Below are positions 1 to 64,000 of a DNA stretch of 64,000 nt, piece after piece; positions within the stretch are counted from its first letter, which is position 1; the number at the start of each line of letters is the position of its first letter. The notes beneath the pieces are model-generated. The model ran no database searches and had not been told where the DNA came from. It worked only from the letters and a program-made list of their open reading frames with translations. The DNA is from Candidatus Saccharimonadota bacterium. GTDB lineage: Bacteria; Patescibacteriota; Saccharimonadia; Saccharimonadales; JAXHMH01. The position numbers were made by a program, and so were the translations under genes. The stretch spans positions 64,485 through 128,484 of the forward strand of contig JAXHMH010000004.1 of assembly GCA_034521515.1 (NCBI GenBank), written 5' to 3'.

Positions 1-576
1 CCTCTCGTAGTTAATAAATCTACAGGTACAAAATTCGGAAAGTCCGAGGATGGAGCGATATGGCTTGACAATTCGTTAACCAGTGTCTATAAGTTTTACC
101 AATTTTGGCTTAATGTTGATGATATAAGCGTTGAAGATTTCTTAAAGATATATACCTTACTTTCAAAAGATGAAATTTTAGCAACTATGGAGCAGTTCCA
201 AAATGATCGTGGAAGTCGTGCCGCACAGAAGGTACTGGCTTTTGAAGTTACTAAACTTGTGCACGGTCAAAAACGAGCGCAGACGGTAAAAAGCGCCAGT
301 GATGCGTTGTTTGGGCAAGGCAGATTTCATGATTTAGACGAGCAAGCCATCAAGGTACTCAAGCAGGAACTACCAGTTGTTAAAGCCAGTGAGGATATAT
401 ACGACGTTCTAGTGTCAGCAAACTTAGCTCAGTCTAAATCTGAAGCTCGGACCTTTGTTCAATCAGGTGCTATATCGTTGAACGGAAATAAACTTACATC
501 AGACAGCGTGTCGTTTGAACCCGGTAATAATATATTAAAACGCGGCAAAAATGCCTGTGCAATCGTAGTGGCTTAG
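1..576 (+). CDS. tyrS: tyrosyl-tRNA synthetase, C-terminal part (5' end outside window)
   Basis: Frame 1 is open from nt 1: PLVVNKSTGTKFGKSEDGAIWLD (KFGKS = class I KMSKS loop), then an S4-like C-terminal domain; stop 574-576. Confidence 0.85.
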   Translation, partial: PLVVNKSTGTKFGKSEDGAIWLDNSLTSVYKFYQFWLNVDDISVEDFLKIYTLLSKDEILATMEQFQNDRGSRAAQKVLAFEVTKLVHGQKRAQTVKSASDALFGQGRFHDLDEQAIKVLKQELPVVKASEDIYDVLVSANLAQSKSEARTFVQSGAISLNGNKLTSDSVSFEPGNNILKRGKNACAIVVA

Positions 577-602
577 GCTACTTTACTGCTATACTCTTAT
601 TC

Positions 603-1388
603 ATGCCAAAAAAATCAACTCATAAGAAACAAACCAAAAAAACCGCCGACCAGTACGATAATGATAACTACAATTATCTAAAGTATTGGCAGGGTCGTGA
701 TTACGAGCACGCCTCAGAAGAGTTAGCTATTCGTAGACTTTTAAAAGGTATGCATTTTAATCACGCAGTAGATATTGGCGGAGGTTATGGCAGGTTATGT
801 GTTCTGCTTAAGGAATATGCCGACACCGTGACGCTGGCTGAGCCTTCCCAAACGCAACTGGATATTGCAAAGGAATACTTAAAAGATTATCCGGACGTTA
901 ATATTGTTAAAATGCAAGCTGATGATTTGCAGTTTGAACCTGGTAGCGTTGACTTGTTTACTATGATACGGGTTATGCACCACCTGCCAGATCCGTCGGT
1001 AGAGTTCAGCCAGATCGCAAAGGCTCTGCATGACAACGGTTGTTTGGTACTAGAGATGGCCAATTATGCGCATGGCCGAAATCGTCTGAAGCATCTTGCC
1101 AAAGCACAACGTTTACCAAAACAACCAGTCGATATCCGTTCAAAGAAGAATAAACGAGAAGAAGAAATACCGTTTGTAAATCACAACCCAAAGACTGTGA
1201 TAAGGCAATTAGCTCATGCTGGGCTGAAAGTAGACAGAGTTTTATCGGTGTCAAACTTGCGTTCATCGGGTGTAAAGAAGGTTGTTCCACAAAGTGTCAT
1301 GTTGCGTCTGGAAACACTGTTACAACCGGCTTTAGCGCGAAGTTATTTTGGCCCAAGCGTGTTTTTCCTGATCCGTAAAGCTAAATAA
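603..1388 (+). CDS. class I SAM-dependent methyltransferase
   Basis: 261-aa ORF with motif I VDIGGGYGR and a type-11 methyltransferase layout; substrate unknown. Confidence 0.7.
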   Translation: MPKKSTHKKQTKKTADQYDNDNYNYLKYWQGRDYEHASEELAIRRLLKGMHFNHAVDIGGGYGRLCVLLKEYADTVTLAEPSQTQLDIAKEYLKDYPDVNIVKMQADDLQFEPGSVDLFTMIRVMHHLPDPSVEFSQIAKALHDNGCLVLEMANYAHGRNRLKHLAKAQRLPKQPVDIRSKKNKREEEIPFVNHNPKTVIRQLAHAGLKVDRVLSVSNLRSSGVKKVVPQSVMLRLETLLQPALARSYFGPSVFFLIRKAK

Positions 1389-1421
1389 CACTTAGCACGG
1401 ACAATCATATATACTTTAGGT

Positions 1422-3458
1422 ATGACATTAGATAGCTCAGTTAGTGAACTGAGAGGCGTTGGTGAAGAAGTCTCCCGCAAGCTCGAAATATTAGGTGTAC
1501 GAACAGTCGCCGATTTATTGGATTATGTACCTCGCCGGTACGATGATTATTCACAGATTGACGAAATTAATAAATTGAAACCTGGAATGGTCACAGTACA
1601 GGCAAAAATTACGCAAGCAACTGGTCGCTACGTAAGACGCGGTATGCATGTAACTGAAGCCATCGCCTCTGATGACAGCGGCAGCGTCAGACTGGTTTGG
1701 TTTAATCAACCATATCGGACAAATGCGATTAAAGCCGGGAAAGATTATTACATAACAGGTGAGTTCGGTATGCGTCGGACAAAGCTGTCGATATTAAACC
1801 CTTCGGCCGAACTAGTGAGCGATTTTCCTGTTAACACAGCTCGTATCGTACCGGTGTATCGCGAAACCAAAGGTTTGAAATCGGCTCAGATTAGAAAATT
1901 GTTGCGTGAAGCGATTCCACTTGTTCGCAACCTGCCTGAAACACTACCTGAATGGGTAATTGAACAGTACAATTTAATGCCGCGTTCTGCAGCATTTGAA
2001 ATGATGCATTTTCCAGCCGATGCAAAATTGCTCGCTCACGCCAAACGGCGTCTGGCGTATGAAGAGGTGTTTAGTCTCAGTTTGGCGAGTTTGCTCAATA
2101 AATATGAACTTTTGCAAAAAAAAGCTGTGGCGATTTCTTTCCAAGAAAAATTAGCCCGTGATTTTACTGACAGCTTGTCGTTTAATTTAACCGACCAGCA
2201 GCGCAAAGCGGCCTGGCAAATTTATCAAGATCTGGCAAAAACAACTCCAATGAACCGGTTACTGGAAGGCGACGTTGGTTCTGGTAAAACAGTCGTAGCC
2301 ACCATGGCTGCAATTATGGCGGTTGAGCAAGGGTTCCAGGTAGCGTTTATGGCCCCGACTGAACTATTAGCTCGTCAGCACTACCAGACAATCCAAACTC
2401 TTCTAAAGCCGCTAAAGCTTACCAAGAAAGTTGGTCTTTTGGTTGGCGGTCTGAAAAAATCGGCAAAACAGTCCATGCAAAAACGTATTAAAGCTGGTGA
2501 CGTTCAGATTATTGTCGGTACTCACGCTCTAGTCCAAGAAAAGGTTACGATGCAGAATCTAGGTCTGGTTATTGTCGATGAGCAACATCGTTTTGGAGTC
2601 GAACAACGTAAATCATTACAAGCCAAGGCTGAGTTCATGCCGCACGTTCTGGCTATGACAGCCACGCCAATACCGCGTAGCCTTGCATTAACACTTTATG
2701 GTGAGTTGGACATATCGCTTATAAATACTAAACCGCAAGATAGAAAACCAATAAAAACCAGTATTTGTTCGCCAAATTCACGGGCAGCGCTGTATAAAAC
2801 AATTGATAAAGAGCTGGAAGCGGGACGTCAGATGTTTGTCGTATGTCCGTTAATAAGTGAATCTGATAGCTTTCCGGCGCAGTCTGCTGAGCAAGTATAT
2901 GAAAAGTTGAGCAGTAGAGATTTTAAACATCGCCGGGTAGGTCTGTTGCACGGGAAAATGAAAGCAGCTGATAAAGAGTCTGTGATGGATGAGTTCGTGC
3001 GCGGCAAGTTAGACATCTTAGTCTCGACTACGGTGATTGAGGTCGGTGTCGATATACCTAACGCGACGGTAATGTTGATAGAAAATGCTGACAGGTTTGG
3101 CTTAGCGCAGATCCACCAATTACGCGGACGAGTTGGCCGTAGTAGCCACCAAGGGTTTTGTTACCTCATGTTAAGCGATAGCACTCAGCCGAGCCGTCGA
3201 TTGCGAGCACTGGAAAGCTCTACTGATGGATTTGCTTTGGCGGAACTTGATCTTGAGATTCGCGGACCGGGTGCTATTTATGGCACCTTGCAACATGGTG
3301 CGCTTGATCTGCGCGTGGCAAAACTTACCGATGTCAAGCTGATTGCCGCAGCTCGTTCGGGAGCGCAGGCATTTATTGATCACCAAGAAAACCTGCTACA
3401 CTACCATGAGTTGCATGAGCGTATTAAAAAATTACGCGCCGTTACTAATCTTAATTAG
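1422..3458 (+). CDS. recG: ATP-dependent DNA helicase RecG
   Basis: 678 aa; Walker A GDVGSGKT, VIVDEQHRFG box, QLRGRVGR motif VI, N-terminal wedge region. Confidence 0.9.
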   Translation: MTLDSSVSELRGVGEEVSRKLEILGVRTVADLLDYVPRRYDDYSQIDEINKLKPGMVTVQAKITQATGRYVRRGMHVTEAIASDDSGSVRLVWFNQPYRTNAIKAGKDYYITGEFGMRRTKLSILNPSAELVSDFPVNTARIVPVYRETKGLKSAQIRKLLREAIPLVRNLPETLPEWVIEQYNLMPRSAAFEMMHFPADAKLLAHAKRRLAYEEVFSLSLASLLNKYELLQKKAVAISFQEKLARDFTDSLSFNLTDQQRKAAWQIYQDLAKTTPMNRLLEGDVGSGKTVVATMAAIMAVEQGFQVAFMAPTELLARQHYQTIQTLLKPLKLTKKVGLLVGGLKKSAKQSMQKRIKAGDVQIIVGTHALVQEKVTMQNLGLVIVDEQHRFGVEQRKSLQAKAEFMPHVLAMTATPIPRSLALTLYGELDISLINTKPQDRKPIKTSICSPNSRAALYKTIDKELEAGRQMFVVCPLISESDSFPAQSAEQVYEKLSSRDFKHRRVGLLHGKMKAADKESVMDEFVRGKLDILVSTTVIEVGVDIPNATVMLIENADRFGLAQIHQLRGRVGRSSHQGFCYLMLSDSTQPSRRLRALESSTDGFALAELDLEIRGPGAIYGTLQHGALDLRVAKLTDVKLIAAARSGAQAFIDHQENLLHYHELHERIKKLRAVTNLN

Positions 3459-3600
3459 AACGAAAAGCCTAAAAAGCAAGACTCACTACAACCATCATGT
3501 TAGATAAAAATATATATCAGCAAGCGTGTTTTATGCGCAGTTTTCAGTACCGGGCAAAAAACTCGCTGCCAGAAGCGATTAATGCGCAGGGTAGAAAATA

Positions 3601-4419
3601 ATGTACTCCGGAACAACCATAACCAAGTATTCAGGACGTGTCCTTGGTGCTCACCAAAAAATAGATAAAGTGGCTCGCAGGCATCTCAGTCGCTTATTAC
3701 CCGATAATCAGGTGTTTCCAACAGCAAGGCGAATATTACACTTTGAGGGTAAAAATGGTCCCGATGCCATCAAGCGCAAGAGTCCGGCTAAAGATGAGCC
3801 GTGGCATTACTATAGTCCGTTTGACGATGAGGATTCACAGCTAATTGAGCTTATCGAGGAACATTATCATCAATTAGTACGGGAAATTAAGCGAGAAAAC
3901 CAAGAGCGTATTGCTTTTGAGGCAGCCTGGTTGGCGCACGCGCTTGTTGATGGATTAACGCCAGCGCATCATTATCCGTACGAACAAAAATTGGTTGAGC
4001 TGCGGGGCGGAGAGGGAATAGAAACACGAACAAGCGTCAAGGAAAAAATTTTTATGCCTGGCGTCACCCGGCGTGAACGGGTCAAGAACAATTGGAAAAT
4101 GTGGGGACCGAAAGGTTTGTTGACCACGCATGGTTTATTTGAGATAGGCATTGCCACGATTATTGCACCGCTTAGTTTCGGTGAAGCTATTCCCCGCAAA
4201 GAGGATGTTGCCCGCATGCTAGAGATCGGGCCTATAGAATGGTTTCAGCGTTCAGCTCGTGAAATTGCCATTCTCGATATGTACGAACAGTACTACAAAA
4301 AGGGATGGACGCCGAAGTTGGCATGGCAAGTTCGACATAGACTTGGCCCGACTATTATCCAAACCGTTACATTAACTTGGTACGCTGCTTTAGTAGAGGC
4401 AGAAGCTATAAAAACATGA
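3601..4419 (+). CDS. hypothetical protein (His-rich, possible metal-dependent hydrolase fold)
   Basis: 272-aa ORF; its stop overlaps the next start (ATGA 4416-4419); family not recognised. Confidence 0.5.
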   Translation: MYSGTTITKYSGRVLGAHQKIDKVARRHLSRLLPDNQVFPTARRILHFEGKNGPDAIKRKSPAKDEPWHYYSPFDDEDSQLIELIEEHYHQLVREIKRENQERIAFEAAWLAHALVDGLTPAHHYPYEQKLVELRGGEGIETRTSVKEKIFMPGVTRRERVKNNWKMWGPKGLLTTHGLFEIGIATIIAPLSFGEAIPRKEDVARMLEIGPIEWFQRSAREIAILDMYEQYYKKGWTPKLAWQVRHRLGPTIIQTVTLTWYAALVEAEAIKT

Positions 4420-4946
4420 GAATCACGGCTGGTCAGCTAAAAGGAAGATTGTTTGATGATCCGCCAAGTGCACGGGCACATCCAATGTCCGACAGGATTA
4501 AAAACGCGCTGTTTAACAGCTTGGGTGATATAAAGGGGTTGCACTTTTTAGATGGTTTTGGAGGTACTGGGGCTTTGTCATTTGAGGCCATAAGTCGCGG
4601 AGCATCACATGTAACAGTATGCGAGCTTGATAACGGCGTTGCCAAAAGTCTTCAGGGCAATATTGCAAAGCTTGGGCTTGAGTCACGCATTCAATTGATT
4701 GAAAAAAGTGTCTACAGCTACATCAACCAGCAGCCAAAGCCGTTTGATGTTATCATCGCTGACCCACCCTATATGGAGTTTTCTAAACAGAAATTTGAGC
4801 GTTTAACTAAAGTATTAAAACCAGATGGATTGCTTGTCTTATCGTACCCTAGCGCCGCCGATATACCATGGATTGCTGGGCTTGAGCTAGTCAAACAAAC
4901 TCAATATGGCAACGCAGCCCTGGCATTTTATCGACATGTTTCGTAG
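4416..4946 (+). CDS. rsmD: 16S rRNA (guanine966-N2)-methyltransferase, RsmD family
   Basis: MRITAGQLKGR N-terminus, FLDGFGGTGALSFEA SAM site, ADPPY motif; ORF-track start 4377 trimmed to ATG 4416. Confidence 0.8.
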   Translation: MRITAGQLKGRLFDDPPSARAHPMSDRIKNALFNSLGDIKGLHFLDGFGGTGALSFEAISRGASHVTVCELDNGVAKSLQGNIAKLGLESRIQLIEKSVYSYINQQPKPFDVIIADPPYMEFSKQKFERLTKVLKPDGLLVLSYPSAADIPWIAGLELVKQTQYGNAALAFYRHVS

Positions 4947-5030
4947 AATATGTTGAGTTTCTTGCGCGAGTGGTGGCTCAAGTGAAACGTGAGTTCATCG
5001 TAGACACTTGTCCCGTAGTGAGCTCTGGAT

Positions 5031-5115
5031 GCGGCGGTGGCGGAATTGGTAGACGCGCTAGTCTTAGGAACTAGTATCGCAAGATGTGGAGGTTCAAGTC
5101 CTCTCCGCCGCACCA
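5031..5115 (+). tRNA. tRNA-Leu (anticodon TAG), class II, CCA encoded
   Basis: Acceptor GCGGCGG/CCGCCGC+A+CCA, D arm GCG-GAATTGGTAGA-CGC, anticodon stem CTAGT/ACTAG with loop CTTAGGA, long variable arm, T arm GGAGG-TTCAAGT-CCTCT. Confidence 0.92.
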
Positions 5116-5412
5116 AGAATTCAACTACGGGACGCTAGTCCTCGAAACAAGCGCCTTGCGCTGCTACGGGGTAAACTTAGGAACTAGTGCCTCACGTGGC
5201 GTGGAGGTTCACCATATCATCCGATATGGTGCCCTGTCGGATGACAGGGCAAGTCCTCTCCGCCGCACCAAGAATTCAACTACGGGACGCTAGTCCTCGA
5301 AACAAGCGCCTTGCGCTGCTACTGGGTAAACTTAGGAACTAGTGCCTCACGTGGCGTGGAGGTTCACCATATCATCCGATATGGTGCCCTGTCGGATGAC
5401 AGGGCAAGTCCT
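5116..5412 (+). repeat. two tandem 155-bp units, each ending in a tRNA-Leu 3'-half pseudo-copy
   Basis: AGAATTCAAC restarts at 5116 and 5271. The units differ at one base (5168 g vs 5323 t). Each contains CTTAGGAACTAGT...GTGGAGGTTCA + 40-nt insert + AGTCCT. Confidence 0.9.
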
Positions 5413-5433
5413 ATCATCCCCTAACCAAACACC

Positions 5434-5462
5434 AAAAGACCGGTAATCCCGGTTCTTTTTGT
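5434..5462 (+). terminator. putative intrinsic terminator after the tRNA-Leu repeat block
   Basis: AGACCGG-TAATC-CCGGTTCT hairpin (one bulge) followed by TTTTTGTTT. Confidence 0.5.
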
Positions 5463-5499
5463 TTATGTGGAGTATTATTAGGTATAATTATCTTTAACT

Positions 5500-6807
5500 A
5501 TGGCATTATCAACTCAACCATACAAAGGCGCGCGTGATTTTTATCCAGAGGATAAGCGCGTACAAGACTACATGTTTAGCGTTATGCGCGACGCAGTAGA
5601 GCAGTTTGGCTATGAATCATACGATGCACCAATACTCGAGCCTCTAGAACTCTACGCCGCGAAAACCGGGCAAGAGATTGTCGATGAGCAGACTTACACT
5701 TTTACAGATAGGGGTGATCGGCAAGTTGCCATAAGGCCCGAAATGACACCTACGGTAAGCCGAATGGTCGCAGGACGCCGCCAGGAGTTGGCTTATCCAC
5801 TACGTTGGTACTCTATTCCTAATCTGTGGCGCTACGAGCGACCACAACGGGGCAGATTACGCGAGCACTGGCAGCTTAATGTTGATTTGTTTGGATTGCC
5901 TGGCCTAGAAGCTGAACATGAGATTATCTTACTGGCCGACCAGATCATGAAACGATTCGGTGCCAAAAGAAACACCTACGTTATCCGCCTTAACAGCCGT
6001 GAGTTAATGGATGCTGTGCTCGGGGAATATATAGGTTTGGATGAGACACAAAGCCACACCATGCGCAAGCTGATAGACCGCATGCACAAACTTGACGATA
6101 CGGCCGTAGAATCCCAGATGGATGCAATTTTCAGCCCCACTCAAAGAGATGGTGATGCCTACTCTAAACTCAAGGCCTTTTTAGAGATTGAAGATTTACA
6201 AGAGATTCCGGTTGAGCTACAGAAGCACGAGTCAATTGTTAAGCTTCAGAAGCTTATGGAAATGCTCAGAGACTCGTTTGTTTCAAATGTGCGGTTTGAC
6301 CCAACGCTGATGAGAGGGTTTGATTACTATACAGACGTAGTGTTTGAGATTTTTGATACGCATCCAGATAATAATCGATCAATGTTTGGTGGCGGACGAT
6401 ATGATGGTCTGGTTGGTCTGTTTGGTGTTGATCCAGTGCCAACTATCGGTTTTGGAGTTGGAGATGTAACTTTAAAGAATTTCTTAGAAACACACCAGTT
6501 GCTGCCAGAACTGCAATCGCCAGTCGATGTTTACGCGGTACTTATAGGTGACGTATACACACCAGCACAGCGAGCAATCACGGAGCTGCGTGAAATGGGC
6601 ATTAATGTTGCCGTAGATAGTTCTGGCCGAAAGGCTGACAAACAAATAAAAGCCGCCGTAAAACAAGGCATTCGTCACGCGGTTTTTATTGGTGAAAAAG
6701 AGCTCGATAATCAGCAATTTACGCTAAAAGATCTTAAAACCGGACAAGAAGAAGCCCATAGTCTTCAAAAAATTGTCAGCATAGTTAAAGACTATCGCAG
6801 CAGGTAG
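5500..6807 (+). CDS. hisS: histidyl-tRNA synthetase
   Basis: 435 aa; class II motifs RPEMTPTVSRM, FDYYTDVVFE, GGGRYD; anticodon-binding C-terminal domain. Confidence 0.92.
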   Translation: MALSTQPYKGARDFYPEDKRVQDYMFSVMRDAVEQFGYESYDAPILEPLELYAAKTGQEIVDEQTYTFTDRGDRQVAIRPEMTPTVSRMVAGRRQELAYPLRWYSIPNLWRYERPQRGRLREHWQLNVDLFGLPGLEAEHEIILLADQIMKRFGAKRNTYVIRLNSRELMDAVLGEYIGLDETQSHTMRKLIDRMHKLDDTAVESQMDAIFSPTQRDGDAYSKLKAFLEIEDLQEIPVELQKHESIVKLQKLMEMLRDSFVSNVRFDPTLMRGFDYYTDVVFEIFDTHPDNNRSMFGGGRYDGLVGLFGVDPVPTIGFGVGDVTLKNFLETHQLLPELQSPVDVYAVLIGDVYTPAQRAITELREMGINVAVDSSGRKADKQIKAAVKQGIRHAVFIGEKELDNQQFTLKDLKTGQEEAHSLQKIVSIVKDYRSR

Positions 6808-6812
6808 ATAAA

Positions 6813-7256
6813 GTGACAGCGACTAATCACGTTTTAACCGGTGCAGTTTTAGCTGCGGCCTACCCAAACCCACTAGTAGTGTTACCCGCGGCGTTAGTTT
6901 CGCACGTAATCCTGGATGCTCTGCCGCACTATGGTCACGAAGATCACACTGACAGGAAATTTTTGTATGTACTTGCAGTAGACTTTGCAATTGCTAGCTC
7001 CTTCTTGTTGAGTGTTTCATTCTTACGTCCGGAACATTGGTTACTGATAATTGCAGCAAGCGTAGTTGCAGCTAGCCCGGATGCTCTTTGGCTGCCTCAT
7101 TGGCTACGTGAAATAACCGGCAAGCCGGGCAAAGCTAAGTCCAAACTAGAGACGTTTTTGGCGCGTATTCAATGGGCCGAAAAGCCATGGGGATGGATTT
7201 TTGAAATTCCTTGGGCAATCGCTGCCTTTGTTTTGTTTGTTAATCTAAGTCATTAG
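6813..7256 (+). CDS. hypothetical membrane protein (DUF457/YdjM-like?)
   Basis: 147-aa ORF with GTG start, several hydrophobic helices, His-rich HVILDALPHYGHEDH. Confidence 0.5.
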   Translation: MTATNHVLTGAVLAAAYPNPLVVLPAALVSHVILDALPHYGHEDHTDRKFLYVLAVDFAIASSFLLSVSFLRPEHWLLIIAASVVAASPDALWLPHWLREITGKPGKAKSKLETFLARIQWAEKPWGWIFEIPWAIAAFVLFVNLSH

Positions 7257-7287
7257 TTGGCAAGCTGGGACTCATCTGTTACACTCC

Positions 7288-8574
7288 GTGTCTATGCATG
7301 TAAAAACTACTCATCAATCAGATACCGAGGTAACCCTCACTATTGTCGCTTCAGAAAAAGATCTAAAAGCTATTAAAGATCACACATTGACACACTTTCA
7401 AGCAAAAGCTAAAGTCGCTGGCTTTAGGGAAGGTAAAGCACCGTTGGAAGTAGTGGAAAAACATGTAGATCAAGAGCAATTACAAAACCAGTTTCTTGAA
7501 GAAGCGGTCAACCAGATGTATCCCCAAGCTGTGCGGAACGAAGACATTCGACCAGTGGTACAACCTGAGATAAAAATTATAAAGTTTGTACCGTTTAGTG
7601 AACTGGAATTTGAAGCCAAAGTACCGGTAGTGGGTGAAATCAAACTTGCCGATTATACTAAGATACGAAAGCCCAAACCATCAGTTACCATTTCAGAAAC
7701 TGATATTAATGAAGTCATTAAATCTCTACAGACTCGTTTAGCTGAAAAGAAGGATGTTGATCGTGCCGCTAAAACAGGTGATCAAGTCTGGATTGATTTT
7801 AAGGGCACCAACCAAAAAGGTGAGCCGATTAACGGCGCAGAAGGCAAGGATTATCCGTTGGTTCTGGGTAGCAAAACATTTATCCCAGGTTTTGAAGATA
7901 ATATTACCGGTATGAAGGCTGGCGAAACCAAGAAGTTTGACGTGACCTTTCCGGCTGATTACGGCGTAAAAGCTTTGGCTAAGCAGAAAGTAACGTTCGA
8001 AGTAACCGTTACGAAAGTTCAAGAAATGACTGAACCAAAGGTAGACGATGCCTTTGCCGCTCAGGCCGGACCGTTTAAAACGCTAAAAGAACTAAAAGAC
8101 GATATTAAGAAGCAGCTCAAATTAGAGCGTGAACAACAAGCTGGAAACCAATATGAGTCAGAGTTGGTTCGTGAGCTGACCACTAAAAGTAAAGTAGTGA
8201 TGCCTCAGGTGCTCATTGATGAGCAGGTTGAGCGGATGATATCGGAATTAAAGCAAAATCTTACATACCGTGGACAAACCTTCCAAGAATATTTGAAGGC
8301 AGAGGGTAAAACAGAAGAAGAGTATCGCAAAGAACTCGCCCCGCAAGCCGAAGAGCGCGTTAAAGCTAGTTTGGTTTTGGCTGAAGTTGCCGAACAAGAG
8401 AAGCTTGACGTGACACCGGAAGAGCTAGAGATTCGTATGCAAACACTTAAGTCGCAATACCAGGACGAAGCTATGCGAGCTGAACTTGAAAAACCGCAAG
8501 CCCGGCGCGATATCGCTATGCGCATGTTGAGCGAAAAGACTGTAGCCTTACTGGCATCACATGCCACCAAATAA
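7288..8574 (+). CDS. tig: trigger factor
   Basis: 428 aa; ribosome-binding signature GFREGKAP, FKBP-like middle domain, helical C-terminus; start GTG 7288 or ATG 7294. Confidence 0.88.
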   Translation: MSMHVKTTHQSDTEVTLTIVASEKDLKAIKDHTLTHFQAKAKVAGFREGKAPLEVVEKHVDQEQLQNQFLEEAVNQMYPQAVRNEDIRPVVQPEIKIIKFVPFSELEFEAKVPVVGEIKLADYTKIRKPKPSVTISETDINEVIKSLQTRLAEKKDVDRAAKTGDQVWIDFKGTNQKGEPINGAEGKDYPLVLGSKTFIPGFEDNITGMKAGETKKFDVTFPADYGVKALAKQKVTFEVTVTKVQEMTEPKVDDAFAAQAGPFKTLKELKDDIKKQLKLEREQQAGNQYESELVRELTTKSKVVMPQVLIDEQVERMISELKQNLTYRGQTFQEYLKAEGKTEEEYRKELAPQAEERVKASLVLAEVAEQEKLDVTPEELEIRMQTLKSQYQDEAMRAELEKPQARRDIAMRMLSEKTVALLASHATK

Positions 8575-8587
8575 CCGCATAGCTTAG

Positions 8588-8732
8588 CACTACGTACTAC
8601 GTACTACGTACTATGTACTAAGTACTAACCACCAGGCATTATCTAGGTACTAGGTACTAGGTACTATGTACTAAGTACTACGCACTAGGTACTGTGTACT
8701 AAGTACTATTATGTACTGTGTACTAAGTACTT
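8588..8732. repeat. heptanucleotide array, about 18 x TACT(A/G)NG in two blocks (8588-8629, 8641-8732)
   Basis: Read directly: cactacg tactacg tactacg tactatg tactaag tactaac ... tactagg tactagg tactatg tactaag tactacg cactagg tactgtg tactaag. Confidence 0.95.
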
Positions 8733-8745
8733 AAAGCTGGCACTC

Positions 8746-8775
8746 TTGACTTGAGACTGCTAGTTCGGCTATGAT
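8746..8775 (+). promoter_or_regulatory. putative sigma70-type promoter of clpP
   Basis: TTGACT (8746-51), 18-nt spacer, TATGAT (8770-75); ATG 8783 lies 8 nt after the -10 box. Confidence 0.4.
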
Positions 8776-8782
8776 GAATGTC

Positions 8783-9382
8783 ATGAGCACACTTATCCCA
8801 ACAGTTATCGAAAACGAAGGTCGCGTTGAACGAGCCTACGACATCTACTCCCGCTTATTAAAAGACCGGATCATATTTTTAGGCGATGACGTTAACGAAC
8901 ACACCGCTAACCTAATTGTTGCTCAGTTTTTGTTTTTAGATAACGCTGACCCCAAAAAAGATATCTATTTGTATATCAACAGTCCAGGCGGCAGCGTCTA
9001 TGATGCTTTGGCAATTTATGACACCATGAACTTCGTTAAGGCTGATGTACAAACAGTTGGAATTGGCGTGCAAGCCAGTGCCGCGGCGTTTTTACTAAGC
9101 TCCGGCACCAAAGGCAAGCGGATGTTACTGCCTCACGCTACTATTATGATGCATCAACCTTCCAGTGGTACGCGTGGTAAAGTTAGCGATCAAGAGATAG
9201 ACCTACGTGAGTCACTGCGGGTTAAAAAGCTACTTGAGGAAATTATGGCTAAAAATACCGGCCAAAACGTCAAGAAAATACACGAAGACTTAGAGCGTGA
9301 TAAGTGGATGACCGCCCAAGAAGCCAAAAAGTACGGCGTTGTAGACACTGTAGTCGCCACGCAGCCAACAGGTAGTAAGTAG
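8783..9382 (+). CDS. clpP: ATP-dependent Clp protease proteolytic subunit
   Basis: [34 protein letters not shown] matches the usual ClpP N-terminus; the ORF is open from 8771 (alternative starts 8771/8774); no SD before any start. Confidence 0.88.
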
Positions 9383-9648
9383 ATTGCAGCTATTGCCAAA
9401 CTTGCAAAAACATGTTAGTATGATATTCTGGGGGATGTATAGTCTTAAACTCTAAACCTATATTTTTGTCGGATTTTTATGTCCTGCCTTCGGTCTTTAG
9501 CAGCGTATGAGGTATTTTATTGGAATTATCTGATTCACCATTACGTTAGTAGTCATCTGTACATGTAGCTAGTAGCGATTTGCATAGCTTAATTTTCAAT
9601 AGATATAATCTTTAGATCTAAAAGCACTGCATAGAATTTACATATTTC

Positions 9649-9677
9649 TTGACAATAACTTAGTCGTTGTTCACAAT
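9649..9677 (+). promoter_or_regulatory. possible promoter in the long rpoB upstream region
   Basis: TTGACA (9649-54), 17 nt, CACAAT (9672-77); 450 bp of non-coding sequence precedes rpoB. Confidence 0.3.
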
Positions 9678-9835
9678 GTAGTCTAAGAAGTAGTGTACTT
9701 AGGGCAGTGCCGGCTATTGTCGACAAAATGCACCAAAAAATACCCTAGTAGGATCTTCGCGCGAAAAATTACAACAACCAAACAAACAACTGCAAAAACA
9801 GCTGTTACTTTATTAATGTTAAGTGGGAGAGCCGA

Positions 9836-12800
9836 ATGGCGAATAGCGCTAAGACCAAGCAAACCAAGAATAAAAATAACCGAATATTTTATAACGATGT
9901 TGACGACATACTGGACATGCCTAATCTGGTTGACCATCAAAGCAAATCATTCCAGTGGTTCGTACAAGAAGGCCTAGGTGAATTACTCGCTGAAGTTAGC
10001 CCGATTGACGATTATACAAACACCAAGTTATCACTAAATTTTAAAGATTATCGTTTTGAACCGCCAAAAATGAGCGAGACCGAGGCGCGGGAAAACAATG
10101 TCAGTTTTGAAGCACCACTTAAAGCAACGGTCGAACTAACAAATAAAGTTACCGGAGAGGTGAAAAACCAAGAGATTTATTTAGGTGACTTCCCCTGGAT
10201 GACAGAGCGCGGTACATTTGTAATTAACGGTTCTGAACGCGTCGTAGTTAGTCAGCTTATCCGTTCTGCCGGTGTTTTCTTCACAGGTGATTTGCACGGT
10301 ACGACCAATTTATACGGTGCTAAAGTAATTCCAGGACGCGGGGCTTGGCTGGAGTTTGAAACTGCCCCAAATGGTGCATTGTTTGTAAAAATTGACCGAA
10401 AACGCAAGATTGCCGTTACGACACTACTGAGAGCACTCGGTGTGACAGAAGCTCAGTTGCGTGACGCCGTTAAACACGTTGATACCGGTAAACTTAACTA
10501 TATTGATGCCACTCTTGAGAAAGATCCGTCCCGTGGATCAAACGAGGCGCTCATTGAAGTGTATCGTCGTCTACGCCCCGGTGACTTGGCAACGGTAGAA
10601 AACGCTCGCAGTCTGCTGGAAAACATGTTCTATAACTTCAAGCGGTTTGATTTCAGTCGTGTTGGCCGTTACAAAATCAATAAACGACTTGATCTTGATC
10701 TGCCCAATACAATCGAAAACCGTATTATGCGGGTCGAAGATTTATTGGCAATTATCGCCGAGATTATCCGCTTAAATAACACCCAAGATCCATCTGACGA
10801 TATCGATTCGTTGGCTAATCGACGCGTTAAACTTGTCGGCGAACTTGTTCAACGACAATTCAGGATTGGTCTGTTGCGTATGGAACGTAACACCAAAGAT
10901 CGTATGTCGATGAGTGAAATTGAAACCGTAACGCCGGCACAGCTAATCAACGCCCGTCCGGTGGTAGCGGCGGTTCGTGAGTTCTTTGCGAGTTCACAGC
11001 TAAGTCAGTTCATGGATCAGATTAACCCACTTTCAGAGCTTGCTCATAAACGTCGTTTGAGTTCAATGGGTCCTGGTGGGCTTTCTCGTGAACGTGCCGG
11101 TTTTGAGGTACGTGATGCACATGCTACGCACTACGGCCGAATTTGTGCCGTTGAGACTCCAGAAGGTGCTAACATCGGTTTGGTATTAAACCTAGCATCT
11201 TATGCTCGCATTAATGATTATGGGTTTATTGAGACACCGTATCGTAAAGTTATAAACGCAGTGACGGCTAAAGACGCTGTCGGGCACATTGCCAGTGTTG
11301 ACCTAGAAGACGACAAGGGCAAAGTCATCGTCAAGAAAGACGCAAAAATTAGCGAAACTGATGCTAAGAAACTAGCAGCTATAAAGACACGTACGACTTG
11401 GCCGGTAAAATCAAAAGTTACAGACGAAGTGGTTTATCTTGATGCTGCTGCAGAAAAACAGGCAACAATTGCCAGCGCCGGTGAAGAACTAGATGAGCAT
11501 AACTACTTCAAAAACAACCGTGTTAGTGTTCGAACCCACTTAATCGCTGGTGAGGTTGACGCTGAGGAGGTTACACACGTTGATGCATCACGGCGTCAAA
11601 TCATTGGCTCCAGTGCCGGATTGATTCCATTCATTGAGAAAAACTATGTGTATAGAAGTCTTATGGGCAGCAACCAGCAACGTCAGGCGGTGCCATTAAT
11701 CCGGCCAACCGCACCAATTGTTGGAACTGGTCTGGAATCACGCGTAGCTCACAACAGCGGTCAACTTGTGGTTGCAAAAGATGATGGAGAAGTTATTAAA
11801 GCTACCGGTTCGGAAGTTGTCGTTAAATATAAAGACGGTAATGTTAGCTACGTTCCACAGCATTTCATTCGCAGCAACGAAGGCAGCAGCATCAACCAAA
11901 AGGTTGTTGTTTATAGTGGAGATAAGGTTAAAGCTGGTGATCCGCTTATCGAGGGAATGTCAGTTGCTGAAGGTGAACTAGCTCTTGGTAAAGATTTGAT
12001 GGTAGCGTTTATGCCGTGGCAAGGCTACAACTTTGAAGATGCAATTGTTATTTCGAGGCGGTTGGTCGAAGACGACACTTTAACCTCGGTACATATTGTG
12101 GACTTTATGGTTGAAGTCCGCGAAACCAAGCTCGGCCCTGAAATTGTCACCCGCGATATCCCAAATGTTAGCGAGGACGCGTTGCGACACCTTGATGATG
12201 ACGGCATTGTTCGGATAGGTGCGGAAGTTCACCCGGGCGATATACTAGTCGGTAAGATTACACCTAAAGGTGAGCAAGAGTTAAGTAGCGAAGAGCGCCT
12301 CCTGCGAGCAATTTTCGGCGAAAAAGCCAAAGAAGTTCGTGACACATCGCAACGGATGAGCAACGGCAAACACGGAAAAGTTGTTGGCGTTAAAGTGTTT
12401 TCGCGAGCTAACGGCCATGAGCTAAAAGCCGGTGTGATCATGCAAATACAAGTGTTTGTCGCTCAGATGCGTAAGATTTCTGTCGGTGATAAGCTCGGAG
12501 GTCGTCACGGTAACAAAGGCGTGATTGCGAAGATTCTCCCAGTTGAAGATATGCCGTTTACCGAAGATGGAACGCCAGTCGATATCGTCTTAAACCCACT
12601 CGGTGTGCCGTCTCGTATGAATATCGGACAGCTTTTTGAGACACATCTCGGGATGGCTGCTCATAAGCTTGGTTTGAAAGTAGCCAGTCCGGCCTTTGAC
12701 GGTGTTTCAACCAAGAAAATTCAAGAACTGCTTAAAGAAGCTGGATTGCCTGAAGATGGCAAACAACAACTGTATGACGGTCGGAACGGGCAAGCTTTCA

Positions 12801-13417
12801 AAGAACGAACTACTGTTGGCGCGATGTATACCATTAAGCTCAATCACATGATTGCCGATAAAATTCATGCACGCTCAACTGGTCCATACACTATGGTGAC
12901 GCAACAGCCGTTGGGCGGTAAAGCTCAGAACGGCGGTCAACGGTTCGGCGAAATGGAGGTATGGGCACTAGAAGCGTATGGTGCAAGCAATACACTGCAA
13001 GAAATGCTGACAATAAAATCAGACGACGTCTACGGACGCAGTAAGGCATACGAATCGATCATTAAAGGTACAGAAATTGTCGGACCAAAAGTACCAGAGA
13101 GCTTCAATGTGCTTGTAAAAGAATTGCAAGGTCTAGGTTTGAAAGTTGACTTGATTGATTCGGACAATCTGGTTGATGCCGAAAAAGTCTTGTCTGAAAG
13201 CATCAAAGACGAAGCTGCGCATCAAGCTGAAGTTGCAGTACCTGACCCCGAAGTGTCGGATGTTGATGTTACAGAAGATGCAGCAGCAGATGAGTATACG
13301 GTTATGGAGTTGGATGATGATATTCCGACCACCGCGACTGTTTCATCGACTGACGATGAAGATCAAGCAAGCGAAGATACAACAAGTGCACAAAACGATG
13401 ATAAGGAGAACAATTAA
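9836..13417 (+). CDS. rpoB: DNA-directed RNA polymerase subunit beta
   Basis: 1193 aa; GDKLGGRHGNKGV and other beta-subunit blocks; acidic C-terminal tail; TAATG overlap with rpoC. Confidence 0.97.
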   Translation: MANSAKTKQTKNKNNRIFYNDVDDILDMPNLVDHQSKSFQWFVQEGLGELLAEVSPIDDYTNTKLSLNFKDYRFEPPKMSETEARENNVSFEAPLKATVELTNKVTGEVKNQEIYLGDFPWMTERGTFVINGSERVVVSQLIRSAGVFFTGDLHGTTNLYGAKVIPGRGAWLEFETAPNGALFVKIDRKRKIAVTTLLRALGVTEAQLRDAVKHVDTGKLNYIDATLEKDPSRGSNEALIEVYRRLRPGDLATVENARSLLENMFYNFKRFDFSRVGRYKINKRLDLDLPNTIENRIMRVEDLLAIIAEIIRLNNTQDPSDDIDSLANRRVKLVGELVQRQFRIGLLRMERNTKDRMSMSEIETVTPAQLINARPVVAAVREFFASSQLSQFMDQINPLSELAHKRRLSSMGPGGLSRERAGFEVRDAHATHYGRICAVETPEGANIGLVLNLASYARINDYGFIETPYRKVINAVTAKDAVGHIASVDLEDDKGKVIVKKDAKISETDAKKLAAIKTRTTWPVKSKVTDEVVYLDAAAEKQATIASAGEELDEHNYFKNNRVSVRTHLIAGEVDAEEVTHVDASRRQIIGSSAGLIPFIEKNYVYRSLMGSNQQRQAVPLIRPTAPIVGTGLESRVAHNSGQLVVAKDDGEVIKATGSEVVVKYKDGNVSYVPQHFIRSNEGSSINQKVVVYSGDKVKAGDPLIEGMSVAEGELALGKDLMVAFMPWQGYNFEDAIVISRRLVEDDTLTSVHIVDFMVEVRETKLGPEIVTRDIPNVSEDALRHLDDDGIVRIGAEVHPGDILVGKITPKGEQELSSEERLLRAIFGEKAKEVRDTSQRMSNGKHGKVVGVKVFSRANGHELKAGVIMQIQVFVAQMRKISVGDKLGGRHGNKGVIAKILPVEDMPFTEDGTPVDIVLNPLGVPSRMNIGQLFETHLGMAAHKLGLKVASPAFDGVSTKKIQELLKEAGLPEDGKQQLYDGRNGQAFKERTTVGAMYTIKLNHMIADKIHARSTGPYTMVTQQPLGGKAQNGGQRFGEMEVWALEAYGASNTLQEMLTIKSDDVYGRSKAYESIIKGTEIVGPKVPESFNVLVKELQGLGLKVDLIDSDNLVDAEKVLSESIKDEAAHQAEVAVPDPEVSDVDVTEDAAADEYTVMELDDDIPTTATVSSTDDEDQASEDTTSAQNDDKENN

Positions 13418-16400
13418 TGCGCGGCTATAACACAGGAAACAATATTGCAGATTTTGATGCCGTCCGGCTGGCTGTGGCTAGTTCACAGGATATTCTTGAG
13501 TGGAGCTACGGTGAAGTTGCCAAGCCAGAAACAATTAATTATCGTACACAAAAACCTGAACGCGATGGACTATTTTGCGAACGGATATTTGGCCCGGTTA
13601 AAGATATTAATCCACACGACGCCAAGTATAAAGGTGTTAGATCACGAGAAGCCGCAGTTGACAAAAAAGGTGAAATTGTTACCAAAAGTATTGTCCGCCG
13701 TGAGCGAATGGGGCATATAAATCTCGCTGCACCGGTTACCCATATTTGGTTTTTGCGTGGTGCACCGTCGGCAATCGGCCTGCTGCTTGGCATGACTGTC
13801 AAAAATCTCGAGCGAGTCACCTATTTTGCGAGTTATATCGTAAAGTCGGTCGATATCGAAAAACGAGACCAGCTTTTGGCAGATAAAGAAGCTGAATTTG
13901 CCGCGGCGCAAGAAGCCATAAAATCACGCTATGAGAATGAAGCAAAAGCTGAAGATGCTAATGTCAAAGCTCTCGCTGAGATGCAGACCAAAGAAATTGA
14001 AGAAATTACTGAAGAGTTTGAAGAGTTCAGGTCTCAAGTAAACAGTCTGGTTAAGATGAACTTAATAAGTGAAGCTGATTATCGGGCACTTCCTGATGAA
14101 CTGGCGGAAGTCGTCACAGTTGGTATGGGTGGAGCCGCCCTAAAAGATCTGCTGGAAGACATTGATCTTGATCAGCTTATTCAAGACTTGCAAGCCGAGT
14201 CAGAAGAGGCAAAAGGTCAACGTAAGAAAAAGCTAATGAAACGGCTTCGTTTACTTGAGAATATGCAAAACGCCAATATCAAACCTTCAAGTATGTGCGT
14301 TTCTGTGTTGCCGGTTATTCCTCCGGATTTGCGGCCAATGGTGCAACTAACTGGTGGACGATTTGCAACCAGTGATTTGAATGATTTGTACCGCCGTGTA
14401 ATTAATCGAAATAATCGTCTGAAAAAACTAATCGAATTAAATGCTCCAGAAGTAATTCGCCGTAACGAACAGCGCATGTTGCAAGAAGCAGTTGATGCGC
14501 TGATTGACAACAATAATGCCCGGTCAGGTCGGGCGGTGGCAGCTACTGGGCAAAGACGACGCCTTAAATCACTTAGTGACATGCTTAAAGGTAAGCAGGG
14601 TCGTTTCCGTCAGAACTTGCTAGGTAAACGAGTTGATTACTCGGGTCGTTCTGTCATTGTCGCCGGTCCCGAGCTTAAGATTAATGAGTGCGGTCTGCCA
14701 AAAATGATGGCACTAGAGTTGTTTAAGCCGTTTGTGATAGGCAACTTAATAGCAAATGAGCACGCGCATAATATTCGATCTGCAACCCGTATGATTGAAA
14801 CTAACGAAACTGCTGTATGGGACGCACTTGATGAGGTGATCCACGGTAAATACGTATTACTTAACCGTGCTCCTTCATTGCACAGACTTTCGGTTCAAAC
14901 CTTCCAGCCACGACTAATTGAAGGCAAAGCCATCCAATTACATCCGCTTGTCTGTAAAGGTTTCAATGCCGACTTTGATGGCGATCAAATGGCAGTACAT
15001 CTACCACTTTCGGACGAAGCTCAGGCAGAAGCTAGAAACATAATGGTGAGCAGCAAAAACTTGTTAAAACCAGCCGACGGCTCTCCGGTACTTCATATAG
15101 AACAAGATATTGTGCTTGGTTGCTACTACTTAACCTATCAGCACGGTGACATAGCCAGTAAAGTGTTTGACTTCACTGACGTAGCTGAAGCGTTAATGGC
15201 GTATGATCTAAACAATATTAGTCTACAAAGCAATGTGCGGATTCCGTTCAGAGGTGAACTACGTGAGACTACGTTAGGACGGATTTTGTTCAACGAAATT
15301 TTTCCTGAAGATTTCCCATACCTCAATGAAGCAATGACCAAAAAACGAATTACGGCCACTATGGCGTTAGTTTACCAGATGTATGGTCAATCTAAGACAG
15401 CTGAAATTGCTGATGACCTAAAAGATATTGGCCTGGAATTCGCTACACACTCTGGTCTTAGCATGGGCTTGTCCGACTTTACAGATATTAAGGGTTTGGA
15501 CAAGATTATGAAGGATGGAGAGGATAAAGCTACTTTAATTAGCGATCAGTTTGACCAAGGGTTTATCACCGATGAGGAACGATACCGATTAACGGTTGAT
15601 AACTGGATGAAAACTGATACAAACGTTCAGTCGGTGCTTAGCGAGCAGTTTACTAACGAGAACAGCGCTATGTCAGTGGCCGTTGTTTCTGGTGCTCGCG
15701 GTAATATCGGCCAGGTTAAAACAGCGGTAGGTATGCTCGGTGTCACAACCGATGCAAGCGGCCGTGCAATCGAACTTCCAATCCGTTCTAACTACAAGAC
15801 TGGCTTGACTCCGCTAGAGTACTTTACGGCCACGCGAGGTGCACGTAAAGGTATGATTGACACCGCACTGAAAACCGCCGACTCTGGGTATTTGACTCGT
15901 CGGTTGGTTGATGTATCTCAAGATGTCTTTACCATTGATGAAGATTGCGATGACCCAGGATTTCCGCTCTATCGAAGCGACGCTAAAGAAATCGGTATTT
16001 CGTATGCGCAACGACTAACCGGTCGATATGCGGCTGAAAACATTGCAAAATATGTTAAAGCAGGTGAGCTGATTACTGAAGACGTGGCTGTCGAAATTGA
16101 GAAAGATGAAAGCCTTGATTGTATCCGTATAATGAGCGTTCTTTCATGTACCAACGTACGTGGCGTATCGCAGAAATCGTACGGCATTGATCCAGCAACA
16201 GGACAGTTGGTTAGTATCGCGCATCCAATTGGAGTAATTGCGGCACAAAGTATCGGTGAACCTGGTACGCAGTTGACACTTAAAACTTTCCACTCTGGTG
16301 GTGTGGCCGGTGAGGACATTACCACTGGTCTGCCCCGAGTTGAGGAGTTGTTTGAAGTTCGAACGCCAAAAGGTCATGCATTCCTTTCTGAAATTACCGG

Positions 16401-17244
16401 CGTTGTGAGCACCTGGGAAGAAGGTGAGCGCTACATAGTACAAGTTGCAGCGGATGATAAAGATAAAGTCGAGCTGAAAATTGACCAAAGAAATGTTCAG
16501 ATCGCTGAAGGTAATGAGGTAGTAAATGGTGACGTACTTGCTGCAAACGAAGACGGCTCGGATCCTTTAATCGCCCCCGTAGCCGGTAAAGTGCACCTCA
16601 CCAAGAAGCTAATTTCTATTTCTCCGAACAGTAAAAGTATTGTGCGTTATGAAATACCTGGTTTCAAACAGATCGTTGTCAAAGATGGCGACAAAGTGGA
16701 GGCTGGGCAGCGGCTCACAAACGGATCGATTAATCTGCATGAGTTGATGAAGCTTAAAGGTGTCGAAGCCACTCAGCGCTATATAATGAATGAAGTCTTA
16801 CGTATATTTGCATCACAAGGTCAGAACATTTCTGATAAGCACCTTGAAGTGATTGTCAGACAGATGTTTAGCAGAGTTCAAATAGACGAAACAGGCGATA
16901 GCGAATTTGTAACCGGCGATACAGTTAGCAAGCTTTCGGTTGTAGAGACAAACGAACGACTAGCTGCTGAAGGTAAGAAACCAGTTAAGTATGTACAATT
17001 GTTGCTTGGTATAACCAAGGCGTCGTTGAGTACTGACTCGTTCTTAAGTGCTGCAAGCTTCCAAGATACTACTAGAGTTCTGATTGGTGCTGCAACCAGT
17101 GGTCGAGTCGATCACTTGTACGGACTTAAAGAAAACGTCATACTTGGTCGACGAATCCCGGTAGGTACTGGTTACTTGCCAGACGTCGATGGCGATGGTT
17201 TTACTGATACCGACGTACTCGATGAAGGAAACGACGAAGCTTGA
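13417..17244 (+). CDS. rpoC: DNA-directed RNA polymerase subunit beta'
   Basis: 1275 aa; catalytic NADFDGDQMAVH motif. Confidence 0.97.
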   Translation: MRGYNTGNNIADFDAVRLAVASSQDILEWSYGEVAKPETINYRTQKPERDGLFCERIFGPVKDINPHDAKYKGVRSREAAVDKKGEIVTKSIVRRERMGHINLAAPVTHIWFLRGAPSAIGLLLGMTVKNLERVTYFASYIVKSVDIEKRDQLLADKEAEFAAAQEAIKSRYENEAKAEDANVKALAEMQTKEIEEITEEFEEFRSQVNSLVKMNLISEADYRALPDELAEVVTVGMGGAALKDLLEDIDLDQLIQDLQAESEEAKGQRKKKLMKRLRLLENMQNANIKPSSMCVSVLPVIPPDLRPMVQLTGGRFATSDLNDLYRRVINRNNRLKKLIELNAPEVIRRNEQRMLQEAVDALIDNNNARSGRAVAATGQRRRLKSLSDMLKGKQGRFRQNLLGKRVDYSGRSVIVAGPELKINECGLPKMMALELFKPFVIGNLIANEHAHNIRSATRMIETNETAVWDALDEVIHGKYVLLNRAPSLHRLSVQTFQPRLIEGKAIQLHPLVCKGFNADFDGDQMAVHLPLSDEAQAEARNIMVSSKNLLKPADGSPVLHIEQDIVLGCYYLTYQHGDIASKVFDFTDVAEALMAYDLNNISLQSNVRIPFRGELRETTLGRILFNEIFPEDFPYLNEAMTKKRITATMALVYQMYGQSKTAEIADDLKDIGLEFATHSGLSMGLSDFTDIKGLDKIMKDGEDKATLISDQFDQGFITDEERYRLTVDNWMKTDTNVQSVLSEQFTNENSAMSVAVVSGARGNIGQVKTAVGMLGVTTDASGRAIELPIRSNYKTGLTPLEYFTATRGARKGMIDTALKTADSGYLTRRLVDVSQDVFTIDEDCDDPGFPLYRSDAKEIGISYAQRLTGRYAAENIAKYVKAGELITEDVAVEIEKDESLDCIRIMSVLSCTNVRGVSQKSYGIDPATGQLVSIAHPIGVIAAQSIGEPGTQLTLKTFHSGGVAGEDITTGLPRVEELFEVRTPKGHAFLSEITGVVSTWEEGERYIVQVAADDKDKVELKIDQRNVQIAEGNEVVNGDVLAANEDGSDPLIAPVAGKVHLTKKLISISPNSKSIVRYEIPGFKQIVVKDGDKVEAGQRLTNGSINLHELMKLKGVEATQRYIMNEVLRIFASQGQNISDKHLEVIVRQMFSRVQIDETGDSEFVTGDTVSKLSVVETNERLAAEGKKPVKYVQLLLGITKASLSTDSFLSAASFQDTTRVLIGAATSGRVDHLYGLKENVILGRRIPVGTGYLPDVDGDGFTDTDVLDEGNDEA

Positions 17245-17347
17245 TTTCTGTAGTCCAATCTGTTAAAGTTAACTAAACAATATAAGTGTCCTGAGCCGTG
17301 TGTCGGCATTCACATGCTGCAGAAGGATGCAACACTAAGGAGAATAA

Positions 17348-17761
17348 ATGCCAACAGTCAATCAATTAGTGCGCAAGCCGCGCAAGAAGGTGACGACTAA
17401 GTCAAAGTCACCGGCATTGCAGCGCATTACTAACAATCTTAAGAATAAGAACTACGAAAAACCATCACCGTTTAAGCGTGGTGTTTGCGTTAAAGTTACT
17501 ACCAAAACTCCGAAAAAACCTAACTCTGCACTCCGTAAAGTCGCTCGCGTTCGATTGCAAAACGGCCATGAGGTATGGGCTTATATCGGAGGTGAGGGTC
17601 ATAATCTACAAGAACACGCCGTAGTATTAATTCGTGGGGGTCGTGTAAAAGACCTTCCAGGTGTACGCTACCATGTGGTTCGTGGCAGTCTTGATCTTCA
17701 AGGAGTTTCTAACCGAAAACAAGGCCGTTCCAAGTACGGCACCAAAAAGGAGACCAAATAG
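17348..17761 (+). CDS. rpsL: 30S ribosomal protein S12
   Basis: [12 protein letters not shown]..., [13 protein letters not shown]. Confidence 0.96.
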
Positions 17762-17864
17762 ATGAACTATCTGCAAACTTCAAACTTCAAACTTCAAACT
17801 TCAGAGAAGAACCATATTTCAAATACTCAAACTTTGAACTTTAAGCGACCCGAAGGAGCGTGCC

Positions 17865-18341
17865 ATGCCGCGTAAAGTTACTGCATCATTAGTTCGTGAT
17901 ATTAAGCCGGATCGTTTGTATAACAGCGTGATGGTGCAGCGCTTAATTAATCGCGTTATGTTAAACGGAAAAAAGCAGCTTGCTGAGCGTTTGGTGTACG
18001 ATGGCATGCAAAAAGCGGCTGATAAGCTGAAGGTTCAAAATCCACTAGAAGTGTTTGATACAGCCATGAAAAACATCCGCCCAAGTGTTGAGACTCGTTC
18101 TCGGCGGGTTGGTGGTGCAAACTACCAAATTCCGTTTGAGGTAAAAGGCCAACGTCAAAACCACCTGACCATAATGTGGTTTGTCACGGCCGCACGAGCT
18201 CGTAAGGGTATGAGTATGGCTGACCGGATCGCACTTGAGCTAATCGATGCCTATAACGGCACCGGTAATGCGGTCAAGAAGCGTGAAGACACCCACAAGA
18301 TGGCAGAAGCTAATAGGGCCTTCGCTCACTTCGCAAGGTAA
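17865..18341 (+). CDS. rpsG: 30S ribosomal protein S7
   Basis: 158 aa, uS7 family, str-operon position, SD GAAGGAG upstream. Confidence 0.95.
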
Positions 18342-18479
18342 GATAGCTTATGCAGATGGCGCACTTTGAATTTTTCCACTCCAGTACTCATTCACGGTAC
18401 AATTTACGTACCGTTTCTTGCGTGCTTCGAGGAGAAAATCCAAACTGCATCCATCTGCAAAACCTATCAGGGGGTAGAG

Positions 18480-18782
18480 ATGTCTGAGTCTCTTGTCGCT
18501 ACACCTGAACTCTCCTGTTTAGAAAGACCTTGTGCAGTTCTAGAAGCGTACGATAATCACGTTCGTGCTATTAACAGGGGCACCTATCATTGGTCGGATA
18601 GGGAAAGCCATTTTACAGAAATAGAAGAAACAGAGCGGGTTCTAAATGACGCTTTTGTTATTTCGGCAGGGACACGCTGTATCGAGCGGTTGCATGATGG
18701 TGAAGCCCATGTTTTTAATAAAGAGAAAGTAATATGCCCAGTTCTTGCCAAAAGAGCTGGCGTTAAAATTGAGGAATATTAG
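18480..18782 (+). CDS. hypothetical protein inserted between rpsG and fusA
   Basis: The ORF is open 18366-18782; best start is ATG 18480 (GGGGG 8 nt upstream); stop TAG 18780-82 abuts the fusA ATG; no recognisable motif. Confidence 0.4.
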   Translation: MSESLVATPELSCLERPCAVLEAYDNHVRAINRGTYHWSDRESHFTEIEETERVLNDAFVISAGTRCIERLHDGEAHVFNKEKVICPVLAKRAGVKIEEY

Positions 18783-20864
18783 ATGGCACAGAAGAAATAT
18801 GAAATGGGTAAGATCAGAAACATCGGTATTATTGCACATATCGATGCTGGTAAGACAACTACAACCGAAGGTATTTTATACCGCACGGGTTTAAAGCATA
18901 AGATTGGTGCTGTTCACGAAGGTGAAACCACGACTGATTGGATGGCTCAAGAACGCGAGCGCGGTATTACCATCGTGTCTGCTGCGGTTACCTGTTACTG
19001 GAAAGATCACCAGATTAACATTATTGATACACCGGGTCATATTGACTTTACGGTTGAGGTAGAGCGGTCACTTCGTGTACTCGACGGTGCCGTAGTAGTA
19101 TTTGACGGTAAAATGGGCGTAGAATCTCAGTCCGAAACTGTCTGGCGCCAAGCTGATAAATACAATGTGCCACGAATCTGTTTGATAAATAAGATCAACC
19201 AAACCGGTGGAGATTTTTATAAATCACTAGAATCCATCCATAATCGCCTAAGCAAACGAGCTTTCCCAGTGCACTTACCAATTGGGTTTGAGCAGAGTAT
19301 TAACGGCGTAATTGATCTTGTCAGTATGAAGACTTATAGCTACAAGGATTTTACTGACAAAAACCTTACAGAAGGTGACATACCTGAAGACATGCTTGAT
19401 CAAGCTAAAAAAGCTCGTAGTTTGTTAATCGAAAATGCTGTTGCTGAAGACGAAACTTTGTTAGAGCGATATTTTGAGGTTGGTGAAGACGGTTTGAGCG
19501 AAGAAGAAATCAACCACGCGATCCGAGCAGCTACACTATCTGGTAATTTCTTCCCAGTAACTGGCGGTGATGCTCGCGGCGTTATCGTTGAAAAGATCCT
19601 TAATATGGTAAATGACTATTTACCTAGTCCACCGGATCGTGGTGCTGTGTGGGGTACTCACCCAAAAACTGGCGATAAAGATGAGCGCCAGCCTTCTGAG
19701 AGCCAGCCAATGTCTGGTTTAGCGTTTAAGATTGCCACCGATTCGTTTGTTGGAAAGTTAGCCTACTTCCGTGTTTACTCAGGAAAACTTATCGCTGGTA
19801 GTTATGTTTTGAATTCGTCGACTGGCAACAAAGAACGTGTTGGGCGGATAGTTCGCATGCAGGCAGACAAGCGTGAAGAGGTTGATGAAGCTGGTGCGGG
19901 TGATATTGCCGCCATTGTTGGTCTAAAAGGCACAACCACCGGTAATACATTGTGCGATCCGGGTAGCCCGATTATCCTAGAAAGTATTAACTTCCCTGAA
20001 CCGCCAGTTTCTATCGCGATTGAACCAAAGACCAAATCTGACCAAGAAAAAATGAGTATAGCCTTGCAACGGCTCGCAGAAGAAGACCCAACCTTCCGCG
20101 TGAGTGTTGATGATGAAACCGGCCAGACAATTATTTCTGGTATGGGTGAGTTACACCTGGAAATCCTGGTTGATAGAATGAAACGCGAATTTAAGGTAGA
20201 AGCCAATATTGGCGCTCCGCAAGTTGCATACCGTGAAACAATCCGTAAAGACGCTGTAGAGGCTGAAGGTAAGTTTATTCGCCAATCGGGTGGTCGTGGT
20301 CAGTATGGGCACGTCTGGCTCCGTCTTTCTCAAAACGAACAAGGAGCCGGATTCGAGTTCATTAATTCAATCAAGGGTGGTGTTGTACCGGCTGAGTACA
20401 TTAAACCGGTTGAAGAGGGCATAAAAGAAGCTATGAACAATGGTGTCGTGGCTGGGTATCCAGTAGTTGACGTTAAAGTTGAACTGTATGACGGTAGCTA
20501 CCATGATGTTGATTCATCTGAAATGGCCTTTAAAGCGGCCGGTTCTATCGGCTTCAAAGAAGGCATGAAACATGCCAAACCAACACTGCTAGAGCCAGTT
20601 ATGAAGGTCGTGGTTGTTACTCCGGAAGAATTCATGGGTGACGTGATTGGTGACCTTAACTCCAAGCGTGGTCGAATCGAATCCATGGAAGATTTGCAGG
20701 CCGGTGTTAAGGAAATAACTGCGTTTGTCCCGCTCGCAGAAATGTTTGGTTACACCACTAATTTACGCTCCAGTACTCAAGGACGGGCTAGTTCAAGCAT
20801 GGAGCTCGATCACTACGCCGATGTCCCTGGCCATGTTGCTGAAGCCATCCAGGCTAAAAAATAG
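18783..20864 (+). CDS. fusA: elongation factor G
   Basis: 693 aa; [25 protein letters not shown]-domain motifs. Confidence 0.97.
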
Positions 20865-20867
20865 ACC

Positions 20868-21095
20868 ATGAAAGCTACTATGCACCCATCCGGGTCACCT
20901 GAAAATAATCCAAGCAACGAGGATTTAGAAGTTCGTGACCCTGATTTAGGTAGAATTGCAAAAACTATGCTGGTGGGATTTGCTGCCATGGCTATTGTTG
21001 TCGGAGGCTGGAAAGTAGTCAGTGATGACGAGAACTGCCCAACAAACATCGATACTGCTGCAGAGAACTGTGAAGCCGTACCGACTGGTGAATAG
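20868..21095 (+). CDS. small hypothetical membrane protein
   Basis: 75 aa; starts 3 nt after the fusA stop; one hydrophobic helix MLVGFAAMAIVVGGW. Confidence 0.4.
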   Translation: MKATMHPSGSPENNPSNEDLEVRDPDLGRIAKTMLVGFAAMAIVVGGWKVVSDDENCPTNIDTAAENCEAVPTGE

Positions 21096-21132
21096 TTGCA
21101 CCTAGCTCAAAAAAATGCATTAATGTAGATTA

Positions 21133-21387
21133 ATGGACTCAAAAATACAGGACAAAGAGTCGTTCAGAGAAGCTTACTGGAGTTACGCAAATTCGCACGT
21201 CGAACGCTTTAATAAGCATAGCGAAAGAAACGATATACTCAGAAAACCGTTTATGGTTGGCCGCTTCATAGTAGGTGTATCCAGTTCATTATTTCATGCG
21301 TCTTGGCAAACTATATCTGATTCTTTCCAAGAAGCTGAGCCAGAAACACAGCACGTAAGTGAAGATGAAGAAATCTCAGATGTATAG
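21133..21387 (+). CDS. small hypothetical protein
   Basis: 84-aa ORF between fusA and tuf; acidic C-terminus; no family recognised. Confidence 0.3.
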   Translation: MDSKIQDKESFREAYWSYANSHVERFNKHSERNDILRKPFMVGRFIVGVSSSLFHASWQTISDSFQEAEPETQHVSEDEEISDV

Positions 21388-21414
21388 TGCTGTGAAAGTT
21401 TGCTCACAACAGGG

Positions 21415-21443
21415 TTTACAAACCTCTTAAACTTCGGTACTAT
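21415..21443 (+). promoter_or_regulatory. putative tuf promoter
   Basis: TTTACA (21415-20), 17 nt, TACTAT (21438-43); followed by a roughly 130-nt leader with hairpins (TTTGTTGG/CCAACAAA; TTTTCATG/CATGAAAA). Confidence 0.45.
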
Positions 21444-21579
21444 ACATTGGTAACTCGCGTGAGGGCTTTTGTTGGTTTGTGCCAACAAATATGGATCGCG
21501 AATCGTTATCAACAATAATTCATTAAACCCTCATGACTCATTTTCATGAATCATGAAAATACGAAAGGATTTATTAACT

Positions 21580-22761
21580 ATGGCAGATTTTGACCGAAGC
21601 AAGCCACATGTAAACGTTGGAACTATGGGGCACGTTGACCATGGTAAAACCACATTGACAGCAGCTATTACAGCAACGCTTGCAAAAAAGCTTCCGAGCG
21701 ACGTAAATAAACCAATTGCATATGATCAGATCGACAATGCACCGGAAGAAAAGTCCCGCGGTATTACTATCGCAACTTCTCACCAGGAATATGAGTCAGA
21801 AAACCGGCACTATGCACACGTCGACATGCCCGGTCACGCCGACTACGTAAAGAACATGATTACCGGTGCAGCTCAGGTTGATGGTGCAATTTTAGTCGTA
21901 TCTGCCGCTGATGGCCCTATGCCACAAACGCGTGAGCATGTTTTGCTTGCTAAGCAAGTAGGAGTTCCTAGCATTTTGGTCTTCATGAACAAAATGGATC
22001 TTGCAGATCCGGAACTAGTAGAACTTGTCGAAATGGATATTCGCGAATTGCTTGGTAAATACGAGTTTGATGAAAATGCTCCTATCGTTAAAGGTTCTGC
22101 AATCAAAGCTCTTGAAGGTGATGCAGAGAACGAAGACGCTATTATGGAGCTTATTAAGGCGATGGATGATTATATTCCAGAGCCAAAGCGTGATCTTGAT
22201 AAGCCTTTCTTGATGCCGGTTGAAGACGTGTTCTCTATTAAAGGTCGTGGAACGGTTGCTACTGGACGCGTCGAACAAGGAGTCGTTAAGGTTAACGAAG
22301 AAGTCGAAATTGTTGGTGTTCGTGACACTCGTAAATCAGTTGTTACTGGTGTAGAGATGTTCAAGAAAAATCTTGATCAAGGTCAAGCCGGTGATAACGT
22401 CGGAATTTTGCTACGCGGTATTGAACGCGATGACATCGAACGCGGACAAGTTATTTGTAAACCTGGTTCAATCACACCACACACTGAGTTTGATGCAGAA
22501 GTTTACATTCTTAAAAAAGAGGAGGGTGGTCGACATACCCCATTCTTTAAAGGGTACAAGCCGCAATTTTACATCCGTACAACCGATGTAACTGGCGAAG
22601 TTGAACTACCAGCAGACAAAGAAATGGTAATGCCAGGCGACACAGTAACCTTTAAGGTTAAGTTGCTTGCCCCGATTGCTATGGAGCAAGGTCTTCGCTT
22701 TGCTATCCGTGAGGGTGGCCGAACTGTTGGTGCTGGTGTAGTAACCAAAATCAACAAGTAG
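21580..22761 (+). CDS. tuf: elongation factor Tu
   Basis: [41 protein letters not shown]; start trimmed to ATG 21580 (AAAGGA SD). Confidence 0.97.
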
Positions 22762-22784
22762 CAGCTAACAGAGCACAAAAAGTA

Positions 22785-22820
22785 AGGGAGTGAATAAATC
22801 ACTCCCTCTTTTTTTGTTTT
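22785..22820 (+). terminator. intrinsic terminator of tuf
   Basis: AGGGAGTGA-ATAAA-TCACTCCCT hairpin followed by a T-run (CTTTTTTTGTTTTT). Confidence 0.85.
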
Positions 22821-22845
22821 TGAGGCATTTCGCGATTTTCTTTCC

Positions 22846-23145
22846 GTTACGCACTCAACGTATTAGTATACGTCTCGCTTACGTTACTCAAGAGAAATCA
22901 CAAACTGCACTCAACTCTGTCAGCTGCGTCGTCCTCGGAAGAAATCAAAAACTAGCACCGTGTGTGAATCCCTCAGAAGCGTTCCAGGCGTTACATTGTG
23001 CACGGGGATTTTGTTACGCACTCAACGTATTAGTATACGTCTCGCTTACGTTACTCAAGAGAAATCACAAACTGCACTCAACTCTGTCAGCTGCGTCGTC
23101 CTCGGAAGAAATCAAAAACTAGAACCGTGTGTGAGTTCCTCAGAC
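22846..23145. repeat. direct duplication, 2 x about 133 bp with a 167-bp period
   Basis: GTTACGCACTCAACGTATTAGTATACG...AAATCAAAAACTAG(C/A)ACCGTGTGTGA at 22846 and 23013; near-identical. Confidence 0.9.
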
Positions 23146-23410
23146 CCGGGACAATCCAACTTTCAGTATTGAGAACACAGCTTGCAGGTGACTACGGCAG
23201 CAAAGTGTATAATTGGTTGTAGACGAAACTCTTAATTTGTTGTAAAATCGATACATAAATTAATCGTGTCGAGAACTCGTCCGGTCACTCATCACTCCGG
23301 AAGAGGTTACGATACACCGGTAAGTCTCCAGTTACCAGTTGCTTGTCACTAGAGAACCTAGAGACTAGAAACAAAAGACCAGAGACTACAACTACTGAAA
23401 GGAGTTGTCC

Positions 23411-23758
23411 ATGGCTGAAGCCAAAAAATCATCAACCCCCGCTAAAAACGAGGTAAAGCAGCGCATACGTATACGACTAAAGGCGTATGATCATAAAGTA
23501 ATAGATCAATCCACAAAACAGATTGTCGATACAGCGATTCGTACCGGTGCTACAATTGCCGGACCTATCCCATTGCCAACTAAGCGATCAGTATTTACGG
23601 TCGTTAAAAGCCCTCACGTTTATAAAAAACACCGCGAACAATTTGAGATGCGTGTTCATAAACGACTTATCGACGTATTAGAGCCAACACCGAAGACGAT
23701 TGACTCACTCATGAATCTCTCATTGCCTGCCGGCTGTGACGCCGAAATCAAGATGTAA
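23411..23758 (+). CDS. rpsJ: 30S ribosomal protein S10
   Basis: [17 protein letters not shown]..., ends AEIKM; SD GAAAGGAG, ATG 23411 (ORF-track TTG 23405). Confidence 0.95.
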
Positions 23759-23766
23759 GGCTGCGA

Positions 23767-23886
23767 CCTGCCCGTCTTGTCAGACAGACAGGCGGGCCTG
23801 CCCGTCTTGTCAGACAGACAGGCGGGCCTGCCCGTCTTGTCAGACAGACAGGCGGGCCTGCCCGTCTTGTCAGACAGACAGGCGGG
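23767..23886 (+). repeat. four perfect tandem 30-nt palindromic units
   Basis: CCTGCCCGTCTTGTCAGACAGACAGGCGGG x4; 11-nt arms pair with one G-T wobble and one mismatch. Confidence 0.95.
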
Positions 23887-24013
23887 CGCCGAAATAAAAA
23901 TGTAGCAAGTTGGGTGCTTGCCCCGCAGTAATGTGTAGTATTTACTGACGGAATGAGGCTGAAATTAAGATGTAGCACTTGCTTCTGTAGCTTTGTGATA
24001 CCATATTAATATT

Positions 24014-24292
24014 GTGGCAAACAAACCAAAAAAACACAGTAAAACATCCAATAACCAAGATAGCGTATTTGTACTAAAAATACTTTTGTATTTGCTGCTA
24101 GGAATGCAGTGGGTGTGGTTCGTTGATGCGTTAGGTAATGTAGTATTCTTACTGCCCTTTGGGCCAGCACTAGGGTTGCTATTTGCTAGTCACGAACACT
24201 TTAGTCTTGATAGAAAACTTGATTACACAGTTTTGTTATTGTCTGGAGCGGTTAGTTTTTTGCTTGGTGTAGGGTTTTACTTTACCGTTTAA
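24014..24292 (+). CDS. small hypothetical membrane protein
   Basis: 92 aa, GTG start, three hydrophobic segments. Confidence 0.4.
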   Translation: MANKPKKHSKTSNNQDSVFVLKILLYLLLGMQWVWFVDALGNVVFLLPFGPALGLLFASHEHFSLDRKLDYTVLLLSGAVSFLLGVGFYFTV

Positions 24293-25481
24293 GCGTTTTG
24301 TTATTGAGACAAATAGCACAATACTCTTCGGTGTCATTACGTGCTCGCCATATTTTTATAGCCTTCTTGGGCTGCATGATATCTAAATAACCAAATAAGT
24401 CTGCTAAGTCCCGTATTACAGAAGCAGTAATTCCTCTTAAAGAATAACCTCTGTAGTGAAGTAGCGCCCATTTATTACCAACCGGAACGACCACGATTGG
24501 GCTACGGGGCTTGTATTTTTTAAGTTTTTTGCCTTTTAACTGGCGCTGTAATTGGCTTGCTACGTAACCCGCGTCGTGTACTGCGGTTTGCGCATAACCA
24601 CTGTTAGCAGTGTCTGCGTTATCCCCAATAACAAAGACATCGGGGTGAACTTTCAGGTAATTGTCTACTAGTATTTTACCGCGTTTAGAAATACCAAACC
24701 ACTGGTTGTTTTGTCTATAAAATGAAGGTAATTTCGCTCCGGCGCACCATACGGCGGTGTTGGTATCAAATAAATGTTTATCGGTTACTAGTTGTTTAGA
24801 GGTCTCTTTTTTTACATTGGTTTTTGGCCAAAATCGTATACCTAACCTTTTCAACCTAAGTCGAGCATGCTTTGACGTGCTAACAGGTAAGTTTGGTAGC
24901 GGTTTGTCTGAACGATCAACAAGGTCAATTTGTACCTTGGGATGCTTGATTTTATGTTTTTTAGCTATCTTTTGTACATACGATGCTAAACCTGCCGATA
25001 CTTCTACACCTGTTGCTCCAGCTCCAATAACAACGTAACTATGCTCGGAATTGTGTGCTGTTGTCATGAAATCGTGTAGGTGTTTCCGTAAATCTAAAAT
25101 TTCATCAGGGGAAGTCACGCTAAAGGCGTTTTGTTTGATACCTGGTGTGTCAAAATAGTCTGGTACGGAGCCTAGTGCAAGAACGACCTTATCGTAGTGT
25201 AGCGACTTACCGGATCCAGTAGTTAAGATATGTTTGTTCATATCAATGTGTTTGGCACGACCGTATATAACTTCTACATTTTTTAATGGTTTAGTTATAT
25301 CCTTAATCGGTATGGAGGAAGCGCGCATTGTAAAGCCTGTGGCAGTACGATACAGGGCGGGGCAATAGCGAAAGTCATGTCGCTCCGTTAAAAGCGTAAT
25401 TTGAACGTCACTGCGAGAACGGAGTTGCTTAGCAAGAGCTAAACCTCCAAACCCGCCGCCGACAATAATTAATCTAAGCAT
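24282..25481 (-). CDS. ndh: type II NADH dehydrogenase (NDH-2) / FAD-dependent pyridine nucleotide-disulfide oxidoreductase
   Basis: 399 aa; RLIIVGGGFGG FAD fold and second VVIGAGATGVE dinucleotide fold. Confidence 0.85.
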   Translation of the reverse strand: MLRLIIVGGGFGGLALAKQLRSRSDVQITLLTERHDFRYCPALYRTATGFTMRASSIPIKDITKPLKNVEVIYGRAKHIDMNKHILTTGSGKSLHYDKVVLALGSVPDYFDTPGIKQNAFSVTSPDEILDLRKHLHDFMTTAHNSEHSYVVIGAGATGVEVSAGLASYVQKIAKKHKIKHPKVQIDLVDRSDKPLPNLPVSTSKHARLRLKRLGIRFWPKTNVKKETSKQLVTDKHLFDTNTAVWCAGAKLPSFYRQNNQWFGISKRGKILVDNYLKVHPDVFVIGDNADTANSGYAQTAVHDAGYVASQLQRQLKGKKLKKYKPRSPIVVVPVGNKWALLHYRGYSLRGITASVIRDLADLFGYLDIMQPKKAIKIWRARNDTEEYCAICLNNKTLKR

Positions 25482-25560
25482 TAGTAATACTATAGCTTTA
25501 TCTGTAGCCTGTATACAAGTAGTTGCACAGAATCACGGTAACGGTTACTCTATTAGTGAA

Positions 25561-27213
25561 ATGACAAAATATATAAAAGAAATAGAAAAACAAATTACTG
25601 GTGAGGTTAGCACTGAAGCAGAAATTAAGAATGCTTACAGTCACGATGCCAGTCTGTTTGAGGTTGTACCCCAAGCTGTGGTGTTTCCAAAGGATAGCTC
25701 AGACGTTCAGAGTGTCGTTAACATCATACGTAAAGCCAAACAATCAGGAGAAAATGCCGCAATTACAGCTCGAAGTGCAGGTACTGATATGGGCGGTGCG
25801 GCAATAGGCGAATCGATAGTACTAGACATGACGAAGTACTTTAATGCTATTCACGAAGTCACGTCGACCTCAGCGCACGCGCAGCCAGGAGTTTATTATC
25901 GAGATTTTGAGGTATCAACACTTGAACATGGTGCTTTATTGCCACCGTATCCTGCCTCAAGAGGGCTGTGTACGATTGGCGGCATGGTTGCTAATAACTC
26001 CGGAGGAGAAAAATCACTTCAGTACGGCAAGACTGAAAACTTCGTACGTGAGCTAAAGGTAGTGCTGTCAGATGGTAATGAGTACACCATTAAACCTCTA
26101 AAAAAGCCTGAACTCGATAAAATAATGAAAAAGAATACATTCGAGGGTCGATTTTATAAGCAAGTATTTGATCTAGTAGAAAATAATTATGACGAAATAA
26201 AAGCTGCTAAGCCTAATGTAAGTAAAGACTCCACCGGATACCATATATGGAATGTTTGGGATAGGGATACGGGTATATTTGATTTGACTCAGTTGATAGT
26301 CGGTTCACAGGGTACTTTGGGTATAGTTACCGATATAACATTTCGACTCGTGCCCGCACCGAGACATTCCGGAACTCTTGTTGTATTTCTAAGAGACATT
26401 AGCGATCTTGGAAAATTAATAAATGATGTATTGCGACATAAACCTGCTACTTTCGAAGGTTTCGACAACTATACATTGATGCTTAGTATTAAACTGTTCT
26501 TTTACTTTAGAAAAACACTTGGTTGGTTTGGCATGATGAAACTAGGTCTGCAACTTATACCGAATGCTCTTATGATGTTCCGCGGCATACCGAAAATGGT
26601 CTTACTGATTGAGTTTAATGGCCAGACCAAAGACGAGGTTAAGCAAAAAGTTCACAATATGCGTACTGCACTAAAGCCTTACAACCATGAAGCATTGTTC
26701 GAAGAAGATGAGACCGAGGCCAAAGCCAAGAAATTTTGGATTATGCGCAGAGAGAGCTTTAACTTGCTAAGGAAAAAGGTTAAAGACAAGCATACTGCAC
26801 CATTCATTGACGATCTTGTAGTGCCACCTCATCACCTACCAGCATTTTTACCTAAGGTGAGAGAAATTATGAAGCGGTATAAGCTACTTGCAACCATTGC
26901 TGGTCATATGGGTGATGGTAATTTTCATATTATTCCGCTTATGGAAATTGAGAAACAAAGTGAACGAGACAAACTAGAGCCAGCAATGAGAGAAGTCAAT
27001 AAATTAGTTTTAGAATTTGGCGGTTCGTTATCAGGTGAACATAACGATGGTATGATACGCGGCCCGTGGTTAGAGCAAATGTATGGAGCCAAAACTCTGG
27101 GATACTTTAAACAGGTAAAGTCAATATTTGACCCAACCAATATATTCAATCCACATAAAAAGACTGATGCTGAGTGGGAATATAGTATCAACCATGTTCG
27201 CAAGAGCTTCTAG
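25561..27213 (+). CDS. FAD-binding oxidoreductase (GlcD / D-lactate dehydrogenase-like)
   Basis: 550 aa; PCMH-type FAD-binding N-terminal domain, C-terminal GSLSGEHNDGMIRG block typical of FAD-linked oxidases. Confidence 0.75.
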   Translation: MTKYIKEIEKQITGEVSTEAEIKNAYSHDASLFEVVPQAVVFPKDSSDVQSVVNIIRKAKQSGENAAITARSAGTDMGGAAIGESIVLDMTKYFNAIHEVTSTSAHAQPGVYYRDFEVSTLEHGALLPPYPASRGLCTIGGMVANNSGGEKSLQYGKTENFVRELKVVLSDGNEYTIKPLKKPELDKIMKKNTFEGRFYKQVFDLVENNYDEIKAAKPNVSKDSTGYHIWNVWDRDTGIFDLTQLIVGSQGTLGIVTDITFRLVPAPRHSGTLVVFLRDISDLGKLINDVLRHKPATFEGFDNYTLMLSIKLFFYFRKTLGWFGMMKLGLQLIPNALMMFRGIPKMVLLIEFNGQTKDEVKQKVHNMRTALKPYNHEALFEEDETEAKAKKFWIMRRESFNLLRKKVKDKHTAPFIDDLVVPPHHLPAFLPKVREIMKRYKLLATIAGHMGDGNFHIIPLMEIEKQSERDKLEPAMREVNKLVLEFGGSLSGEHNDGMIRGPWLEQMYGAKTLGYFKQVKSIFDPTNIFNPHKKTDAEWEYSINHVRKSF

Positions 27214-27235
27214 ATATCAATACTTATACATAAAT

Positions 27236-27268
27236 AAAAATCCTCGGTGTATATAACCGAGGATTTTT
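27236..27268. terminator. bidirectional intrinsic terminator between convergent genes
   Basis: AAAAATCCTCGG-TGTATATAA-CCGAGGATTTTT. Confidence 0.75.
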
Positions 27269-27292
27269 CAGTATTAGCTGGAAGTTTAGTTG

Positions 27293-27832
27293 CTAGCTGA
27301 GTATAGGGAACTTTTTCACTAAAGCAGTTTTCTTCCATTGTTTACCAAAGCCAAGTCGTTGATTGTTGTCACCGAAGTAGATGGCTGCTAGTAGGACGCT
27401 GTAGACTACATGGTCATCTAATACTGGGTGATGTTCTGGTGGTAGCACTGCAGTCCACATCATCATGAGCATAACTGCACCACTGATAGTTCCTAGTTTT
27501 GTTGCGATTCCAAATGTTAGCGCAACACCTATACCAAGAAGACCCGTCATAAATAACAAATCAATAAAACCGTTTCCAGCCAAACCTGCATAAAAGTCTG
27601 CGAATGGTCCTTGAGTGCCAAACTTTAAAAATCCAGTGGTTGACGAGCCGCCCTGTAGTGCTGCACTGTCACACATTACGTTAATGCCATTGGTCGCCGC
27701 ATCTCGGCAAGTGGAAAAACCAAGCCCAATTAATTTGTCAAGAAACGCCCATAAAAACACCAGGCCAACGCTAATTCTAGCGATTCCAAGCGATACGAAC
27801 AGTTTATTTAGTGATTCTTTCTGTCTTGCCAT
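27293..27832 (-). CDS. DoxX-family membrane protein
   Basis: 179 aa, four hydrophobic helices, DoxX-like LIGLGFS / GLAGNGFIDLLFMTGLLGIG pattern. Confidence 0.65.
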   Translation of the reverse strand: MARQKESLNKLFVSLGIARISVGLVFLWAFLDKLIGLGFSTCRDAATNGINVMCDSAALQGGSSTTGFLKFGTQGPFADFYAGLAGNGFIDLLFMTGLLGIGVALTFGIATKLGTISGAVMLMMMWTAVLPPEHHPVLDDHVVYSVLLAAIYFGDNNQRLGFGKQWKKTALVKKFPILS

Positions 27833-27990
27833 AGTTTATGACTCCGTTGTTACTTTATATATCGTATAATAAGCATTAGCGTGACACTTTGCAAGTGTCG
27901 GTGGATTTAGCGCAGCTTTGAAATCAATATTTGAAATCTTTACCGTAATAGTGTTTATTGTAAAAAAATATATGTAGAATGAACAACATA

Positions 27991-28020
27991 TTGACAGGAG
28001 TAGGCGTTAAGTGCTAATCT
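27991..28020 (+). promoter_or_regulatory. putative promoter of the rplC-led operon
   Basis: TTGACA (27991-96), 17-18 nt, (C)TAATCT; about 135-nt leader before rplC. Confidence 0.35.
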
Positions 28021-28159
28021 GTTTTGGTATATAAAAATTCCAGACGGGATGGTTGATGTTGCAGGTCTACCAAATCAGAGGTAGAAACCACCACAGACCA
28101 GTATGTTACGAGTGCGCTAATAAACGCATCAAAGATAAATCTAAATATTAAGGGACGCT

Positions 28160-28771
28160 ATGAAAGCTTTAATCACCAGAAAAGTTGGCATGACTAGCAC
28201 TATCAATGATGATGGTACGGTTCAAGCCGTAACTTTGCTTTCCGCTAGCCCAAATACCATTACACAGGTGAAGTCCGACGAGACAGATGGTTACACATCT
28301 GTCCAGATTGGTATGGGTACAAAAAAACACGGCAAAGCGCAGGCAGGACATTTTAAAAAATCTAACGTTATGCCGGAAGTATCACGAGAAGTCCGTGTAG
28401 AAGAAATATCAGAAGACCTCACCGTTGGTAACCATCTAACAGCTGAGGTTTTTTCAGTTGGCGACACCGTCCATATCACCGGAACCAGTAAAGGTAAGGG
28501 TTTTGCCGGCACTATTAAACGTCACAATTTTCATCAACAACGCAAAACACACGGCGGAAACGGCAATGTACGTAAACCGGGTTCAATCGGTTCAATGTAT
28601 CCTCAGCGTATTTTTAAAGGCAAAAAAATGGCTGGACAGATGGGTGGCGAACAAGTGACAGTTCGTAATCTACGCGTTGCACTGATTGATGCGGAACATA
28701 ATGTCATAGGCATTGCCGGAGCAGTTCCAGGACCCCGCAAAGGTATAGTGATAATCAGGGAGGCCAAATAA
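28160..28771 (+). CDS. rplC: 50S ribosomal protein L3
   Basis: 203 aa; KGKGFAGTIKRHNF. Confidence 0.95.
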   Translation: MKALITRKVGMTSTINDDGTVQAVTLLSASPNTITQVKSDETDGYTSVQIGMGTKKHGKAQAGHFKKSNVMPEVSREVRVEEISEDLTVGNHLTAEVFSVGDTVHITGTSKGKGFAGTIKRHNFHQQRKTHGGNGNVRKPGSIGSMYPQRIFKGKKMAGQMGGEQVTVRNLRVALIDAEHNVIGIAGAVPGPRKGIVIIREAK

Positions 28772-29412
28772 TGTCTGTAGCAACTTACACCAAGACAGGC
28801 AACAAGGCCACTGCACCGATAAAACTCGATAAAAAAGTGTTTGAAGTTGAAGTCAAGTCACATGATTTATTAAAACAGGTTTACGAAACCTACCTGTCGA
28901 ATGGTCGACAAAATTTAGCGGTTACCAAAAAACGTGGCGAAGTAAGCGGAGGCGGACGCAAGCCATGGAGGCAAAAAGGTACCGGCCGTGCACGTTTTGG
29001 TTCTAGCCGAAATCCAATTTGGCGAGGAGGCGGTATTGCGTTTGGGCCGAATGGTTCTGAGACTTATATCAAGAAATTAACCCAAAATACCAAACGCACG
29101 GCTCTTCGCCAGGCATTAAGCCTAGCTGCAAAAGAAAATCAGCTAATTGTCATTGACGATTTTGCAGTTAAAAATTCCAAAACATCCGAAGCAGCAGCTT
29201 TACTCAAGAAAATCGGTGCTCCTAAAAATGTTCTTTTAGTTGTTCCAACCAAGGAAACAACGGTTGAGCGAGCACTGTCTAATCTTAAGAGCGTAAAATT
29301 GGTTTCAGCTATGTATTTAAATGTATTTGATGTAATAAATGCCGATCATGTAGTTATTACAGCCCCAGCACTTGAGCAAATTTCAACATGGCTAAGAGGA
29401 GACAATAAATGA
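28771..29412 (+). CDS. rplD: 50S ribosomal protein L4
   Basis: 213 aa; GGGRKPWRQKGTGRAR. Confidence 0.95.
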   Translation: MSVATYTKTGNKATAPIKLDKKVFEVEVKSHDLLKQVYETYLSNGRQNLAVTKKRGEVSGGGRKPWRQKGTGRARFGSSRNPIWRGGGIAFGPNGSETYIKKLTQNTKRTALRQALSLAAKENQLIVIDDFAVKNSKTSEAAALLKKIGAPKNVLLVVPTKETTVERALSNLKSVKLVSAMYLNVFDVINADHVVITAPALEQISTWLRGDNK

Positions 29413-29753
29413 AGATAATGACTCTAAAGCCACGAATGAGTGAAAAAACTTACGCCTTATCACAAGAAAAAAACGTCTATGTATTTGATGTACCTAAAGA
29501 TGCGAACAAGACTACGGTTGCTCATGCTGTAAAGCAGCAGTTTGGTGTCAAGGTAACAGATGTTAACATCACCAACATCAAGGGTAAATCAAAACGAACT
29601 GTTCGGCGCGGTGGACGCCCTATAGCTGGGCGTCAGTCAGATGTAAAAAAGGCTTACGTTGTACTTGATAGCAAGGACTCAATCCCAGTATTTGCGGCTG
29701 TCGAAGAAGCTGAAAAGAAGGCTGAAAAAGCCGCGAAAAAGGAGGCTAAATAA
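29409..29753 (+). CDS. rplW: 50S ribosomal protein L23
   Basis: 114 aa; ATGA overlap with rplD; uL23 family. Confidence 0.93.
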   Translation: MKIMTLKPRMSEKTYALSQEKNVYVFDVPKDANKTTVAHAVKQQFGVKVTDVNITNIKGKSKRTVRRGGRPIAGRQSDVKKAYVVLDSKDSIPVFAAVEEAEKKAEKAAKKEAK

Positions 29754-30589
29754 TGGCGATTAAACAGATGAAACCAACTACGCCAGGCCAGCGCGGCATG
29801 ACAACCCAGGACTTCTCTAAGGTGACTTCAAAAAGACCTGTTAAATCATTGCTAGTCACCAAAAAGCAAAAAAGTGGTCGCAACAATCAGGGTCGAATCA
29901 CTACACGACATAAAGGCGGCGGTGCGCGTAAGTTTTACCGAGTTGTTAATTTTAGCCTTGCGCCTGGAACCGAGGCTGTCGTTGAGCAAATTGAATATGA
30001 CCCAAATAGAAGCGCTCGAATCGCACGCATTAAGGATCAACACGGTAAACTACACTACATCATTGCTGCACAAGGTATGAGTGTCGGAACAAAAATAGCG
30101 GCTGGTGATGAAGTAGCCGTAGAAGTTGGGAACCGACTGATGTTAAAGAATATTCCAGTTGGTAGCGTGGTGCATAACGTTGAGCTGCAACCCGGTAGAG
30201 GTGCGCAACTTGTTCGATCAGCAGGTAATGGAGCCCAATTAACTGCCAAAGAAGGTAAGTACGCGCATGTTAAGTTACCAAGTGGCGAAGTGCGTATAGT
30301 ATCTTTGGATTGCATGGCTCATGTGGGAGCTATCGGCAACGAAAAGCATCAGAATATTAAGATCGGAAAAGCTGGCCGAAATCGCCGTAAAGGTATTCGT
30401 CCGTCTGTGCGAGGTATCGTTATGAATGCCGCAGATCACCCACACGGTGGTGGTGACGGAGGTTCGCATGGAGTGGGACGCGATCCACGTACGCCATGGG
30501 GTCAGCCAACTTTGGGTTACAAGACCCGATCACGTAAGCGAAATAATAAACTTATCGTCCGCAGTCGACATGCGGCCAAGAGGAAATAA
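29753..30589 (+). CDS. rplB: 50S ribosomal protein L2
   Basis: 278 aa; MNAADHPHGGGDG. Confidence 0.96.
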   Translation: MAIKQMKPTTPGQRGMTTQDFSKVTSKRPVKSLLVTKKQKSGRNNQGRITTRHKGGGARKFYRVVNFSLAPGTEAVVEQIEYDPNRSARIARIKDQHGKLHYIIAAQGMSVGTKIAAGDEVAVEVGNRLMLKNIPVGSVVHNVELQPGRGAQLVRSAGNGAQLTAKEGKYAHVKLPSGEVRIVSLDCMAHVGAIGNEKHQNIKIGKAGRNRRKGIRPSVRGIVMNAADHPHGGGDGGSHGVGRDPRTPWGQPTLGYKTRSRKRNNKLIVRSRHAAKRK

Positions 30590-30601
30590 GGAGTAAGCAA
30601 T

Positions 30602-30877
30602 ATGAGTCGTTCACTGAAAAAAGGACCATTCGTAGATCCGAAGCTTGCCAAAAAAGTGGCCGCATTGGGTTCTGATGATCGTACCATCATTAAAACATGG
30701 GCACGTAGCAGCACGATTTCGCCAGAATTTGTAGGCCGTACTATAGCAGTCCACAACGGTAAAGTGCATGTGCCGGTATTTGTTACCGAAAACATGGTAG
30801 GTCATAAGCTAGGTGAGTTCGCGCCGACACGTAAATTCCGTAGTCATGGCGGTAAGCTCGCGAAAGGCGGCAAGTAA
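30602..30877 (+). CDS. rpsS: 30S ribosomal protein S19
   Basis: [25 protein letters not shown]. Confidence 0.96.
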
Positions 30878-31314
30878 TGAGTGTTAAAGCATCAGCAAAA
30901 GGCGTACGTTTGAGTCCGCGCAAAGTCGGCGTGGTAGCTGCGCTTGTTCGTGGACGGACAGTAGCGGATGCTATAACAATATTGGATCATACACCGCGTC
31001 GTCCGGCCAAAGCTGTTAAAACTGTCATCCAATCAGCTCAAGCTAATGCTGATAATAACCATGGCTATAAGCCCGACTCTCTTCGTATATCTACGATAAC
31101 TGTAACTCCCGGACCACGCTATAAACGATTTCGACCAGCGGCTCACGGTAGGGCGTTGCCGTACATGCACCGAACGTCACATATTTTTATAGAAGTTGAT
31201 GGCGATAAACGAGAACGTAAAAAGCCAGTTCGACAAGCCCAGGGTAAGTCGGCTGCAAAGCGTACCTCAACCAAGAACTCTGCGACTGACGCTCAGAGTA
31301 AAGGAGACAAATAA
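30877..31314 (+). CDS. rplV: 50S ribosomal protein L22
   Basis: 145 aa; RLSPRKVGVVAALVRG; basic C-terminal extension. Confidence 0.94.
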   Translation: MSVKASAKGVRLSPRKVGVVAALVRGRTVADAITILDHTPRRPAKAVKTVIQSAQANADNNHGYKPDSLRISTITVTPGPRYKRFRPAAHGRALPYMHRTSHIFIEVDGDKRERKKPVRQAQGKSAAKRTSTKNSATDAQSKGDK

Positions 31315-31946
31315 TGGGACAAAAAGTAAATCCAATTAGCATGCGCCTCCAAGTGACTAAAAACTGGCGAAGTAAATGGTTTGCCAATAAACGTGACTAC
31401 GCAAAAGTCCTTACCCAGGATCTAAAAGTTCGTAAAATGATTCAAGACAAACTAGGATCACGGGCGGCAATTAATACTGTTGATATAGAACGCTCGCCTA
31501 ACCTTGTATCGGTTACTATCAGTACTGCTAAGGCAGGAGTAGTGATTGGACGCGGTGGTGTGGGTGCACAAGAGCTAAAAACAGCAATTGAAAAAGTGTT
31601 TAACATTCCAGCTCGAGTAAACATTGAAGAAGTTAAAAAACCTGAGCTGCATGCAAAACTAGTAGCCGAAAACATTGCACATCAATTAGAACGACGAATA
31701 TCGTTCCGTCGTGCTATGAAATCATCAGCAGCAGCAACTATGAGAGCTGGCGCAAAAGGAGTTCGTATTGAGTTGTCTGGGCGCCTGGGCGGTAACGAGA
31801 TGTCCCGTCGCGAAAAAGAGGTTCAAGGCAGCGTGCCACTACACACTGTACGAGCAAATATTGACTATCATGCAGCGCGTGCGCAATATCCAAATTCAGG
31901 GATCATAGGCGTGAAAGTGTGGATTTACAAAGGAGAAGCAAGCTAA
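31314..31946 (+). CDS. rpsC: 30S ribosomal protein S3
   Basis: [14 protein letters not shown] domain. Confidence 0.96.
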
Positions 31947-32359
31947 TGTTAATGCCTAAGCGTACAAAATACCGCAAAATCCGTAAAGGAAAAATTCGTG
32001 GTGTCGCTACGTCGGGACACGAGATTGCCTTTGGGACGTACGCATTACAGTCTCAAGGAATGGATCGGATTACAGCTCGACAAATTGAATCTGCTCGTCA
32101 AGCGATGACACGCCATATAAAGCGCGGCGGTAAGATTTGGATCAGGATATTCCCTCATACTGCTGTCTCACGCAAACCACAGGACGTAAAAATGGGTAGT
32201 GGCAAAGGTAACCCCGAGTTTTTCGTTGCTAAGGTGCGACCAGGCACAATTTTGTTCGAGATGCAGGGAGTACCAGAAGCTACTGCTCGTGAAGCAATGA
32301 GACTAGCCGCACATAAGTTACCGATTAGAACCAAATTTCTAGTCAAGGAGGAGGCGTAA
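31946..32359 (+). CDS. rplP: 50S ribosomal protein L16
   Basis: [11 protein letters not shown]; TAATG overlap with rpsC (ORF-track start 31919 trimmed). Confidence 0.95.
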
Positions 32360-32361
32360 CC

Positions 32362-32562
32362 ATGAAGATTATGGAAATACGTAAATTATCAACCGCTGAA
32401 TTGACTACCGAGAGTACTAAATTGCGTGATGAAATCGCTGAACTAAAGCGACGTCTTCACATGGGCGAATTACAAAATAACCGCATTATTCGTGAGAAAC
32501 GAAAAGATCTAGCTCGTATGTTGACCGTCCTCAGCGAGCAACTCACAAAGGAGAACATCTAA
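32362..32562 (+). CDS. rpmC: 50S ribosomal protein L29
   Basis: 66 aa, uL29 pattern and position. Confidence 0.9.
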   Translation: MKIMEIRKLSTAELTTESTKLRDEIAELKRRLHMGELQNNRIIREKRKDLARMLTVLSEQLTKENI

Positions 32563-32873
32563 TGGCTAAATCATTTGTTGGTGTTGTTTCGTCTGATAAA
32601 GCACATAAATCAATCGTTGTTACTGTGCAGACTCACAAAACGCACCCTATCTACAAAAAACAATATGTTTCTACAAAGAATTTTATGGCTCATGACGAGA
32701 CTAATCAGGCTAAAAAAGGTGACAAGGTTCTAATTGAAGAAACTAAACCTTTGAGTGCTCGTAAACGATTTATATTGAAAGACATTTTAAATCGCGCAGC
32801 TATACAACACACTGAAGCTTCGATCGAAGTTCCTGGCGTTGCGTCGAAAGACGAACAGGAGGAGCAAGCATGA
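32562..32873 (+). CDS. rpsQ: 30S ribosomal protein S17
   Basis: [18 protein letters not shown]; acidic C-terminal tail. Confidence 0.94.
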
Positions 32874-33238
32874 TTTCTCAAGAATCACGTTTAGGCGTCT
32901 GCGATAACAGCGGCGCAAAAGAAATCCTTTGCATTAGAGTTCTGGGTGGCACCAAAAGGCGTTACGCTCGTGTTGGTGATACTATCGTAGCTTCAGTAAA
33001 ACAAGCCAGTCCAACAGGGAATGTCAAAAAGAAGACAGTTGTTCAAGCTGTCATTGTCCGAACTCGAGATACTATTCGACGTAAAGATGGGTCAACAATT
33101 AGATTTGATGAAAACGCTGCAGTAATAATCGGTGATGACAAACAACCAAAGGCAACCCGAATATTTGGCCCGGTACCTCGTGAGCTACGAGACAAGGGCT
33201 ACGCCAAGATAATCAGCCTAGCTCCGGAGGTACTATAA
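32870..33238 (+). CDS. rplN: 50S ribosomal protein L14
   Basis: [17 protein letters not shown]. Confidence 0.96.
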
Positions 33239-33591
33239 TGAGTACAAAGTATAAAGTACAAAGTTCGAAGGTATATAAAATTCGATTAAAAAAAGGCGAT
33301 ACTGTAATTGTTCGTTCCGGTAAGCATAAAGGGCAAACCGGTAAAATTACAGCGGTACACCCGACTGAAAATACTGTAACGGTTGAAGGAATTAATATTG
33401 TCAAAAAACACCAAAAGCCTAACAAGGCGTATCCACAAGGCGGCATTATTGAAATAACTAAACCAATATCAGTAAGTAAGGTAGCGATGTATGACTCTGT
33501 CAATAAGAAACCGTCGCGAATTGGCTTTGAAATTGATAAAGACGGTAATAAGAAGCGTGTTCTTAAGACGTCTGGCAAGGAGGTGAAATGA
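33238..33591 (+). CDS. rplX: 50S ribosomal protein L24
   Basis: KOW motif KGDTVIVRSGKHKGQTGKI. Confidence 0.94.
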   Translation: MSTKYKVQSSKVYKIRLKKGDTVIVRSGKHKGQTGKITAVHPTENTVTVEGINIVKKHQKPNKAYPQGGIIEITKPISVSKVAMYDSVNKKPSRIGFEIDKDGNKKRVLKTSGKEVK

Positions 33592-33712
33592 TGTTTTGTT
33601 CCACCCAACATCAGGTTTTTGGTTTTAGGTTAGAGGTTATAGCTTCTATGAGCCTTCCGACACCTAGCACATACAGACTAACACCTACAAGTGACCGAAG
33701 GGAGATTGCATA

Positions 33713-34312
33713 ATGGCTGAAACTAAAGCAAAGACACCAATAGCTACTGCTCGTCTGAAACAGCAGTATAACGACACCTATGCTAGGGAACTACTAAAAG
33801 AGCTCGGTCTTAAGAACTTTAACCAGGTACCAATGTTACAGAAAATTGTTATTAACGTAGGTCTTGGGAAGGCTAAAGACGACAAAAAGGCTATAGAAGT
33901 AGCAGGCAATACAATCCGTAAAATAACCGGACAACAGCCGGTTGATACCTACGCCAAAGCTTCAATCGCAGGTTTTAAATTGCGTGAAGGAAATAAGATC
34001 GGCATAAAGGTAACTTTACGTGGCGATAAAATGTATGAATTCATGGATCGACTCATAAATATAGTGCTTCCGAGATTGCGTGACTTCCATGGCGTAAGTA
34101 CAAAATCGTTTGATAAATCTGGAAACTTTAGCTTAGGAATTCCTGACCAATCCGTTTTCCCGGAATTAACTTTTGATGAGACGACTACAACGCATGGCTT
34201 ACAGACAATATTTGTTGTTGATTGCGAAGAAGCCGCACATTCCAGGGCACTTTTAGAGAAGTTTGGTATGCCGTTTGAGAAATCTAATCAGCAAAGTAAG
34301 GGGGCTAAGTAA
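33713..34312 (+). CDS. rplE: 50S ribosomal protein L5
   Basis: 199 aa; LQKIVINVGLG, uL5 family. Confidence 0.95.
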   Translation: MAETKAKTPIATARLKQQYNDTYARELLKELGLKNFNQVPMLQKIVINVGLGKAKDDKKAIEVAGNTIRKITGQQPVDTYAKASIAGFKLREGNKIGIKVTLRGDKMYEFMDRLINIVLPRLRDFHGVSTKSFDKSGNFSLGIPDQSVFPELTFDETTTTHGLQTIFVVDCEEAAHSRALLEKFGMPFEKSNQQSKGAK

Positions 34313-34416
34313 TGAGTTTGAGCGAAATTAGCAACCAGAGCTTGAATTCATTTCAAGCCCTGCGCGATGAGAAAAACCGTAGGTTTGTTTCATGTATAGA
34401 TAAGGAGACTGAATAA
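34312..34416 (+). CDS. 34-aa micro-ORF between rplE and rpsN
   Basis: ATG 34312 overlaps the rplE stop (TAATG) and its TAA overlaps the rpsN ATG (TAATG). Peptide: [35 protein letters not shown] paralogous segment lies upstream of rplK. Confidence 0.35.
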
Positions 34417-34685
34417 TGGCCAAAAAAGCAATTGTGGCACGTGATGCCAAACGACAGAAAATGATTCAAAAGTATGCCGCCAAGCGAGCTGAATTAAAAG
34501 CTATGGGGGATCGTGAAGGTTTACATAAGCTACCTCGAAACAGCTCACCGACTCGTTGGAAGAATCGATGCGCCGAAACCGGACGTCCGCATGCTTATAT
34601 GCGTCAATTTGGTTTAAACCGAATTAGTTTTCGTGAGCACGCAAGTAAGGGAGAAATACCAGGCGTTACTAAATCAAGCTGGTAG
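34416..34685 (+). CDS. rpsN: 30S ribosomal protein S14 (long, non-zinc form)
   Basis: [15 protein letters not shown]..., ends KSSW; no CxxC pairs. Confidence 0.94.
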
Positions 34686-34700
34686 GAAAGGAATAAATAT

Positions 34701-35102
34701 ATGTCAACAGTTACAACCGACCCAATCGCCGACATGCTCTCACGGATTCGTAATGCTATTGCGGTTCGCAAGACAGAAATTAACCTTCCGCATAGCAAGG
34801 TTAAACAATCAATCGCAGAACTGTTAAAAACAAACCGCTTTATTGATGATGTTAAAGTTGCTGATGCCAGCATCGGAAAGTCATTAAAAATCATGATTCA
34901 CGATGATAATTCAAATGCTCGAATCACTGAGATTGTCAGATTAAGCAAACCAGGACGGCGTTATTATGCCAGTGCAGATAAAATACCGACCGTAAAACGT
35001 GGCCGTGGACTGGTTGTTGTCAGCACCAGTAAGGGCTTAATGACCGGTCAAGACGCCAAAAAGCAAGGTGTCGGCGGCGAATTAATTTGTAAAGTTTATT
35101 AG
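34701..35102 (+). CDS. rpsH: 30S ribosomal protein S8
   Basis: DPIADMLSRIRNA. Confidence 0.95.
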   Translation: MSTVTTDPIADMLSRIRNAIAVRKTEINLPHSKVKQSIAELLKTNRFIDDVKVADASIGKSLKIMIHDDNSNARITEIVRLSKPGRRYYASADKIPTVKRGRGLVVVSTSKGLMTGQDAKKQGVGGELICKVY

Positions 35103-35213
35103 GATGTTAAGAGTTATGAGACAAGAGACAAGAGAACAAAAGATGTTTGCATCGCAAATTTCTCACTACTCGCAGTTCCCTACTCACAGCTCTATAACTG
35201 AAAGGAGTGAAAG

Positions 35214-35753
35214 ATGAGTCGAATAGGAAAACTGCCGATTGAAGTACCAACCGGCGTGACAATCACTGTCGACCAGGATAATATCACCGTTGTCGGGCCG
35301 AAAGGCACGTTAACGCAGTTTATGTTGCCCGGTATCACCGTGAAACAAATAGAAGGTCAGGTTACAGTAAACCGCGTTAATGATGAGCCACAAAATCGCA
35401 GTAAACATGGTCTCATGCGGTCGCTTATAAACAATATGATTGTCGGTGTTACCGATGGATTTGAAAAAAAGCTTGAATTAAGCGGTGTTGGCTACAGAGT
35501 ATCGGCAGCAGGTAACGATTTGAAGCTTAATATAGGCTTGTCACACGAAGTAATATATAAGATACCAAGTGAAGTAACGGCAAGCGTTGACCAGAATACA
35601 ATTACCATAAAGGGTATAAGTAAACAGCAAGTTGGACAGATTGCATCAGAAATTCGGAGCTTACGTAAACCAGAACCGTACAAAGGTAAAGGCATTAAGT
35701 ATGCAGATGAACGAATTTTACGGAAATCTGGAAAATCAGGAAAGGATAAATAA
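35214..35753 (+). CDS. rplF: 50S ribosomal protein L6
   Basis: [12 protein letters not shown]. Confidence 0.95.
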
Positions 35754-36109
35754 TGACAAGACTATCTGATAAATTACGCAACCTTTCACAGCGAAAACGA
35801 CGCGTCCGTTCTACGATCACCGGTACGGCTGAGAAGCCGCGACTCAGTGTTTTTATTAGTAACAAGCATGTATTTGCCCAGTTAATAGATGACACGTCGC
35901 ACTCCACCATTGCTGCTGCAACTACCGTCGGGCAGAAAAAGCTTACTGGTACAATGACCGAAAAGGCCGAATGGGTCGGTGAGCAAATCGCTAAAAAAGC
36001 CAAATCATCCAACGTAAAACAAGTTGTTTTTGATCGTAATGGCAGGTTATATCACGGACGCATTAAGGCATTAGCTGAGGCAGCTCGTGCAGGAGGATTG
36101 GAGTTTTAA
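35753..36109 (+). CDS. rplR: 50S ribosomal protein L18
   Basis: [21 protein letters not shown]. Confidence 0.94.
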
Positions 36110-36110
36110 T

Positions 36111-36710
36111 ATGATTCAAAAGCAACAAACACGTCGACAGTCAGGCCAACCGCAAGTTGAAGAGAAGCAGTTTGATGAACGTGTAGTTCATATTGATCGT
36201 GTGGCACGAGTCGTTAAGGGTGGACGTAGGTTCAGGTTCCGTGCGCTCGTGGTTATTGGTGATCACAAAGCTCAAATTGGCATTGGCGTATCAAAAGGAG
36301 CTGACGTAACTACAGCAGTGACTAAGGCTGTAGACGTCGCTAAGAAAAACTTGGTCAAGATTGCCATATATAACAACACTATACCGCACGAAGCTGAAGC
36401 AAAAGTAAGTGGTGCACATATTCTGGTCAAACCAGCAGCACCTGGTACTGGGCTGATTGCTGGTGGTGTCGTACGGATTGTTCTTGAAGTCGCAGGTATT
36501 AGTAATGCGTTATCAAAGTCACTTGGCTCGGCCAACAAAATTAACATCGCATATGCTACATTAAAAGCGCTACAAAGCATTGAGCCAGCAGAAAATTGGC
36601 ACACTACACGCTATAAACAGGAGCAAAAGGCTGATAAATCAAGCACTAAGTCAAAGACGGTTAAAACAAAGTCCACCGCAGCCACTAAGGAGAGCAAAGA
36701 TGAAGTATAA
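36111..36710 (+). CDS. rpsE: 30S ribosomal protein S5 (C-terminally extended)
   Basis: IDRVARVVKGGRRFRFRALVVIGD; ATG 36111 after SD AGGAGGA; Lys/Ser/Thr-rich tail. Confidence 0.94.
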   Translation: MIQKQQTRRQSGQPQVEEKQFDERVVHIDRVARVVKGGRRFRFRALVVIGDHKAQIGIGVSKGADVTTAVTKAVDVAKKNLVKIAIYNNTIPHEAEAKVSGAHILVKPAAPGTGLIAGGVVRIVLEVAGISNALSKSLGSANKINIAYATLKALQSIEPAENWHTTRYKQEQKADKSSTKSKTVKTKSTAATKESKDEV

Positions 36711-37167
36711 TCAATTGAATACTAAATCTCACACTAAAAAAACTCGTGCCGGACGCGGTATAGCGGCCGGACGTGGCAAAACAGCAGGACGTGGCACCAA
36801 AGGACAGAACGCCAGAACTGGTGGCGGTGTACGACCTGGATTTGAAGGTGGGCAAAATCCGCTATTGCAGCGTATTCCAAAGCTGCGTGGTTTTATATCA
36901 GCTCGTAAGGCAGCTGAAGTAGTCTACACTAACCAACTTGGATCGCTAAAGTCGAATGTTGATAATTTCACGCTTTTTGATGCAGGTTTGGTTAGTAGCC
37001 CGCATACAAAGGTAAAGCTACTGCTTAAGGGCGAGGTATCAAAGAAGTTTGATATCAAGTTACAGTCCGCAAGCAAGCAAGCTATCGAAGTAGTACAAAA
37101 GGCCGGCGGTAGTTTTACGAAAGTAGATCAAGTAAAACGACAGGCTAAACCAAAAACTACTAAGTAA
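36700..37167 (+). CDS. rplO: 50S ribosomal protein L15
   Basis: MKYNQL...GRGIAAGRGKTAGRGTKGQ; ATG 36700 (SD AAGGAG) overlaps the rpsE end, leaving no room for rpmD. Confidence 0.94.
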   Translation: MKYNQLNTKSHTKKTRAGRGIAAGRGKTAGRGTKGQNARTGGGVRPGFEGGQNPLLQRIPKLRGFISARKAAEVVYTNQLGSLKSNVDNFTLFDAGLVSSPHTKVKLLLKGEVSKKFDIKLQSASKQAIEVVQKAGGSFTKVDQVKRQAKPKTTK

Positions 37168-37259
37168 TTCTGTCGCTCCACTATAAATTGAGGAGATTGT
37201 ACGGTATCCTGTAGCGTAGAGCGAAAAAACTTAGAAAGTGTTAAGGGGTAAAACGAAAC

Positions 37260-38753
37260 ATGAACTGGAAGATTATTTGGCGGTCATTGAGAAATAGCGA
37301 CATGCGTCGCCGGGTTCTCGCTGTACTGGGTATTTTGCTGGTGTTTCGTATATTGGCACATGTACCTATACCGCTTGAAGATTCAGAGACATTGGTACAG
37401 ATACTAGAGAATCTGTTTTCTGCTGACACGCCTCAGCTACTGAGCTTTATTGATATTATTTCCGGAGGTGCATTGGCGAATTTCTCGATAATGATCGTTG
37501 GTCTTGGACCATACATTAATGCTAGCATCATTATGCAGCTCTTAACTCGCGCCATTCCAAAATTAGAGACGTTAAATAAAGAGGGTGGCTTTGGGCGCAA
37601 AAAGATCAACCAATACACTAGAATGCTAACGTTCCCATTGGCAATTATTCAGTCAATCGGTGCAATTTATTTGGTCAGGCAGGCTGCAACCCGTGTCGGA
37701 GGTATAGGCGATATCACCGCGAACACTTCGATTTTACAGTGGGTGTTGATGGTGTCAGCCCTTACTGGCGGTGCTATGTTACTTATGTGGCTTGGTGAAC
37801 TCATTACTGAACAAGGCATAGGCAATGGTATATCTTTGTTAATTACTGCCGGGATCGTGAGCCAGTTACCGGTTACTATTCAATCCATCCAGGACGCAGT
37901 GTTTCGAGGACCTGGCGATATGGAGGTCTTTGGTATAAGCCTAAATAGCGTAGAGGCTATATACGCAATGGTTATTCTAGTCGCAACAGTGCTGTTAACG
38001 GTGGGTATCGTCAAATTGAACGAATCTGCACGCAGATTAACAATTCATTATGCTAAGCGAGTACAAGGCAATCGAACTTACGGTGGAGTCACCACCACTA
38101 TGCCAATTAAGCTTATTACAGCCGGCGTAATTCCGATTATATTTGCAGTTGCTTTTTTGAGCGTGCCAAGTTTCGCTGGTCAGATATTAATCGGAATGAG
38201 TAGTGAAAGATTGCAAGTAATTGGCGAAAAGTTAAGCATTTGGTTCGCGAACCCGACCGCAGAAACATTTGCTGCTGGCGGCTGGGAACCGTTTATATAT
38301 CCTGTCACTTATTTCTTATTGGTGTTTATGTTTACCTTCTTCTATACGGGAATCACTTTTAACGCCAAAGAAATTGCCGAGAATCTACAAAAACAAGGCG
38401 GTTTTATAGAAGGTGTCCGATCAGGGTTACAGACTGAAAAGTATTTATCAAAAGTCGTAAACCGGTTGACGCTGTTTGGTGCGACAGCATTAGGCTTTAT
38501 TGCCCTTACACCGATTATTGGACAAATATTCCTGACGTCCAATATAGCAATCGGTGGAACCAGTATATTGATCTTGGTAGCTGTTGCGGTGGAAACATTG
38601 CGTTCTATAGAATCAAGAGCGCTCATGGTGACATACGATCAATACGAACAACCTGATTTCTTCACTGAAATGGAACAACGCCAGGAGGAAGAAAAAACTT
38701 CATCCCGGCGCAAGAAGGTATTATCTAAACTGCGCAGAAAAAATAAGAGCTAA
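37260..38753 (+). CDS. secY: preprotein translocase subunit SecY
   Basis: 497 aa, 10 TM; GGALANFSIMIVGLGPYINASIIMQLL. Confidence 0.96.
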   Translation: MNWKIIWRSLRNSDMRRRVLAVLGILLVFRILAHVPIPLEDSETLVQILENLFSADTPQLLSFIDIISGGALANFSIMIVGLGPYINASIIMQLLTRAIPKLETLNKEGGFGRKKINQYTRMLTFPLAIIQSIGAIYLVRQAATRVGGIGDITANTSILQWVLMVSALTGGAMLLMWLGELITEQGIGNGISLLITAGIVSQLPVTIQSIQDAVFRGPGDMEVFGISLNSVEAIYAMVILVATVLLTVGIVKLNESARRLTIHYAKRVQGNRTYGGVTTTMPIKLITAGVIPIIFAVAFLSVPSFAGQILIGMSSERLQVIGEKLSIWFANPTAETFAAGGWEPFIYPVTYFLLVFMFTFFYTGITFNAKEIAENLQKQGGFIEGVRSGLQTEKYLSKVVNRLTLFGATALGFIALTPIIGQIFLTSNIAIGGTSILILVAVAVETLRSIESRALMVTYDQYEQPDFFTEMEQRQEEEKTSSRRKKVLSKLRRKNKS

Positions 38754-38776
38754 TCTATAGACTTATGAAAAAACTC

Positions 38777-38806
38777 TTTACAGATAGACTGTCTATCTGG
38801 TAAAAT
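38777..38806 (+). promoter_or_regulatory. putative infA promoter
   Basis: TTTACA (38777-82), 18 nt, TAAAAT (38801-06); short SD-less leader. Confidence 0.35.
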
Positions 38807-38824
38807 TACTTGACGTTATATTTT

Positions 38825-39043
38825 ATGGTCAAAAATAAGGAAGTTATCGAACTAACGGGAGAAATCATCGAGGCCCTACCAGGGACTCAGTTCCGAGTCG
38901 AACTCGAAAACGGCCATCAAATTATAGCTCACGTTGCTGGAAAGATGCGGAAATATTATATCCGATTGGTTCCTGGCGACAGCGTTACCGTTGAGTTGAC
39001 CCCTTACGATCTTACGAAGGGCAGAATCACGTACCGCAAGTAA
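38825..39043 (+). CDS. infA: translation initiation factor IF-1
   Basis: [37 protein letters not shown]; ORF-track TTG 38810 trimmed to ATG 38825. Confidence 0.94.
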
Positions 39044-39169
39044 TTATAAATTAAGCAGTGTGTCTTTCGTAGCTTTAGCGAAGAAGGATCCGCATTACAC
39101 AAGGAGTGTTCATGCGTGCAGCAATAAGAACAAAAGACTTGTTCTTCGTAGTCCGGAGGACAGAGTAGT

Positions 39170-39286
39170 ATGAAAGTACGTGCAAGCGTCAAAAAAATAA
39201 GTCCCGACGACAAGATTGTTCGCCGTAAGGGTCGATTATACGTTATCAATAAGATGAAGCCGAAACACAAGCAGAGGCAGGGATAA
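39170..39286 (+). CDS. rpmJ: 50S ribosomal protein L36
   Basis: Below the ORF-track cutoff: [46 protein letters not shown] upstream. Confidence 0.9.
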
Positions 39287-39410
39287 TGATGTTTCGCTTT
39301 ACTCAACATCAGTACACAGTACAAAGTACACAGTTCGCGGCTACTCCAAGCCTAACTATCAACTGTAAACTGTATACTGATCACTTTAGTGACCGAAGGG
39401 AGATTGCGTA

Positions 39411-39797
39411 ATGGCAAGAATTTCCGGTGTAACTATCCCTGATGCAAAGCAAGTCCAAGTAGCCTTGACATATGTTCACGGTATTGGTCCAAAAATCAGC
39501 CGAGATATCTTGCAGTCTGCAAAAATTGATCCGACTGTCCGCGTCAAGGATTTAACCGATAATGAACTTGGCAAAATTCAGGATGTAATTGGTGAAAAAT
39601 TTACTGTCGAGGGCGAACTACAAAGAATTGTTGTCGGCAATATTAAGCGATTAAAAGATATTAAATCGTATCGAGGGCTTCGCCATCAAGGTAGTCTTCC
39701 ATCTAGAGGTCAACGAACCCGAACCAATGCTCGAACCAGACGAGGTCGGAAGATGACAGTCGGTGGTACAACTAGAAAAGCTCCAAGTAAAACATAG
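39411..39797 (+). CDS. rpsM: 30S ribosomal protein S13
   Basis: MARISGVTIPD. Confidence 0.95.
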   Translation: MARISGVTIPDAKQVQVALTYVHGIGPKISRDILQSAKIDPTVRVKDLTDNELGKIQDVIGEKFTVEGELQRIVVGNIKRLKDIKSYRGLRHQGSLPSRGQRTRTNARTRRGRKMTVGGTTRKAPSKT

Positions 39798-39809
39798 GGA
39801 TAATTGATA

Positions 39810-40214
39810 ATGACTGAAGCAACAACCACCAAGACAACCACGAGAAAAAAGAAGATAAAGCGCAGTGTTCCTGCCGGCCAAATGCACGTTTTGGCTACGT
39901 TTAATAACACACTAATTACGTTTACCGATAAAAGCGGCGGCGCACTAACGAACTCCAGTGCGGGTAGCTGTGGTTTTCGCGGCTCCAAAAAAGGTACGGC
40001 ATACGCAGCTCAAATAGCGACGGAAAAAGCTGCACAAGCTGCGAAGCAACAGTTTGGCCTATCCAAAGTTGACGTCTATGTTCGTGGTATCGGCCTCGGC
40101 AGGGAAGCAGCCATTCGCAGCCTTACTAACGCAGACATTCAAGTAGAGTCTATTAAAGATGTAACCGGAGTACCTCACGGGGGCGTTCGCCCGCGTAAGG
40201 CGCGACGAGTATAG
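39810..40214 (+). CDS. rpsK: 30S ribosomal protein S11
   Basis: HVLATFNNTLITFTD; ATG 39810 (ORF-track TTG 39804). Confidence 0.94.
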   Translation: MTEATTTKTTTRKKKIKRSVPAGQMHVLATFNNTLITFTDKSGGALTNSSAGSCGFRGSKKGTAYAAQIATEKAAQAAKQQFGLSKVDVYVRGIGLGREAAIRSLTNADIQVESIKDVTGVPHGGVRPRKARRV

Positions 40215-40231
40215 GTTGAAAGGTTAATATT

Positions 40232-40849
40232 ATGGCAAGAGATACACAATCAATCGTCAAGATGTCACGCCGCGAGGGCTATGCATTGCACCCCAAAGCC
40301 CATAAAGCTTTGGTGAAGCGACCGACACCACCTGGCGAAACAAATACTATGGGTCGACGAAACAAACCCAGTCAATACTCTATACAATTGCGAGAAAAGC
40401 AAAAGGTCAAGCGACTATACGGTTTACTTGAGCGACAGTTCTCAAAATTAATGAAAGAAGCATCGCGCAAAAAAGGTCAATCTGGTGAGATGTTACTACA
40501 ATTACTGGAACTACGCGCTGACAATACTATATATCGGTCTGGTTTGGCGCCAAGCCGTAGAGCAGCACGCCAGCTTGTTACGCACGGCCATTTTTTACTT
40601 AATGGGCGCCGTTTCGACATCCCGTCACTTCGGGTTAAAAGCGGCGATAAGCTTGAGCTTCGGGATAAAAGTAAGACAAACGACTATTTTAAGAGCCTAG
40701 ACGATATCAGTCCTGCACCTACAGAAACCCCCAGTTGGATAAAAGTAGATCGTAAGAAGTTCACGGTTGATATAACCGGAATACCATCAAGAGAAGAAGC
40801 TGAACCAGATATAAATGAACAATTAATCGTAGAGTATTACTCACGCTAA
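40232..40849 (+). CDS. rpsD: 30S ribosomal protein S4
   Basis: 205 aa, uS4 with S4 RNA-binding domain. Confidence 0.94.
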   Translation: MARDTQSIVKMSRREGYALHPKAHKALVKRPTPPGETNTMGRRNKPSQYSIQLREKQKVKRLYGLLERQFSKLMKEASRKKGQSGEMLLQLLELRADNTIYRSGLAPSRRAARQLVTHGHFLLNGRRFDIPSLRVKSGDKLELRDKSKTNDYFKSLDDISPAPTETPSWIKVDRKKFTVDITGIPSREEAEPDINEQLIVEYYSR

Positions 40850-40866
40850 GGGAGGCAGAGGAAAAT

Positions 40867-41808
40867 ATGTCAAAATCAATTTATACACCAGGTCTTGTAA
40901 ACGTCGATGAACAAGGCGAAAACAGTGCCGTTTTCACCATCGAACCACTACACACCGGTTACGGTATGACGCTTGGTAACTCGATCCGCCGAGTTTTGCT
41001 ATCAAGTATTGCCGGTGCAGCAATTACTTCGTTTAAAATCGAAGGCGTGTCACATGAGTTCACGACTGTTCCGGGCGTAAAAGAAGACGTGGTTGATATT
41101 ATGCTGAACCTCAAGGGCGTACGTGTACGTGTATTCGGTGATGAGCCTCAGAATCTTAGGCTAACTAAAAAAGGTAAGGGTAAAGTTGTCGCTAAAGACA
41201 TTGAAACCAATGCTGATGTTGAAATTGTTAATCCAGACTACGAAATCGCTACAATTGATGATGATAAAGCTACCTTTATTATGGATCTAACCGTAGAAAA
41301 AGGTCGTGGCTACCGCACGATTGAAGAAGAAGCTGAGCGTAAGTCAAGCGATATGATTGCTCTTGACGCGGTTTTTAGCCCCGTACTACGTGTTCGATAT
41401 AAAGTTGAGCATACTCGTGTCGGACAAATGACTGATCTGGACAAGCTTATTATTACGATTGATACTGATGGTACGATAACTCCTGAAGATTCTTTTGAAG
41501 AAGCTGCCGCGATTTTGGTTAACCAATACACTGCATTGGCCGGACAAACGCGGGTTGAAGCCGCTGCGCCTCTAACGGCTGATGCCGAAAACAACGGAAG
41601 TGACGAAAATGAAGATTCGGCTGAACTCATGACGTCAATTGAAGATCTGAACCTTTCGGCAAGAACCACCAATGCTTTGATTAACAACGAGATACACACA
41701 CTGAAGGATTTATTTAGCTTGGGTGATGCTGAACTTCGCGAGCTAAAAGGCTTTGGCAGCAAGGCTTTGGATGAAGTTAAAGAAAAAATGGCCGAATTGG
41801 AGCTATAA
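40867..41808 (+). CDS. rpoA: DNA-directed RNA polymerase subunit alpha
   Basis: 313 aa; NTD GNSIRRVLLSSI, CTD helix-hairpin-helix LSARTTNALIN. Confidence 0.95.
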   Translation: MSKSIYTPGLVNVDEQGENSAVFTIEPLHTGYGMTLGNSIRRVLLSSIAGAAITSFKIEGVSHEFTTVPGVKEDVVDIMLNLKGVRVRVFGDEPQNLRLTKKGKGKVVAKDIETNADVEIVNPDYEIATIDDDKATFIMDLTVEKGRGYRTIEEEAERKSSDMIALDAVFSPVLRVRYKVEHTRVGQMTDLDKLIITIDTDGTITPEDSFEEAAAILVNQYTALAGQTRVEAAAPLTADAENNGSDENEDSAELMTSIEDLNLSARTTNALINNEIHTLKDLFSLGDAELRELKGFGSKALDEVKEKMAELEL

Positions 41809-41904
41809 TGAAGTTAAAAGTTCAAAAGTTCATAAAGTATAAAGCTACTCAGTCTTTCTACTATCTACTTTCTACTTTCAACTCGCAAAGCCGGAGGTTT
41901 TGTC

Positions 41905-42384
41905 ATGCATAGACACGGATATAAAGGAAGAAAATTTGGACGCGAGCGAGATCAACGCAAAGCGTTGGTTGTGAGCTTGGCAGAGTCGCTCATACAATAT
42001 GAAACAATCGAAACAACTCTGCCTAAGGCCAAAGAGGTGTTGCCTTACGTTGAAAAACTTATAACCAAGGCCAAAAAAGGCGATCTTCACAACAGAAGAG
42101 AAGTTATTCGTAGTCTGCAGACTATAGAAAGCGGACACAAGCTGGTCGACGAAATTGCGCCAAAATTAGGCAATCGTGTTAGCGGTCACTTACGTATTAA
42201 AAAAACACGTTTGCGACGAGGCGATAATTCACAACTCGCACGCATCAGTTTTGTAGATGATCTTCACGAAAGCTCGGTAGCAGAACAAGAAGCTGCTTCA
42301 GGGGACACGGTTTCTGTAAAAGCACCAACTGAACCTAAAAAAGCCCAACCAAAAACCAAGCTTGCTGCAAAGGAGGCCAAGTAA
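41905..42384 (+). CDS. rplQ: 50S ribosomal protein L17
   Basis: MHRHGYKGRKFGRERDQRKAL; C-terminal extension. Confidence 0.94.
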   Translation: MHRHGYKGRKFGRERDQRKALVVSLAESLIQYETIETTLPKAKEVLPYVEKLITKAKKGDLHNRREVIRSLQTIESGHKLVDEIAPKLGNRVSGHLRIKKTRLRRGDNSQLARISFVDDLHESSVAEQEAASGDTVSVKAPTEPKKAQPKTKLAAKEAK

Positions 42385-42824
42385 TGAAAACCTATAGTGC
42401 AAAACCAGCCGAAGTAAATCGAAAATGGTACGTACTTGACGCGAGTCAAGCAGCATTTGGCCGAGTTGCAACTCAAGCTGCGCAATTACTATCCGGCAAA
42501 GGTAAATCTATGTATACAAACCACATAGATTGCGGTGATTACGTTGTTATTATCAATAGTGATAAATTGGTTGCTACCGGTAAAAAATTGGATGACAAAA
42601 TATACTATCGACATACTAACTACCCTGGTGGCATTAAACAAGCTACCCTTAAAGAAAAGATGGACAAAGATTCCACAAAAGTGTTGTTCCAGGCTGTCCA
42701 AGGGATGCTTCCAGACAACAAGTTGCGCGCTGAGCGGTTAAAACGACTTAAAATTTATACTGACGGCAATCATGGTCATGATGCCCAAAAACCTCAACAG
42801 TTGAAGGTAAAGGAAGGTAAGTAA
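42384..42824 (+). CDS. rplM: 50S ribosomal protein L13
   Basis: KWYVLDASQAAFGRVAT. Confidence 0.95.
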   Translation: MKTYSAKPAEVNRKWYVLDASQAAFGRVATQAAQLLSGKGKSMYTNHIDCGDYVVIINSDKLVATGKKLDDKIYYRHTNYPGGIKQATLKEKMDKDSTKVLFQAVQGMLPDNKLRAERLKRLKIYTDGNHGHDAQKPQQLKVKEGK

Positions 42825-42828
42825 TCGT

Positions 42829-43239
42829 ATGGCTACAACAGACACGAAACATTATAACTACGCTCTAGGTCGAAGAAAATCAGCAACAGCTCGTATTCGC
42901 CTTATGAACGGCAAAGGTAATTTTACAGTTAACGGAAAAGAAATTTCAGATTTCTTAGAGGGTAGTAAGTTCCTGGCTAATGAGCTCCAGAAACCATTCA
43001 ATGCTCTAGAACTTGATAACAAAAAGTACGATATCAGTGCTGTTGTTACTGGTGGAGGTCAACATGGGCAGGTTGAGGCAATGCGACTTGCTATTGCGAA
43101 AGCTTTTGTCGCTATGAATGAAGACTACAGGAGTACATTACGTCGTGCTGACCTACTCGGGCGTGACCCACGTGAAAAAGAACGCAAGAAGTTTGGCCTC
43201 AAAGGCGCTCGAAAACAACGTCAGTTTACCAAGCGTTAG
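42829..43239 (+). CDS. rpsI: 30S ribosomal protein S9
   Basis: GGGQHGQVEAMRLAIAKA, ends RQFTKR. Confidence 0.95.
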   Translation: MATTDTKHYNYALGRRKSATARIRLMNGKGNFTVNGKEISDFLEGSKFLANELQKPFNALELDNKKYDISAVVTGGGQHGQVEAMRLAIAKAFVAMNEDYRSTLRRADLLGRDPREKERKKFGLKGARKQRQFTKR

Positions 43240-43278
43240 TACAAGCCTCGTGTTGAATATATTCGGTAAGGCTATGTT

Positions 43279-44103
43279 ATGTCAGATGTGATCGGTATCC
43301 AGGGCGGCAAGGCGTCGTATCACGAGTTAGCAGTTAAACAGATGCATCCTTCTGCGACAATAAAGTACTTTGAAACATTTAAAGATGTATTTACAGCTCT
43401 TAAAAATTCATCAATTGATTCGGCTTTGGTTGCTTTAGCCAACAATCGGATGCAGTTTATTTCTGATACTTACGAGCTGCTAACTTCCAATACTGAAGAT
43501 TTTGTAATTGTCGGCGAGAAATATCTAAAAGTTGAGCATGCATTACTTGCTCTGCAGGGCGGACAATTGTCATCAATTCGCGAAGTTTATTCTCAAGCTC
43601 CTGCTTTGCTTCAGTGTAGCAATTTCATAGATAACGAGTTGCCGCACGCTTCAATTATCGAAACACATGACACAGCTGACAGTGCTGAGTTTGTGTCAAA
43701 AAGCCGTGATACATCAAAAGCAGCAATCGCTAGTATGCAAGCCGCAAAACTATATGGATTAGATGTAATTGCCAAGAAAATTCAAAACGATAAAGACAAT
43801 ATTACACGTTTTATTCAGTTAAAACGGCGCGGTGATGATGATGTTGATGTATTGAAAACTGCCGATAAAACGAGTATGTTGTTATTCACGCCTCAGACGG
43901 CCGGTTCACTAATTAGTGCTTTACTTCCTTTTCAGGAATCTGGGATCAATTTAAGTTACCTACAGTCAAAAGTTATGCCTAATTCGGCATTTGATATGAT
44001 GTTTTTTGTTGAATTTGAAGCCGGAATGCAAGAAATGAGATCACGTTGTACGCTTGATGAGCTACACTCCCTAGGACACCGCACAAAAATACTGGTAAGT
44101 TGA
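43279..44103 (+). CDS. pheA: prephenate dehydratase (PDT + ACT domains)
   Basis: 274 aa; IGIQGGKASYHE N-terminus, NITRFIQL (TRF motif), ACT-like C-terminus. Confidence 0.75.
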   Translation: MSDVIGIQGGKASYHELAVKQMHPSATIKYFETFKDVFTALKNSSIDSALVALANNRMQFISDTYELLTSNTEDFVIVGEKYLKVEHALLALQGGQLSSIREVYSQAPALLQCSNFIDNELPHASIIETHDTADSAEFVSKSRDTSKAAIASMQAAKLYGLDVIAKKIQNDKDNITRFIQLKRRGDDDVDVLKTADKTSMLLFTPQTAGSLISALLPFQESGINLSYLQSKVMPNSAFDMMFFVEFEAGMQEMRSRCTLDELHSLGHRTKILVS

Positions 44104-44177
44104 TAAGCAGGCACAATATCACCAATGTCCAGTCGCAAGTTATACAGCCTGTAGTATTAATGATAAAATATAAGTGA

Positions 44178-45200
44178 ATGAGTAAACCAGTTATACTAAC
44201 CGGTCTTCGGGCTAACAATGACCTTCATTTGGGTAATTATCTTGGAGCTTTATTGCCAATGGTAGATATGGCTAACGAGCATGCCGGTAAATACCAAATA
44301 AACTTATTTGTGCCAGATTTACACAGTTTTACCACGCCGATAAACCATGACGAACTTTATAAGCAAATACTTAATAACGTCAAAGTGTTCGCTGCTGCCG
44401 GTTTGCCGCTCGACAATCCAGATATACATATATATCGCCAAAGCTACATTCCAGCACATTCTGAAATGACGTGGATACTTGATTGTTTCACCGGCTTTGG
44501 CGAGATGTCCCGCATGACTCAGTTCAAAGAGAAATCAGAGAAACTTAATGAGGACAGAATCAGTGTAGCATTGTTTAATTACCCTGTTCTTATGGCGGCG
44601 GATATTTTGCTACATGACGCTACCTATGTGCCAGTCGGCGATGATCAGACGCAGCATCTGGAGTTTACTCGTGATATAGCCAAGCGCATGAATAACAAGT
44701 TCGGCGAGCTGTTTGTTGTGCCCAAACCAGTTAAAGAACAGCATAAAATGTTCGGTAAAGACCAAGGCTTGCGTGTCCGAGACCTCGCCAATCCAACCAA
44801 GAAAATGAGTAAATCAGATGAAACCGGCAAGGGCGTTATTTTCTTGAGCGATTCGCCAGATGTTGCCAAGAAAAAGATAATGAGCGCTACGACAGACAGC
44901 CTTGGGCAAATTAGTCATGATTACGTAAATCAACCTGGTGTCAGTAACCTGCTCGACATCTTGGAGCTATTTGGTGGTAGCAAAGACAAGTTTATTGGCG
45001 ATACGCAGTACGGCCCATTGAAGTCAGCTGTTGCGGATAAAGTCATAGTCTTTTTGCAAGAATTCCAGCGCAAGCTCACTAATGTAGATGAAGCCTCCGT
45101 GATAAGTAAGCTGGAATCATCTGAAAAGACAATGTACGACGTCGCTGTTTCTAAGCTTTCACGGGTACAACAAGCTATCGGGCTACGTCCAAAAGCATAA
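44178..45200 (+). CDS. trpS: tryptophanyl-tRNA synthetase
   Basis: HLGNYLGA (HIGH) and KMSKS motifs, 340 aa. Confidence 0.92.
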   Translation: MSKPVILTGLRANNDLHLGNYLGALLPMVDMANEHAGKYQINLFVPDLHSFTTPINHDELYKQILNNVKVFAAAGLPLDNPDIHIYRQSYIPAHSEMTWILDCFTGFGEMSRMTQFKEKSEKLNEDRISVALFNYPVLMAADILLHDATYVPVGDDQTQHLEFTRDIAKRMNNKFGELFVVPKPVKEQHKMFGKDQGLRVRDLANPTKKMSKSDETGKGVIFLSDSPDVAKKKIMSATTDSLGQISHDYVNQPGVSNLLDILELFGGSKDKFIGDTQYGPLKSAVADKVIVFLQEFQRKLTNVDEASVISKLESSEKTMYDVAVSKLSRVQQAIGLRPKA

Positions 45201-45202
45201 GT

Positions 45203-46249
45203 ATGGCACTGAAAGAACTTGTAGTAAACGAGGAGCAAAAGGGACGGAGATTTGATGTCGTGGCGGCTGAAATGCTGCCCATGCTAAGCCGAGCTTTCGT
45301 GCATAGACTCATTAACCAAGGCCAGTTCTTGGTAAATGATAATACCCAGAAGCCTGGATATAAGTTACGCACCGGAGACTCTATAAGTACGGATGTAGAG
45401 ATTGCAGACTTAGATAGTGTTGCCGACATTGACCTACCAGTAATTTATGAAGATAGTAATGTACTGGTTATTGATAAGCCAGTTGGCGTGATAAGCCATA
45501 GCCGAGGAAGGTACTGGAATGAACCTTCAGTCGCTTCATTTGTTCGCCAACGTGTATTTACGAATTCAAGACTTTCGCATTTGGATGGCCGACAAGGCGC
45601 TGATGAAGCGCAGACTGAGCCGTATATAAAATACGGCGAAGGAGCACTGGAATCAGCAACACAGCCGGATGCCAAAAGCAGCGGCAGCCTTTCTGACTCT
45701 GCCGGAAAGCAGGACGCTGCGGTGCAAAGTTTTGAAGGGGAACGGGCGGGAATTGTCCATCGTTTAGATAGGGCTACCTCTGGAGTTATGATATGTGCCA
45801 AAAATCAAATGACGCTAAAACACCTGCAACAACAGTTTTCAAACCGGAGTGTAAAGAAGCGGTATTTAGCAATTGTCGATGGGCACATGAATGACAATGA
45901 AGCTGTAATCGATATGCCAATTGAAAGAAATCCCATAAAGCCTCAAACATTTAGAACGGGTGCTAATGGAAAACCTGCGCAGACACACTATAGTGTAATA
46001 AAGAAGCTTAAAGAACACAGTGTAGTTGCGCTCACGCCTCGTACTGGGCGCACGCATCAATTAAGGGTTCATTTAAGCTATATTAAACATCCCATTGTTG
46101 GCGACGTACTGTACTCTGGCGAAACAGCCGAAAGGCTGTACCTCCACGCCATGGAGCTAGTGATTAAACTACCAAACAGCCAGTACGCTACAAAATTTGT
46201 TGCGCCCAAGCCAGAAAGCTTCAAATCTTTTGAGAAAAAACATGGATAA
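45203..46249 (+). CDS. RluA/RluD-family pseudouridine synthase with a roughly 50-aa low-complexity insertion
   Basis: S4-like N-terminus, catalytic HRLDRATSG, RTGRTHQLRVHL. Confidence 0.85.
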   Translation: MALKELVVNEEQKGRRFDVVAAEMLPMLSRAFVHRLINQGQFLVNDNTQKPGYKLRTGDSISTDVEIADLDSVADIDLPVIYEDSNVLVIDKPVGVISHSRGRYWNEPSVASFVRQRVFTNSRLSHLDGRQGADEAQTEPYIKYGEGALESATQPDAKSSGSLSDSAGKQDAAVQSFEGERAGIVHRLDRATSGVMICAKNQMTLKHLQQQFSNRSVKKRYLAIVDGHMNDNEAVIDMPIERNPIKPQTFRTGANGKPAQTHYSVIKKLKEHSVVALTPRTGRTHQLRVHLSYIKHPIVGDVLYSGETAERLYLHAMELVIKLPNSQYATKFVAPKPESFKSFEKKHG

Positions 46250-47096
46250 AATACTCATTCATTCCACTACAGAACAAGCCCTAAACCTGCTTCTGCAAGG
46301 AGACCATCACGCTGTTGGTTTGATTGGACCATACGGCGCCGGTAAAAGTTATCTTGCATATTGGTTGGCTTGTAAATTCCTCGATGTCGCAAAACCCTCA
46401 ATCAATCAAGTTAAAGAGATATGGCCGGAAAAAAATAGTATAGGTATTGACGCAGTACGCAATATTCAATCAACGCTCAAACTTAAGGCGCCCGGATCTC
46501 AAAAAATTCGCCGTGTTATTATCATTCACGATGCTCAAAATTTAACAGTCGAGGCTCAAAATGCTCTTTTGAAAATTCTAGAAGAGCCGCCGGAAGATGT
46601 ACGCATCATAATGACCTCAGTTAGTCAAAAAGCCTTATTGCCGACAGTAGAATCAAGACTACATCATGTTAACGTACTCCCAATTCAGCTCAGAGAGCTT
46701 TATTCTGCCTACAGTACACATGTTGACCAAGCGACTATCAACAAGGCATATGCTATAAGTGGCGGTTATGCCGGATTATGCCTTGGGATTTTAGAAAACG
46801 CCGACCATACCTTAATTAGATCTATTGAACAAGCTAAAACACTATTCGGCGAAAAACCATACGATAGATTATTACAAGTTGACCAGCTCAGTCGAGATAA
46901 AGAAAAAGTTAGAAGTCTATTGTTCGCAATCAAGCGGGTTCAGATTGCAGTTGCCGAAAAAGCAGCACTACAGCATCAAACTACTACACTTTTGAAAATC
47001 CAGGCAAGTCTCAGGGCTGTATTAAATGCCGAAGCAAAAATTGACCACAATCCAAATCTTAAATTATTAGTCACTGATGTATTGCTACAATTGTAG
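46242..47096 (+). CDS. holB: DNA polymerase III delta' (clamp-loader) subunit
   Basis: GPYGAGKS, IIHDAQNLTVEAQNALLKILEEPP; ATG 46242 overlaps the upstream stop. Confidence 0.8.
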   Translation: MDKILIHSTTEQALNLLLQGDHHAVGLIGPYGAGKSYLAYWLACKFLDVAKPSINQVKEIWPEKNSIGIDAVRNIQSTLKLKAPGSQKIRRVIIIHDAQNLTVEAQNALLKILEEPPEDVRIIMTSVSQKALLPTVESRLHHVNVLPIQLRELYSAYSTHVDQATINKAYAISGGYAGLCLGILENADHTLIRSIEQAKTLFGEKPYDRLLQVDQLSRDKEKVRSLLFAIKRVQIAVAEKAALQHQTTTLLKIQASLRAVLNAEAKIDHNPNLKLLVTDVLLQL

Positions 47097-47111
47097 TATA
47101 CTGGTTGGTAT

Positions 47112-47768
47112 ATGTTAGAGCTTTTGTTGCTTGCAGGTTTTGGTGTGATGGTAGTTCACAGTATCAGTGTCCGAGATGATGAATTCTCACTGTTGCCACG
47201 TAAAGTTAGCGATAAAATCGGTAAACTGTGGGACATTGCACATCAGGGGATGCGCGAAAACCGGTTTTTGCGTGCCGAAAAAGCTTTGCTTAGTATTTTA
47301 AAAATCGATGAGAAGAATGCCGCTGCTTATAATCGTCTGGGCATTTTGTACGCCAAGCAAAAAGAATATAAAGATGCAATTGACTGTTTCGAGATTGCTT
47401 CATCGATTGAGCCCAGCGCCTCAAGCCTTCATAACCTCGGCCTAATATATTTTGAAACTGAAAATTACCCAAAAGCTGCAACCGCCTTTGAGCACGCCTT
47501 AAAACTAGAGGATAGTCTAGCAGCGCGCCATATTGCCTATGCGAAAGTTCAAGAAAAACTAGGAAATCAGAAAGTCATGTTGGATGAATTACAAAAAGCT
47601 GTAGAACTTGAGCCCTCACAAGAAAGCTATCGGCTAATTCGAAAAGCCTACGAAGACATGGGCATGCAAGCTGAGGCAGATCTAATTGCTGAGAAGATGA
47701 AACACTCAACAAAACACACGTCTCATAGAAAGAAACGATTATCACGCCCAAAGCGTGTTGTCATTTAA
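47112..47768 (+). CDS. TPR-repeat protein with N-terminal membrane anchor
   Basis: 218 aa; hydrophobic N-terminus, repeated AxxYxxLGxxY-type TPR units. Confidence 0.7.
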   Translation: MLELLLLAGFGVMVVHSISVRDDEFSLLPRKVSDKIGKLWDIAHQGMRENRFLRAEKALLSILKIDEKNAAAYNRLGILYAKQKEYKDAIDCFEIASSIEPSASSLHNLGLIYFETENYPKAATAFEHALKLEDSLAARHIAYAKVQEKLGNQKVMLDELQKAVELEPSQESYRLIRKAYEDMGMQAEADLIAEKMKHSTKHTSHRKKRLSRPKRVVI

Positions 47769-47799
47769 CCCCTGTTCTGCTACACTTTCTCGGTACTTT

Positions 47800-47876
47800 G
47801 CCACCTTAGCTCAGCTGGTTAGAGCGGCGGTTTTGTAAACCGTAGGTCCGGGGTTCGAATCCCCGAGGTGGCTCCA
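47800..47876 (+). tRNA. tRNA-Thr (anticodon TGT), CCA encoded
   Basis: GCCACCT...AGGTGGC acceptor, anticodon loop TTTGTAA, T arm CGGGG-TTCGAAT-CCCCG. Confidence 0.92.
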
Positions 47877-47976
47877 AGAACTTTTTGCGAAAGTTCAAGT
47901 ATAAAGTAAAAAGTTATCAAGTAAAAAAGTAGCTACTACTTTATACTTTTGGGCTTTTACACTTTCAGCTACGCTT

Positions 47977-48061
47977 GCAGGAGTAGTGAAGCGGTCAAAC
48001 ACGTCTGACTGTAAATCAGATGGCTCAGCCTTCGGGGGTTCGAATCCCTCCTCCTGCACCA
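47977..48061 (+). tRNA. tRNA-Tyr (anticodon GTA), class II, CCA encoded
   Basis: GCAGGAG...CTCCTGC acceptor, anticodon stem TCTGA/TCAGA with loop CTGTAAA, long variable arm. Confidence 0.92.
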
Positions 48062-48062
48062 T

Positions 48063-48137
48063 GCCGACGTAGCTCAGCGGTAGAGCATCGCCATGGTAAG
48101 GCGGGGGTCACGAGTTCAAGTCTCGTCGTCGGCTCCA
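48063..48137 (+). tRNA. tRNA-Thr (anticodon GGT), CCA encoded
   Basis: GCCGACG...CGTCGGC acceptor, anticodon loop ATGGTAA, T arm ACGAG-TTCAAGT-CTCGT; only 1 nt after tRNA-Tyr. Confidence 0.9.
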
Positions 48138-48259
48138 TTTAACTCGCTGTGCTCGCTTATCTTTCGACCCTTAGGCTCAAGATCGAAGAGTGGTGAACCA
48201 GTCATTGTTTGTACAGCGGGTCGAATAACCCTGAGCCTGTCGAAGGGCCAGAATAACAA

Positions 48260-48345
48260 GCAGGAATAGTGAAGCGGTCAAACACATCAGAAATAACTCC
48301 CTCTGTTTGCGGGGGTCAAGCCAAGACTTGACCCTTGATTACGTG
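48260..48345 (+). pseudogene. tRNA-Tyr-derived pseudo-copy
   Basis: 48260-48291 matches the first 32 nt of tRNA-Tyr at 29/32. The anticodon stem-loop is deleted. The T-arm position is replaced by hairpin GGGTCAAG-CCAAGA-CTTGACCC. Confidence 0.6.
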
Positions 48346-48396
48346 GCCTTAATCTGTTAAACTAAACAAAATTGCATTATATAAAGGTAGGAAATC

Positions 48397-48591
48397 ATGG
48401 CCAAAAAAGGCGACAAACGAAAAATTATTGGTATGGTGAGTGAAGAAAGCGGCGGTAGGCATTATTACACCAGGAAGAACACAATGAATACTCCCGATAA
48501 GATTTCACTGCGTAAATACGACCCAGTGTTGCGTAAGCACGTTATATACACCGAGACAAAGAAAAACCTAGGACGCAACGAAGTAAAATAG
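48397..48591 (+). CDS. rpmG: 50S ribosomal protein L33 (non-zinc form)
   Basis: MAKKGDKRKIIGMVSEESGGRHYYTRKN...YDPVLRKHVIYTETK. Confidence 0.88.
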   Translation: MAKKGDKRKIIGMVSEESGGRHYYTRKNTMNTPDKISLRKYDPVLRKHVIYTETKKNLGRNEVK

Positions 48592-48613
48592 GATAGACTA
48601 AGCCTAATAACGT

Positions 48614-48645
48614 AAAACGACCACAATCAAGTGGTCGTTTTTTGT
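48614..48645 (+). terminator. intrinsic terminator of rpmG
   Basis: AAAACGACCAC-AATCAA-GTGGTCGTTTT followed by TTTGTT. Confidence 0.85.
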
Positions 48646-48661
48646 TATTTCGTAGCATACA

Positions 48662-48737
48662 TGGCAGGGGTGACAGGACTTGAACCTGCGACACCTGGTT
48701 TTGGAGACCAGTGCTCTACCAGCTGAGCTACACCCCT
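48662..48737 (-). tRNA. tRNA-Trp (anticodon CCA), CCA encoded
   Basis: Minus strand reads AGGGGTGTAGCTCAGCTGGTAGAGCACTGGTCTCCAAAACCAGGTGTCGCAGGTTCAAGTCCTGTCACCCCTGCCA. Confidence 0.92.
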
Positions 48738-48979
48738 ATATTCAATCTTTTTAGTAATGCTGTTCGTGTACCACGGCTTGATTTTACCGTATGTTCTCTC
48801 CTGCGTGCTAATTCTTGGGAAAGAAATGCTTCGTAATAGATTAACTTAAAGGGTCTCCTGCTTTTGGTTGATTCAACTTTACCGTCATTGTGATGTCTAA
48901 TACGTCGTTGCAGGTCATTAGTTGATCCGTAATAATGTTCATTATCAACTTCTGAAGTTAATACGTAAAAGTACCACAT
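48728..48979 (-). CDS. small GIY-YIG nuclease family protein
   Basis: 83 aa; WYFYVL (GIY), HYYGST (YIG), RRIRHHN, YYEAF motifs; the stop codon lies inside the tRNA-Trp acceptor stem (10-nt overlap). Confidence 0.85.
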   Translation of the reverse strand: MWYFYVLTSEVDNEHYYGSTNDLQRRIRHHNDGKVESTKSRRPFKLIYYEAFLSQELARRREHTVKSSRGTRTALLKRLNIGV

Positions 48980-48986
48980 ACAGCTA

Positions 48987-49039
48987 CTCTACCAGCTGAC
49001 CCGCCTGTCTGTCGACTAGACGGGCAGGGCTACACCCCT
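48987..49039 (-). repeat. duplicate of tRNA-Trp nt 1-24 interrupted by a 29-nt palindromic element
   Basis: 48987-48999 plus 49029-49039 equal 48714-48737. The insert at 49000-49028, CCCGCCTGTCTGTCGACTAGACGGGCAGG, is the reverse complement of the rpsJ-locus 30-mer with 1 substitution and 1 indel. Confidence 0.9.
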
Positions 49040-49161
49040 TTAACCTACAGTTATTCATGTACCGGTTTTAGCACATAACTTGCATTATACTACTGCAAAT
49101 TTCTATCTTTGTCATCCGTGTCTGCTTTATTTTGACTACCTAATCTGGTATAAATGTAGCA

Positions 49162-49821
49162 ATGAAACAAGAGCTTGCACGCACGGCGTTGATACTACTA
49201 TATGGGTTTCCTGGATCCGGTAAGACATTTTTTGCTAGACAATTCTGTGATGACTTCAAAGCGGCGCATGTTCAAGATGACCGCATACGTAATGAACTGT
49301 TTGAAAACCCAAGGTATGACAAACAAGAGAATCAGGTAGTTAACCACCTAATGACTTACATGGCAGAAGAATTTTTAGAAGCGGGCGTCAGTGTTGTTTT
49401 TGACACCAATGCAATGAGAGTAAGCCAGCGCAGAAAACTTCGTGAATTAGCTAGAAAGTCCAAGGCGCGTTGTATGCTTATATGGTCACAGATAGATACC
49501 GAAACTGCTTTCACGAGAACCACTAAACGGGATAGGCGAAAATCCGACGATAAATATGCACAAGAAATTGACCGCGCAAAGTTTGACGCTATAAGTCAAA
49601 ATATGCAAAATCCTGAGCCGACCGAAGACTACGTAGTTATTAGTGGTAAGCATACCTTTAAGACACAACGGCACATGGTTGCTAAGAAAATGTACGATAT
49701 AGGTCTGATTAGCCCTGACTTACGCGATGCCAATGCTGTTAAACCTGGCATGGTTAATCTGGTTCCGCCGCGTTCAGCCGGCCGCGTTGACTCTAGCCGA
49801 CGTAATATTAGTATTAGGTAA
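49162..49821 (+). CDS. P-loop kinase (AAA_33 / zeta-toxin-like fold)
   Basis: 219 aa; LLYGFPGSGKTFFARQF Walker A; function unknown. Confidence 0.65.
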   Translation: MKQELARTALILLYGFPGSGKTFFARQFCDDFKAAHVQDDRIRNELFENPRYDKQENQVVNHLMTYMAEEFLEAGVSVVFDTNAMRVSQRRKLRELARKSKARCMLIWSQIDTETAFTRTTKRDRRKSDDKYAQEIDRAKFDAISQNMQNPEPTEDYVVISGKHTFKTQRHMVAKKMYDIGLISPDLRDANAVKPGMVNLVPPRSAGRVDSSRRNISIR

Positions 49822-49828
49822 CATAGTA

Positions 49829-50551
49829 ATGGCTACCAGACAGGTACAGGTTTATGGCGTCGGAAACGTACAGTTCAGAAAGAATCGACGATCAAAATCA
49901 ATAAAATTAAGTATTACACATGACGGCAAGGTAAATGTATCGCTGCCGTCATGGGTTCCTTACAGGTTCGCAGAGCGTTTTGTCGCCCAAAAAAGACAAT
50001 GGATTATTCAAAATAAAATTGATCCGGTTGTTATGCAACACGGACTGAAAATCGGCAAACTGCACACACTGATATATAAAACATCACATACTGCAGCAAG
50101 GGCTACGAGTAGAATAAATAATAATGAAGTTATTATTTTTAGACCTGCTTCAAATTTAGCCGACACGAACCAAATCCATGCTGTTACGCAGCGTGCAATT
50201 GACAGAGCCCTACAGATTCAGGCACAAGCATTGCTAGCCAATCGACTTACTGATCTAGCAGAAAGTAATGGTTTTGTATACCAGGCGGCCTCTATTAAAA
50301 AACTAAAAAGTCGTTGGGGAAGTTGTAGCCACGACAAGCATATTGTTCTCAACCGATATCTTGTTCAATTACCTTGGGAACTTATCGATTACGTTATACT
50401 ACATGAGTTAGTCCATACCGAAATTATGCAACACGGACGACCTTTTTGGACTGAGCTTGCGAAATATGTTGACGACCTCCCCAGCAAGCGCAAAAGAATG
50501 CGACAACAAAGACCGCACATTTACACAAACATCGACCAATCTGTGGCATAA
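49829..50551 (+). CDS. YgjP/DUF45 (M48-like) metal-dependent hydrolase
   Basis: WGSCSHDKHIVLN...ILHELVHTE (HExxH); ATG 49829 (ORF-track start 49727 lies inside the upstream gene). Confidence 0.75.
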   Translation: MATRQVQVYGVGNVQFRKNRRSKSIKLSITHDGKVNVSLPSWVPYRFAERFVAQKRQWIIQNKIDPVVMQHGLKIGKLHTLIYKTSHTAARATSRINNNEVIIFRPASNLADTNQIHAVTQRAIDRALQIQAQALLANRLTDLAESNGFVYQAASIKKLKSRWGSCSHDKHIVLNRYLVQLPWELIDYVILHELVHTEIMQHGRPFWTELAKYVDDLPSKRKRMRQQRPHIYTNIDQSVA

Positions 50552-50597
50552 TAGAGCTAGTGTTTAATATTACATAGGTAAAGGTGTATTTTTTTAT

Positions 50598-51710
50598 ATG
50601 CTCCAAGACAGCAACCTGCCAACCCAAAACCCAAACGATGCTGAACTAGAACGAGAACGACTGGTTAGCTTAATCAACAGTATGGCTGACGGTGTTATTG
50701 CTGTCGACGAACAGGCTCAAATATTGGTGACTAACGGAGCAGCGCTCAATATTCTTGATGTGAACAGTTCACTTGTCGGTAAGCCGCTTGCTGAAGTATT
50801 AAATATTATTGACAAAGACAATCACGCAGTCGATATACAAAATATAGTACTAAATACCAAAACGCAGCTAACATCCCGTGATTGGCGCATGGTGTATGTC
50901 GACGGCGAAAAAATCAATCTTTACGCCAGTATTGCACCGGTTCGTCTTGGTTTTGGTAAAAAAGGTATGCGAGGCCACGTAGTGCTGCTGCGTGATATTA
51001 CTCGTGAGAAATCTCTAGAAGAAGAACGGGATGAATTTATTGGTGTTGTAAGTCATGAGCTGCGAACACCAATTTCTATTGCCGAGGGAAACATTGGCAA
51101 CGCCGAGTTTTTGTATGCTAAATCATCAACTAAAGATCCAGTAGTCGTCGAGGCTCTAAAACAAGCTCATACGCAAATAACATTTTTAGCCGGACTAATT
51201 AACGATTTATCGACTTTATCACGTGCAGAACGCGGTAAATTGCAGGTAGAAGTAGAATCGGTTAATGCTCACGATCTGGTTGTCGAGCTTTGTCAAGCAT
51301 ACACTAAGGATGCCGAGAAAAAAGGCTTAAATATCACTACAGACATAGATCCTCACCTAGAACTATTAAAAACAAGCAAGTTATACCTGCGTGAAATACT
51401 CCAAAATTTTATAACAAACTCCATAAAATACACCGAACAAGGCAGTGTTACAATTGGAGCTCGATCCAAGGAAAAGGGTGTAGAATTTAGTGTTTCTGAC
51501 ACTGGTATCGGCATAAGTAAGACAGACAAAGAAAAGATTTTTGATAAGTTCTTTCGTAGCGAAGATTATCGTACCCGTGCCAATAGCGGAACTGGGCTGG
51601 GTTTATATGTAACAATGAAGCTGGCTCGTTTGATTCATGCTGAAATTAACATGGAGAGTGAACTCAACCAGGGTTCTACGTTTACTATTTTTGTACCAGA
51701 TCTAAGTTAG
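50598..51710 (+). CDS. cytoplasmic PAS-domain sensor histidine kinase (orphan)
   Basis: 370 aa; PAS-like N-terminus, H-box VSHELRTPISIAEG, HATPase_c N/G boxes (DTGIGI, GTGLGL); no TM segment; no adjacent response regulator. Confidence 0.85.
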   Translation: MLQDSNLPTQNPNDAELERERLVSLINSMADGVIAVDEQAQILVTNGAALNILDVNSSLVGKPLAEVLNIIDKDNHAVDIQNIVLNTKTQLTSRDWRMVYVDGEKINLYASIAPVRLGFGKKGMRGHVVLLRDITREKSLEEERDEFIGVVSHELRTPISIAEGNIGNAEFLYAKSSTKDPVVVEALKQAHTQITFLAGLINDLSTLSRAERGKLQVEVESVNAHDLVVELCQAYTKDAEKKGLNITTDIDPHLELLKTSKLYLREILQNFITNSIKYTEQGSVTIGARSKEKGVEFSVSDTGIGISKTDKEKIFDKFFRSEDYRTRANSGTGLGLYVTMKLARLIHAEINMESELNQGSTFTIFVPDLS

Positions 51711-53260
51711 CCTGTCCGCTTTGGTATCTTGGGAAGATGCGGGATGGCAGTCATGACAGGTATGCATACGTTTCGGTCTTTCCATTTAACCTCACTAAAT
51801 TCATACCTAAACATAGACAAATGAGCTATATATATTTCGGTAATGACCGCAATAGGAAAGTTTATAAGTGCAACGGCAACACTTGCAGGATTGCTAACCA
51901 CCATAATCAAATAATGAACGCTGATATAAACTGCACAAGCAAGCAGTGCCAGCCAATGATAAGCACCGAAACCAGTTATCACTCCAGACAACATATACAA
52001 GAACGGGAAGACTACACCAATGGCTTGTATAGCTGTAACAATACAAATAAATTCAGGGCGCTGCTTTACTTGAGGGTAGCGCATTCGAACAGCAGTTTGT
52101 AGTTGCTGCTCGACAGTTTTAACTGTACGAAGGTTTAATGATTCGTTCGCCCGCATAAATGAATATTTGCCGGTTTTAGCAATCTCACGTGCAAAAAATC
52201 CTTCGGGTAAAATTGACTGGCGTACTCCCTGAAACCCTCCGAGCTTTTTGGCGACCCGGCGTCGAACTGCCCAGCAGGTACTTAATACCGGCGGACGGTT
52301 TTTGTAGCTTCTCGGTAGAGCTAACTCCCACCAGTAACGGAGTGGCTGGATGAATGATGTCCTGACACCTCCACCTATTCTGAGCGGCATAACACTGATC
52401 ATATCTCGCCCGTTTTCAATGAATGAATCGACAAGATTTCGTATGGCACTAGAGCCAAACCGAACATCAACGCCACAAAATACTACAATTTCACCAGTAG
52501 CCTCATCTAGTAATTTGTCATAGGCCTGATTCTTGGCAAGCCACCCAAAGGCCGGTTCTTCACCGTTAATGAAGCGAACTCCATCGTGCGCAAAATCTTT
52601 AATTATAGCCGCTGTTTGATCCTGCGAACAGTCGTCCAGCACAAGTATTTCAAGCTTAGGATAGTTGTTAGCAAGTATTGATTCCAAACAAGCTGATAGA
52701 TCAGGCGTTTCGTTACGAGCCGGGATTGCTACCGTAACGGTTGGAAGCTGCTTATCTGTTAAATGAGTGCTTGCCTTACGGTGGTTAGTTTCAAATATAT
52801 TCCAACTTGTTATTGCCAATAACGCAATTCCGGCAATTATCTGCGAACTCAACAAGATAACTAGTAGATCAACAGAAGAAATATGACTCACGATTGTCTC
52901 TATAAAAACCAATATCCCAAGTTGTAGTGTAACTAGAGTGTAACTTGTCTGACGTGTTGACTTGTATAACCGTGCCTGTGGGTGACGTTCTTTCGCTATG
53001 CGTAGCAGATTAAACATCCGGTATGCGGATATAAAACAAATAGCTAGCCAGAACGCATAGCCGGCACTCACGTATGACATGCCAGTCCATAAGCCAAGGA
53101 ATGAGATTGCCGGAATCAGCAAAATGCGGCGATACCTCCAGGCTTTAGGAGTTGATGAGATCAGTAACTCAAACGCTGCACTTAGTCCAAAAATTACAAA
53201 TACCATGTTGCTTATGACTATACAGTAATTACATAAAAATGCGGAGACGAATGTGATCAA
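51707..53260 (-). CDS. polytopic family-2 glycosyltransferase
   Basis: 517 aa; TM helices flank a GT2 core (VTVAIPARNE, LVLDDCSQD); start uncertain (TTG 53260 or ATG 53206). Confidence 0.75.
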   Translation of the reverse strand: MITFVSAFLCNYCIVISNMVFVIFGLSAAFELLISSTPKAWRYRRILLIPAISFLGLWTGMSYVSAGYAFWLAICFISAYRMFNLLRIAKERHPQARLYKSTRQTSYTLVTLQLGILVFIETIVSHISSVDLLVILLSSQIIAGIALLAITSWNIFETNHRKASTHLTDKQLPTVTVAIPARNETPDLSACLESILANNYPKLEILVLDDCSQDQTAAIIKDFAHDGVRFINGEEPAFGWLAKNQAYDKLLDEATGEIVVFCGVDVRFGSSAIRNLVDSFIENGRDMISVMPLRIGGGVRTSFIQPLRYWWELALPRSYKNRPPVLSTCWAVRRRVAKKLGGFQGVRQSILPEGFFAREIAKTGKYSFMRANESLNLRTVKTVEQQLQTAVRMRYPQVKQRPEFICIVTAIQAIGVVFPFLYMLSGVITGFGAYHWLALLACAVYISVHYLIMVVSNPASVAVALINFPIAVITEIYIAHLSMFRYEFSEVKWKDRNVCIPVMTAIPHLPKIPKRTG

Positions 53261-53282
53261 AAATTAAGGTGAAACGATTTAC

Positions 53283-53311
53283 TTGACGTTTCCTACAGCA
53301 CAGGATACTAT
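53283..53311 (+). promoter_or_regulatory. putative promoter upstream of secE-nusG
   Basis: TTGACG (53283-88), 17 nt, TACTAT (53306-11). Confidence 0.45.
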
Positions 53312-53322
53312 TGACTTGTGCG

Positions 53323-53348
53323 AACCTACTGTTTAAGTAGGTTTTTTT
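53323..53348 (+). terminator. promoter-proximal terminator-like hairpin
   Basis: AACCTACT-GTTTA-AGTAGGTT followed by TTTTTT, only about 12 nt after the -10 box. Confidence 0.45.
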
Positions 53349-53379
53349 AATGGGATGAGCCCAATGGGAGTACATAAAA

Positions 53380-53778
53380 GTGGTTGATAAAGAAAAAATA
53401 CCTCGGCGAGTCAAAAAAACCGAGACAATTAGAGAAAAGGCTAACAAGCCGGTTAAAGAAAAGCCTCGTCGAATAATTAAAGCTGCAGATAAAGCAACTC
53501 AACCAGTAAAAAAAGCTGGCAGAGCCGGCAGAAAAGAGTTCCATCTGCCAATACCAGACAATAAGCTCGGTAGGTTTTTAAAGCGACGTGTTAGAATTAT
53601 TCCACCATATTTTATAGAATCTTGGAACGAGCTAAAACAGGTAACCAGACCAACCCGTCGAGAGACTATACGATTAACAATTGCTGTGTTGCTTTTTGCC
53701 GTATTTTTTGGAGGCGTAATTTATGTCGTCGACCTTGGATTAGAAAAAATATTTAGAGAGGTATTAATAGGATCATGA
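53380..53778 (+). CDS. secE: preprotein translocase subunit SecE (long basic N-terminal extension)
   Basis: WNELKQVTRPTRRET plus a single TM helix at the C-terminus; GTG start. Confidence 0.85.
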   Translation: MVDKEKIPRRVKKTETIREKANKPVKEKPRRIIKAADKATQPVKKAGRAGRKEFHLPIPDNKLGRFLKRRVRIIPPYFIESWNELKQVTRPTRRETIRLTIAVLLFAVFFGGVIYVVDLGLEKIFREVLIGS

Positions 53779-54317
53779 GTAAACGATACAACTCACATAA
53801 AAACTGGTATGCCATCCATACCTACAGTGGCTACGAAGAGAAAGTAGCCGAATCTATCAGGCAGCGCGCGGAAAGCCTGGATATGAAAGATAAGATTTTC
53901 CAGGTATTGGTGCCAAAAGAAAAAATGATTGAAGTTAAAAATGGCAAACGAAAGGTCGTCGAAAAACGTATTTTCCAAGGCTACGTTATGGTTCAAATGA
54001 AAATGAGCGAAGACGCCTGGTATATCGTACGGAACACACCATCTGTTACCGGCTTCGTGGGCAGCGGTAGTGACCCTAGCCCAGTTTCTGATGATGAGAT
54101 GGACAAGATCATGAAACGCATGGGTAGAGATGAGCCTAAGCATAAGATTGACTATAAAGAAGGTGAAGTTGTAAATATTATCGACGGACCCTTCAAAGGC
54201 TTCGATGGAACTATCAATGAGATTGATGAGCAAAAAGGAAAACTCAAGGTGCTGGTTAATATGTTTGGCCGCGAAACCCCTGTCGAACTAGACAGCTTAC
54301 AAGTTAAGCGAGTCTAA
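53775..54317 (+). CDS. nusG: transcription termination/antitermination factor NusG
   Basis: NGN KNWYAIHTYSGYEEKV, KOW GEVVNIIDGPFKGFDGTI. Confidence 0.95.
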   Translation: MSKRYNSHKNWYAIHTYSGYEEKVAESIRQRAESLDMKDKIFQVLVPKEKMIEVKNGKRKVVEKRIFQGYVMVQMKMSEDAWYIVRNTPSVTGFVGSGSDPSPVSDDEMDKIMKRMGRDEPKHKIDYKEGEVVNIIDGPFKGFDGTINEIDEQKGKLKVLVNMFGRETPVELDSLQVKRV

Positions 54318-54320
54318 AGT

Positions 54321-54482
54321 ATGCTAGAAATTGACGGCGTTCGAGCAACACTGTCTCACGATCCTAGAGTAGAGCTAGCGATTGATTTATCTACGCGCCC
54401 AGGCAGAGCAAACAAAGCTAGAATAGAGACGCATCTAGCGAAGCTATTAGACTACGATGAAGTTGTTGGAGAGATACTTTAA
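54321..54482 (+). CDS. 53-aa hypothetical ORF directly after nusG
   Basis: Below the ORF-track cutoff; ATG 3 nt after the nusG stop; MLEIDGVRATLSHDPRVELAIDLSTRPGRANKARIETHLAKLLDYDEVVGEIL; no SD. Confidence 0.25.
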   Translation: MLEIDGVRATLSHDPRVELAIDLSTRPGRANKARIETHLAKLLDYDEVVGEIL

Positions 54483-54648
54483 AAGACAATGAAACATCTG
54501 GCTTAGAAGGCGTTTCTGAAGCCTACGCGTTAACCATCGCACAGATTAGAGATATAATCGCTATTGAGCTTAGGGAAAAGAGAAGCCCGAGACTTGAGCT
54601 TGGCTCAAGCCCGGCGCGATGAGAAAAACCGTAGGTTTGTCTCATGGG

Positions 54649-54677
54649 TAGACAACAGAGGTAGACTGTAGTATAAT
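54649..54677 (+). promoter_or_regulatory. putative rplK promoter
   Basis: TAGACA (54649-54), 17 nt, TATAAT (54672-77); about 115-nt leader with GCGGTC-AAA-GACCGC hairpin. Confidence 0.5.
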
Positions 54678-54796
54678 CCTCAAGTTACGCACTAAGCGGT
54701 CAAAGACCGCAGTAGATGGCAATAAGTAAAATGCAGCTGGGTCGCTTCACCTTTTGCTTTTTACATTTTACTAACTACTAATTTACGGAGTTATTT

Positions 54797-55231
54797 ATGG
54801 CTGAGAAAAAGGCTGTTAAAGCAAATATCAAAATGAAACTTAAAGGCGGACAAGCCAGTGCTGCGCCTCCGGTCGGGAGTGTTCTTGGGCAATACGGTGT
54901 AAACATGATGGATTTTATAAATCCATTTAATGAAGCTACTAAGGATAAGATGGGCCTGGATGTGACAGTCCATATCGCAATATACACTGATAAAACTATT
55001 AATTGGCGAGTTGTAGGCACCCCGACAGACGATCTTATTCGTAAGGCTTTGGGCATTTCGAAGGGTTCTGGTAAGCCAAATACCGATAAACTACCCAAGA
55101 AATTGTCAGATGCTCAGCTTGCAGAAATTGCCGAAACTAAAGCAGAAGACATGAATACCGATGACATTGATGCTGTTAAACGCATGGTCGCTGGCACCGC
55201 CCGCTCTATGGGTGTAGAGGTAGAGGGCTAA
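54797..55231 (+). CDS. rplK: 50S ribosomal protein L11
   Basis: PPVGSVLGQYGVN, 144 aa. Confidence 0.96.
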   Translation: MAEKKAVKANIKMKLKGGQASAAPPVGSVLGQYGVNMMDFINPFNEATKDKMGLDVTVHIAIYTDKTINWRVVGTPTDDLIRKALGISKGSGKPNTDKLPKKLSDAQLAEIAETKAEDMNTDDIDAVKRMVAGTARSMGVEVEG

Positions 55232-55236
55232 CTATT

Positions 55237-55395
55237 ATGACTAGGGAAACTATCCATATCGCTGGCCTAGTTGAAATTTTAAATTCTGACAAATCCTGGG
55301 ATGAGCGCGAAGATCAAGTGAGGTCATTAGTAGAAATGCTGAGTGTACTGGGGATGTACGAGAAGCAACTGGCAGAGTACCAATGTGACTGGTAA
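55237..55395 (+). CDS. 52-aa hypothetical ORF between rplK and rplA
   Basis: Below the ORF-track cutoff; ATG 5 nt after the rplK stop; MTRETIHIAGLVEILNSDKSWDEREDQVRSLVEMLSVLGMYEKQLAEYQCDW. Confidence 0.25.
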   Translation: MTRETIHIAGLVEILNSDKSWDEREDQVRSLVEMLSVLGMYEKQLAEYQCDW

Positions 55396-55623
55396 CGCTG
55401 GGCATTCATGATCAGAATCTTGAGATTGTCACGCGGCTGTTCGGTGCCGAATGCTGCATGCTCATGTGTTGCCAGACGGAAGCATTTACCATTGTAGGCA
55501 TCCGTACAGAATTTAATAATTAATAATTTGTGGGACCCGGCCTTCCACAGGAAAGCCGGGGTTAATACCACGACCCCAACAGTAAACACGAAAGTTACCG
55601 TGGGGCAGAAAGGATAAGACATT

Positions 55624-56586
55624 ATGGCAAAAAAAGCAGAATTACTTGAGGAAGCAAAAGCCTTAAAGCTTGATGTTAATCAAAAAAACACCATTGCTGA
55701 AATTGAGGCAGCCATACAGAGCCATGAGCAAGGAGCTGTGAGTAATGAGGAAGCTCAAGGCTCTGACGACAAGGTCGTCGTTGCCAAGGCCGGCAAGCGA
55801 AGTGCCAAGGCTATAAAAGAGGCAGAAGAACTACAGGCCAAAGAAGAGCGCAAAGCACAAACTGCAACAGACGAAGAAACTACAGCCAAAAAGACCCACA
55901 AACCAGCTCGTTCACGACTAGAACGCCGAGCTAAAGGGTACAAAAACGTACAAAAACTTATAGAGGCAGGCAAACAGTATGGCGTGGCTGATGCTGTTGA
56001 GTTAGCGAGCAAAACCAGCCCGGTCAAATTCGATGCTACGGTTGAACTTCACGTTAATCTAAATGTAGATCCGAGACAGGCTGATCAAAATATCCGTGAT
56101 ACAGTTGTTTTGCCAGCAGGGACAGGCAAAGAAACAAGAGTGGCGGTGTTTGCCGATACCGCAGGCGTCGCAACAGCAAAAAAAGCGGGGGCAGACATTG
56201 CGGGAGAAGATGAATTATTACAACAACTGGATAAAGAACAGTTCGATTTTGATGTGCTCATTGCAACTCCAACAACTATGCCGAAACTAGGTAAATATGC
56301 TCGATTGCTTGGGCCAAAAGGACTTATGCCGAACCCAAAAAGCGGCACCGTAACAACCGACATAGCCAAAGCTGTTGAAGAAGCGAAAGCTGGTAGAGTT
56401 GAATATCGTGTTGATAGTACCGGAATTATCCATATGGCCGTTGGTAAAGTGAGCTTTGGTAAACATAAGCTTTTTGATAACGCACGTGCAGCCATCAAGA
56501 GCATTAGGGGTAACAAGCCAGCTAGCGTAAAGTCGTCATTCATTACATCAGCTCACGTTACAACCAAGTACTGCCCGATTCCATAA
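55624..56586 (+). CDS. rplA: 50S ribosomal protein L1 with a roughly 95-aa N-terminal extension; 3' end apparently frameshifted
   Basis: uL1 core from about residue 100 (KFDATVELHVNLNVDPRQADQNIRDTVVLPAGTGK). The ORF ends ...HVTTKYCPIP, whereas the -1 frame continues ...SIKVDVNDVNAL to 56618. Confidence 0.85.
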   Translation: MAKKAELLEEAKALKLDVNQKNTIAEIEAAIQSHEQGAVSNEEAQGSDDKVVVAKAGKRSAKAIKEAEELQAKEERKAQTATDEETTAKKTHKPARSRLERRAKGYKNVQKLIEAGKQYGVADAVELASKTSPVKFDATVELHVNLNVDPRQADQNIRDTVVLPAGTGKETRVAVFADTAGVATAKKAGADIAGEDELLQQLDKEQFDFDVLIATPTTMPKLGKYARLLGPKGLMPNPKSGTVTTDIAKAVEEAKAGRVEYRVDSTGIIHMAVGKVSFGKHKLFDNARAAIKSIRGNKPASVKSSFITSAHVTTKYCPIP

Positions 56587-56637
56587 AAGTTGACGTCAAT
56601 GATGTCAACGCGCTTTAGCTTTGCTACAATACAGTCA

Positions 56638-56826
56638 ATGACTAACCGACAGCGACCTTCCAGTATTCGGGTGCAATGCAAGGCGTTTGCGATGCGCGCA
56701 GTAAAGCGTATTTCTGATACGCTGAACGAGCACAGCAACAAACAACAATGCAGTGCCCCGAAAAGTGCTGAAGCAAAACGGGCTTTGCTCGTTTTAGATC
56801 AGCTCTGGTCTGGAGGTCGGGTGTGA
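56638..56826 (+). CDS. 62-aa basic hypothetical ORF coupled to the downstream kinase
   Basis: ATG 56638 within ORF-track 56590..56826; its stop overlaps the GTG start at 56823; TACAAT -10-like box at 56625-30. Confidence 0.3.
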   Translation: MTNRQRPSSIRVQCKAFAMRAVKRISDTLNEHSNKQQCSAPKSAEAKRALLVLDQLWSGGRV

Positions 56827-57584
56827 TTGTTATAGGAATGACCGGCCCAATCGGCCATGGTAAAAGCACCTTTGCTAGCGCCATTAAAGAGCTCGAGCCA
56901 ACAACGATTCATTTAGAGTCTAGTCTGATAATCGCCGAAATAGCTAACGCTATGCACGCAACCTTAACCGATATTCCTGATCCTTACGATGTAAACTCTC
57001 TAAATCAATGGCTCCGGTCACTTCCTGCAATACTACTTGATGTAATGAATGTTAAATGTGACATGAGTCAGATTCGTCTGGATCCGGCTGATATTGAACA
57101 GCATCCCGCCGAATATCAAAAACTCATTTTGCACGTAGAGAACCTGCAACGTGAGCCTCATTTGGCAAAACAAGAGATAACCAAAGACAACAAAGAGGCT
57201 TATCGACCAATGTTGCAATGGTTAGGCGGTTATTTAGTAGAAAAAGTTAAACCCACCATTTGGTATGACGAGGTTGTAAGACGTGTTCAAAAAGCACGAG
57301 AGTCCGGATGCAAACTTGTTATCGTTGGTGGATTACGATACCCGTCAGATGCAACGGCTCTGCGAAAGATCGGTGGAATTATCATCAAGGTTTATCGCCC
57401 CGGTCACTTACAAAACGACATGTTGGATCCAACAGAGCGAGAGCGCGACAATATTAGAGTGGATAGTACTGTGATGAGTAACGGCTCGATTGAAGATGTA
57501 CCTCGTTGCGCAAAACTGATCATCAAAGACATCAAAGCCGACAACCTGCAAACACTCTACCAAACGGTTGACGCCCGTAAATAA
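56823..57584 (+). CDS. P-loop nucleotide kinase, dNMP-kinase/dephospho-CoA-kinase-like
   Basis: 253 aa; IGMTGPIGHGKST Walker A, VIVGGLRYPSDA...IIKVYRP resembles phage-type dNMP kinases; GTG start. Confidence 0.6.
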   Translation: MIVIGMTGPIGHGKSTFASAIKELEPTTIHLESSLIIAEIANAMHATLTDIPDPYDVNSLNQWLRSLPAILLDVMNVKCDMSQIRLDPADIEQHPAEYQKLILHVENLQREPHLAKQEITKDNKEAYRPMLQWLGGYLVEKVKPTIWYDEVVRRVQKARESGCKLVIVGGLRYPSDATALRKIGGIIIKVYRPGHLQNDMLDPTERERDNIRVDSTVMSNGSIEDVPRCAKLIIKDIKADNLQTLYQTVDARK

Positions 57585-57644
57585 CTAGGCACTTGTATCA
57601 AAACTTGCTTAGCATATATTGTTACGCGTACAATACAGTCTATT

Positions 57645-58139
57645 ATGAAAGCTAAAGAGGTGACCAAACGGCCAGATTGGGATCAATATTTTTTTGGAAT
57701 TATGGATTCCGTAGCCACACGAGCAACTTGCGATAGAGGTCGTTCTGGATGTGTAATAACACGAGAAAACCGGATTATCGCTACCGGGTACGTGGGAGCA
57801 CCTCCAGGGTTACCACATTGTGATGAAGTTGGTCATGAATTCATGGAAAGAGTCAATCCGGATGGCTCAAAAAGTACTCATTGTATACGTACTGCTCACG
57901 CTGAAGAGAACACTATTGTTCATGCTGCACGCTTTGGCGTGAAGCTCAAAGGAGCAACCCTGTATTGTAATATGACGCCATGCTATACCTGCGCCAAAAT
58001 GATTGTTACAGCCGGTATTACTCGCGTAGTAATTCGCAATGATTATCACGCTGGTCAAAAGAGTAAAGAAATGTTTGATAACGTGGGTATTGAATGGCAT
58101 CTACTTGATAAAAAAGTAGTAACCTACGAGAAAATGTAA
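57645..58139 (+). CDS. dCMP deaminase (ComEB family)
   Basis: Zinc motifs HAEENT and PCYTCAKMI. Confidence 0.88.
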   Translation: MKAKEVTKRPDWDQYFFGIMDSVATRATCDRGRSGCVITRENRIIATGYVGAPPGLPHCDEVGHEFMERVNPDGSKSTHCIRTAHAEENTIVHAARFGVKLKGATLYCNMTPCYTCAKMIVTAGITRVVIRNDYHAGQKSKEMFDNVGIEWHLLDKKVVTYEKM

Positions 58140-58471
58140 TGTCCATTGATTTAACAAAACTACAAAAAGAAGTCATGCGCAATAAGCTTGAAAAGGGTTT
58201 TAACACAACCGATATTGCGCAAGAATTTTGCCGCGCCTATGAGGAGCTTTCGGAAGCATTCTCTAAATTGAACAAACATGAAGATGGTGTTGGCGAAGAG
58301 TTTGCCGACGTTATTATTTTTATTCTTGGAATGAGCGAGATATTAGGATTCGACTTAGAAAAAGAGATTACCGACAAAATCCAAAAAAATAAAAATCGAA
58401 AATATAAAAAAATTAAAAGTCCCGATGGCAAAGATGTATTTGTACGCATAAAGACTCCCCAAGACCCGTGA
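58139..58471 (+). CDS. MazG-like nucleoside triphosphate pyrophosphohydrolase
   Basis: 110 aa; EELSEA...EEFADVIIFILGMSE metal-binding helices; TAATG overlap with the upstream gene. Confidence 0.75.
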   Translation: MSIDLTKLQKEVMRNKLEKGFNTTDIAQEFCRAYEELSEAFSKLNKHEDGVGEEFADVIIFILGMSEILGFDLEKEITDKIQKNKNRKYKKIKSPDGKDVFVRIKTPQDP

Positions 58472-58581
58472 TCCGCCGTTAGTTATAAAAATTACTACGT
58501 GTTTAATTGGTCGGTTTCGCAAAGAACTATTACAATATAGGTAGTTGATCCGGTGGGCACAGCTATAAAAGGAGGGAACGA

Positions 58582-59577
58582 GTGCAGCGCGGATTATTTC
58601 TCGTAATTGAAGGAACTGACGGATCGGGTAAAGGTACGCAGTTTAAGTTATTGGTAGACCGGCTCGAGCGTGAGGGTTATGACGTCGCTACATTTGATTT
58701 CCCCCAGTATGAACAAGATTCCAGCTTTTTTGTACGCGAGTATTTAAATGGCAAGTATGGAACAGCTGAGGACGTCGGTCCGTATACCGGCTCATTGTTT
58801 TACGCACTTGATAGGTACCACGCCGCTTATAAGATTAAAGAAGCACTGGCTAAAGGTAAGATTGTGCTAGCTAACCGTTTTACCGGTAGCAACATGGCAC
58901 ACCAAGGAACAAAATTTTCAAATACTGAAGAACGGCGCGGTTATTTTATCTGGCTTGATAATTTAGAGTTCCGTATGCTTGGTATACCACGACCTAATCT
59001 ATCTTTGGTGCTTCGAGTTCCAGCCGAGACCGCTCAGCAACTGGTTGACACTAAAGATACACGATCTTATACCGATAAAAAACGTGACATTCATGAAGCC
59101 GATATCAACCATCTGCGTCGGTCTGTTGAGGTGTACGACGATCTTTGCCAGCTGTTTCCAAAAGATTTTTTACGAATTGATTGTGTGCGCGGTGGCGAAC
59201 TTATGGATATTGAAACCATCAACAAGCATTTATGGCAAACGATTGAACCGTTACTGCCTGAACAATCAAAGAAAGGAACCGGTAAAATTATGAAGAAGAA
59301 AGTTGATAACCCATACATCCGTAAAACAGATGAAGGTTTTATAATTACTGACGAAGGTAAGAAGTTTCTTGAAGAGTCGATAACCAGCACAGATGATAAC
59401 GTGTATGCCTTTAATGAAAACCTAAGCCCTGTAACTGTTGCCGCAGCAATGGCTCGATTGTCCCGTCGTGGAGACGATATGCGAGTTACGGTGCTGGATG
59501 AGTTCGCCCAAGGCGGCTCAAAGGACGAAAAACTACTCCAACGTGTTATTACAGCCTACGGCGACGATCCAAGCTAA
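58582..59577 (+). CDS. tmk: thymidylate kinase fused to the N-terminal part of a ThyX-like protein
   Basis: LVIEGTDGSGKGTQ P-loop and Tmk core in the first ~215 aa. Residues from ~235 on (...VTVAAAMARLSRRG...VITAYGDD) continue in the same frame into the next ORF after two stops. Confidence 0.8.
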   Translation: MQRGLFLVIEGTDGSGKGTQFKLLVDRLEREGYDVATFDFPQYEQDSSFFVREYLNGKYGTAEDVGPYTGSLFYALDRYHAAYKIKEALAKGKIVLANRFTGSNMAHQGTKFSNTEERRGYFIWLDNLEFRMLGIPRPNLSLVLRVPAETAQQLVDTKDTRSYTDKKRDIHEADINHLRRSVEVYDDLCQLFPKDFLRIDCVRGGELMDIETINKHLWQTIEPLLPEQSKKGTGKIMKKKVDNPYIRKTDEGFIITDEGKKFLEESITSTDDNVYAFNENLSPVTVAAAMARLSRRGDDMRVTVLDEFAQGGSKDEKLLQRVITAYGDDPS

Positions 59578-59589
59578 CAACGGAGTTAG

Positions 59590-60891
59590 GCTCTCCATGT
59601 CGTAGTCGAAGGTGCGTCAAACTTGCTAACTAAAAAGCTGGAGTGGGGACGATTAGCGTCGTATTTAGAACAATCAACAAGGTACATATACTTTGATCAA
59701 AAAGACAATAGCGGCAAGTATAAATACTATACGCCAGAACATTTTGACAAAAAAACCGCAAAAAAATATGACAAAACTATGGATCAAATCTTTGATAACT
59801 ATTCAGAGCTGGTTCATAAACTCACTGATTTCGTCAGAAAACACGACCCAACCCCAGAAGAAGAACGCGATATACCATGGAAAGGTGCCACGCGCGCCCA
59901 AGCTTGTGACGCAGCTCGTGCAGTACTGCCGGTTGCTACAAAATCTACCGTTGGTATTTATGCCTCAGGTCAAGCTCTAGAAAGTTTAATCATGCACCTG
60001 ATGAGCGACGAGCTTAAAGAGGCAAAAAACGTCGGTCAGAAAATCCTAAAACACGGACGTAAAGTCACGCCAACGTTTCTAGAACGTGCTGATAAACCTG
60101 AACGCGGTGGCGCGACGATTGCGTACCGTGCCAATACGCATACAGCGGTCGCTGATCTTGCCCAGAAACACTTACCAGAAAATCACGCCGGTGAAACTGA
60201 GCCAGTACAACTTACATCCTATTGGCCGCGCAACGAAATGGATCTTATTCCTGATATGTTATTTGAGCACAGTAATTTGCCGCATGATGAAATTAGACAA
60301 CAGGTTAACCAGTGGCCGATTAAGCGAAAAGAAGAGGTTTTTAACGCTTACATGGGTGAACGTCTAAATCGTCGACATAAGCCAGGCAGGGCAATCGAAA
60401 AAGCGCATTACAGCTGGGATCTTGTCTGTGATTATGGCATATTCCGAGATTTGCAACGACACCGCATGGTAGACGACCTCAATTGGCAACAATTAACTCC
60501 GCGATATGGCTATGAGATACCAAAGTTGGTAGAAGACGCTGGACTGACTGATCTGTTTGAAGCTTGTTTTGATCTTAGTTTAGAGCTTTATAGCCAACTA
60601 CAGTCAGCAGGCTACGCGCTAGATGCTCAATATGCCACCTTGCTAGGTCATAAAATGCGCTGGAAGGTTACATATAATGCTCGTGAAGCGTTTCATTTGC
60701 ATGAACTACGTACCAGCCCTCAGGGACACTCAGGCTACCGTAAGCTCGTTCTAGAGATGCACGAAAAATTAGCTGAAGTTCACCCAATGCTAGCCGAAGC
60801 AATGAAATTTGTTAATCAAGGCGAAGACCCGAAGTTGGCTCGACTAGCCGCCGAACGTTACACTCAATTTAAACTAGATCAGATTCAGTAG
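59590..60891 (+). CDS. thyX: ThyX-like FAD-dependent thymidylate synthase (tandem Thy1 domains), continuation of the upstream ORF
   Basis: Same frame as 58582..59577; LASYLEQSTRYIYF (degenerate RHR..S....S.RY) and second-domain LQRHRMVD. There is no convincing own start (ORF-track TTG 59623). Confidence 0.7.
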   Translation, partial: ALHVVVEGASNLLTKKLEWGRLASYLEQSTRYIYFDQKDNSGKYKYYTPEHFDKKTAKKYDKTMDQIFDNYSELVHKLTDFVRKHDPTPEEERDIPWKGATRAQACDAARAVLPVATKSTVGIYASGQALESLIMHLMSDELKEAKNVGQKILKHGRKVTPTFLERADKPERGGATIAYRANTHTAVADLAQKHLPENHAGETEPVQLTSYWPRNEMDLIPDMLFEHSNLPHDEIRQQVNQWPIKRKEEVFNAYMGERLNRRHKPGRAIEKAHYSWDLVCDYGIFRDLQRHRMVDDLNWQQLTPRYGYEIPKLVEDAGLTDLFEACFDLSLELYSQLQSAGYALDAQYATLLGHKMRWKVTYNAREAFHLHELRTSPQGHSGYRKLVLEMHEKLAEVHPMLAEAMKFVNQGEDPKLARLAAERYTQFKLDQIQ

Positions 60892-61228
60892 TCTGATTGC
60901 TAGCCTTGTATTCAAAGTTTAGCGGTTCTTCACCATGTGGGGTTTCAACGGTAACAATATCAACACATAGTTTATGACCAAGCTCTGTTACTACATAAGT
61001 AGCCTTATCGTCTTCGAGAACCTCTCCAACAATTCTTAACTCTTTACAAAACTTATCGTGGGCAATGTCGTGAACCTCAATACCCAGATTTACTGGAAAA
61101 TTTGCCCTAAAACTATCCCGGCCTCCGTATAGAAAGTCGTAGTAGTTGTCAAGCACTGCTTGTGCCATCTCAATACCGACATCTAGAGGGCTCCGTTCTG
61201 ATAAAACCTCCTGCTCGCTTTGACTCAT
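60869..61228 (-). CDS. hypothetical protein
   Basis: 119-aa acidic ORF convergent with thyX (23-nt overlap); no family recognised. Confidence 0.45.
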   Translation of the reverse strand: MSQSEQEVLSERSPLDVGIEMAQAVLDNYYDFLYGGRDSFRANFPVNLGIEVHDIAHDKFCKELRIVGEVLEDDKATYVVTELGHKLCVDIVTVETPHGEEPLNFEYKASNQTTESDLV

Positions 61229-61318
61229 AGTCTCAGCATCAAAAACTGCATCAGTCGTAGCGGAGCCCGGCTTTGTCTATCGTGTTGATGCTCCATTTTC
61301 GTCTCCATATTATCCCGT

Positions 61319-61348
61319 AAAAAAACCGGATCCTCGGTTGGAATCCGG
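61319..61348 (-). terminator. minus-strand intrinsic terminator
   Basis: Minus strand reads CCGGAT-TCCAACCGAGG-ATCCGG followed by TTTTTTT. Confidence 0.6.
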
Positions 61349-61689
61349 CTCTGTGTTTTCGTTTAATTTCGTGCTACAAGATTCCAACCATTATTTTTTT
61401 GCCACAATTGCTAGTAAACCGACTTTCTGCTCTGGATGACTTTGCAATAAAGTTCATTGTTTACCATGAGTATTAAAACAGCACCTTAAGTCGCCTCTTG
61501 TCAAGTCATACGTCCTGGTGTATTGTGGAATTTATGATATTAAACATGAAGACACGCCACTCCTCTCTCGGCCTACCAGGGCTGTGCTTCAGTATGGTTG
61601 AAGCCTGAGCGATAAAGGTTTCTAGCACAGCCCAAGAATAGTCAGGGCTTCACCGCCTGATTTTTTATATGTATAAGGAGTGTTCAATA

Positions 61690-61818
61690 ATGATTACAAA
61701 CGAAAATATACAAGGTGGGTACGACCCTAGTGAAATTCCTACACAAGAGGAGATTGACCGCTACAATCAGAACATCCGACGACAGAGAGAAGCCGAAATA
61801 ATGTCTGTAGTGATATAG
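61690..61818 (+). CDS. 42-aa hypothetical ORF
   Basis: AAGGAG SD 8 nt upstream; MITNENIQGGYDPSEIPTQEEIDRYNQNIRRQREAEIMSVVI; another frame stays open for about 40 further codons. Confidence 0.3.
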   Translation: MITNENIQGGYDPSEIPTQEEIDRYNQNIRRQREAEIMSVVI

Positions 61819-62010
61819 GTTCGACAGCAACGGGTGGCTCAATACAAGTAATTCGACAAGTACCTTACAGTGGTGATGAAGAGCCAATCGAGCAATTTAT
61901 CGGACGCAGCACTCTGGAACTTTCCAGCTTGAGGTTAATTCGTTAATGTGTTTACTGGACTATGATTTTTAGCGAAGTGTCCAAACTGCTGCAAGAAAAA
62001 ATCAGGTTTA

Positions 62011-62197
62011 CCGCACAGTGAGTTTTCCGAGATTCTCTAGATAATTGCTGAGGAGTAATGCCCGGCATAGCCGGGTCACTCGAAAGTCTACTGCTGGGTT
62101 GACCCGGCAGTGAGCTTTCGAGACTCCTCAGATAATTGCTGAGGAGTAATGCCCGGCATAGCCGGGTCACTCGAAAGTTAATGGGCCCGGGTTGACA
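62011..62197 (+). repeat. two tandem ~91-bp structured units ending in duplicated GGGTTGAC
   Basis: Identical 49-nt core AGATAATTGCTGAGGAGTAATGCCCGGCATAGCCGGGTCACTCGAAAGT at 62039-87 and 62130-78; GGGTTGAC at 62096 and 62188. Confidence 0.9.
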
Positions 62198-62220
62198 AAC
62201 AGAGGGAAACAGAGTATACT
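62192..62220 (+). promoter_or_regulatory. rplJ-rplL promoter
   Basis: TTGACA (62192-97), 17 nt, TATACT (62215-20). Confidence 0.6.
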
Positions 62221-62340
62221 TGCGTTACCAAAGACAGCGACGGTTTTGTACGCTTATTGCGCATAAAAACATGATAATGTCGCCGAGGCAGCAGCAAAAA
62301 TTTAGAATTTTGATTCTAGATTTGAGAATGTTGAATCTTT

Positions 62341-62372
62341 AAAGTCTTTGGCAATGCCAAAGACTTTTTTAT
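62341..62372 (+). terminator. terminator/attenuator hairpin in the rplJ leader
   Basis: AAAGTCTTTGGC-AAT-GCCAAAGACTTT followed by TTTTAT, about 100 nt before the rplJ ATG. Confidence 0.65.
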
Positions 62373-62470
62373 TAGGTAACAGTGTGTTAATGCCGATGGG
62401 GCGCGAGAACTTACAAAACCATAAACTAGACACTAGCAACTAGCGTCTAACCACTACTCTAAGGAGTTAT

Positions 62471-62998
62471 ATGGCGTTAACAAAAGATAAGAAAAACCAA
62501 GTCATTGCCGAAGTCAGCCAGCTACTGGCAGATTCAAAGATGACTGTCATCGCCGCCTATCAAGGCACGCCGGTAAAAGCTATGCAACAGCTTCGACGCG
62601 AAGGTCGTGAAAACGGAACTACACTAAAGGTCGTAAAAAATCGCCTTGTTAAAAAAACGATCGAAACGACCGATAATGTGAAAGACACTGATACAAGCGC
62701 CTTAAACGGTATGCTGTTATACGCGTTCAATAGCCAAGATGAAGTTGCCCCAGCACAAGTGCTTGCTGACTATGCTGTAAAAAGCAACCTACGCTTCAAT
62801 TTGTCGGCGCAATTTCAGAGAACGGTAAGTTCTTGCCGCCAGAAGAAGTTCAGGCGCTTTCAGCACTACCAAGTACAGACGAGAACCCCATTGCTCAAGT
62901 CCTCGACGCTAACTTCACCACTAGATGACGTTACAAATGGGTTGTCTGGCAACCTTCACGCGCTGCTTGACGGCGTAGAAACAAAAGCTGTCGCCTAG
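62471..62998 (+). CDS. rplJ: 50S ribosomal protein L10 (internal segment apparently out of the ancestral frame)
   Basis: The N-terminal 104 aa and the last ~30 aa are uL10-like. Residues ~105-145 (SNLRFNLSAQFQRTVSSCRQKK...) are not, while the -1 frame reads KQPTLQFVGAISENGKFLPPEEVQALSALPSTDENPIAQVL. Confidence 0.85.
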   Translation: MALTKDKKNQVIAEVSQLLADSKMTVIAAYQGTPVKAMQQLRREGRENGTTLKVVKNRLVKKTIETTDNVKDTDTSALNGMLLYAFNSQDEVAPAQVLADYAVKSNLRFNLSAQFQRTVSSCRQKKFRRFQHYQVQTRTPLLKSSTLTSPLDDVTNGLSGNLHALLDGVETKAVA

Positions 62999-63101
62999 GG
63001 CTTACAGTACAAAGTGACAAGTGTATAAAGTAAAAAGCAATAACACTTTATATACTCTCTACTTTCAAACTTTTAACTAACTAAATCGGAGATTTAATAT
63101 T

Positions 63102-63485
63102 ATGGCAAAAGACCTAAAGAAACTTGCAGAAGAATTAACTGGTTTGACTGTACTAGAAGTCAACGAACTTAAAACAATCTTAAAAGATGAATACGGCATT
63201 GAGCCTGCAGCAGCTGCAGCTGTAGTTGCTGGTCCGGCAGCCGGCGGTGAGGCTGCACCAGCAGAAGACGAACAAACTGAGTTTGACGTTGTTCTAAAAG
63301 ATGCAGGCGCACAAAAAGTTGCCGTTATTAAGGCTGTTAAAGATTTGACGGGTCTCGGACTTGGCGAAGCCAAGGCAGTAGTAGACGGTGCACCAAAACC
63401 GGTACTCGAAAAAGCGGCCAAAGAAGACGCTGAGAATGCTAAGAAAGCACTCGAAGAAGCAGGCGCTACTGTAGAACTAGCCTAA
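63102..63485 (+). CDS. rplL: 50S ribosomal protein L7/L12
   Basis: Ala-rich hinge, [27 protein letters not shown]. Confidence 0.96.
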
Positions 63486-63503
63486 GTTTTACAAAACATT
63501 TTC

Positions 63504-63540
63504 ATAACCGCTGCACAATCTGTGGCGGTTATGTATTTGT
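63504..63540 (+). terminator. putative terminator after rplL
   Basis: ATAACCGC-13 nt-GCGGTTAT followed by GTATTTGT (weak T tract). Confidence 0.45.
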
Positions 63541-63660
63541 AGACCGACACTAAGCAAGTTTTCCACAGTTAATTGAACTTTTTTGACTTGCATTATTAAA
63601 CATGCTAGCTTTAAGTGTAAGTGTACCCAAATAACAAACACTTATGAGAGAATTAAAACA

Positions 63661-64000
63661 ATGCCGGATGTACCAGAAAAACAAGTAAAAGGTTACGAAC
63701 ACTTATTCAAGACGCCGAAACAAACCTAGCTGCAGCAAAAGAGCTGTTGATTAGTCTGGTAGGCGATGATGCTTGCTCCCACCGTTCATAGTACCGAAGA
63801 TAACCTTGGTAAAGTTATAGAAGGTGTTTTTGACGGACAAAACATGGTCGGATCAGACGGAAAGACTTACCCCGTTCCAGCCAATTATGCAAGCAAGTCA
63901 AAACTTGTTCAGGGAGATATCCTAAAACTGACTATCGCTGATGACGGGGCGTTTATGTACAAACAAATCGGCCCAATTCCGCGTAAACAACTTGTCGGGA
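63661..64000 (+). CDS. hypothetical protein, frame-disrupted and truncated by the window end
   Basis: Three frame segments read as one protein: MPDVPEK | TSKRLRTLIQDAETNLAAAKELLISLVGDDA | APTVHSTEDNLGKVIEGVFDGQNMVGSDGKTYPVPANYASKSKLVQGDILKL... Confidence 0.5.

Follow-up and report, generated by a model that had tools for sequence, protein, structure and literature searches.

We consider two 155-bp tandem units that stand between the intact tRNA-Leu(UAG) gene and hisS in the window (the whole 64-kb stretch of DNA analysed here), which belongs to a metagenome-assembled genome of Candidatus Saccharibacteria (TM7). The explanation that we prefer, and to which we give a probability of about one half, is that the units are non-functional attR-type partial tRNA copies, remnants of site-specific integration into tRNA-Leu(UAG) that were later duplicated in tandem. 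The anatomy of the units, their chimerism and their absence in relatives are observed directly, as is the use of this same tRNA, with the same block structure, by integrase-bearing elements. Past integration would account for how far the copied block extends, where it lies and why it is chimeric, as well as for the lack of units in relatives and the hypervariable surroundings. It does not tell us why a double hairpin stands at the putative crossover, why each unit has an additional anticodon arm, why an inverted repeat surrounds the tRNA or why there is no integrase. The kind of feature is familiar; the insert in the T loop and the tandem amplification are what is new.

Anatomy of the tandem array

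The local gene order is RecG, an unknown gene, an RsmD-like methyltransferase (a Pfam Cons_hypoth95 match), tRNA-Leu(UAG) and hisS, and the features discussed below are collected in Table 1. ARAGORN calls the intact gene tRNA-Leu(tag) and the Rfam tRNA model gives it 58.8 bits (E=5e-12), in agreement with the earlier note on this DNA, which had read it as an intact tRNA-Leu(TAG) from the letters alone. TRF reports a period of 155 with 2.1 copies (2.05), 99% matches and a score of 629 at 5095-5412. When the two copies are compared directly, 5095-5257 and 5250-5412 are the same save for one mismatch, 5168 G versus 5323 T. The two 155-bp tandem units that had been proposed are therefore confirmed; the period stands, but the boundary moves, the repeat starting at 5095, within the T loop of the intact tRNA, and not at 5116.

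Each unit is a 5'-truncated tRNA-Leu copy that runs from the anticodon loop to the CCA. The unit opens with the leader of the tRNA, copied in inverted orientation, after which come a degenerate anticodon arm and a short hairpin. The anticodon loop and 3' stem that follow are perfect (the tRNA sequence at 13/13 positions), and next to them stand a non-resident variable arm, a T arm split by a double hairpin, the resident T-stem 3' strand, the acceptor strand and ACCA. The segments that had been named as repeats of the tRNA are all exact copies: CTTAGGAACTAGT at 5176-5188 and 5331-5343, GTGGAGGTTCA at 5201-5211 and 5356-5366, and CAAGTCCTCTCCGCCGCACCA at 5250-5270, the last of which matches the tRNA at 21/21 positions when counted from 5250. 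Calling the units 3' halves was right in so far as they are partial tRNA-Leu copies, but it overlooked the extra degenerate anticodon arm (5133-5151). What had been taken for a decayed end of the second unit is the place where the array stops: a tRNA 3' end, diverged in sequence, with the only terminator right next to it. On sequence comparison this 3' end is a candidate for the displaced original one of the tRNA.

The units are not called as tRNAs. ARAGORN finds only the intact gene, the Rfam tRNA model has no match on 5116-5430 at E<=10, and no GCGGCGG 5' acceptor strand occurs within the units, so that the description of redundant tRNA-Leu pseudo-copies with a T-loop insertion holds under these tRNA finders. 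Across 4800-5700, at E<=10, tRNA is the only match to Rfam 15 (T-box, tmRNA and ribozymes included), and ARAGORN finds no tmRNA. A T-box leader for hisS and a tmRNA-like gene are both rejected, there being no model match and the mimicry being of tRNA-Leu. Within the 64-kb window the unit, its motifs, its hairpins and its 5' part have no second locus.

No plausible protein-coding gene is found in 5116-5499 among ORFs of at least 60 aa. Those that touch this interval are a 69-aa frame at 5084-5293 and one on the minus strand ending at 5116, and both overlap the tRNA or the repeat. A coding repeat is rejected, since 155 is not a multiple of 3 and successive units fall in different frames, and since the 69-aa frame overlaps the tRNA. 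The transcription unit of the tRNA could start at the sigma-70-like match at the end of the RsmD-like gene, in a promoter scan whose match count is no higher than the shuffle expectation. Because the only terminator stands after the array, we infer that the units are probably co-transcribed with the tRNA as a long 3' trailer, which would be removed in processing.

Table 1. Coordinates of features at the tRNA-Leu(UAG) locus of the window, and of T-loop inserts at related loci (last three rows).
Feature	Position	Strand	Basis
Weak sigma-70-like promoter match CTGGCA-18-TAGAAT, end of RsmD-like gene	4920..4949	+	Consensus scan alone
Decayed tRNA-Leu 5' half: GCGCGAGTGGTGG, 23-nt insert, GTAGACA, anticodon-arm-like GTCCCGTAGTGAGCT	4964..5024	+	Local alignment
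Left arm of inverted repeat GTCCCGTAGT; imperfect extension to 5037	5010..5019	+	Repeat search and shuffles
Intact tRNA-Leu(UAG), encoded CCA	5031..5115	+	ARAGORN and Rfam tRNA model
Tandem repeat copy 1, TRF register, beginning in T loop of intact tRNA	5095..5249	+	TRF and direct comparison
Start of unit 1 AGAATTCAACTACGGGAC, right arm of inverted repeat, inverted copy of 5008-5026; again at 5271-5288	5116..5133	+	Repeat search
Degenerate second anticodon arm CGCTAGTCCTCGAAACAAG; again at 5288-5306	5133..5151	+	14/19 identical to tRNA 5056-5074
Att-like block, left part: anticodon loop and 3' stem, variable arm GCCTCACGTGGC, T-stem 5' strand, start of T loop; again at 5331-5366	5176..5211	+	
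40-nt double hairpin in T loop: H1 CACCATATC/GATATGGTG; H2 TGCCCTGTC/GACAGGGCA; again at 5367-5406	5212..5251	+	
Tandem repeat copy 2; one difference from copy 1	5250..5404	+	TRF and direct comparison
Copy of resident tRNA 3' end: end of T loop, T-stem 3' strand, acceptor 3' strand, ACCA	5252..5270	+	19/19 identical
Diverged tRNA 3' end CAAGTCCTATCATCCCCTAACCA, end of array, terminator directly after	5405..5427	+	Sequence comparison; junction also in L081
Sole intrinsic terminator of tRNA and unit block	5438..5464	+	Terminator scan
hisS (histidyl-tRNA synthetase), conserved downstream neighbour	5500..6807	+	ORF list and homologue comparison
Type A modules	L039 1-640 and 1975-2112; also L009, L030, L064, L101/L103		
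Further T-loop inserts (types B, D)	L049 582-655, L054 2583-2653, L056 3180-3264, L174 2494-2572; L075 3800-3880, L162 175-330		
Sequence families of these inserts: type B, GAGCGAGGACGCGCGCAG, variable hairpin, then CGAGCACGCCGCAGCGG; type D (short), AGCCCGCGCCCACGGCCGGACGC			

The copy number of the array is taken from one assembly. An independent Logan contig (L081, SRR26473340) starts inside unit 2, at window position 5383, and reproduces the right-hand junction of the array and the hairpin sequence exactly; for this reason we regard the array sequence as real, with a copy number that comes from the one assembly. It is very improbable that short-read assembly of this metagenome-derived genome created the array or altered the number of its units. 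True, the one independent assembly of the species breaks inside the repeat, and this HisRS is present in only one other record. Against this, the Logan contig agrees across the junction and the hairpins, the two copies differ at one base, and analogous structures are found in many unrelated assemblies.

The leader of the tRNA and the inverted repeat

Directly upstream of the intact gene, its leader is itself a decayed tRNA-Leu 5' half. The alignment of this half with the tRNA-Leu of the related locus L019 scores 39, while shuffles give 20.9 +/- 4.3 with a maximum of 35. Its acceptor strand is GCGCGAG (the L019 type), and the 23-nt insert is placed in the D loop. The locus is thus a mosaic of tRNA-Leu pieces round one intact gene. 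A split or permuted tRNA is rejected: the GCGCGAG strand of the upstream pseudo 5' half is unable to pair with the CCGCCGC of the unit. A comparable duplicate of the leader and the tRNA start is seen upstream in L179.

The earlier note had also pointed out that 5010-5019 is perfectly complementary to 5124-5133, and had suggested a processing-stem-like helix bracketing the tRNA. The 10-nt complement is exact, and its length is reached by 8/2000 shuffles. In the predicted fold the inverted repeat of leader and trailer extends the acceptor stem. The complementarity is therefore real, but the left arm lies inside the decayed tRNA-Leu 5' half, and from its sequence it looks like an inverted duplicate of the pseudo-anticodon arm.

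Such pieces might also have come from a purely local rearrangement without a mobile element, in which direct and inverted tRNA duplications would arise by template switching at the tRNA's own hairpins (anticodon, variable and T arms) and at the terminator, followed by decay and a recent tandem duplication. Each window unit opens with an inverted copy of the leader, an upstream 5' pseudo-half is present, and the breakpoints fall in loops. In several species direct and inverted tRNA fragments alternate round hairpins, and L030, L039 and L174 have a tRNA 3' end, a terminator and a mirrored 3' end. We nevertheless find this explanation doubtful, as it leaves unexplained the non-resident variable-arm allele (the relatives having the resident arm), the wholly different terminators after successive fragments in L030, and the same block structure in the integrase-linked viral fragments.

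Chimeric units and their absence in the nearest relatives

The variable arm of the unit had been described as different from that of the tRNA. It does differ from the resident arm, but not by decay: TGCCTCAC(GT)GGC is an allele of six other Saccharibacteria tRNA-Leu genes, and the allele TGCCTCACGGC is seen in these 6 other genomes. The resident arm TATCGCAAGAT is common to the window tRNA-Leu and its nearest relatives. When the insert is spliced out, the unit scores 42 and 41 against other Saccharibacteria tRNA-Leu genes and 37 against the resident gene, and its T stem and acceptor strand are of the resident type, specific to this genome. Since the variable arm is the allele of other Saccharibacteria and the resident arm is shared with the nearest relatives, the unit is a chimera; judged by sequence comparison, it is of a non-resident type to the left of the T loop and of the resident type to the right.

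The nearest relatives, L176 and L179, have a HisRS that is 72% identical, and the genome, metagenome and protein collections contain no HisRS above 72% identity besides the source MAG and one Logan contig. Both relatives retain the synteny of RecG, RsmD, tRNA-Leu, hisS and tig (trigger factor after hisS). Their tRNA-Leu has the same body and variable arm, ATCGCAAGAT, as that of the window, and the acceptor stem differs by compensatory changes. Neither has any units at its tRNA-Leu locus, which is the outcome of the comparison with relatives that had been suggested. In L176 hisS is followed by tig, a small ORF and then, about 1.6 kb on, an IS1595-family transposase gene (5398-6291).

From this arrangement we infer the following history. 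Recombination, in the T loop or close to it, would have taken place between the gene and an element whose tRNA-Leu look-alike extended from the anticodon loop to the CCA. Downstream of the restored gene a chimera would have been left, with an element-derived anticodon loop and foreign-type variable arm on the left and a resident-type T stem and acceptor strand on the right. The element body, its integrase included, would then have been lost, and later an unequal exchange between short repeats within the 155-bp remnant may have given a second tandem copy of it.

Several properties of an att remnant are present. A direct partial copy of the tRNA, from the loop to the 3' end, lies beside the gene, with 100% identity over 5176-5188, 5201-5211 and 5250-5270; the copy is chimeric, its variable arm non-resident and its T stem and acceptor strand genome-specific, as is also the case in the viral contig L182; and the same tRNA is targeted by integrase-bearing elements (L182 and L190), though these have the CATCCGC acceptor type. 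On the other side, a textbook att remnant is contiguous, and here the block of identity is divided by the 40-nt insert in the T loop. Simple integration predicts neither the extra degenerate anticodon arm nor the inverted copy of the leader, and in the collections searched no close relative offers a clean empty or occupied site.

Integrase-bearing elements that use tRNA-Leu(UAG)

We now turn to the elements themselves. Among the viral contigs scanned, 16 contain the tRNA-Leu 3' end of the common Saccharibacteria type. Six of these, from IMG/VR (L184, L185, L188, L190, L194 and L196), have a partial tRNA-Leu(UAG) copy and no tRNA gene called, while L182 and L189 have a partial copy and an intact tRNA-Leu on the same contig. 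The partial copy of L182, compared with its own tRNA, shows 13 nt of identity at the anticodon loop and stem, another variable arm, and then 30 nt of identity up to the CCA, which is the pattern of the window unit. A PF00589 tyrosine integrase gene lies at most 300 nt from the fragment in L182 (E=4e-26) and in L190 (E=2e-24). From this pairing of fragment and integrase it follows that tRNA-Leu(UAG) is the attachment site of integrase-bearing elements whose att block has the same extent as that of the unit. The search for integrase-type att sites, which had been proposed as a check, has thus given the best lead. The combination of a partial tRNA-Leu(UAG), from the anticodon loop to the CCA, with an integrase makes L182 2192-3493 and L190 745-1969 candidate attP-int modules.

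The partial tRNA-Leu copies of the viral contigs have the CATCCGC acceptor type, in contrast to the CCGCCGC of the window, and that no viral contig matched the window's CCGCCGC 3' end or its hairpins counts against integration as the origin of the units. Scans of the viral contigs for the window hairpins, the tRNA 3' end, the variable arm of the unit and the type A and type B motifs described below gave nothing, or chance matches inside coding sequence. Pfam finds no integrase domain in 10 window ORFs, and no integrase or other mobility gene is present between or beside the repeats (5116-5499 and these 10 ORFs). By eye, no integrase is seen among the gap ORFs of related loci.

Among known systems, the partial tRNAs of tyrosine-integrase attL, attR and attP sites are close to the units. 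Both are direct copies of the 3' portion just downstream of an intact gene, both comprise a block from the anticodon loop to the CCA with a non-resident type upstream of the T arm, and the integrase-bearing viral contigs, whose blocks are built alike, make use of this tRNA species too. The window differs in having no integrase or cargo and only 61 nt from the end of the tRNA to the block; moreover, a 40-nt double hairpin interrupts its T loop, the remnant stands there twice in tandem, and the arms of an inverted repeat flank the tRNA. In the tycheposons of Prochlorococcus, sequential integration pushes older partial tRNAs outward (bioRxiv 10.1101/2020.12.28.424599). The resemblance to such tRNA-seeded islands lies in the streamlined host genome, the hypervariable region beside a tRNA and the several partial tRNAs, older ones further out. 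Unlike them, the 'island' of the window is a few hundred bases long and has no genes, its fragments have structured inserts, and a tycheposon-type integrase or replication module is not seen here. Fragments of tRNA genes that are mis-called as tRNAs in prokaryotes have also been described, and these non-canonical partial tRNAs are attributed to the integration of genetic elements (RNA Biol 2023, PMC9897764). The window fragments differ in that neither ARAGORN nor Rfam calls them, and in making up a tandem array that has an insertion inside.

The interval between tRNA-Leu and hisS in other Saccharibacteria

Our comparison set consists of about 160 related Saccharibacteria loci from genome and metagenome scans, with a plus-strand tRNA-Leu(UAG) in 78. 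Over these loci, tRNA-Leu(UAG) upstream of hisS is a common synteny. The gap between the two genes is hypervariable, from 21 bp to 3.9 kb, and most of its ORFs are singletons. Analogous tRNA-Leu fragments are present in about 10 of the 78 loci with tRNA-Leu (about 1/8), often preceded by the tRNA 3' end in mirror image. Decay increases with distance from the tRNA, the outer copies tending to lack the CCA, and in L030 each unit has a different terminator. The outward decay and the differing terminators fit successive integrations.

Saccharibacteria have tiny genomes and few recognised mobile elements. If the units are indeed remnants of integration, tRNA-Leu(UAG) would be an integration hot spot in this group, and this would help to explain how nearly every species comes to have its own set of genes between tRNA-Leu and hisS. 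In that case fragments of this sort should be masked in tRNA annotation, and they can be used for mapping past integrations.

The double hairpin and the T-loop modules

The 40-nt insert had been described as two hairpins, and the predicted fold agrees. In the MFE fold the two hairpins are adjacent and have 8 pairs each; in the DNA they are perfect 9-bp inverted repeats. The fold has -25.9 kcal/mol (z=-5.6). The hairpin loops, AUCC and GGAU, are mutually complementary, and H2 matches the reverse complement of H1 at 14/22 positions, with compensatory pair changes. The CCTGTC...GACAGG hairpins have no other copy in the 64-kb window. The whole unit folds at -66.9 kcal/mol (z=-5.2 versus shuffles), with a predicted helix of 12 pairs and one mismatch, GUGGCG-U-GGAGG / CCUCU-C-CGCCGC, that is followed by ACCA.

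In the fragments of other species the T loop is broken at the same place by modules of types A, A', B and D. Type A is a three-helix module of about 90 nt in the T loop of tRNA-Leu pseudo-copies. Compensatory changes are found in 20/28 of its pairs, and single-stranded GAGAA, UUGCAAGG and CGGGG are conserved. A covariance model for it (R1) comprises GAGAA, the hairpin NNGCC-NGU-GGCNN, UUGCAAGG, a long helix and the CGGGGUCGC hairpin. R1 finds 14 type A copies in the related loci, all beside tRNA-Leu genes, both tRNA-Leu(UAG) and tRNA-Leu(CAG), and sometimes two in tandem; L039 has at least 5 copies within 2.2 kb. The same model finds no type A module in the window. At permissive thresholds, Rfam recognises no family besides tRNAs in the type A modules and related loci. 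The strong covariation of these inserts (20/28 pairs) hints at selection on structure rather than pure debris, and in this respect stands against a past integration as the whole explanation. A guide-RNA (omega-RNA-like) role for the combination of a module, the 20-nt tRNA 3' end and a terminator is set aside, as the right flank of type A is inconstant (L064) and TnpB or IscB is not seen. On the minus strand of L030, 6239-6294 matches the type III hammerhead ribozyme with 41.5 bits (E=7e-6), below the Rfam gathering score of 48.5.

With such structure at hand, one may ask whether the units are functional RNAs, tRNA-Leu mimics released from the tRNA transcript. Each unit would then fold as a minihelix of acceptor and T stem that has ACCA at its end and a kissing double hairpin where a tRNA has its T loop. 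Its task would be either to regulate the downstream hisS or to present RNase P, the CCA-adding enzyme or a tRNA-targeting factor with a decoy or a processing signal. The unit does fold far better than shuffles, with the 12-pair helix before the ACCA. H2 is a reverse-complement paralogue of H1 with compensatory changes, the tRNA-identical segments are 100% conserved while the variable arm is different, the units, probably part of the tRNA's transcription unit, lie immediately before the gene of an aminoacyl-tRNA synthetase, and in other species the type A modules, which occupy the same site, show strong covariation. We consider a function of this kind quite unlikely. No Rfam family matches, there is no covariation evidence for this unit, and the nearest relatives are without units; the last copy, and many copies in other species, lack the acceptor strand and CCA. 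Moreover, the variable-arm sequence GGCG, which is common, is in itself enough to give 4/6 of the 'acceptor' pairs, and the tRNA imitated is tRNA-Leu although the gene downstream is hisS.

Alternatively, the 155-bp unit in the register 5095-5249 may be a miniature non-autonomous integrative element, with a replacement tRNA 3' end on its left and the double hairpin on its right, which was inserted into the T loop by an integrase encoded elsewhere, in two tandem insertions. The register of the repeat starts and finishes in the T loop, and one unit inserted between T55 and C56 gives the observed structure, the diverged old 3' end and the old terminator remaining at 5405-5464. Both hairpins are palindromes of the kind bound by proteins. 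Other Saccharibacteria have the different modules at this T-loop site, with the multiple type A copies of L039 among them. An element of this sort is possible, though on balance we think it unlikely: the unit is at a single locus in 64 kb, the viral contigs scanned have no copy of it, no recombinase is nearby, a 155-bp circle is a poor recombination substrate, and one mismatch between the copies fits a recent duplication equally well as two insertions. Palindromic elements of the MITE, REP and RPE kinds are similar in being short hairpin-forming inserts inside a redundant copy of a structured-RNA gene. They differ from the 40-nt insert of the window, which has no other copy in 64 kb, defines no family and lacks terminal inverted repeats with a target-site duplication on either side. 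MITE and REP elements are known by multiple dispersed copies with such repeats and duplications; the unit, like its hairpins, occurs at one locus in 64 kb.

A broader proposal is that the window double hairpin and types A, A', B and D belong to one unrecognised class of small structured elements in the T loops of redundant tRNA-Leu copies, either RNA-level parasites, ribozyme-like, or functional CCA-ended mimics of the tRNA top half released from the tRNA transcript. We regard it as a long shot. The structured T-loop inserts may be a sign of an RNA, or a small element, of a new kind, and the modules of other Saccharibacteria are worth follow-up apart from the window locus.

Other repeats in the window

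Some 120 nt after tRNA-Thr(GGT), at 48260-48316, there is a pseudo-copy of positions 1-63 of tRNA-Tyr (z=8.2). The anticodon loop has been destroyed, and the copy stops precisely at the T-loop GGT. Next comes the hairpin GGGTCAAG..CTTGACCC, and an rpmG-like ORF lies downstream. The stop of the pseudo-copy at this GGT is counted in favour of the units being remnants of integration and, together with the module insertions at the same site in other species, makes the T loop a recurrent breakpoint.

Two further repeats are recorded in the window. Four perfect tandem copies of a 30-bp hairpin-forming unit, CCTGCCCGTCTTGTCAGACAGACAGGCGGG, stand after a stop codon at 23767-23887; their sequence is unrelated to the tRNA-Leu hairpins. 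An imperfect heptamer array of ACTAGGT / ACTAAGT, with about 18-20 copies, lies between two ORFs at 8589-8731.

Follow-up and report, generated by a model that had tools for sequence, protein, structure and literature searches.

Displaced copies of the rpsJ gene end behind short palindromes in a Saccharibacteria genome: possible footprints of a mobile cassette that replaces gene ends

Introduction

In the mitochondria of the fungus Endoconidiophora, duplications of the C-terminal part of atp6 and cob are found next to free-standing GIY-YIG or LAGLIDADG genes (PMC6279837). An intact gene end is supplied at insertion by these cassettes, the original end is displaced downstream and is non-functional, and layers of such insertions can stack. 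In our reading the arrangement described here shares these traits, and a GIY-YIG ORF is likewise associated with it, in this case at a tRNA-Trp gene. The same kind of host-gene C-terminal duplication is reportedly represented by the atp6 "hybrid gene" of Allomyces. However, our arrangement lies on a bacterial chromosome and concerns rpsJ and a tRNA gene. Its version at rpsJ is devoid of an ORF and measures ∼60–150 nt, the displaced copy is split by a specific 30-nt palindrome, and the nuclease consists of no more than a UPF0213-type domain.

Mitochondria also contain hairpin elements, double-hairpin elements and GC clusters as companions of mobile DNA (PMC2800124). The palindrome found here, termed H1 in the following, resembles these hairpin elements in being short, GC-rich in an AT-richer genome, sporadic and sometimes genic, and in lacking a duplication of its flanks. 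In contrast, the mitochondrial elements occur in many copies and are mostly intergenic, whereas H1 was encountered in the DNA examined only in displaced ends of two conserved genes and has arms which are conserved by sequence and not by pairing.

A third related system is the homing endonuclease SegB of phage T4, a GIY-YIG protein which is located in a tRNA gene cluster and acts on it (PMC2330249). Here, too, a GIY-YIG gene is found among tRNA genes, and at T4 SegB the nuclease gene is co-inherited with its flanks. SegB is, however, a full-length modular enzyme of demonstrated cleavage activity, whereas the protein encoded here is a bare domain and a predicted nuclease. We know of no hairpin-split tRNA fragment at the SegB locus.

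Among bacterial repeats, the REP/BIME sequences of proteobacteria are imperfect palindromes behind stop codons as well, are sometimes arranged in tandem and can stabilize the upstream mRNA. They differ from H1 by their high copy number, by a GTAG-type head which is recognized by RAYT transposases and by not being embedded in copies of the adjacent gene end. The palindromic elements of Rickettsia are found inside functional ORFs and are translated. Like our array, they have a palindrome length that fits the frame of an essential gene, but the array lies 3′ of the stop codon and is kept out of the functional copy. Finally, integrative elements which target the 3′ ends of tRNA and other genes, and the ORF-less CIMEs, restore the end of their target, leave a displaced copy and accrete in tandem. 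Compared with CIMEs, our rpsJ locus has no integrase and almost no cargo between the repeats, and its hairpin is placed exactly at the junction.

The window analyzed here comprises 64,000 nt of a Saccharibacteria (TM7) genome. A preliminary description of the region behind rpsJ had drawn attention to repeated gene ends and hairpins. In the following we characterize this arrangement, compare it with other Saccharibacteria and weigh the explanations for its origin.

Results

The ribosomal protein S10 encoded in the window is 84–95% identical to S10 of Saccharibacteria MAGs (PF00338 homologues). Its gene rpsJ (23411–23758, plus strand, 115 aa) is preceded by fusA and tuf (21553–22761) and followed by its native 3′ neighbour, a small membrane-protein gene without Pfam family (24014–24292, plus strand), by three unrelated genes and by rplC at 28160. 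The preliminary description had regarded rpsJ as now monocistronic. This is not a peculiarity of the genome, as the membrane-protein gene and a separate rplC promoter are found 3′ of rpsJ in most Saccharibacteria; in relatives, rplC usually has its own TTGACA-type promoter and leader. The separation of rpsJ from rplC is thus normal for this group.

The functional end of rpsJ reads GGC TGT GAC GCC GAA ATC AAG ATG TAA (23732–23758, plus strand). When the first 25 and the last 45 residues of S10 were compared in the 120 best homologues, the motif AGCD(A/V)EI(K/R)(M/I) was present in all of them and formed the C-terminal end in 119. The single exception (P0036) runs on for 15 residues of unrelated sequence; another homologue (P0001) has an internal duplication.

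Behind rpsJ this terminus recurs. For the degenerate pattern GCNGARATHAARATGTAR, of which ∼0.01 matches per window are expected by chance, there are three mismatch-free matches on the plus strand, at 23741, 23888 and 23958. The three AEIKM-stop strings of the form GCN-GAR-ATH-AAR-ATG-stop are present as previously described. The same is true for the repeat of the preceding codons: GGCTGTGAC (23732–40) is found again as GGCTGCGAC at 23759–67, immediately 3′ of the TAA, and GGCTGCGAC is also present in the related locus L065. The first displaced copy of the gene end consists of a left piece, GGCTGCGA (23759–23766, plus strand), which starts directly 3′ of the stop codon, and of a right piece, (C) GCC GAA ATA AAA ATG TAG (23887–23905, plus strand), in which three third codon positions, and no others, deviate from the real end. 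Between both pieces lie four head-to-tail copies of the 30-mer CCTGCCCGTCTTGTCAGACAGACAGGCGGG (23767–23886, plus strand) with 100% identity. Each of these H1 units, CCTGCCCGTCT-TGTCAGAC-AGACAGGCGGG, is an imperfect palindrome with an 11-8-11 layout, and flanking bases are not duplicated. The units had been called perfect palindromes; the copies are indeed perfect, but the palindrome itself is not. Likewise, the array does divide the displaced copy, though not between GAC and GCC as had been thought: in the register of the element the Asp codon is divided as GA|C, the C being left 3′ of the array. The second string is in the frame of rpsJ and stop-free, and read-through would give GCD(10-residue unit)x4AEIKM*.

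The third string is +1 out of frame. It belongs to a second displaced copy, GAG GCT GAA ATT AAG ATG TAG (23955–23975, plus strand), in which the Asp codon is GAG and which would form an older, distal layer. What had been taken for a spacer 5′ of this string is a further hairpin, H2 (23914–23954, plus strand; GTGCTTGCCCCGCAGTAAT...TTTACTGACGGAAT), which is unlike the 30-nt unit and belongs in diverged form to a second hairpin family (covariance model R1, 41.9 bits, E ∼1e-8). Two ideas on its borders were rejected. The sequence TTGCCTGCC before H2 could be read as Leu-Pro-Ala codons of the displaced end, but covariance-model matches elsewhere place CCTGCCCC in the element, and an origin of the right arm (TCACTAC...) from rpsJ codons by fold-back synthesis is based on a 7-nt match in one genome only.

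No further copy of the rpsJ end was found elsewhere in the window or in the loci examined, and in a scan of the long ORFs of the window for duplicated 3′ ends rpsJ was the only case. The array region folds strongly (−127.6 kcal/mol, z = −6.3), and the module is most likely transcribed within the 3′ UTR of rpsJ, where it would fold into strong stem–loops. Rfam returned for the array only microRNA-type matches far below the thresholds, which are meaningless. An intrinsic terminator was rejected because the hairpins are followed by GCCGAAAT and not by a U-tract, and a terminator scan found none on the plus strand. The reading of AAG-ATG-TAA as a promoter or as a start–stop mini-ORF was unsupported in the scan.

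The junction between array and flank is also present in an independent short-read assembly (Logan SRR26473340, locus L087), in which the downstream sequence is identical and the contig ends exactly at the array edge. The contig stops at the last unit because a perfect repeat with a period of 30 breaks an assembler with k=31. This sample was reached via the L3 and oxidoreductase proteins, and as its contigs stop at the array it is blind to copy-number variants; exact look-ups of the S10 and EF-Tu proteins of the window found no contig. Concerning the question of an assembly artefact the junction is therefore real, whereas the copy number of four lacks independent confirmation.

For comparison, the rpsJ loci of 80 species representatives served as an unbiased set, and metagenomes were scanned for two rpsJ ends 39–69 nt apart. 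A second AEIKM-stop behind rpsJ is present in two of the 80 representatives (L065 and L074), and the metagenome scan added four distinct cases (L081, L082/L085, L083 and L084). Thus, the comparison with relatives yielded an intact end, a hairpin and a spare AEIKM-stop in at least six other Saccharibacteria, with hairpins of three families. L065 (TAG-tagccgttt-GGCTGCGAC, one 30-nt unit ctgtccgtcctgtcggaaagacaagcgggc, then GCCGAAATCAAAATGTAA) corresponds to the proximal module of the window with a single unit. In L074 another hairpin, CCCCGTAGTAGCG-CAT-CGCTCACTACTGGGG, precedes GAC GCC GAA ATC AAG ATG TAG, and this module is homologous to the window at 23914–23975. The module of L081 is of the H2 type as well, and L084 has two tandem H2 modules and hence three rpsJ ends. 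Another 30-nt hairpin is inserted in L083 at the same GAC|GCC point, and L082/L085 contain the third hairpin type.

A stable hairpin is located 5′ of every spare end that was found, and the spare stop codon marks the exact limit of the homology between modules of different genomes. Neither a spare end without hairpin nor a family hairpin behind rpsJ without spare end occurs in the 80 unbiased loci. Counted from the sequences, the hairpin starts ∼11–14 nt 3′ of the stop codon in most modules and up to ∼20 nt in L065 and L082. Canonical terminators follow 3′ of the module in L065 and L081. A nuclease gene beside the rpsJ module was found in none of the eight module-bearing loci, and a pair of an empty and an occupied allele within one species was not seen. 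On the EF-Tu tree the modules are scattered, except for one H2 clade formed by L074, L081 and L084, whose modules look vertically inherited.

Both hairpins recur outside these modules. The two 11-nt arms of H1 flank an 8-nt centre and pair with each other except for a C x A mismatch; one of the pairs is T.G. Across six copies the arms including the T.G pair and the mismatch are invariant, the centre is variable and covariation is absent, a pattern which looks like that of a protein recognition site or of a terminal inverted repeat. Compared with MITEs, H1 thus possesses imperfect terminal inverted repeats; the target-site duplication of DDE-type MITEs is absent, since H1 interrupts GA|C in rpsJ and the D-loop in tRNA-Trp with unrepeated flanks. 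Two features of REP/BIME sequences were not seen either: no GTAG-type head is visible in H1, and instead of many dispersed copies H1 has two loci within the 64-kb window and two kinds of sites in 0.96 Mb. In the search with model R2 over ∼0.96 Mb of Saccharibacteria DNA, strong matches (≥43 bits) were obtained only at rpsJ ends and at tRNA-Trp fragments, together with two weak matches in L068. H1 at rpsJ is ∼90% identical to H1 at tRNA-Trp of the same genome and to the copies in other genomes. Its occurrence at tRNA-Trp in the window and at the rpsJ end of L065 supports the earlier view of the units as copies of a small, discrete palindromic element. In the Saccharibacteria DNA examined, this apparent tiny element was found only inside displaced ends of rpsJ (3′) and tRNA-Trp (5′).

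In the H2 hairpin, four of 13 pairs are changed on both sides and 92% of the cells are paired. Homologous hairpins are located at the rpsJ ends of L074, L081 and L084, and covariance model R1 detected further copies. In L074 one lies on the opposite strand upstream of the rplC promoter; in L081 one, likewise on the opposite strand, is contained in the rplC leader and is separated from the L074 position by a conserved landmark, so that the H2-like hairpins of these sister genomes away from rpsJ occupy non-orthologous positions. The window has two H2 matches, the second and weaker one just upstream of the ribosome-binding site of rplA (55573–55612, minus strand; R1 22.9 bits, E ∼1e-3). Viral contigs contain neither H1 nor H2. 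Judged by these sequence comparisons, the hairpins are elements and not local inventions.

The second H1 of the window was located by short-word BLAST at 49000–49028 (29 nt). It splits a displaced tRNA-Trp fragment (nt 1 to ∼26; 48980–49039, minus strand) after nt 11, the order being AGGGGTGTAGC, H1 (CCTGCCCGTCTAGTCGACAGACAGGCGGG) and TCAGCTGGTAGAGTAGCTGT. On the minus strand, TCAGCTGGTAGAGTAGCTGT is directly followed by the ATG of a stand-alone GIY-YIG gene (48728–48979, minus strand; PF01541, E = 6e-17) and then by the intact tRNA-Trp(cca) (48662–48737, minus strand), inside the 5′ end of which the GIY-YIG stop codon is located. The encoded 83-aa protein is UPF0213-like and a predicted nuclease. 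Its PDB relatives 1zg2 and 1ywl both belong to UPF0213, and it consists of the bare catalytic domain of this type, without the DNA-binding domain of characterized homing endonucleases.

A search for homologous GIY-YIG genes found 29 proteins. In five other genome groups (L088-91, L092, L095, L097/98 and L099) the same order of fragment, H1, fragment, ORF and tRNA-Trp follows the native tRNA promoter, and H1, in either orientation, occupies an identical position of the D-loop. L092 has a second H1-bearing tRNA-Trp fragment and L095 a tRNA-Trp fragment with an H1 remnant. An intact end together with a displaced partial copy, as in homing cassettes, is thus encountered at rpsJ and at tRNA-Trp; a nuclease gene within or adjoining the duplication is confined to the tRNA-Trp locus, where H1 is present as well. 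In L093/L094 a GIY-YIG gene has a tyrosine integrase as its neighbour, and a tRNA-Arg whose 3′ end is duplicated around a hairpin is located nearby. The tRNA-Leu 3′ end of the window is also tandemly repeated.

Comparing spare and real ends of the same genome, we counted 25 differences at third codon positions and one at first or second positions. As the metagenome scan by its pattern admitted only codon-perfect second ends, this constraint was taken into account: in the subset free of this constraint, 17 third-position differences stand against one at first or second positions (P ∼7e-5 under neutral drift of the spare copy). In L065, five of the six third positions of the last 18 nt differ between real and spare end, plus two in the preceding three codons. 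The genomes L074, L081 and L084 are only 45–62% identical at the four-fold sites of tuf; in the last 18 nt of their spare ends all 12 first and second positions are kept and two to four of the six third positions differ. Between the window and L065 neutral sites are saturated (40% identity), yet 50 of 57 module positions are common to both. The distal modules (the second displaced copy of the window and the second module of L084) are more decayed than the proximal ones.

Real and spare ends of one genome are at synonymous sites no more alike than unrelated alleles. Thus, gene conversion between them is unsupported as the cause of the conservation, and an antisense-RNA reading, which predicts matching third positions within a genome, was rejected as well. 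The low likeness within genomes is expected if one end stems from a donor and the other from a recipient. In addition, module-bearing genomes show no conspicuous similarity among their real ends, which counts against a recent supply by one element. It had been suggested that each copy once served as the coding end or came from another allele. In fact the copies differ like alleles under coding selection, but to call them relics is too weak, as first and second codon positions are kept even between genomes which are saturated at neutral sites. The pattern suggests that either a codon-level constraint still acts on the spare ends or they are repeatedly renewed from real ends.

Discussion

At rpsJ as well as at tRNA-Trp, a gene with a complete end is followed or preceded by a displaced end on the native flank, which is split by a palindrome at a fixed point. 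We suggest that a site-specific mobile cassette which replaces gene ends has left the array and the two spare AEIKM-stop strings as its ORF-less footprint, and we assign a probability of about one half to this reading. For the module itself there is then no need to assume a host function.

The events might have proceeded as follows. A break or an insertion would occur at a fixed point of a conserved gene end, that is within the last Asp codon (GA|C) in the case of rpsJ and in the D-loop in that of tRNA-Trp. Repair by copying from, or recombining with, an element-bearing allele would bring in a replacement end, and the gene would stay intact. The recipient's own end would be pushed outwards with its native flank still attached and would now be split by the hairpin. 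If the donor end becomes the working end and the recipient end is displaced, synonymous-only differences, no extra likeness within a genome and a stop of homology at the spare stop codon follow. That a second copy of the end keeps the essential gene intact had already been proposed, and the intact rpsJ end next to its displaced copies agrees with this. Repeated invasions would stack with the newest layer adjoining the gene, which fits the stronger decay of the distal layer in the window and in L084. At least two rounds may have taken place at rpsJ, the H2-type layer being now distal and partly decayed and the H1-type layer proximal. The preliminary description had assumed that one element hit at least twice; there are at least two layers, but they come from two hairpin families. 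As the four H1 units are 100% identical, their expansion appears recent, and a single unit as in L065 could have grown to four by replication slippage or unequal exchange.

Given the GIY-YIG gene in the H1-bearing tRNA-Trp cassette, the cassette may be driven by homing of this nuclease, which at rpsJ would have to act in trans. We offer this specific version tentatively. Several points weigh against the cassette reading: none of the eight rpsJ modules is accompanied by a nuclease gene, the GIY-YIG protein consists of the catalytic domain only, and no species was seen with both an empty and an occupied allele. Still more speculative, and in our opinion doubtful, is the proposal that H1, and perhaps H2, represents a new class of mobile palindromic elements of ∼30 nt which are mobilized by stand-alone UPF0213-type GIY-YIG proteins and which invade and replace the ends of essential genes. 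The displaced end would then stay codon-perfect by cycling back into use, either as homology arm for each new invasion or again as coding end after precise loss of the module.

Alternatively, the module could be a 3′-UTR element selected by the host. Its stem–loops would protect or regulate the rpsJ mRNA by blocking 3′ exonucleases, as a processing site or by insulation, and the spare end would be part of the functional RNA. The covariation of H2, the strong fold of the array region, the position of the hairpin mostly ∼11–14 nt behind the stop codon and the terminators behind the module in L065 and L081, which place the module within the transcript, are in line with such a role. The H2 modules of L074, L081 and L084 appear vertically inherited and are far better conserved than neutral sites; as a simple old footprint with intact spare ends would decay in such a clade, re-invasion or a function must be added to the cassette reading here. 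On the contrary, a module selected by the host is difficult to reconcile with its presence in just two of 80 species representatives and with three unrelated hairpin families at the same place. H1 is conserved in sequence without covariation and is found in both orientations in the tRNA fragment upstream of the nuclease gene, H2-like copies exist elsewhere on the opposite strand, and an RNA role leaves unexplained why a codon-patterned copy of a coding end is retained together with its stop. Thus, we consider this explanation rather unlikely, although such a role could coexist with a mobile cassette. The idea of the preliminary description that the hairpins are REP-like stabilizers fits poorly in view of the same rarity, of H1 preceding a gene at tRNA-Trp in both orientations and of the terminators in L065 and L081.

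Direct repeats of a conserved gene 3′ end are the signature of integration at an att site, and the last ∼20 nt of rpsJ could be such a site at which integrase islands inserted and were later reduced by internal deletions to tandem att repeats in the manner of CIMEs. The region downstream of rpsJ is a hotspot of variable gene content, the tandem tRNA-Leu end in the window and the GIY-YIG gene beside a tyrosine integrase near the duplicated tRNA-Arg end in L093/L094 would suit this scenario, and the 11-8-11 layout of H1 resembles the core site of a recombinase. However, among the ORFs scanned in the window no integrase is close to rpsJ or to tRNA-Trp, the genes of variable content flank the repeats and are not enclosed by them, and the lack of a further end copy in the window or the loci adds to this. 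Just 9–60 nt separate the repeats, with the same minimal content in several genomes. We therefore regard att-site accretion as quite improbable.

A purely local origin, that is a tandem duplication of the gene end by strand slippage and the later evolution of a hairpin in place from a GCCGGC-containing sequence, could account for the module of L082, which resembles the mutated last ∼14 codons with TCCGCC-AACT-GGCGGA as hairpin, and tandem amplification is clearly active at the array. But H1 is present at sites other than rpsJ, its ∼90% identity to the tRNA-Trp and other-genome copies speaks against evolution in place, and most synonymous sites are different between real and spare ends, which would not be the case after a recent local duplication. 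This makes an origin without mobility very unlikely.

We give hardly any credence to recoding, in which read-through or ribosomal bypass would produce an S10 with an (10-residue unit)n-AEIKM tail or make use of the distal end. The stop-free in-frame copy, the unit length as a multiple of three and the codon-patterned conservation of the spare ends would be accounted for. Against it, the in-frame copy of L065 is preceded by two consecutive stops, and the H2 modules have an in-frame TAG TAG and lie in different frames in the sisters L074 and L081. Peptides of the array in any of the six frames are absent from 5.8 billion predicted proteins, and the S10 homologues examined end AEIKM-like, bar P0036 and P0001, with an array peptide in none.

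Least credible of all are an assembly artefact, suspected since perfect tandem repeats are hard to assemble but opposed by the independent assembly that ends exactly at the array edge with an identical flank and by single-unit versions in independent NCBI, JGI and ENA assemblies, and an antitoxin-type RNA array, as type III antitoxins are short tandem RNA repeats, for which there is no ToxN-like or defence-family protein nearby (Pfam, PADLOC) and which does not suit relatives with a single unit.

The kind of system proposed here is known from organelles and phages, and its Saccharibacteria variant appears new; we found no report on such an arrangement in Saccharibacteria in the searchable literature. 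New are apparently the miniature ORF-less form at rpsJ, the occurrence of its specific 30-nt palindrome also in the tRNA-Trp cassette with a GIY-YIG gene of the UPF0213 type, and the conservation of displaced ends at the codon level.

Saccharibacteria and other candidate-phyla bacteria have tiny genomes which are rich in odd insertions, and it is poorly understood how selfish DNA survives in indispensable genes. The rpsJ and tRNA-Trp loci may show a compact solution, in which the gene end is replaced and the old one is parked behind a palindrome. The codon-level conservation of sequences outside any gene calls for an explanation, and annotators of these genomes should take "extra" gene ends and tRNA fragments for structured features and not for noise. 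As the 30-nt element is tied to stand-alone GIY-YIG proteins, the role of UPF0213 becomes testable. If H1 is indeed mobilized by these proteins, this would provide a function for the widespread UPF0213 family and reveal a bacterial "spare gene-end" system.

Surroundings of rpsJ and the end of S10

Variable genes have a hotspot in the interval from rpsJ to rplC, both in the window and in the loci L001-L085 of other Saccharibacteria, and in the window (24014-28159) this interval is occupied by genes for a pyridine-nucleotide oxidoreductase, an FAD-linked oxidase and a membrane protein of 179 aa. A comparison of the interval with these loci shows that rpsJ is followed in most Saccharibacteria by the gene for a conserved membrane protein without a Pfam family, about 93 aa long (MAK..K...EPDS.F.LK...L..G.QW...). 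On the other side of the gene, between the tuf terminator and rpsJ, lie two direct repeats of 132 nt (22846-22977 and 23013-23144) with 98% identity and a spacing of 167 nt; these repeats gave no Rfam match and contain no credible open reading frame.

The S10 protein itself varies among the homologues. The S10 genes of the loci L068, L072 and L077 carry one added Asn codon behind the usual last Met (...AEI(R/K)M-N-stop), L054 has TCC in place of the stop behind AEIKM, and the homologue P0036 extends 15 residues beyond AEIKM. In the homologue P0001, which stems from a 953-nt ENA contig, a segment of about 30 residues is duplicated in tandem inside the protein.

Further repeats and hairpins in the window

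A stem–loop resembling the second hairpin family (H2) is present on the minus strand at 55573-55612 and ends about 11 nt ahead of the rplA start codon, adjoining the ribosome-binding site. It could play a role in L1 regulation or could merely be one more copy of the element. Between the trigger-factor gene and clpP, a 7-nt repeat (ACTAGGT/ACTAAGT) occurs in about 20 copies (8589-8731).

Behind tRNA-Leu(tag) a unit of 155 nt is repeated in 2.1 tandem copies that are 99% identical (5031-5412). Each unit consists of the last 21 nt of the tRNA, followed by about 93 nt and by a copy of this tRNA's 3′ half that looks foreign and has a different variable arm, and a 38-nt double hairpin, CCATATCATCCGATATGG-TG-CCCTGTCGGATGACAGGG, is inserted in the T-loop. 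This architecture is that of the rpsJ and tRNA-Trp loci, with a hairpin that is not the same.

GIY-YIG genes adjacent to tRNA genes

A more distant homologue (51% identity) of the GIY-YIG nuclease gene beside tRNA-Trp is found in the loci L093 (about 1040-1090) and L094 between a tyrosine integrase gene and tRNA-Arg(tct). There the tRNA gene lies upstream of the GIY-YIG gene, and the 3′ end of the tRNA, GGCACGCCA, recurs behind an 18-nt hairpin, cgtcgttcgcgaacgacg.

In the window the GIY-YIG reading frame ends with ...ATA GGG GTG TAG (48728-48740, minus strand), and its last codons and stop are contained in the first 10 nt of tRNA-Trp; the same overlap is present in L088, L097 and L099. As the stop codon lies inside the 5′ end of the tRNA, processing of a co-transcript by RNase P would remove it from the nuclease message.

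Follow-up and report, generated by a model that had tools for sequence, protein, structure and literature searches.

A dispersed structured repeat of about 77 nucleotides in Candidatus Saccharibacteria, found between rplE and rpsN and upstream of rplK

Introduction

The MIRUs of mycobacteria are short interspersed repeats, located between the genes of operons, that insert at start codons and contain a coupled internal open reading frame (ORF) (Supply et al. 1997, as cited in PMC12548453). According to the account given in PMC12548453, the coupling of this ORF to the flanking genes is thought to limit the effect of the insertion on expression. The element described here has a very similar layout, in that it too is a short interspersed repeat lying between operon genes, with an internal ORF that meets the flanking stop and start codons in 14 of 16 intercistronic copies, and does so by a TAATG at each end in the window, the 64-kb stretch of DNA that was analysed in this study. 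In-frame tandem copies are also known here, as in L208, where they have a 78-nt period. The likeness is nevertheless one of layout, between a mycobacterial host phylum on the one hand and Saccharibacteria on the other, and no homology is expected. As far as the MIRU account in PMC12548453 extends, it is only the present element that has a covarying two-hairpin fold, a mirror tail, and copies both in tRNA leaders and, reversed, at gene ends, and it is conserved across a class rather than within one genus.

A second group of related interest is formed by the BoxC, PIT and TMECO motifs (Hoyne et al. 2000; Holder et al. 2015, PMC4666352). These are also dispersed intergenic repeats composed of three blocks on one strand, namely a third-strand, a purine and a pyrimidine block, in which one stem mismatch is tolerated, and like the present element they have no clear tie to the function of the neighbouring genes. 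TMECO is a G/C-rich, proteobacterial motif of class II (pyrimidine, purine and reverse-Hoogsteen blocks) with 9-nt stems and loops of 3–6 nt (PMC4666352), whereas the element described here is A-rich, has the class I arrangement on its forward strand, and would form a putative triplex of about 7 triads (9 in Peribacteria), in the Saccharibacteria form across a hairpin spacer of 35–50 nt.

Co-transcribed hairpin repeats of the REP/BIME, Correia/NEMIS, ERIC, RUP/BOX and RPE kinds share with this element an intergenic or intercistronic location in both orientations and a possible role as terminators or stabilisers. Unlike the REP/BIME-type repeats, the present element has no terminal inverted repeats, its duplications are long and variable (~13–40 bp) and its copy number per genome is low. 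The leaders of ribosomal protein (r-protein) operons, such as the L10 leader (RF00557), are likewise structured RNAs beside r-protein genes, but these are single-copy, syntenic and protein-specific, whereas the present element has multiple copies, is sporadically distributed and also occurs beside tRNAs, groEL and rpoBC. An L10 leader (RF00557) occurs in the window itself, at 62210–62379. Although the kinds of element that it resembles (MIRUs, BoxC/PIT triplex motifs and REP-like repeats) are known, this widespread covarying family, with its combination of features, appears to be new and undescribed; literature searches by taxon and keywords and by literal sequence strings returned nothing relevant on the element.

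Two copies of the element in the window

The genes for ribosomal proteins L5 and S14, rplE (33713..34312, forward strand, identified through Pfam Ribosomal_L5 on a 99.98% identical contig) and rpsN (34416..34685, forward strand, also seen on the 99.98% identical contig), are separated by a micro-ORF of 34 codons (34312..34416, forward strand) that fills the gap between them exactly. Its ATG overlaps the TAA of rplE and its TAA overlaps the ATG of rpsN, so that the coordinates agree with the initial annotation, in which the ORF was described as occupying the whole gap and as being coupled by TAATG to the gene at either end. An SD-like GGGGG is found 7 nt 5' of the micro-ORF ATG, and the micro-ORF is annotated as a gene on the 99.98% identical Logan contig, a public assembly.

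Attention had initially been drawn to a 41-mer within the micro-ORF (34354–34394) that is found again at 54606–54646 with 2 mismatches, and this recurrence withstands scrutiny, with 0 such matches in 100 shuffles. The limits placed on the repeat were too narrow, however, as the unit delimited by a covariance model (R1, built from 82 copies of the element) extends over 34321..34396 for copy 1 (forward strand, 77.6 bits, E = 1.7e-20) and 54572..54648 for copy 2 (forward strand, 90.6 bits, E = 3e-24). R1 identifies exactly these two copies, and no third, in the 64-kb window. When applied without filters it was also blank for the gap between rplX and rplE in the window, which had been considered as the site of a degenerate copy and which holds an unrelated insert.

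Copy 1 has a degenerate tail (AGCGAAATTAGCAA, 34321–34334, forward strand), in which 4 of the 14 positions are changed, together with a stem called P1 (34331–34365) and a hairpin called P2 (34367–34393) that includes one G.U pair. Copy 2 is close to the consensus, and the element alignment places its tail at 54572–54585, P1 at 54585–54617 and P2 at 54619–54645, all on the forward strand. Both copies adopt the consensus fold, with whole-element energies of -21.9 kcal/mol (z = -3.9) for copy 1 and -27.7 kcal/mol (z = -2.6) for copy 2, and the hairpin that had been recognised at the outset, which corresponds to P2, folds in both. The common GAGCTTG that had been noted is present at both sites, but in the alignment it occupies non-homologous positions of P1. 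The similarity reported further 3' (ATA/GTA and GAT/GAC) falls outside the conserved element, since conservation within the family ends about 2–4 nt past GTCTCAT.

Copy 2 lies in the nusG-rplK spacer, after nusG and a 53-aa ORF and before the called gene for L11, rplK (54797..55231, forward strand). The same-frame ORF that had been reported at this site is present (54564..54671). A consensus scan picks out two putative promoters on the forward strand beside copy 2. One of these, TTAACC-17-TATAAT (54530..54558), is found 13 nt 5' of the element, which would be transcribed if this site were used, and the other, TAGACA-17-TATAAT (54649..54677, an 11/12 match), is directly 3' of the element and 120 nt before rplK.

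Architecture and fold of the family

Both sites in the window are members of one dispersed family of structured repeats of ~77 nt. The family was found through an exact 20-nt core, GAGAAAAACCGTAGGTTTGT, with one genome taken per species, and the sample is thus ascertained on this 20-mer. At least 120 loci carry the core, and the numerous genomes they come from commonly have it on several contigs, which makes it far more than a private pair of paralogues; among the matches listed, nearly all are from Candidatus Saccharibacteria, and there is in addition a Peribacteria group. Viral contigs gave 0 matches to the element and a phage origin is unsupported.

The element is composed, in order, of a purine tail, (A)AGGGAAAAGAGCAG, the variable stem P1, which is either a single or a bifurcated hairpin, the dinucleotide CG and the conserved hairpin P2. 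As judged by conservation, it stretches from 1–2 bases 5' of GGG to 2–4 bases 3' of GUCUCAU. P2 takes the form GAUGAGAAAAACC-GUA-GGUUUGUCUCAU and contains a conserved A.G mismatch; within the full unit, after the CG, its consensus reads NNGAGAAAAACC-GUA-GGUUUGUCUCNN. About a quarter of copies have in addition a third hairpin, small and covarying, such as GGC-GAA-GCC. The Peribacteria form is shorter, with no internal P1 and with a GC-rich hairpin upstream in its place.

Covariation, which had been proposed as a check on the RNA fold, is strong in P1, where 11 of the 12 pairs display double changes, 94% of cells are paired as against 30–49% for a slid partner, and the covariation score is 0.37 as against no more than 0.083 in the slid controls. 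The invariance of the P2 core is a product of the 20-mer ascertainment. The base of P2 covaries (ATGAG/CTCAT, TTGAG/CTCAA, CTGAG/CTCAG and others), and the distal stem covaries in copies that were found with the model and not with the 20-mer (AAACC/GGTTT, ACCC/GGGT and AACCGC/GCGGTT), with the A.G mismatch retained. On the forward strand G.U pairs outnumber A.C pairs by 35 to 16, and where the neighbouring genes are on the opposite strand by 12 to 4, albeit with small numbers. The excess of G.U even beside genes of the opposite strand indicates that the strand shown is the one that folds, regardless of the direction of local transcription.

The initial annotation left a choice between a duplicated peptide-coding module and an RNA regulatory motif in front of two r-protein genes. 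A folded motif common to both sites has stood up; the r-protein leader and the conserved peptide module have not. Rfam, where a known leader family was to be sought, has no match at either site, nor to 8 consensus copies (gathering thresholds; E ≤ 1–10), whether to a ribozyme or to a leader. The reverse complement CTGCTCTTTTCCC resembles boxA, but its orientation and context do not fit a boxA/nut-like antiterminator.

Insertion at the rplE-rpsN junction

A comparison covering 80 metagenomic relatives of rpsN, with 77 junctions resolved, identifies copy 1, on the basis of sequence alignment, as an insertion into a formerly overlapping rplE/rpsN junction. The two genes overlap (TAATG) or are 0–3 nt apart in 69 of the 77 relatives. 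The element was present at the junction only in L190 and, from the first scan, in L018, with a weak match in L125, and is absent from about 70 of the 77, whilst the relatives' r-protein operons, 287 kb in all, contain only 4 element matches.

Both flanks of the filled sites (the window, L190 and L018) align to a single empty site, GAxAAGGAGAnTAAGTAATGG, which amounts to a duplication of ~18–20 bp. In the window the left junction duplicate (TAAGGGGGCTAAGTAATG, 34297..34314, forward strand) comprises the C-terminus and stop of rplE followed by a vestigial rpsN start, the present ATG of the micro-ORF. The right duplicate (TAAGGAGACTGAATAATG, 34401..34418, forward strand) comprises the SD of rpsN, a vestigial rplE stop, which is the present TAA of the micro-ORF, and the rpsN ATG. 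The end of the micro-ORF, DKETE*, is similar to the ancestral rplE end, EKENK*, of the relatives. Because both flanks align to one empty site, the ATG of the micro-ORF can be understood as a vestigial rpsN start and DKETE* as a relic of the end of rplE. The left and right duplicates are identical at 14 of 18 positions, with a shuffle p of ~0.05 that is marginal taken alone.

Duplicated flanks are found elsewhere in the family. Those scoring at least 10 (~11–38 nt aligned) accompany ~9% of copies in comparison with 0.2% of mismatched controls, and their length is variable, at ~13–40 bp family-wide. In L030 two different copies stand side by side and a 43-nt target is present three times, and in L208 the two in-frame tandem copies lie between 20-nt duplicates at the rpoB-rpoC junction. 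No target duplication is detectable at copy 2 (p = 0.34). Unrelated inserts at rplE/rpsN, in L149, L165, L167, L195, L099 and L049, also have duplicated junctions and bridging ORFs, so that duplication may be what allows any insert to persist at such a junction rather than the mark of a transposition mechanism.

The features of a MITE are lacking, as there are neither terminal inverted repeats nor a fixed short target duplication; by inspection, the ends of the element, AAGGGAAAAGAG and ...GTCTCAT(TA), are not inverted repeats. No transposase, RAYT or autonomous parent element was seen in the 8-kb flanks that were viewed.

Genomic context and a possible role as cis-acting RNA

The surroundings of the element were surveyed for 121 instances. 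A sense tRNA is found 4–11 nt 3' of ~41 of these (about 34%), and an SD and start codon lie 13–33 nt 3' of ~28, the genes including rpsN, rplD, rplP, rpsG, tsf, ssb and groEL. For a further ~30 the next feature is an antisense gene or tRNA, whose 3' end faces the element, and other copies are located before 5S rRNA or, in reverse, after 23S rRNA. With stricter gene calls, 32 copies have sense-sense neighbours, 15 divergent, 10 antisense-antisense and 6 convergent, and the P2 side is always within ~7–18 nt of a gene boundary. At the tRNA-adjacent copies a TAnAAT box is present 28–38 nt 5' of the element, which places the element within the 5' leader of the tRNA and not in the promoter. A promoter inside the element was itself rejected, as no -35/-10 pair fits there. 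Between operon genes, copies are found at rplE-rpsN, rplC-rplD, rpsL-rpsG, rpmC-rpsQ, rplV-rpsC, rplX-rplE, rpoB-rpoC and groES-groEL.

All operon and leader copies are in the forward orientation. On the reverse strand the hairpin is followed by CUCUUUUCCC and P1 by CUGCUCUUUUCCC, both of which a scan flagged as terminator-like. The terminator-like character of the reverse strand would account for the forward-only copies in operons and leaders, and we infer that orientation is filtered by this reverse-strand terminator. One head-to-head pair of elements was found, in L080. A replication-oriented motif of the Chi/KOPS-like type was discarded, with the oriented loci having a mean GC skew of 0.001 and with 53% of coding sequence on the element strand.

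These locations are relevant to the suggestion that the element is a cis-acting RNA for highly expressed genes of the translation apparatus, acting in leaders or between cistrons as a module that makes transcripts more stable, processes them or alters elongation, and as a terminator in reverse. The copies are enriched beside tRNAs, 5S rRNA, r-protein genes, groEL, tsf and rpoBC, their spacing 5' of tRNAs is fixed at 4–11 nt, they are placed 3' of the -10 box and thus in the transcribed leader, and they retain their pairing. In Peribacteria, moreover, the copies are mostly behind genes in reverse, with a GC hairpin and a U-rich stretch after them. In a reverse copy the U-rich 3' tail could fold back along the A/U helix of P2, and the resulting U.A-U triple helix would shield the 3' end; RNA does form intrastrand triplexes of the pyrimidine motif (PMC4666352). 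Against such a role stands the sporadic distribution of the element, for the majority of tRNAs and of r-protein operons in the clade are without it; it accompanies 0 of the 5 tRNAs in the window and only 1 of the 41 other tRNAs in element-bearing genomes. The orthologous rplE/rpsN junction is empty in the closest relatives, translation through the operon copies would melt the fold, and the excess of G.U over A.C pairs persists where the local genes are on the other strand. An r-protein leader in particular is rejected, given the blank Rfam result, the junction that is empty in about 70 of 77 relatives, and a distribution in which about one third of copies are in tRNA leaders and others are reversed behind genes. 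For the leader and 3'-end copies a regulatory RNA keeps some probability, though the sporadic distribution weakens it, and overall this role is considered unlikely.

The mirror tail and the question of a triplex

Read in reverse, the tail is the same as the purine arm of P2 at 7 of 10 consensus positions. In copies where the A-run of P2 varies, being 3, 4 or 6 instead of 5, the tail has a matching A-run of 2, 3 or 5 instead of 4 in all 6 of 6 cases (Fisher p = 3e-7). A mirror also describes the variants better than a direct repeat does, with 8/8 versus 4/8 positions in L078 (AGGGGAGAG with GAGAGGGGA), 9/11 versus 5/11 in L080 (GGAAAGGAGAG with GAGAGGAAAACC) and 9/12 versus 6/12 in the Peribacteria form, which has …GAGAG in both blocks. 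With a tail that is a mirror of the P2 purine arm, one strand could in principle fold into an intrastrand triplex, and the mirror covariation may represent the code of a purine-motif intrastrand triplex, which is a supported hypothesis rather than a finding. The forward strand has the class I order of reverse-Hoogsteen, purine and pyrimidine blocks, and the complementary strand would give a class III pyrimidine-motif triplex (PMC4666352). The tail and P2 arms agree with the block code of the ITxF definition (G.G-C and A.A-T for the purine motif, or the pyrimidine-motif code). The ITxF rule for loops is 1–6 nt; the P2 loop is 3–4 nt, but the tail-to-P2 spacer is a hairpin of 35–50 nt in Saccharibacteria, and is ~5 nt in the Peribacteria form only.

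From this it might be thought that the element operates in DNA, as an intrastrand triplex or hairpin site of the BoxC/PIT/TMECO kind that promotes rearrangement or is bound by protein, and that its distribution tracks single-strandedness at highly transcribed DNA. The co-variation of tail and purine arm and the superiority of mirror over direct repeat are in keeping with this, as is the class I order of the forward strand, since purine-motif triplexes are reported in DNA and not in RNA (PMC4666352); the preference for the folding strand is, furthermore, independent of the direction of local transcription. On the other hand, no more than 7 triads are available in the consensus, including one that falls on the mismatch, a size that is near chance by ITxF, the hairpin spacer is beyond the loop range of known motifs, and about 12–13 point changes in the tail are uncompensated. 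The bridging ORF would be compatible with a DNA-level site but is left unexplained by it, and this proposal is regarded as distinctly improbable.

The bridging ORF

Bridging ORFs are the rule in operon copies. Sixteen intercistronic sense copies offer a start codon close to the stop of the preceding gene together with a stop codon close to the start of the following one. In 14 of the 16 a single open frame runs from that start to that stop, where chance would give roughly 1/4. In all 9 of the 9 bridging copies the tail and P2 are in frame with each other (REKSS…RDEKNRRFV; p = 5e-5), whereas elsewhere the phase is random, with 11/15/9 in tRNA leaders and 4/12/9 in antisense copies. Together, the open frame and the constant phase point to selection for translation through the element.

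A profile (A4) constructed from 15 bridging peptides, when searched against public called ORFs, matches 531 of them with lengths of 33–46 aa, and the micro-ORF is among these members. In the best 120 of the 531, 61 follow the frame of the 3-nt loop (NRRFVS) and 58 that of the 4-nt loop (NRQVCL), 71 have a KE-x-K-type C-terminus that is encoded by the duplicated SD, and the P1 base pair is visible in the peptide as Q..L (about 106), P..R or R..P. The neighbouring genes confirm that the junctions rpmC-rpsQ, rplV-rpsC, rplX-rplE and rpoB-rpoC are bridged. Conservation of the peptide was not found to go beyond the constraint imposed by nucleotides and structure.

That the micro-ORF encodes a functional small protein, of which the copy before rplK would be a paralogous coding module, is highly improbable, for although an SD and ATG are present and the ORF is conserved in hundreds of assemblies and in frame at both ends, the bridging peptides have no family match in Pfam or NCBIfam, their conserved residues correspond to nucleotides that are also conserved in copies that are antisense or untranslated, P1 covariation rewrites the central part of the peptide in step with the base pair, half of the members have their C-terminus in another frame owing to a loop difference of 1 nt, the phase is random in tRNA leaders, and the C-terminus is a relic of the end of the upstream gene. 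The micro-ORF is probably kept open only for the passage of ribosomes between genes, and the peptide itself would be incidental, without a function of its own.

A probable ribosome relay across coupled junctions

Taken as a whole, it is reasonably probable that the element is a low-copy insertional repeat, that copy 1 was inserted with duplication of the junction, and that its micro-ORF serves as a ribosome relay whose peptide is functionless. On this view copy 1 was inserted into an ancestral overlapping junction, …AAGGAGnnTAAGTAATGG…, with an ~18–20 bp junction duplication. Of each pair of codons one duplicate has the functional member and the other a vestige: the stop of rplE is the one on the left and the start of rpsN the one on the right, whereas the rpsN ATG on the left and the rplE TAA on the right are vestigial, and the two duplicates together delimit the micro-ORF. 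Ribosomes that end rplE are envisaged to re-initiate on the micro-ORF and to melt the hairpins as they proceed, before terminating on the rpsN ATG and re-initiating there. Selection would hold the micro-ORF in frame and free of stops, and without the relay the insertion would have uncoupled the translation of rpsN from that of rplE. Such a coupling relay is the most economical reading of the sequence, from which translation of the micro-ORF is deduced. The family as a whole would act as a low-copy and presumably mobile insertional element, the copies of which may be tolerated only where they are harmless, namely in tRNA leaders that are removed by RNase P, at coupled junctions and at gene ends. 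Copy 2 would be an untranslated family member in the nusG-rplK spacer.

Several observations sit uneasily with this insertional origin. A core that is identical across the class and pairing that is intact almost universally are unusual for a selfish low-copy repeat and suggest, within a sample ascertained on the 20-mer, selection in situ or a conserved partner. The fraction of copies placed 4–11 nt before a sense tRNA, ~34%, is far above that predicted from target size. Junction duplicates and bridging ORFs are also found at unrelated inserts, the flank duplication has a p of only ~0.05 at copy 1 and is missing at copy 2 (p = 0.34), and terminal inverted repeats are absent.

A bolder proposal, to be held tentatively and rather unlikely at present, is that the element is a new single-strand-folding, triplex-forming module of Saccharibacteria and Peribacteria with either a real function or a new mechanism of mobility. 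If this were true, it could be a terminator/3'-end or leader RNA triple helix that controls the stability of the most abundant transcripts. Alternatively, it could be an element folded as single-stranded DNA that spreads with target duplications of 13–40 bp, in which case it would include a sub-lineage with a built-in reading frame, able to colonise translationally coupled junctions.

Implications

If copy 1 is indeed an inserted repeat with a relaying micro-ORF, there are consequences at several levels. In practical terms, the element may be of use as a marker with which strains are typed, or it may offer genetic tools a site in cultivable Saccharibacteria where insertions are tolerated. For nucleic acid structure, a phylum-wide motif that covaries both in its hairpin and in its mirror repeat would offer a natural in vivo test case for intrastrand triplexes. 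With regard to annotation, hundreds of 'hypothetical proteins' of 33–46 aa in Saccharibacteria would be the bridging ORFs of a repeat element and not genes with a product of their own. Ultra-small genomes had been regarded as nearly free of repeats, and it is in such genomes that this element is found. In evolutionary terms it would represent a second independent case, after the MIRUs, of an insertion that survives within coupled operons by passing ribosomes on between the flanking genes.

Inserts at coupled ribosomal protein gene junctions

The rplE-rpsN junction is an insertion hot spot. Relatives of the window carry other inserts there, 113–360 nt long and mutually unrelated (L149, L165, L167, L195, L125, L099 and L049), every one of which makes a bridging ORF of 38–115 aa, that is, an ORF that spans the insert and overlaps or abuts the stop of the upstream gene at one end and the start of the downstream gene at the other. 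At several of these insert-bearing junctions the end of rplE is duplicated. Within the window itself, the neighbouring rplX-rplE gap (33588-33713) consists of exactly one bridging ORF of 41 aa, which overlaps the stop codon of rplX and the start codon of rplE. The two flanking sequences, AAGGAGGTGAAATGATG and GAAGGGAGATTGCATAATGG, resemble a duplicated junction. The insert is unrelated to the ~77-nt folded element found at rplE-rpsN, and it folds no better than its shuffles (z = 0.41).

Other ORFs and a promoter motif in the window

A 53-aa ORF (54321-54482) starts 4 nt past nusG; no Pfam family was matched, and the sole NCBIfam match, to DdrC, lies far under the cut-off. The region at 55232-56586 includes an unusually long rplK-rplA gap of about 390 nt, which holds a 52-aa ORF (55237-55395), and an rplA of 320 aa whose N-terminus is extended by ~95 residues rich in Lys, Glu and Ala. 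Elsewhere, the motif CCCCTGTT adjoins the -10 box of tRNA promoters, at 47769-47776 in the window and at many loci across Saccharibacteria, in the arrangement TAnAAT-N2-CCCCTGTT, and may be a discriminator or an initial transcribed sequence of stable-RNA promoters.

Unusual bins and contexts of the element

The element also turns up on four contigs (L035, L039, L057 and L066) from bins labelled Verrucomicrobiia, Gammaproteobacteria, Acidobacteriota and Chitinophagaceae; these are probably mis-binned Saccharibacteria contigs. In one Saccharibacteria MAG (L015, 1-2206) a group I intron-like sequence interrupts the 23S rRNA gene, and a reverse copy of the element lies 6 nt past the 3' end of that gene.

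Repeated insertion and variants of the element

Two different copies adjoin each other in L030 (1-310), where a 43-nt target, made up of the final codons and stop codon of the gene upstream, occurs three times, an arrangement that indicates repeated insertion at one site. In the rpoB-rpoC junction of L208 (1501-1695), two tandem copies with a 78-nt period read as a single 64-aa ORF, flanked by 20-nt duplicates of the junction. One Peribacteria copy (L107, 6333-6384) has the interior of the conserved hairpin P2, mismatch and loop together, inverted with respect to the sequence on either side, as though the hairpin had been flipped. In the variable hairpin P1, the covarying pair takes the form CAG..CTG (Q..L) in ~88% of bridging copies, taken as the best 120 of 531 profile-matching ORFs (P0001-P0120), but the general sample has this variant in only 10 of its 82 copies. 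Such an excess suggests a sub-lineage of the element specialised for coupled junctions.

Follow-up and report, generated by a model that had tools for sequence, protein, structure and literature searches.

The phage-borne GIY-YIG enzymes I-TevI and the Seg proteins have 200 or more amino acids and carry a separate DNA-binding domain. SegB is encoded by a free-standing homing endonuclease gene of the GIY-YIG type in the tRNA gene cluster of T4 (PMC13096335). The locus described here resembles the Seg genes in that a GIY-YIG gene lies among or next to tRNA genes, and in the mode of selfish spread that we propose for it, through nuclease breaks, recombination and co-conversion of the flanks. However, the Seg and I-TevI systems have neither a target duplication nor a hairpin module, while the protein of the cassette studied here has 83 aa and is chromosomal. 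Mobile endonuclease ORFs of fungal mitochondria, for instance the GIY-YIG ORF in Allomyces atp6, reportedly integrate close to the end of a gene and carry a substitute for that end with them. The likeness lies in the new terminal segment supplied to an essential gene, the resident segment being displaced as a pseudo-fragment. These ORFs act on 3' ends of protein-coding genes in organelles and their new copy carries synonymous differences, whereas in our case the 5' end of a bacterial tRNA gene is concerned, the copy is identical to the resident segment and a hairpin splits the displaced copy.

Islands and prophages integrated at tRNA genes also use a tRNA as landing site, and the tRNA survives intact because part of it is directly repeated, but they duplicate the 3' end, need a tyrosine or serine integrase and are kilobases long, whereas the present cassette lies at the 5' end and spans about 300 bp. 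No recombinase gene was present in or beside the cassette among the ORFs of the window (the whole 64-kb stretch of DNA analysed). An integrase-type tRNA element was rejected since the repeats enclose no recombinase and the duplicated segment is the 5' and not the 3' one. Recombinase genes adjoin tRNA-Trp in two of the loci from other genomes, L081 and L221, on the opposite (3') side.

The rRNA genes of CPR bacteria contain insertions other than introns which carry GIY-YIG ORFs and lie at the tips or bases of stem-loops (PMC11270868). They share with our locus the bacterial radiation, GIY-YIG ORFs outside group I/II introns and structured RNAs as targets, and are probably related to the sister elements bounded by inverted repeats that are described below. 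They differ in that they are described only for rRNA genes, tRNA being unmentioned and no target duplication or decoy-plus-hairpin arrangement being reported (PMC11270868). REP/RAYT (REPIN) and IS200/IS605 elements likewise combine a small nuclease gene with short imperfect palindromes, ORF-less copies and arrays, and recognition of the hairpins as folded structures is a further, probable likeness. Their enzymes are HUH (Y1) transposases, and these elements are neither linked to tRNA 5' ends nor do they restore a target gene; no HUH (Y1) transposase was found among the ORFs listed around our locus, where the partner of the hairpin is a GIY-YIG protein. Lastly, the UPF0213 proteins BH0048, EF2693 and YhbQ (PMC1564403) have the same fold, belong to the same family and are domain-only proteins of about 85-100 aa, but they are regarded as products of stand-alone housekeeping or repair genes of unknown function, and a cassette with hairpin and tRNA decoy is undescribed for them. 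GIY-YIG cassettes with a duplication of a tRNA 5' segment were not found in the literature searched, which agrees with the first-pass annotation of this DNA, whose author knew of no described class with such an architecture.

Analysis of the minus strand revealed, in this order, nt 1-11 of tRNA-Trp, a 29-nt hairpin, nt 12-24 of the tRNA, 7 nt, the ORF and the intact tRNA-Trp (Table 1). This layout, proposed in the first-pass annotation, was borne out to the base by ARAGORN, Pfam and exact repeat matches: nt 1-24 of tRNA-Trp are present twice, both pieces of the upstream copy (11 and 13 nt) being exact, and the ORF ends within the tRNA gene, its stop TAG being tRNA nt 8-10. The final codons ATA GGG GTG TAG are built from tRNA-Trp nt 1-10 (overlap 48737-48728). 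U8-A9-G10 is universal in tRNA, and is read as TAG in the frame of the ORF. The palindrome recorded between the two pieces does fold as a hairpin, but it is imperfect, with T.G and C.A oppositions in its arms.

Table 1. Coordinates of the features of the tRNA-Trp locus and of the rpsJ region in the window
Feature	Position	Strand	Evidence or remark
Promoter-like region upstream of decoy	49115..49084	-	consensus scan; consensus matches only
Decoy, tRNA-Trp nt 1-11 = AGGGGTGTAGC	49039-49029	-	exact match to 48737-48727
GC-rich hairpin, 29 nt = CCTGCCCGTCTAGTCGACAGACAGGCGGG, termini CCTGCCCG...CAGGCGGG	49028-49000	-	between decoy nt 11 and 12
Decoy, tRNA-Trp nt 12-24 = TCAGCTGGTAGAG	48999-48987	-	exact match to 48726-48714
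Spacer TAGCTGT, 7 nt, before ATG	48986-48980	-	not conserved in relatives
GIY-YIG ORF, 83 aa, ATG start	48979..48728	-	Pfam PF01541
tRNA-Trp(CCA), intact, encoded CCA	48737..48662	-	ARAGORN; Rfam RF00005, 70.4 bits
Terminator-like hairpin, bidirectional, between convergent rpmG and tRNA-Trp unit	48606..48649	.	inverted repeat
rpsJ last codons (AEIKM-stop), three copies	23737-57, 23884-904, 23954-74 (within 23737..23974)	+	repeats, translation
Hairpin array, 4 perfect tandem 30-nt copies, arms CCTGCCCGTCT...AGACAGGCGGG as in decoy hairpin	23767..23887	+	TRF

The two decoy pieces are the sole further exact copies of these tRNA-Trp segments in the 64-kb window, and two exact matches (11 and 13 nt) that adjoin each other co-linearly at less than 300 nt from their source would arise by chance with odds of about 4^-24 per position. 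Chance and assembly artefact were ruled out because the identical layout is seen again in independent assemblies and at further tRNAs. The repeats enclose no ORF other than the GIY-YIG gene, and the neighbouring genes code for an AAA_33 kinase, a YgjP-like protein and L33. As consensus matches, the putative promoter ATGACA-17 nt-TAGTAT was located at 49115-49087 and a perfect TATAAT at 49089-49084, 44 nt ahead of the +1 of the decoy, while in relatives a TACAAT box, also a consensus match, lies 24-31 nt upstream of the +1 of decoy or tRNA. An internal candidate promoter, TCGACA-18-TAGAGT, formed by the hairpin loop and the D-arm piece, was dropped since it is not conserved in relatives. A group I/II intron or another known RNA element was rejected, the Rfam scan of 47500-49500 having given tRNAs only; the downstream tRNA is complete and thus nothing needs splicing. 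A classical insertion sequence or MITE was also rejected, for no inverted repeat spans the ORF in the window and the repeat is direct and of variable length.

The 83-aa protein matched PF01541 over residues 1-70 (E=6.3e-17, 62 bits against a cut-off of 22.6), while TIGR01453 'group I intron endonuclease' remained below threshold (20.8 bits against a cut-off of 56). Alignment of 27 homologues showed that R26, E62, Y48, Y49 and E50 are invariant and that Y3, Y5, G18 and H30 are conserved in at least 90%; catalytic roles are assigned to the catalytic-type residues (Y3, Y5, G18, R26, H30, E62) by analogy only. The AF2 model (pLDDT 91.8) has three strands and helices in the GIY-YIG alpha/beta fold, and its Foldseek matches were BH0048, Slx1, I-TevI and the UvrC N-domain, with BH0048 and Slx1 as the best; TM scores were 0.66-0.71 for UPF0213 BH0048 and Slx1 versus 0.44-0.48 for I-TevI. 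Profile matches in the PDB were limited to 1zg2 and 1ywl. By its profile match and predicted fold, the protein is a minimal, domain-only nuclease of the Slx1/UPF0213 type, with no residues outside the 83-aa catalytic domain and no dedicated DNA-binding domain such as serves long-target recognition in I-TevI, I-BmoI and Seg, and it does not conform to the 'classic' homing endonuclease type (I-TevI, Seg) to which it had initially been assigned. Such a domain has no obvious means of sequence-specific recognition, which counts against a homing-like behaviour. The prokaryotic family of these 'minimal' Slx1/UPF0213 proteins comprises 6,365 clusters at 50% identity (E<=1e-3). A phage origin was rejected, a single match being obtained in 2.9 M viral contigs and none in PHROG, and so was a role in defence, the PADLOC search having returned no family at E<=1e-3.

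A set of 80 homologous loci from other genomes was compared with the window. GIY-YIG homologues were located directly 5' of a same-strand tRNA in 18 of the 80 loci, where about 0.1 would be expected by chance. In 15 of the 80 the same-strand tRNA starts -22 to +18 nt from the stop of the ORF, and at three further loci the tRNA is at most 154 nt away with only decoy or hairpin DNA between. All but one of the tRNA-adjacent loci (17/18) carry an upstream copy of the 5' segment of their own tRNA, and these decoys are split or capped by a GC-rich hairpin in 15 of 17 cases, the remaining two abutting a terminal inverted repeat. The first-pass annotation had considered that relatives might carry the gene with no duplication; the duplication was found in relatives. 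It had also suggested a cassette of mobile type, and a selfish-looking unit does recur at eight tRNA identities (Lys, Arg, Asn, Ser, Phe, His, Trp and Ala) with the essential target left intact. The direct repeat has 24 nt at the window locus and 9-46 nt elsewhere. Several copies of the cassette in one genome occur; tandem units, as products of amplification, are found in L047, L077 and L218, and units with the ORF deleted, as products of decay, in L062, L218 and L112. Sister elements bounded by inverted repeats are inserted inside other genes, and about half of the sister elements have inverted repeats of 12-24 bp. We consider it rather probable that the locus is a member of a widespread family of selfish, homing-like cassettes of about 300 bp at tRNA 5' ends, found mainly in CPR/Patescibacteria.

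The Trp clade consists of the window locus, L087, L088-90, L221-2, L081-6 and L218. In each of these genomes the decoy is identical to the genome's own tRNA (AGGGGTGTAGC, AGGGGTATAGC, AGGGGCATAGT+ACAACGGT), despite saturated synonymous sites in the ORF, while its 3' limit varies among relatives (nt 19, 23, 24, 29, 30). It is very improbable that the arrangement arose neutrally from a tandem duplication of tRNA-Trp, through decay of the first copy and the chance acquisition of an ORF: tandem tRNA duplications are common and erosion predicts decoy 3' limits that differ between lineages, but it would not be expected to leave decoys 100% identical to the resident tRNA where synonymous sites are saturated, and the layout arose at eight tRNA identities with a fixed hairpin junction.

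Regarding the hairpin, it folds as DNA with -9.2 kcal/mol (z=-2.75), and in the symmetric register two positions of its 11-nt arms are mismatched, as a T.G and a C.A opposition; an alternative register shifted by 4 nt, with CCTG unpaired, also folds. The junction is at nt 11/12 in six Trp lineages, in either orientation and with different loops. Members of the hairpin family are also present in the Lys, Arg, Asn and His cassettes, and in about 1.4 Mb of retrieved loci nearly all copies are inside decoys. The 64-kb window holds the decoy copy and one 4x array only, and the hairpin as an abundant genome-wide MITE was rejected on this distribution. Alignment of L088 with L221 revealed that decoy and hairpin, loop included, are identical at 58 of 58 positions, whereas third positions of the ORF are 78% identical and the upstream 120 nt about 50%. 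Because of the fixed nt 11/12 junction and of this 58/58 identity, the hairpin is an integral, constrained module of the cassette and not a secondary insertion. An ORF enclosed by inverted repeats of the CCTGCCCG type was looked for and not found. Decoy leaders from different tRNA types align poorly because their hairpin positions differ, and their comparison gave no informative common RNA structure.

The first-pass annotation had seen in the palindrome a further interruption of a non-functional copy. A history close to this view would involve two independent parasites, the ORF having been inserted once at nt 24/25 with duplication and an unrelated palindromic MITE having landed later in the dead copy. 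ORF-less hairpins do exist (the 4x array at 23767-23887, L208, L060, L076), both orientations occur at one site, so that the hairpin can move or be replaced independently, and small hairpins are found in tRNA-Leu 3' pseudo-copies with no ORF near. We nevertheless judge this history improbable, for the hairpin occupies 15 of 17 decoys, which have a mere 20-45 nt, though its family is rare elsewhere in the 1.4 Mb, with one junction in six Trp lineages and with decoy and hairpin kept unchanged where ORF synonymous sites are not. Chance hits cannot give such a pattern, and the hairpin would at most be a dependent partner that targets the site of the nuclease.

Comparison of filled and empty tRNA-Trp sites in relatives, which had been proposed as a check, gave two cases in which presence and absence at a conserved target, a criterion for homing endonucleases, was observed. 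L208 has no cassette, and its flanks on the AAA_33 side and on the tRNA side are 100% identical to those of the filled L088/L090; L216/217 are empty at the site syntenic with the filled L081. The genomes with identical flanks show a recent gain or loss of the cassette. Between L208 and L088 about 165 nt are replaced by about 440 nt, the difference reaching about 130 nt upstream of the decoy, and the empty allele L208 itself carries a hairpin of the cassette family. Since the difference is a replacement and the empty allele has a hairpin, the direction (gain or loss) and the borders of the element are not fixed, and the insertion point is formally undefinable given the direct repeat. A metagenome scan with a 32-nt tRNA-Trp pattern returned mainly tRNA-Trp genes of Bacteroidota, together with the empty allele L208 and the ORF-less decoy-plus-hairpin loci L112 and L151. 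The search anchored on AAA_33 homologues showed that neighbourhoods were mostly rearranged and yielded the empty loci L216/217 and L211, whose borders are not clean.

These data also bear on the question whether the protein serves the host, in a tRNA-related function or in repair, the split mimic then being a leader or operator for autoregulation. I-TevI represses its own promoter through a non-cleavable mimic of its homing site. The ORFs of the Trp clade are under strong purifying selection (pN 0.20-0.25 versus saturated pS of 0.74-0.93), and the decoy follows the resident tRNA, is more conserved than synonymous sites and has a promoter-proximal position 11-33 nt from the ATG. In addition, prokaryotic Slx1-like genes are repeatedly fused or linked to TrmH and COG4123 methyltransferases (PMC1564403). 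On the other side are the presence and absence of the cassette between genomes with identical flanks, the eight tRNA identities, the multiple copies per genome with tandem arrays and ORF-deleted remnants, and the sister elements with inverted repeats inside other genes. Presence/absence, many targets, copies, remnants and sister elements are hallmarks of a selfish element, and domestication is accordingly given little weight here; an operator function of the decoy is compatible with a homing-like cassette and does not replace it.

In the homing-like reading, which we prefer, the cassette comprises a hairpin-split decoy that begins at +1, a short spacer and the gene for the 83-aa Slx1-like GIY-YIG protein, whose frame extends into the tRNA and ends at U8-A9-G10; it lies between the putative promoter of the tRNA and the intact tRNA. 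Nuclease gene and tRNA would share one transcript that starts at the tRNA promoter. On RNase P cleavage at +1 of the tRNA the mRNA would lose its stop codon, and nuclease expression would thereby be both tied to tRNA maturation and limited. The Slx1-like, structure-specific nuclease may cut the DNA of the tRNA gene or of the hairpin, at the hairpin junction or close to it, for tRNA-Trp presumably at nt 11/12. The break would be repaired by recombination with a cassette-bearing allele, and repair would copy the hairpin, the ORF and a fresh tRNA 5' segment, so that the upstream region would be co-converted in the course of homing. With two copies of the 5' segment in place, the cell would never lose the essential tRNA, and the hairpin may keep the decoy from functioning as half of a tRNA, from being cleaved as a target or from forming a long direct repeat. 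Both the cleavage specificity and the transfer mechanism are what we infer from the arrangement. Three points count against it or are hard to accommodate: the intact downstream tRNA retains any sequence that is recognised, which poses a problem of self-immunity; the hairpin flips its orientation; and one ORF clade spans Arg, Lys and Asn tRNAs, jumps between tRNA species which simple homing can hardly explain because each decoy matches the new tRNA.

Alternatively, a unit made of hairpin, tRNA nt 12-y, spacer, ORF and tRNA nt 1-11 might move as a small circle or single strand, with the split mimic as an attP/attC-like site; the crossover point would be the base of the folded hairpin, by analogy with hairpin recombination at integron attC sites or in IS200/IS605, and the joints would be sealed by the replication or repair machinery of the host. 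If integration were of the Campbell type and the crossover lay to the left of the hairpin, exactly the observed order would result. The fixed terminal octamers, the conserved mismatches or 4-nt unpaired tail and the variable loops are typical of folded DNA recognised by a protein, the junction is constant within the clade while the decoy 3' limit is variable, and branched and stem-loop DNA is cut by Slx1-type enzymes according to the titles of PDB entries 6sei and 7cq4. Tandem units occur as such movement would predict, but unequal crossing-over is equally able to give them. Moreover, the GIY-YIG domain is hydrolytic and is not known to transfer or ligate strands, neither circle junctions nor excision scars were observed, and the replacement of a segment past the decoy between L208 and L088 fits recombinational repair better than precise excision. 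We regard such circular or site-specific movement as unlikely, if somewhat less so than two parasites or domestication.

A broader proposal, which we put forward tentatively and hold with less confidence than the homing-like cassette itself, is that these loci represent a new class of prokaryotic mobile element. A structure-specific, domain-only GIY-YIG nuclease of the Slx1 kind would act with its cognate hairpin as a minimal system of mobilisation, comparable to REP/RAYT though with another type of nuclease at its core. It would have ORF-bearing and hairpin-only forms, enter essential and highly conserved genes at their ends or at stem-loop tips and regenerate the disrupted end, with the split decoy as the cis-acting site of recognition or recombination; its targets would be tRNA 5' and 3' ends, the rpsJ 3' end and rRNA stem-loops. 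If the proposals made here are correct, the cassettes, at about 300 bp with an 83-aa protein, would be among the smallest autonomous selfish DNA units known, and would represent an unrecorded form of parasitism of an essential gene, in which the tRNA promoter and U8-A9-G10 as stop are used and the tRNA is left intact through duplication of its first 10-45 nt. They would also provide a testable role for the prokaryotic Slx1/UPF0213 'minimal' GIY-YIG proteins of unknown function and tie that family to a defined DNA hairpin as a possible substrate. Since they would systematically generate pseudo-copies of tRNA fragments and gene ends in CPR genomes, they bear on annotation and on the inference of recombination in uncultured lineages. 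The combination of a tiny nuclease, a structured DNA element and a conserved target may be of interest to tool developers.

Elsewhere in the window, the 4x hairpin array sits between the functional rpsJ 3' end and a displaced copy of the rpsJ end (Table 1); the Rfam scan of the array gave sub-threshold, microRNA-like noise only. The three copies of the rpsJ end differ mostly at synonymous positions, and the first alone is joined to the gene. By analogy, the triplicated end looks like the product of a process similar to end replacement in fungal mitochondria. Hairpin-associated regeneration of target ends is a general theme in the source genome, a further example being tRNA-Leu in the window: downstream of the gene lie two copies of its 3' half that are split by hairpins and have a foreign variable arm.

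Analysis of the tRNA-Trp locus revealed that the intact tRNA gene is preceded by a cassette consisting of a second, upstream copy of the tRNA 5' segment split by a hairpin (the decoy), a short spacer and an ORF coding for an 83-aa GIY-YIG protein. On the minus strand the order 5' of the ORF is AGGGGTGTAGC, CCTGCCCGTCTAGTCGACAGACAGGCGGG, TCAGCTGGTAGAG, TAGCTGT and the ATG. A repeat search indicated that AGGGGTGTAGC is an exact copy of tRNA-Trp nucleotides 1-11 and TCAGCTGGTAGAG an exact copy of nucleotides 12-24, with no further exact copies of either block elsewhere in the 64-kb window, while the middle block CCTGCCCGTCTAGTCGACAGACAGGCGGG is imperfectly palindromic and forms a hairpin in a folding computation. 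Nucleotides 1-10 of tRNA-Trp are read as the final ORF codons ATA GGG GTG TAG. The first-pass annotation had placed the gene within a duplication of the tRNA 5' half and its stop codon inside the tRNA, and both readings were confirmed.

Features of the tRNA-Trp locus and of gene-end copies in the window
Feature	Position	Strand	Remarks
Intact tRNA-Trp(CCA)	48737..48662	minus	ARAGORN and Rfam
GIY-YIG ORF, 83 aa	48979..48728	minus	ATG start, TAG stop; sole sizeable ORF just 5' of tRNA-Trp
Promoter-like region 5' of decoy, TATAAT	49089-49084	minus	consensus match only
Promoter-like region 5' of decoy, ATGACA-17-TAGTAT		minus	consensus match only
Predicted bidirectional terminator	48606-48649	both	consensus match only
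rpsJ last codons (AEIKM-stop), three copies	23737-23974	plus	differences mainly synonymous
tRNA-Leu(tag)	5031-5115	plus	region with tandem units 5031-5425
tRNA-Tyr 5' fragment, 26 nt, GGAATAGTGAAGCGGTCAAACACATC	~48263-48290	plus	24/26 identical to nearby tRNA-Tyr

Similar arrangements were sought in other genomes, which like the window are metagenome assemblies, by scanning a single genome for each species, and more than 581 relatives were found; the counts refer to the best 80 of these, whose loci were fetched and which are not a random sample. The start of a same-strand tRNA falls -22 to +18 nt from the ORF stop codon at 15 of the 80 loci, and three more have a tRNA downstream at a distance of up to 154 nt with nothing but decoy or hairpin DNA in between. 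These 18 tRNAs are Lys, Arg, Asn, Ser, Phe, His, Trp and Ala. The first-pass annotation had proposed to check whether other small GIY-YIG genes in the genome abut tRNAs with duplicated segments; in the relatives they do, as 17 of the 18 loci carry a copy of the 5' end of their own tRNA just 5' of the ORF ATG, starting at tRNA +1 (or up to 4 nt earlier) and ending at nucleotides 9-46. A GC-rich hairpin splits or caps the decoy in 15/17 loci, and in the remaining two (L017 and L044) the decoy adjoins a terminal inverted repeat of the element. One hairpin family, with CCTGCCCG...CAGGCGGG or the reverse complement CCCGCCTG...CGGGCAGG at its termini, accounts for many of the hairpins. In several clades the tRNA U8-A9-G10 serves as ORF stop, and the C-terminal residues of the ORF, GV or GA, vary with the tRNA. 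In a control with the 376 distinct tRNAs of all fetched DNA, the first 10 nt were found repeated upstream 22 times: in 14 GIY-YIG cassettes, in one cassette-like locus lacking the ORF (L112) and in seven further cases, for the most part paralogous tRNAs of full length. Tandem units were found in L047, L077 and L218, and ORF-deleted units in L062, L112 and L218, the last of which keeps the final 12 nt of the ORF. In L112 (3723-3771, minus strand) and L151, a Bacteroidota-type tRNA-Trp has its own nucleotides 1-14 and 19-28 copied upstream, split by a small hairpin TCCCGATGACTATCGGGA and ending only 7 nt 5' of the tRNA itself; here the cassette layout occurs in ORF-less form outside the Patescibacteria radiation (CPR).

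The same design was observed in all closer homologues (62-71% aa identity; L087, L088-90, L221-2, L081-6 and L218), which form the tRNA-Trp clade. The hairpin is constantly located between tRNA nucleotides 11 and 12 (±1 in L218), in either orientation and with differing loops, while the decoys end at various 3' positions (nt 19, 23, 24, 29 or 30). Every decoy is identical to the tRNA of its own genome, including lineage-specific changes such as G7A in L088 and the quite different D-loop of L081. Since the ORFs show saturation at synonymous sites (pS 0.74-0.93) as against pN of 0.20-0.25, the ORF is under purifying selection, and because the identity of decoy and own tRNA persists despite this saturation, the decoy as a neutrally drifting relic was ruled out. 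Alignment of L088 and L221 revealed that the ORFs are 86.8% identical (78% at third positions) and the upstream 120 nt about 50%, whereas decoy and hairpin are identical at 58/58 positions, loop included, the conserved block starting exactly at decoy +1; this comparison shows that the hairpin-split decoy is a cis-module either under constraint or homogenised recently. In L081-L086 (3286-4995) and L221 (1092-2537) a large serine recombinase is encoded directly 3' of tRNA-Trp on the opposite strand, so that in some lineages tRNA-Trp appears to be used also as integration site by a conventional element.

Comparison of empty and filled tRNA-Trp loci in relatives, also advised in the first-pass annotation, identified an empty allele, L208, with neither GIY-YIG gene nor decoy. 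Its tRNA-Trp and 3' flank are identical to those of the filled L090, and its flank on the side of the neighbouring kinase gene AAA_33 is identical to L088/L090 as far as ...CACGTTTTT. Between these shared flanks L208 has about 165 nt, which include a separate TACAAT box and, within a further palindrome, a hairpin of the cassette family. In the filled alleles the decoy, hairpin and ORF are instead preceded by an unrelated promoter region of about 130 nt. The difference is a recent gain or loss through segment replacement, as would be expected of recombinational repair with co-conversion. At the position that corresponds by synteny to filled L081, L216/217 are empty, with flanks too diverged for border placement.

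The 83-aa protein matches Pfam GIY-YIG (6e-17), retains the conserved Tyr, Gly, Arg, His and Glu positions in a comparison of 27 homologues and gave a confident structure model (pLDDT 91.8). Prokaryotic domain-only, Slx1-like 'minimal' GIY-YIG enzymes have been described (PMC1564403), and the protein is one of these, because in sequence and structure it is nearest to the UPF0213 proteins BH0048 and EF2693 and to the Slx1 nuclease domain, with I-TevI more distant. The 'classic' homing endonuclease first suggested did not hold, as the protein is not of I-TevI/Seg type and has no DNA-binding domain. The wider family comprises 6,365 clusters (50% identity) at E<=1e-3 and 485 at E<=1e-10; it is essentially chromosomal, with one match among 2.9 M viral contigs, and the 83-aa protein had no PHROG or PADLOC matches. 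Some relatives (e.g. P0150, P0151, P0164, P0161 and P0179) have two GIY-YIG stretches per protein, or an N-terminal GIY-YIG followed by 150-570 further residues.

The data establish how the cassette is built and that it recurs, that ORF, decoy and hairpin are constrained, and that the cassette is polymorphic for presence and absence; a mechanism may be proposed as follows. Co-transcription would start at the promoter-like region 5' of the decoy and end at the bidirectional terminator, and RNase P cleavage at +1 would strip the stop codon off the mRNA. By analogy with Slx1, cleavage by the protein may be structure-specific and fall at or close to the hairpin junction or, in tRNA genes without a cassette, at the corresponding position, and the cassette would spread via recombinational repair off a filled allele. 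The hairpin could disable the decoy as tRNA half or target, could break the 24-nt direct repeat into shorter stretches of 11+13 nt, and/or could be the recognition site for the protein. A less likely alternative is that a small circle or single strand integrates by way of the tRNA mimic that the hairpin splits; a crossover left of the hairpin yields exactly the observed order.

We rated the cassette as a probable target-regenerating homing-type element. Free-standing GIY-YIG homing genes such as SegB of the T4 tRNA cluster follow a similar logic but have a DNA-binding domain, which the cassette lacks. Mitochondrial endonuclease ORFs bring a replacement gene end, a logic like that of the cassette. 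Islands integrating at tRNAs also regenerate the tRNA, whereas the cassette duplicates the 5' and not the 3' end and has no integrase; REP/RAYT is likewise a pair of hairpin and nuclease, but its HUH transposase is absent here. The cassette has no intron, and it fails defining features of each of these four systems. No description of it was found in the full-text literature searched, a coverage that excludes most subscription journals, in agreement with the first-pass annotation, which knew of no such element class. There is a fair chance that the hairpin and minimal-nuclease system represents a new element class.

About half of the 80 loci lie off tRNAs and are bracketed by 12-24-bp inverted repeats, e.g. 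ACCCCCACACCAA...TTGGTGTGGGGGT (among L006-L080, e.g. L007 2985-3275 and L051 2975-3285). ORF-less, MITE-like hairpin derivatives are often found near them (L052, L019, L065, L055 and L060). A rough NJ tree, a simple distance tree of the 80-aa proteins, showed that the repeat sequence tracks the ORF clade, that tRNA-linked forms are scattered across several clades, and that one clade covers Arg, Lys and Asn tRNAs, each decoy matching the new tRNA. In L024, L028, L049, L065 and L078 inverted-repeat-bounded GIY-YIG elements lie inside genes for four-helix-bundle '23S rRNA intervening-sequence (IVS) proteins', at the conserved ...SNIAEG motif, a selfish gene nested in another multicopy gene. In L040 (2907-3300) such an element is located directly 3' of tRNA-Gly and the last ~15 nt of the tRNA, GTCTCCCGCTCCA, are duplicated beyond it, the mirror case of the 5' arrangement. 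For rRNA genes of CPR, a study that does not mention tRNAs reported insertions at the tips of stem-loops that are not introns and contain GIY-YIG ORFs (J Bacteriol 2024, PMC11270868).

Copies of gene ends were also identified elsewhere in the window. A 4x perfect tandem array of a 30-nt hairpin, with arms as in the tRNA-Trp decoy hairpin, stands right after rpsJ between end-copies 1 and 2, a pattern which suggests that the rpsJ 3' end may have been repeatedly invaded and regenerated. The tRNA-Leu is followed by two 155-nt tandem units, neither with an ORF. Each unit repeats the 3' half of the tRNA, from the anticodon loop through CCA, but the variable arm differs and the small hairpins CCATATCATCCGATATGG and CCCTGTCGGATGACAGGG are inserted in the T-loop; the units mirror the tRNA-Trp locus on the 3' side. 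The tRNA-Tyr fragment lies in the 260-nt gap from the tRNA-Thr/Tyr/Thr cluster to rpmG and is followed by a GGGTCAAG...CTTGACCC hairpin (region ~48263-48340, plus strand). Since end-copies of rpsJ, tRNA-Leu and tRNA-Tyr all occur within the window, hairpin-associated gene-end regeneration appears to be general in this genome. The tuf-rpsJ intergenic region (22846-23144, plus strand) harbors two 132-nt copies, 98% identical at a spacing of 167 nt and with no Rfam match, and a degenerate 7-nt tandem repeat, ACTAGGT/ACTAAGT, was detected by TRF in about 20 copies at 8589-8731 (plus strand).
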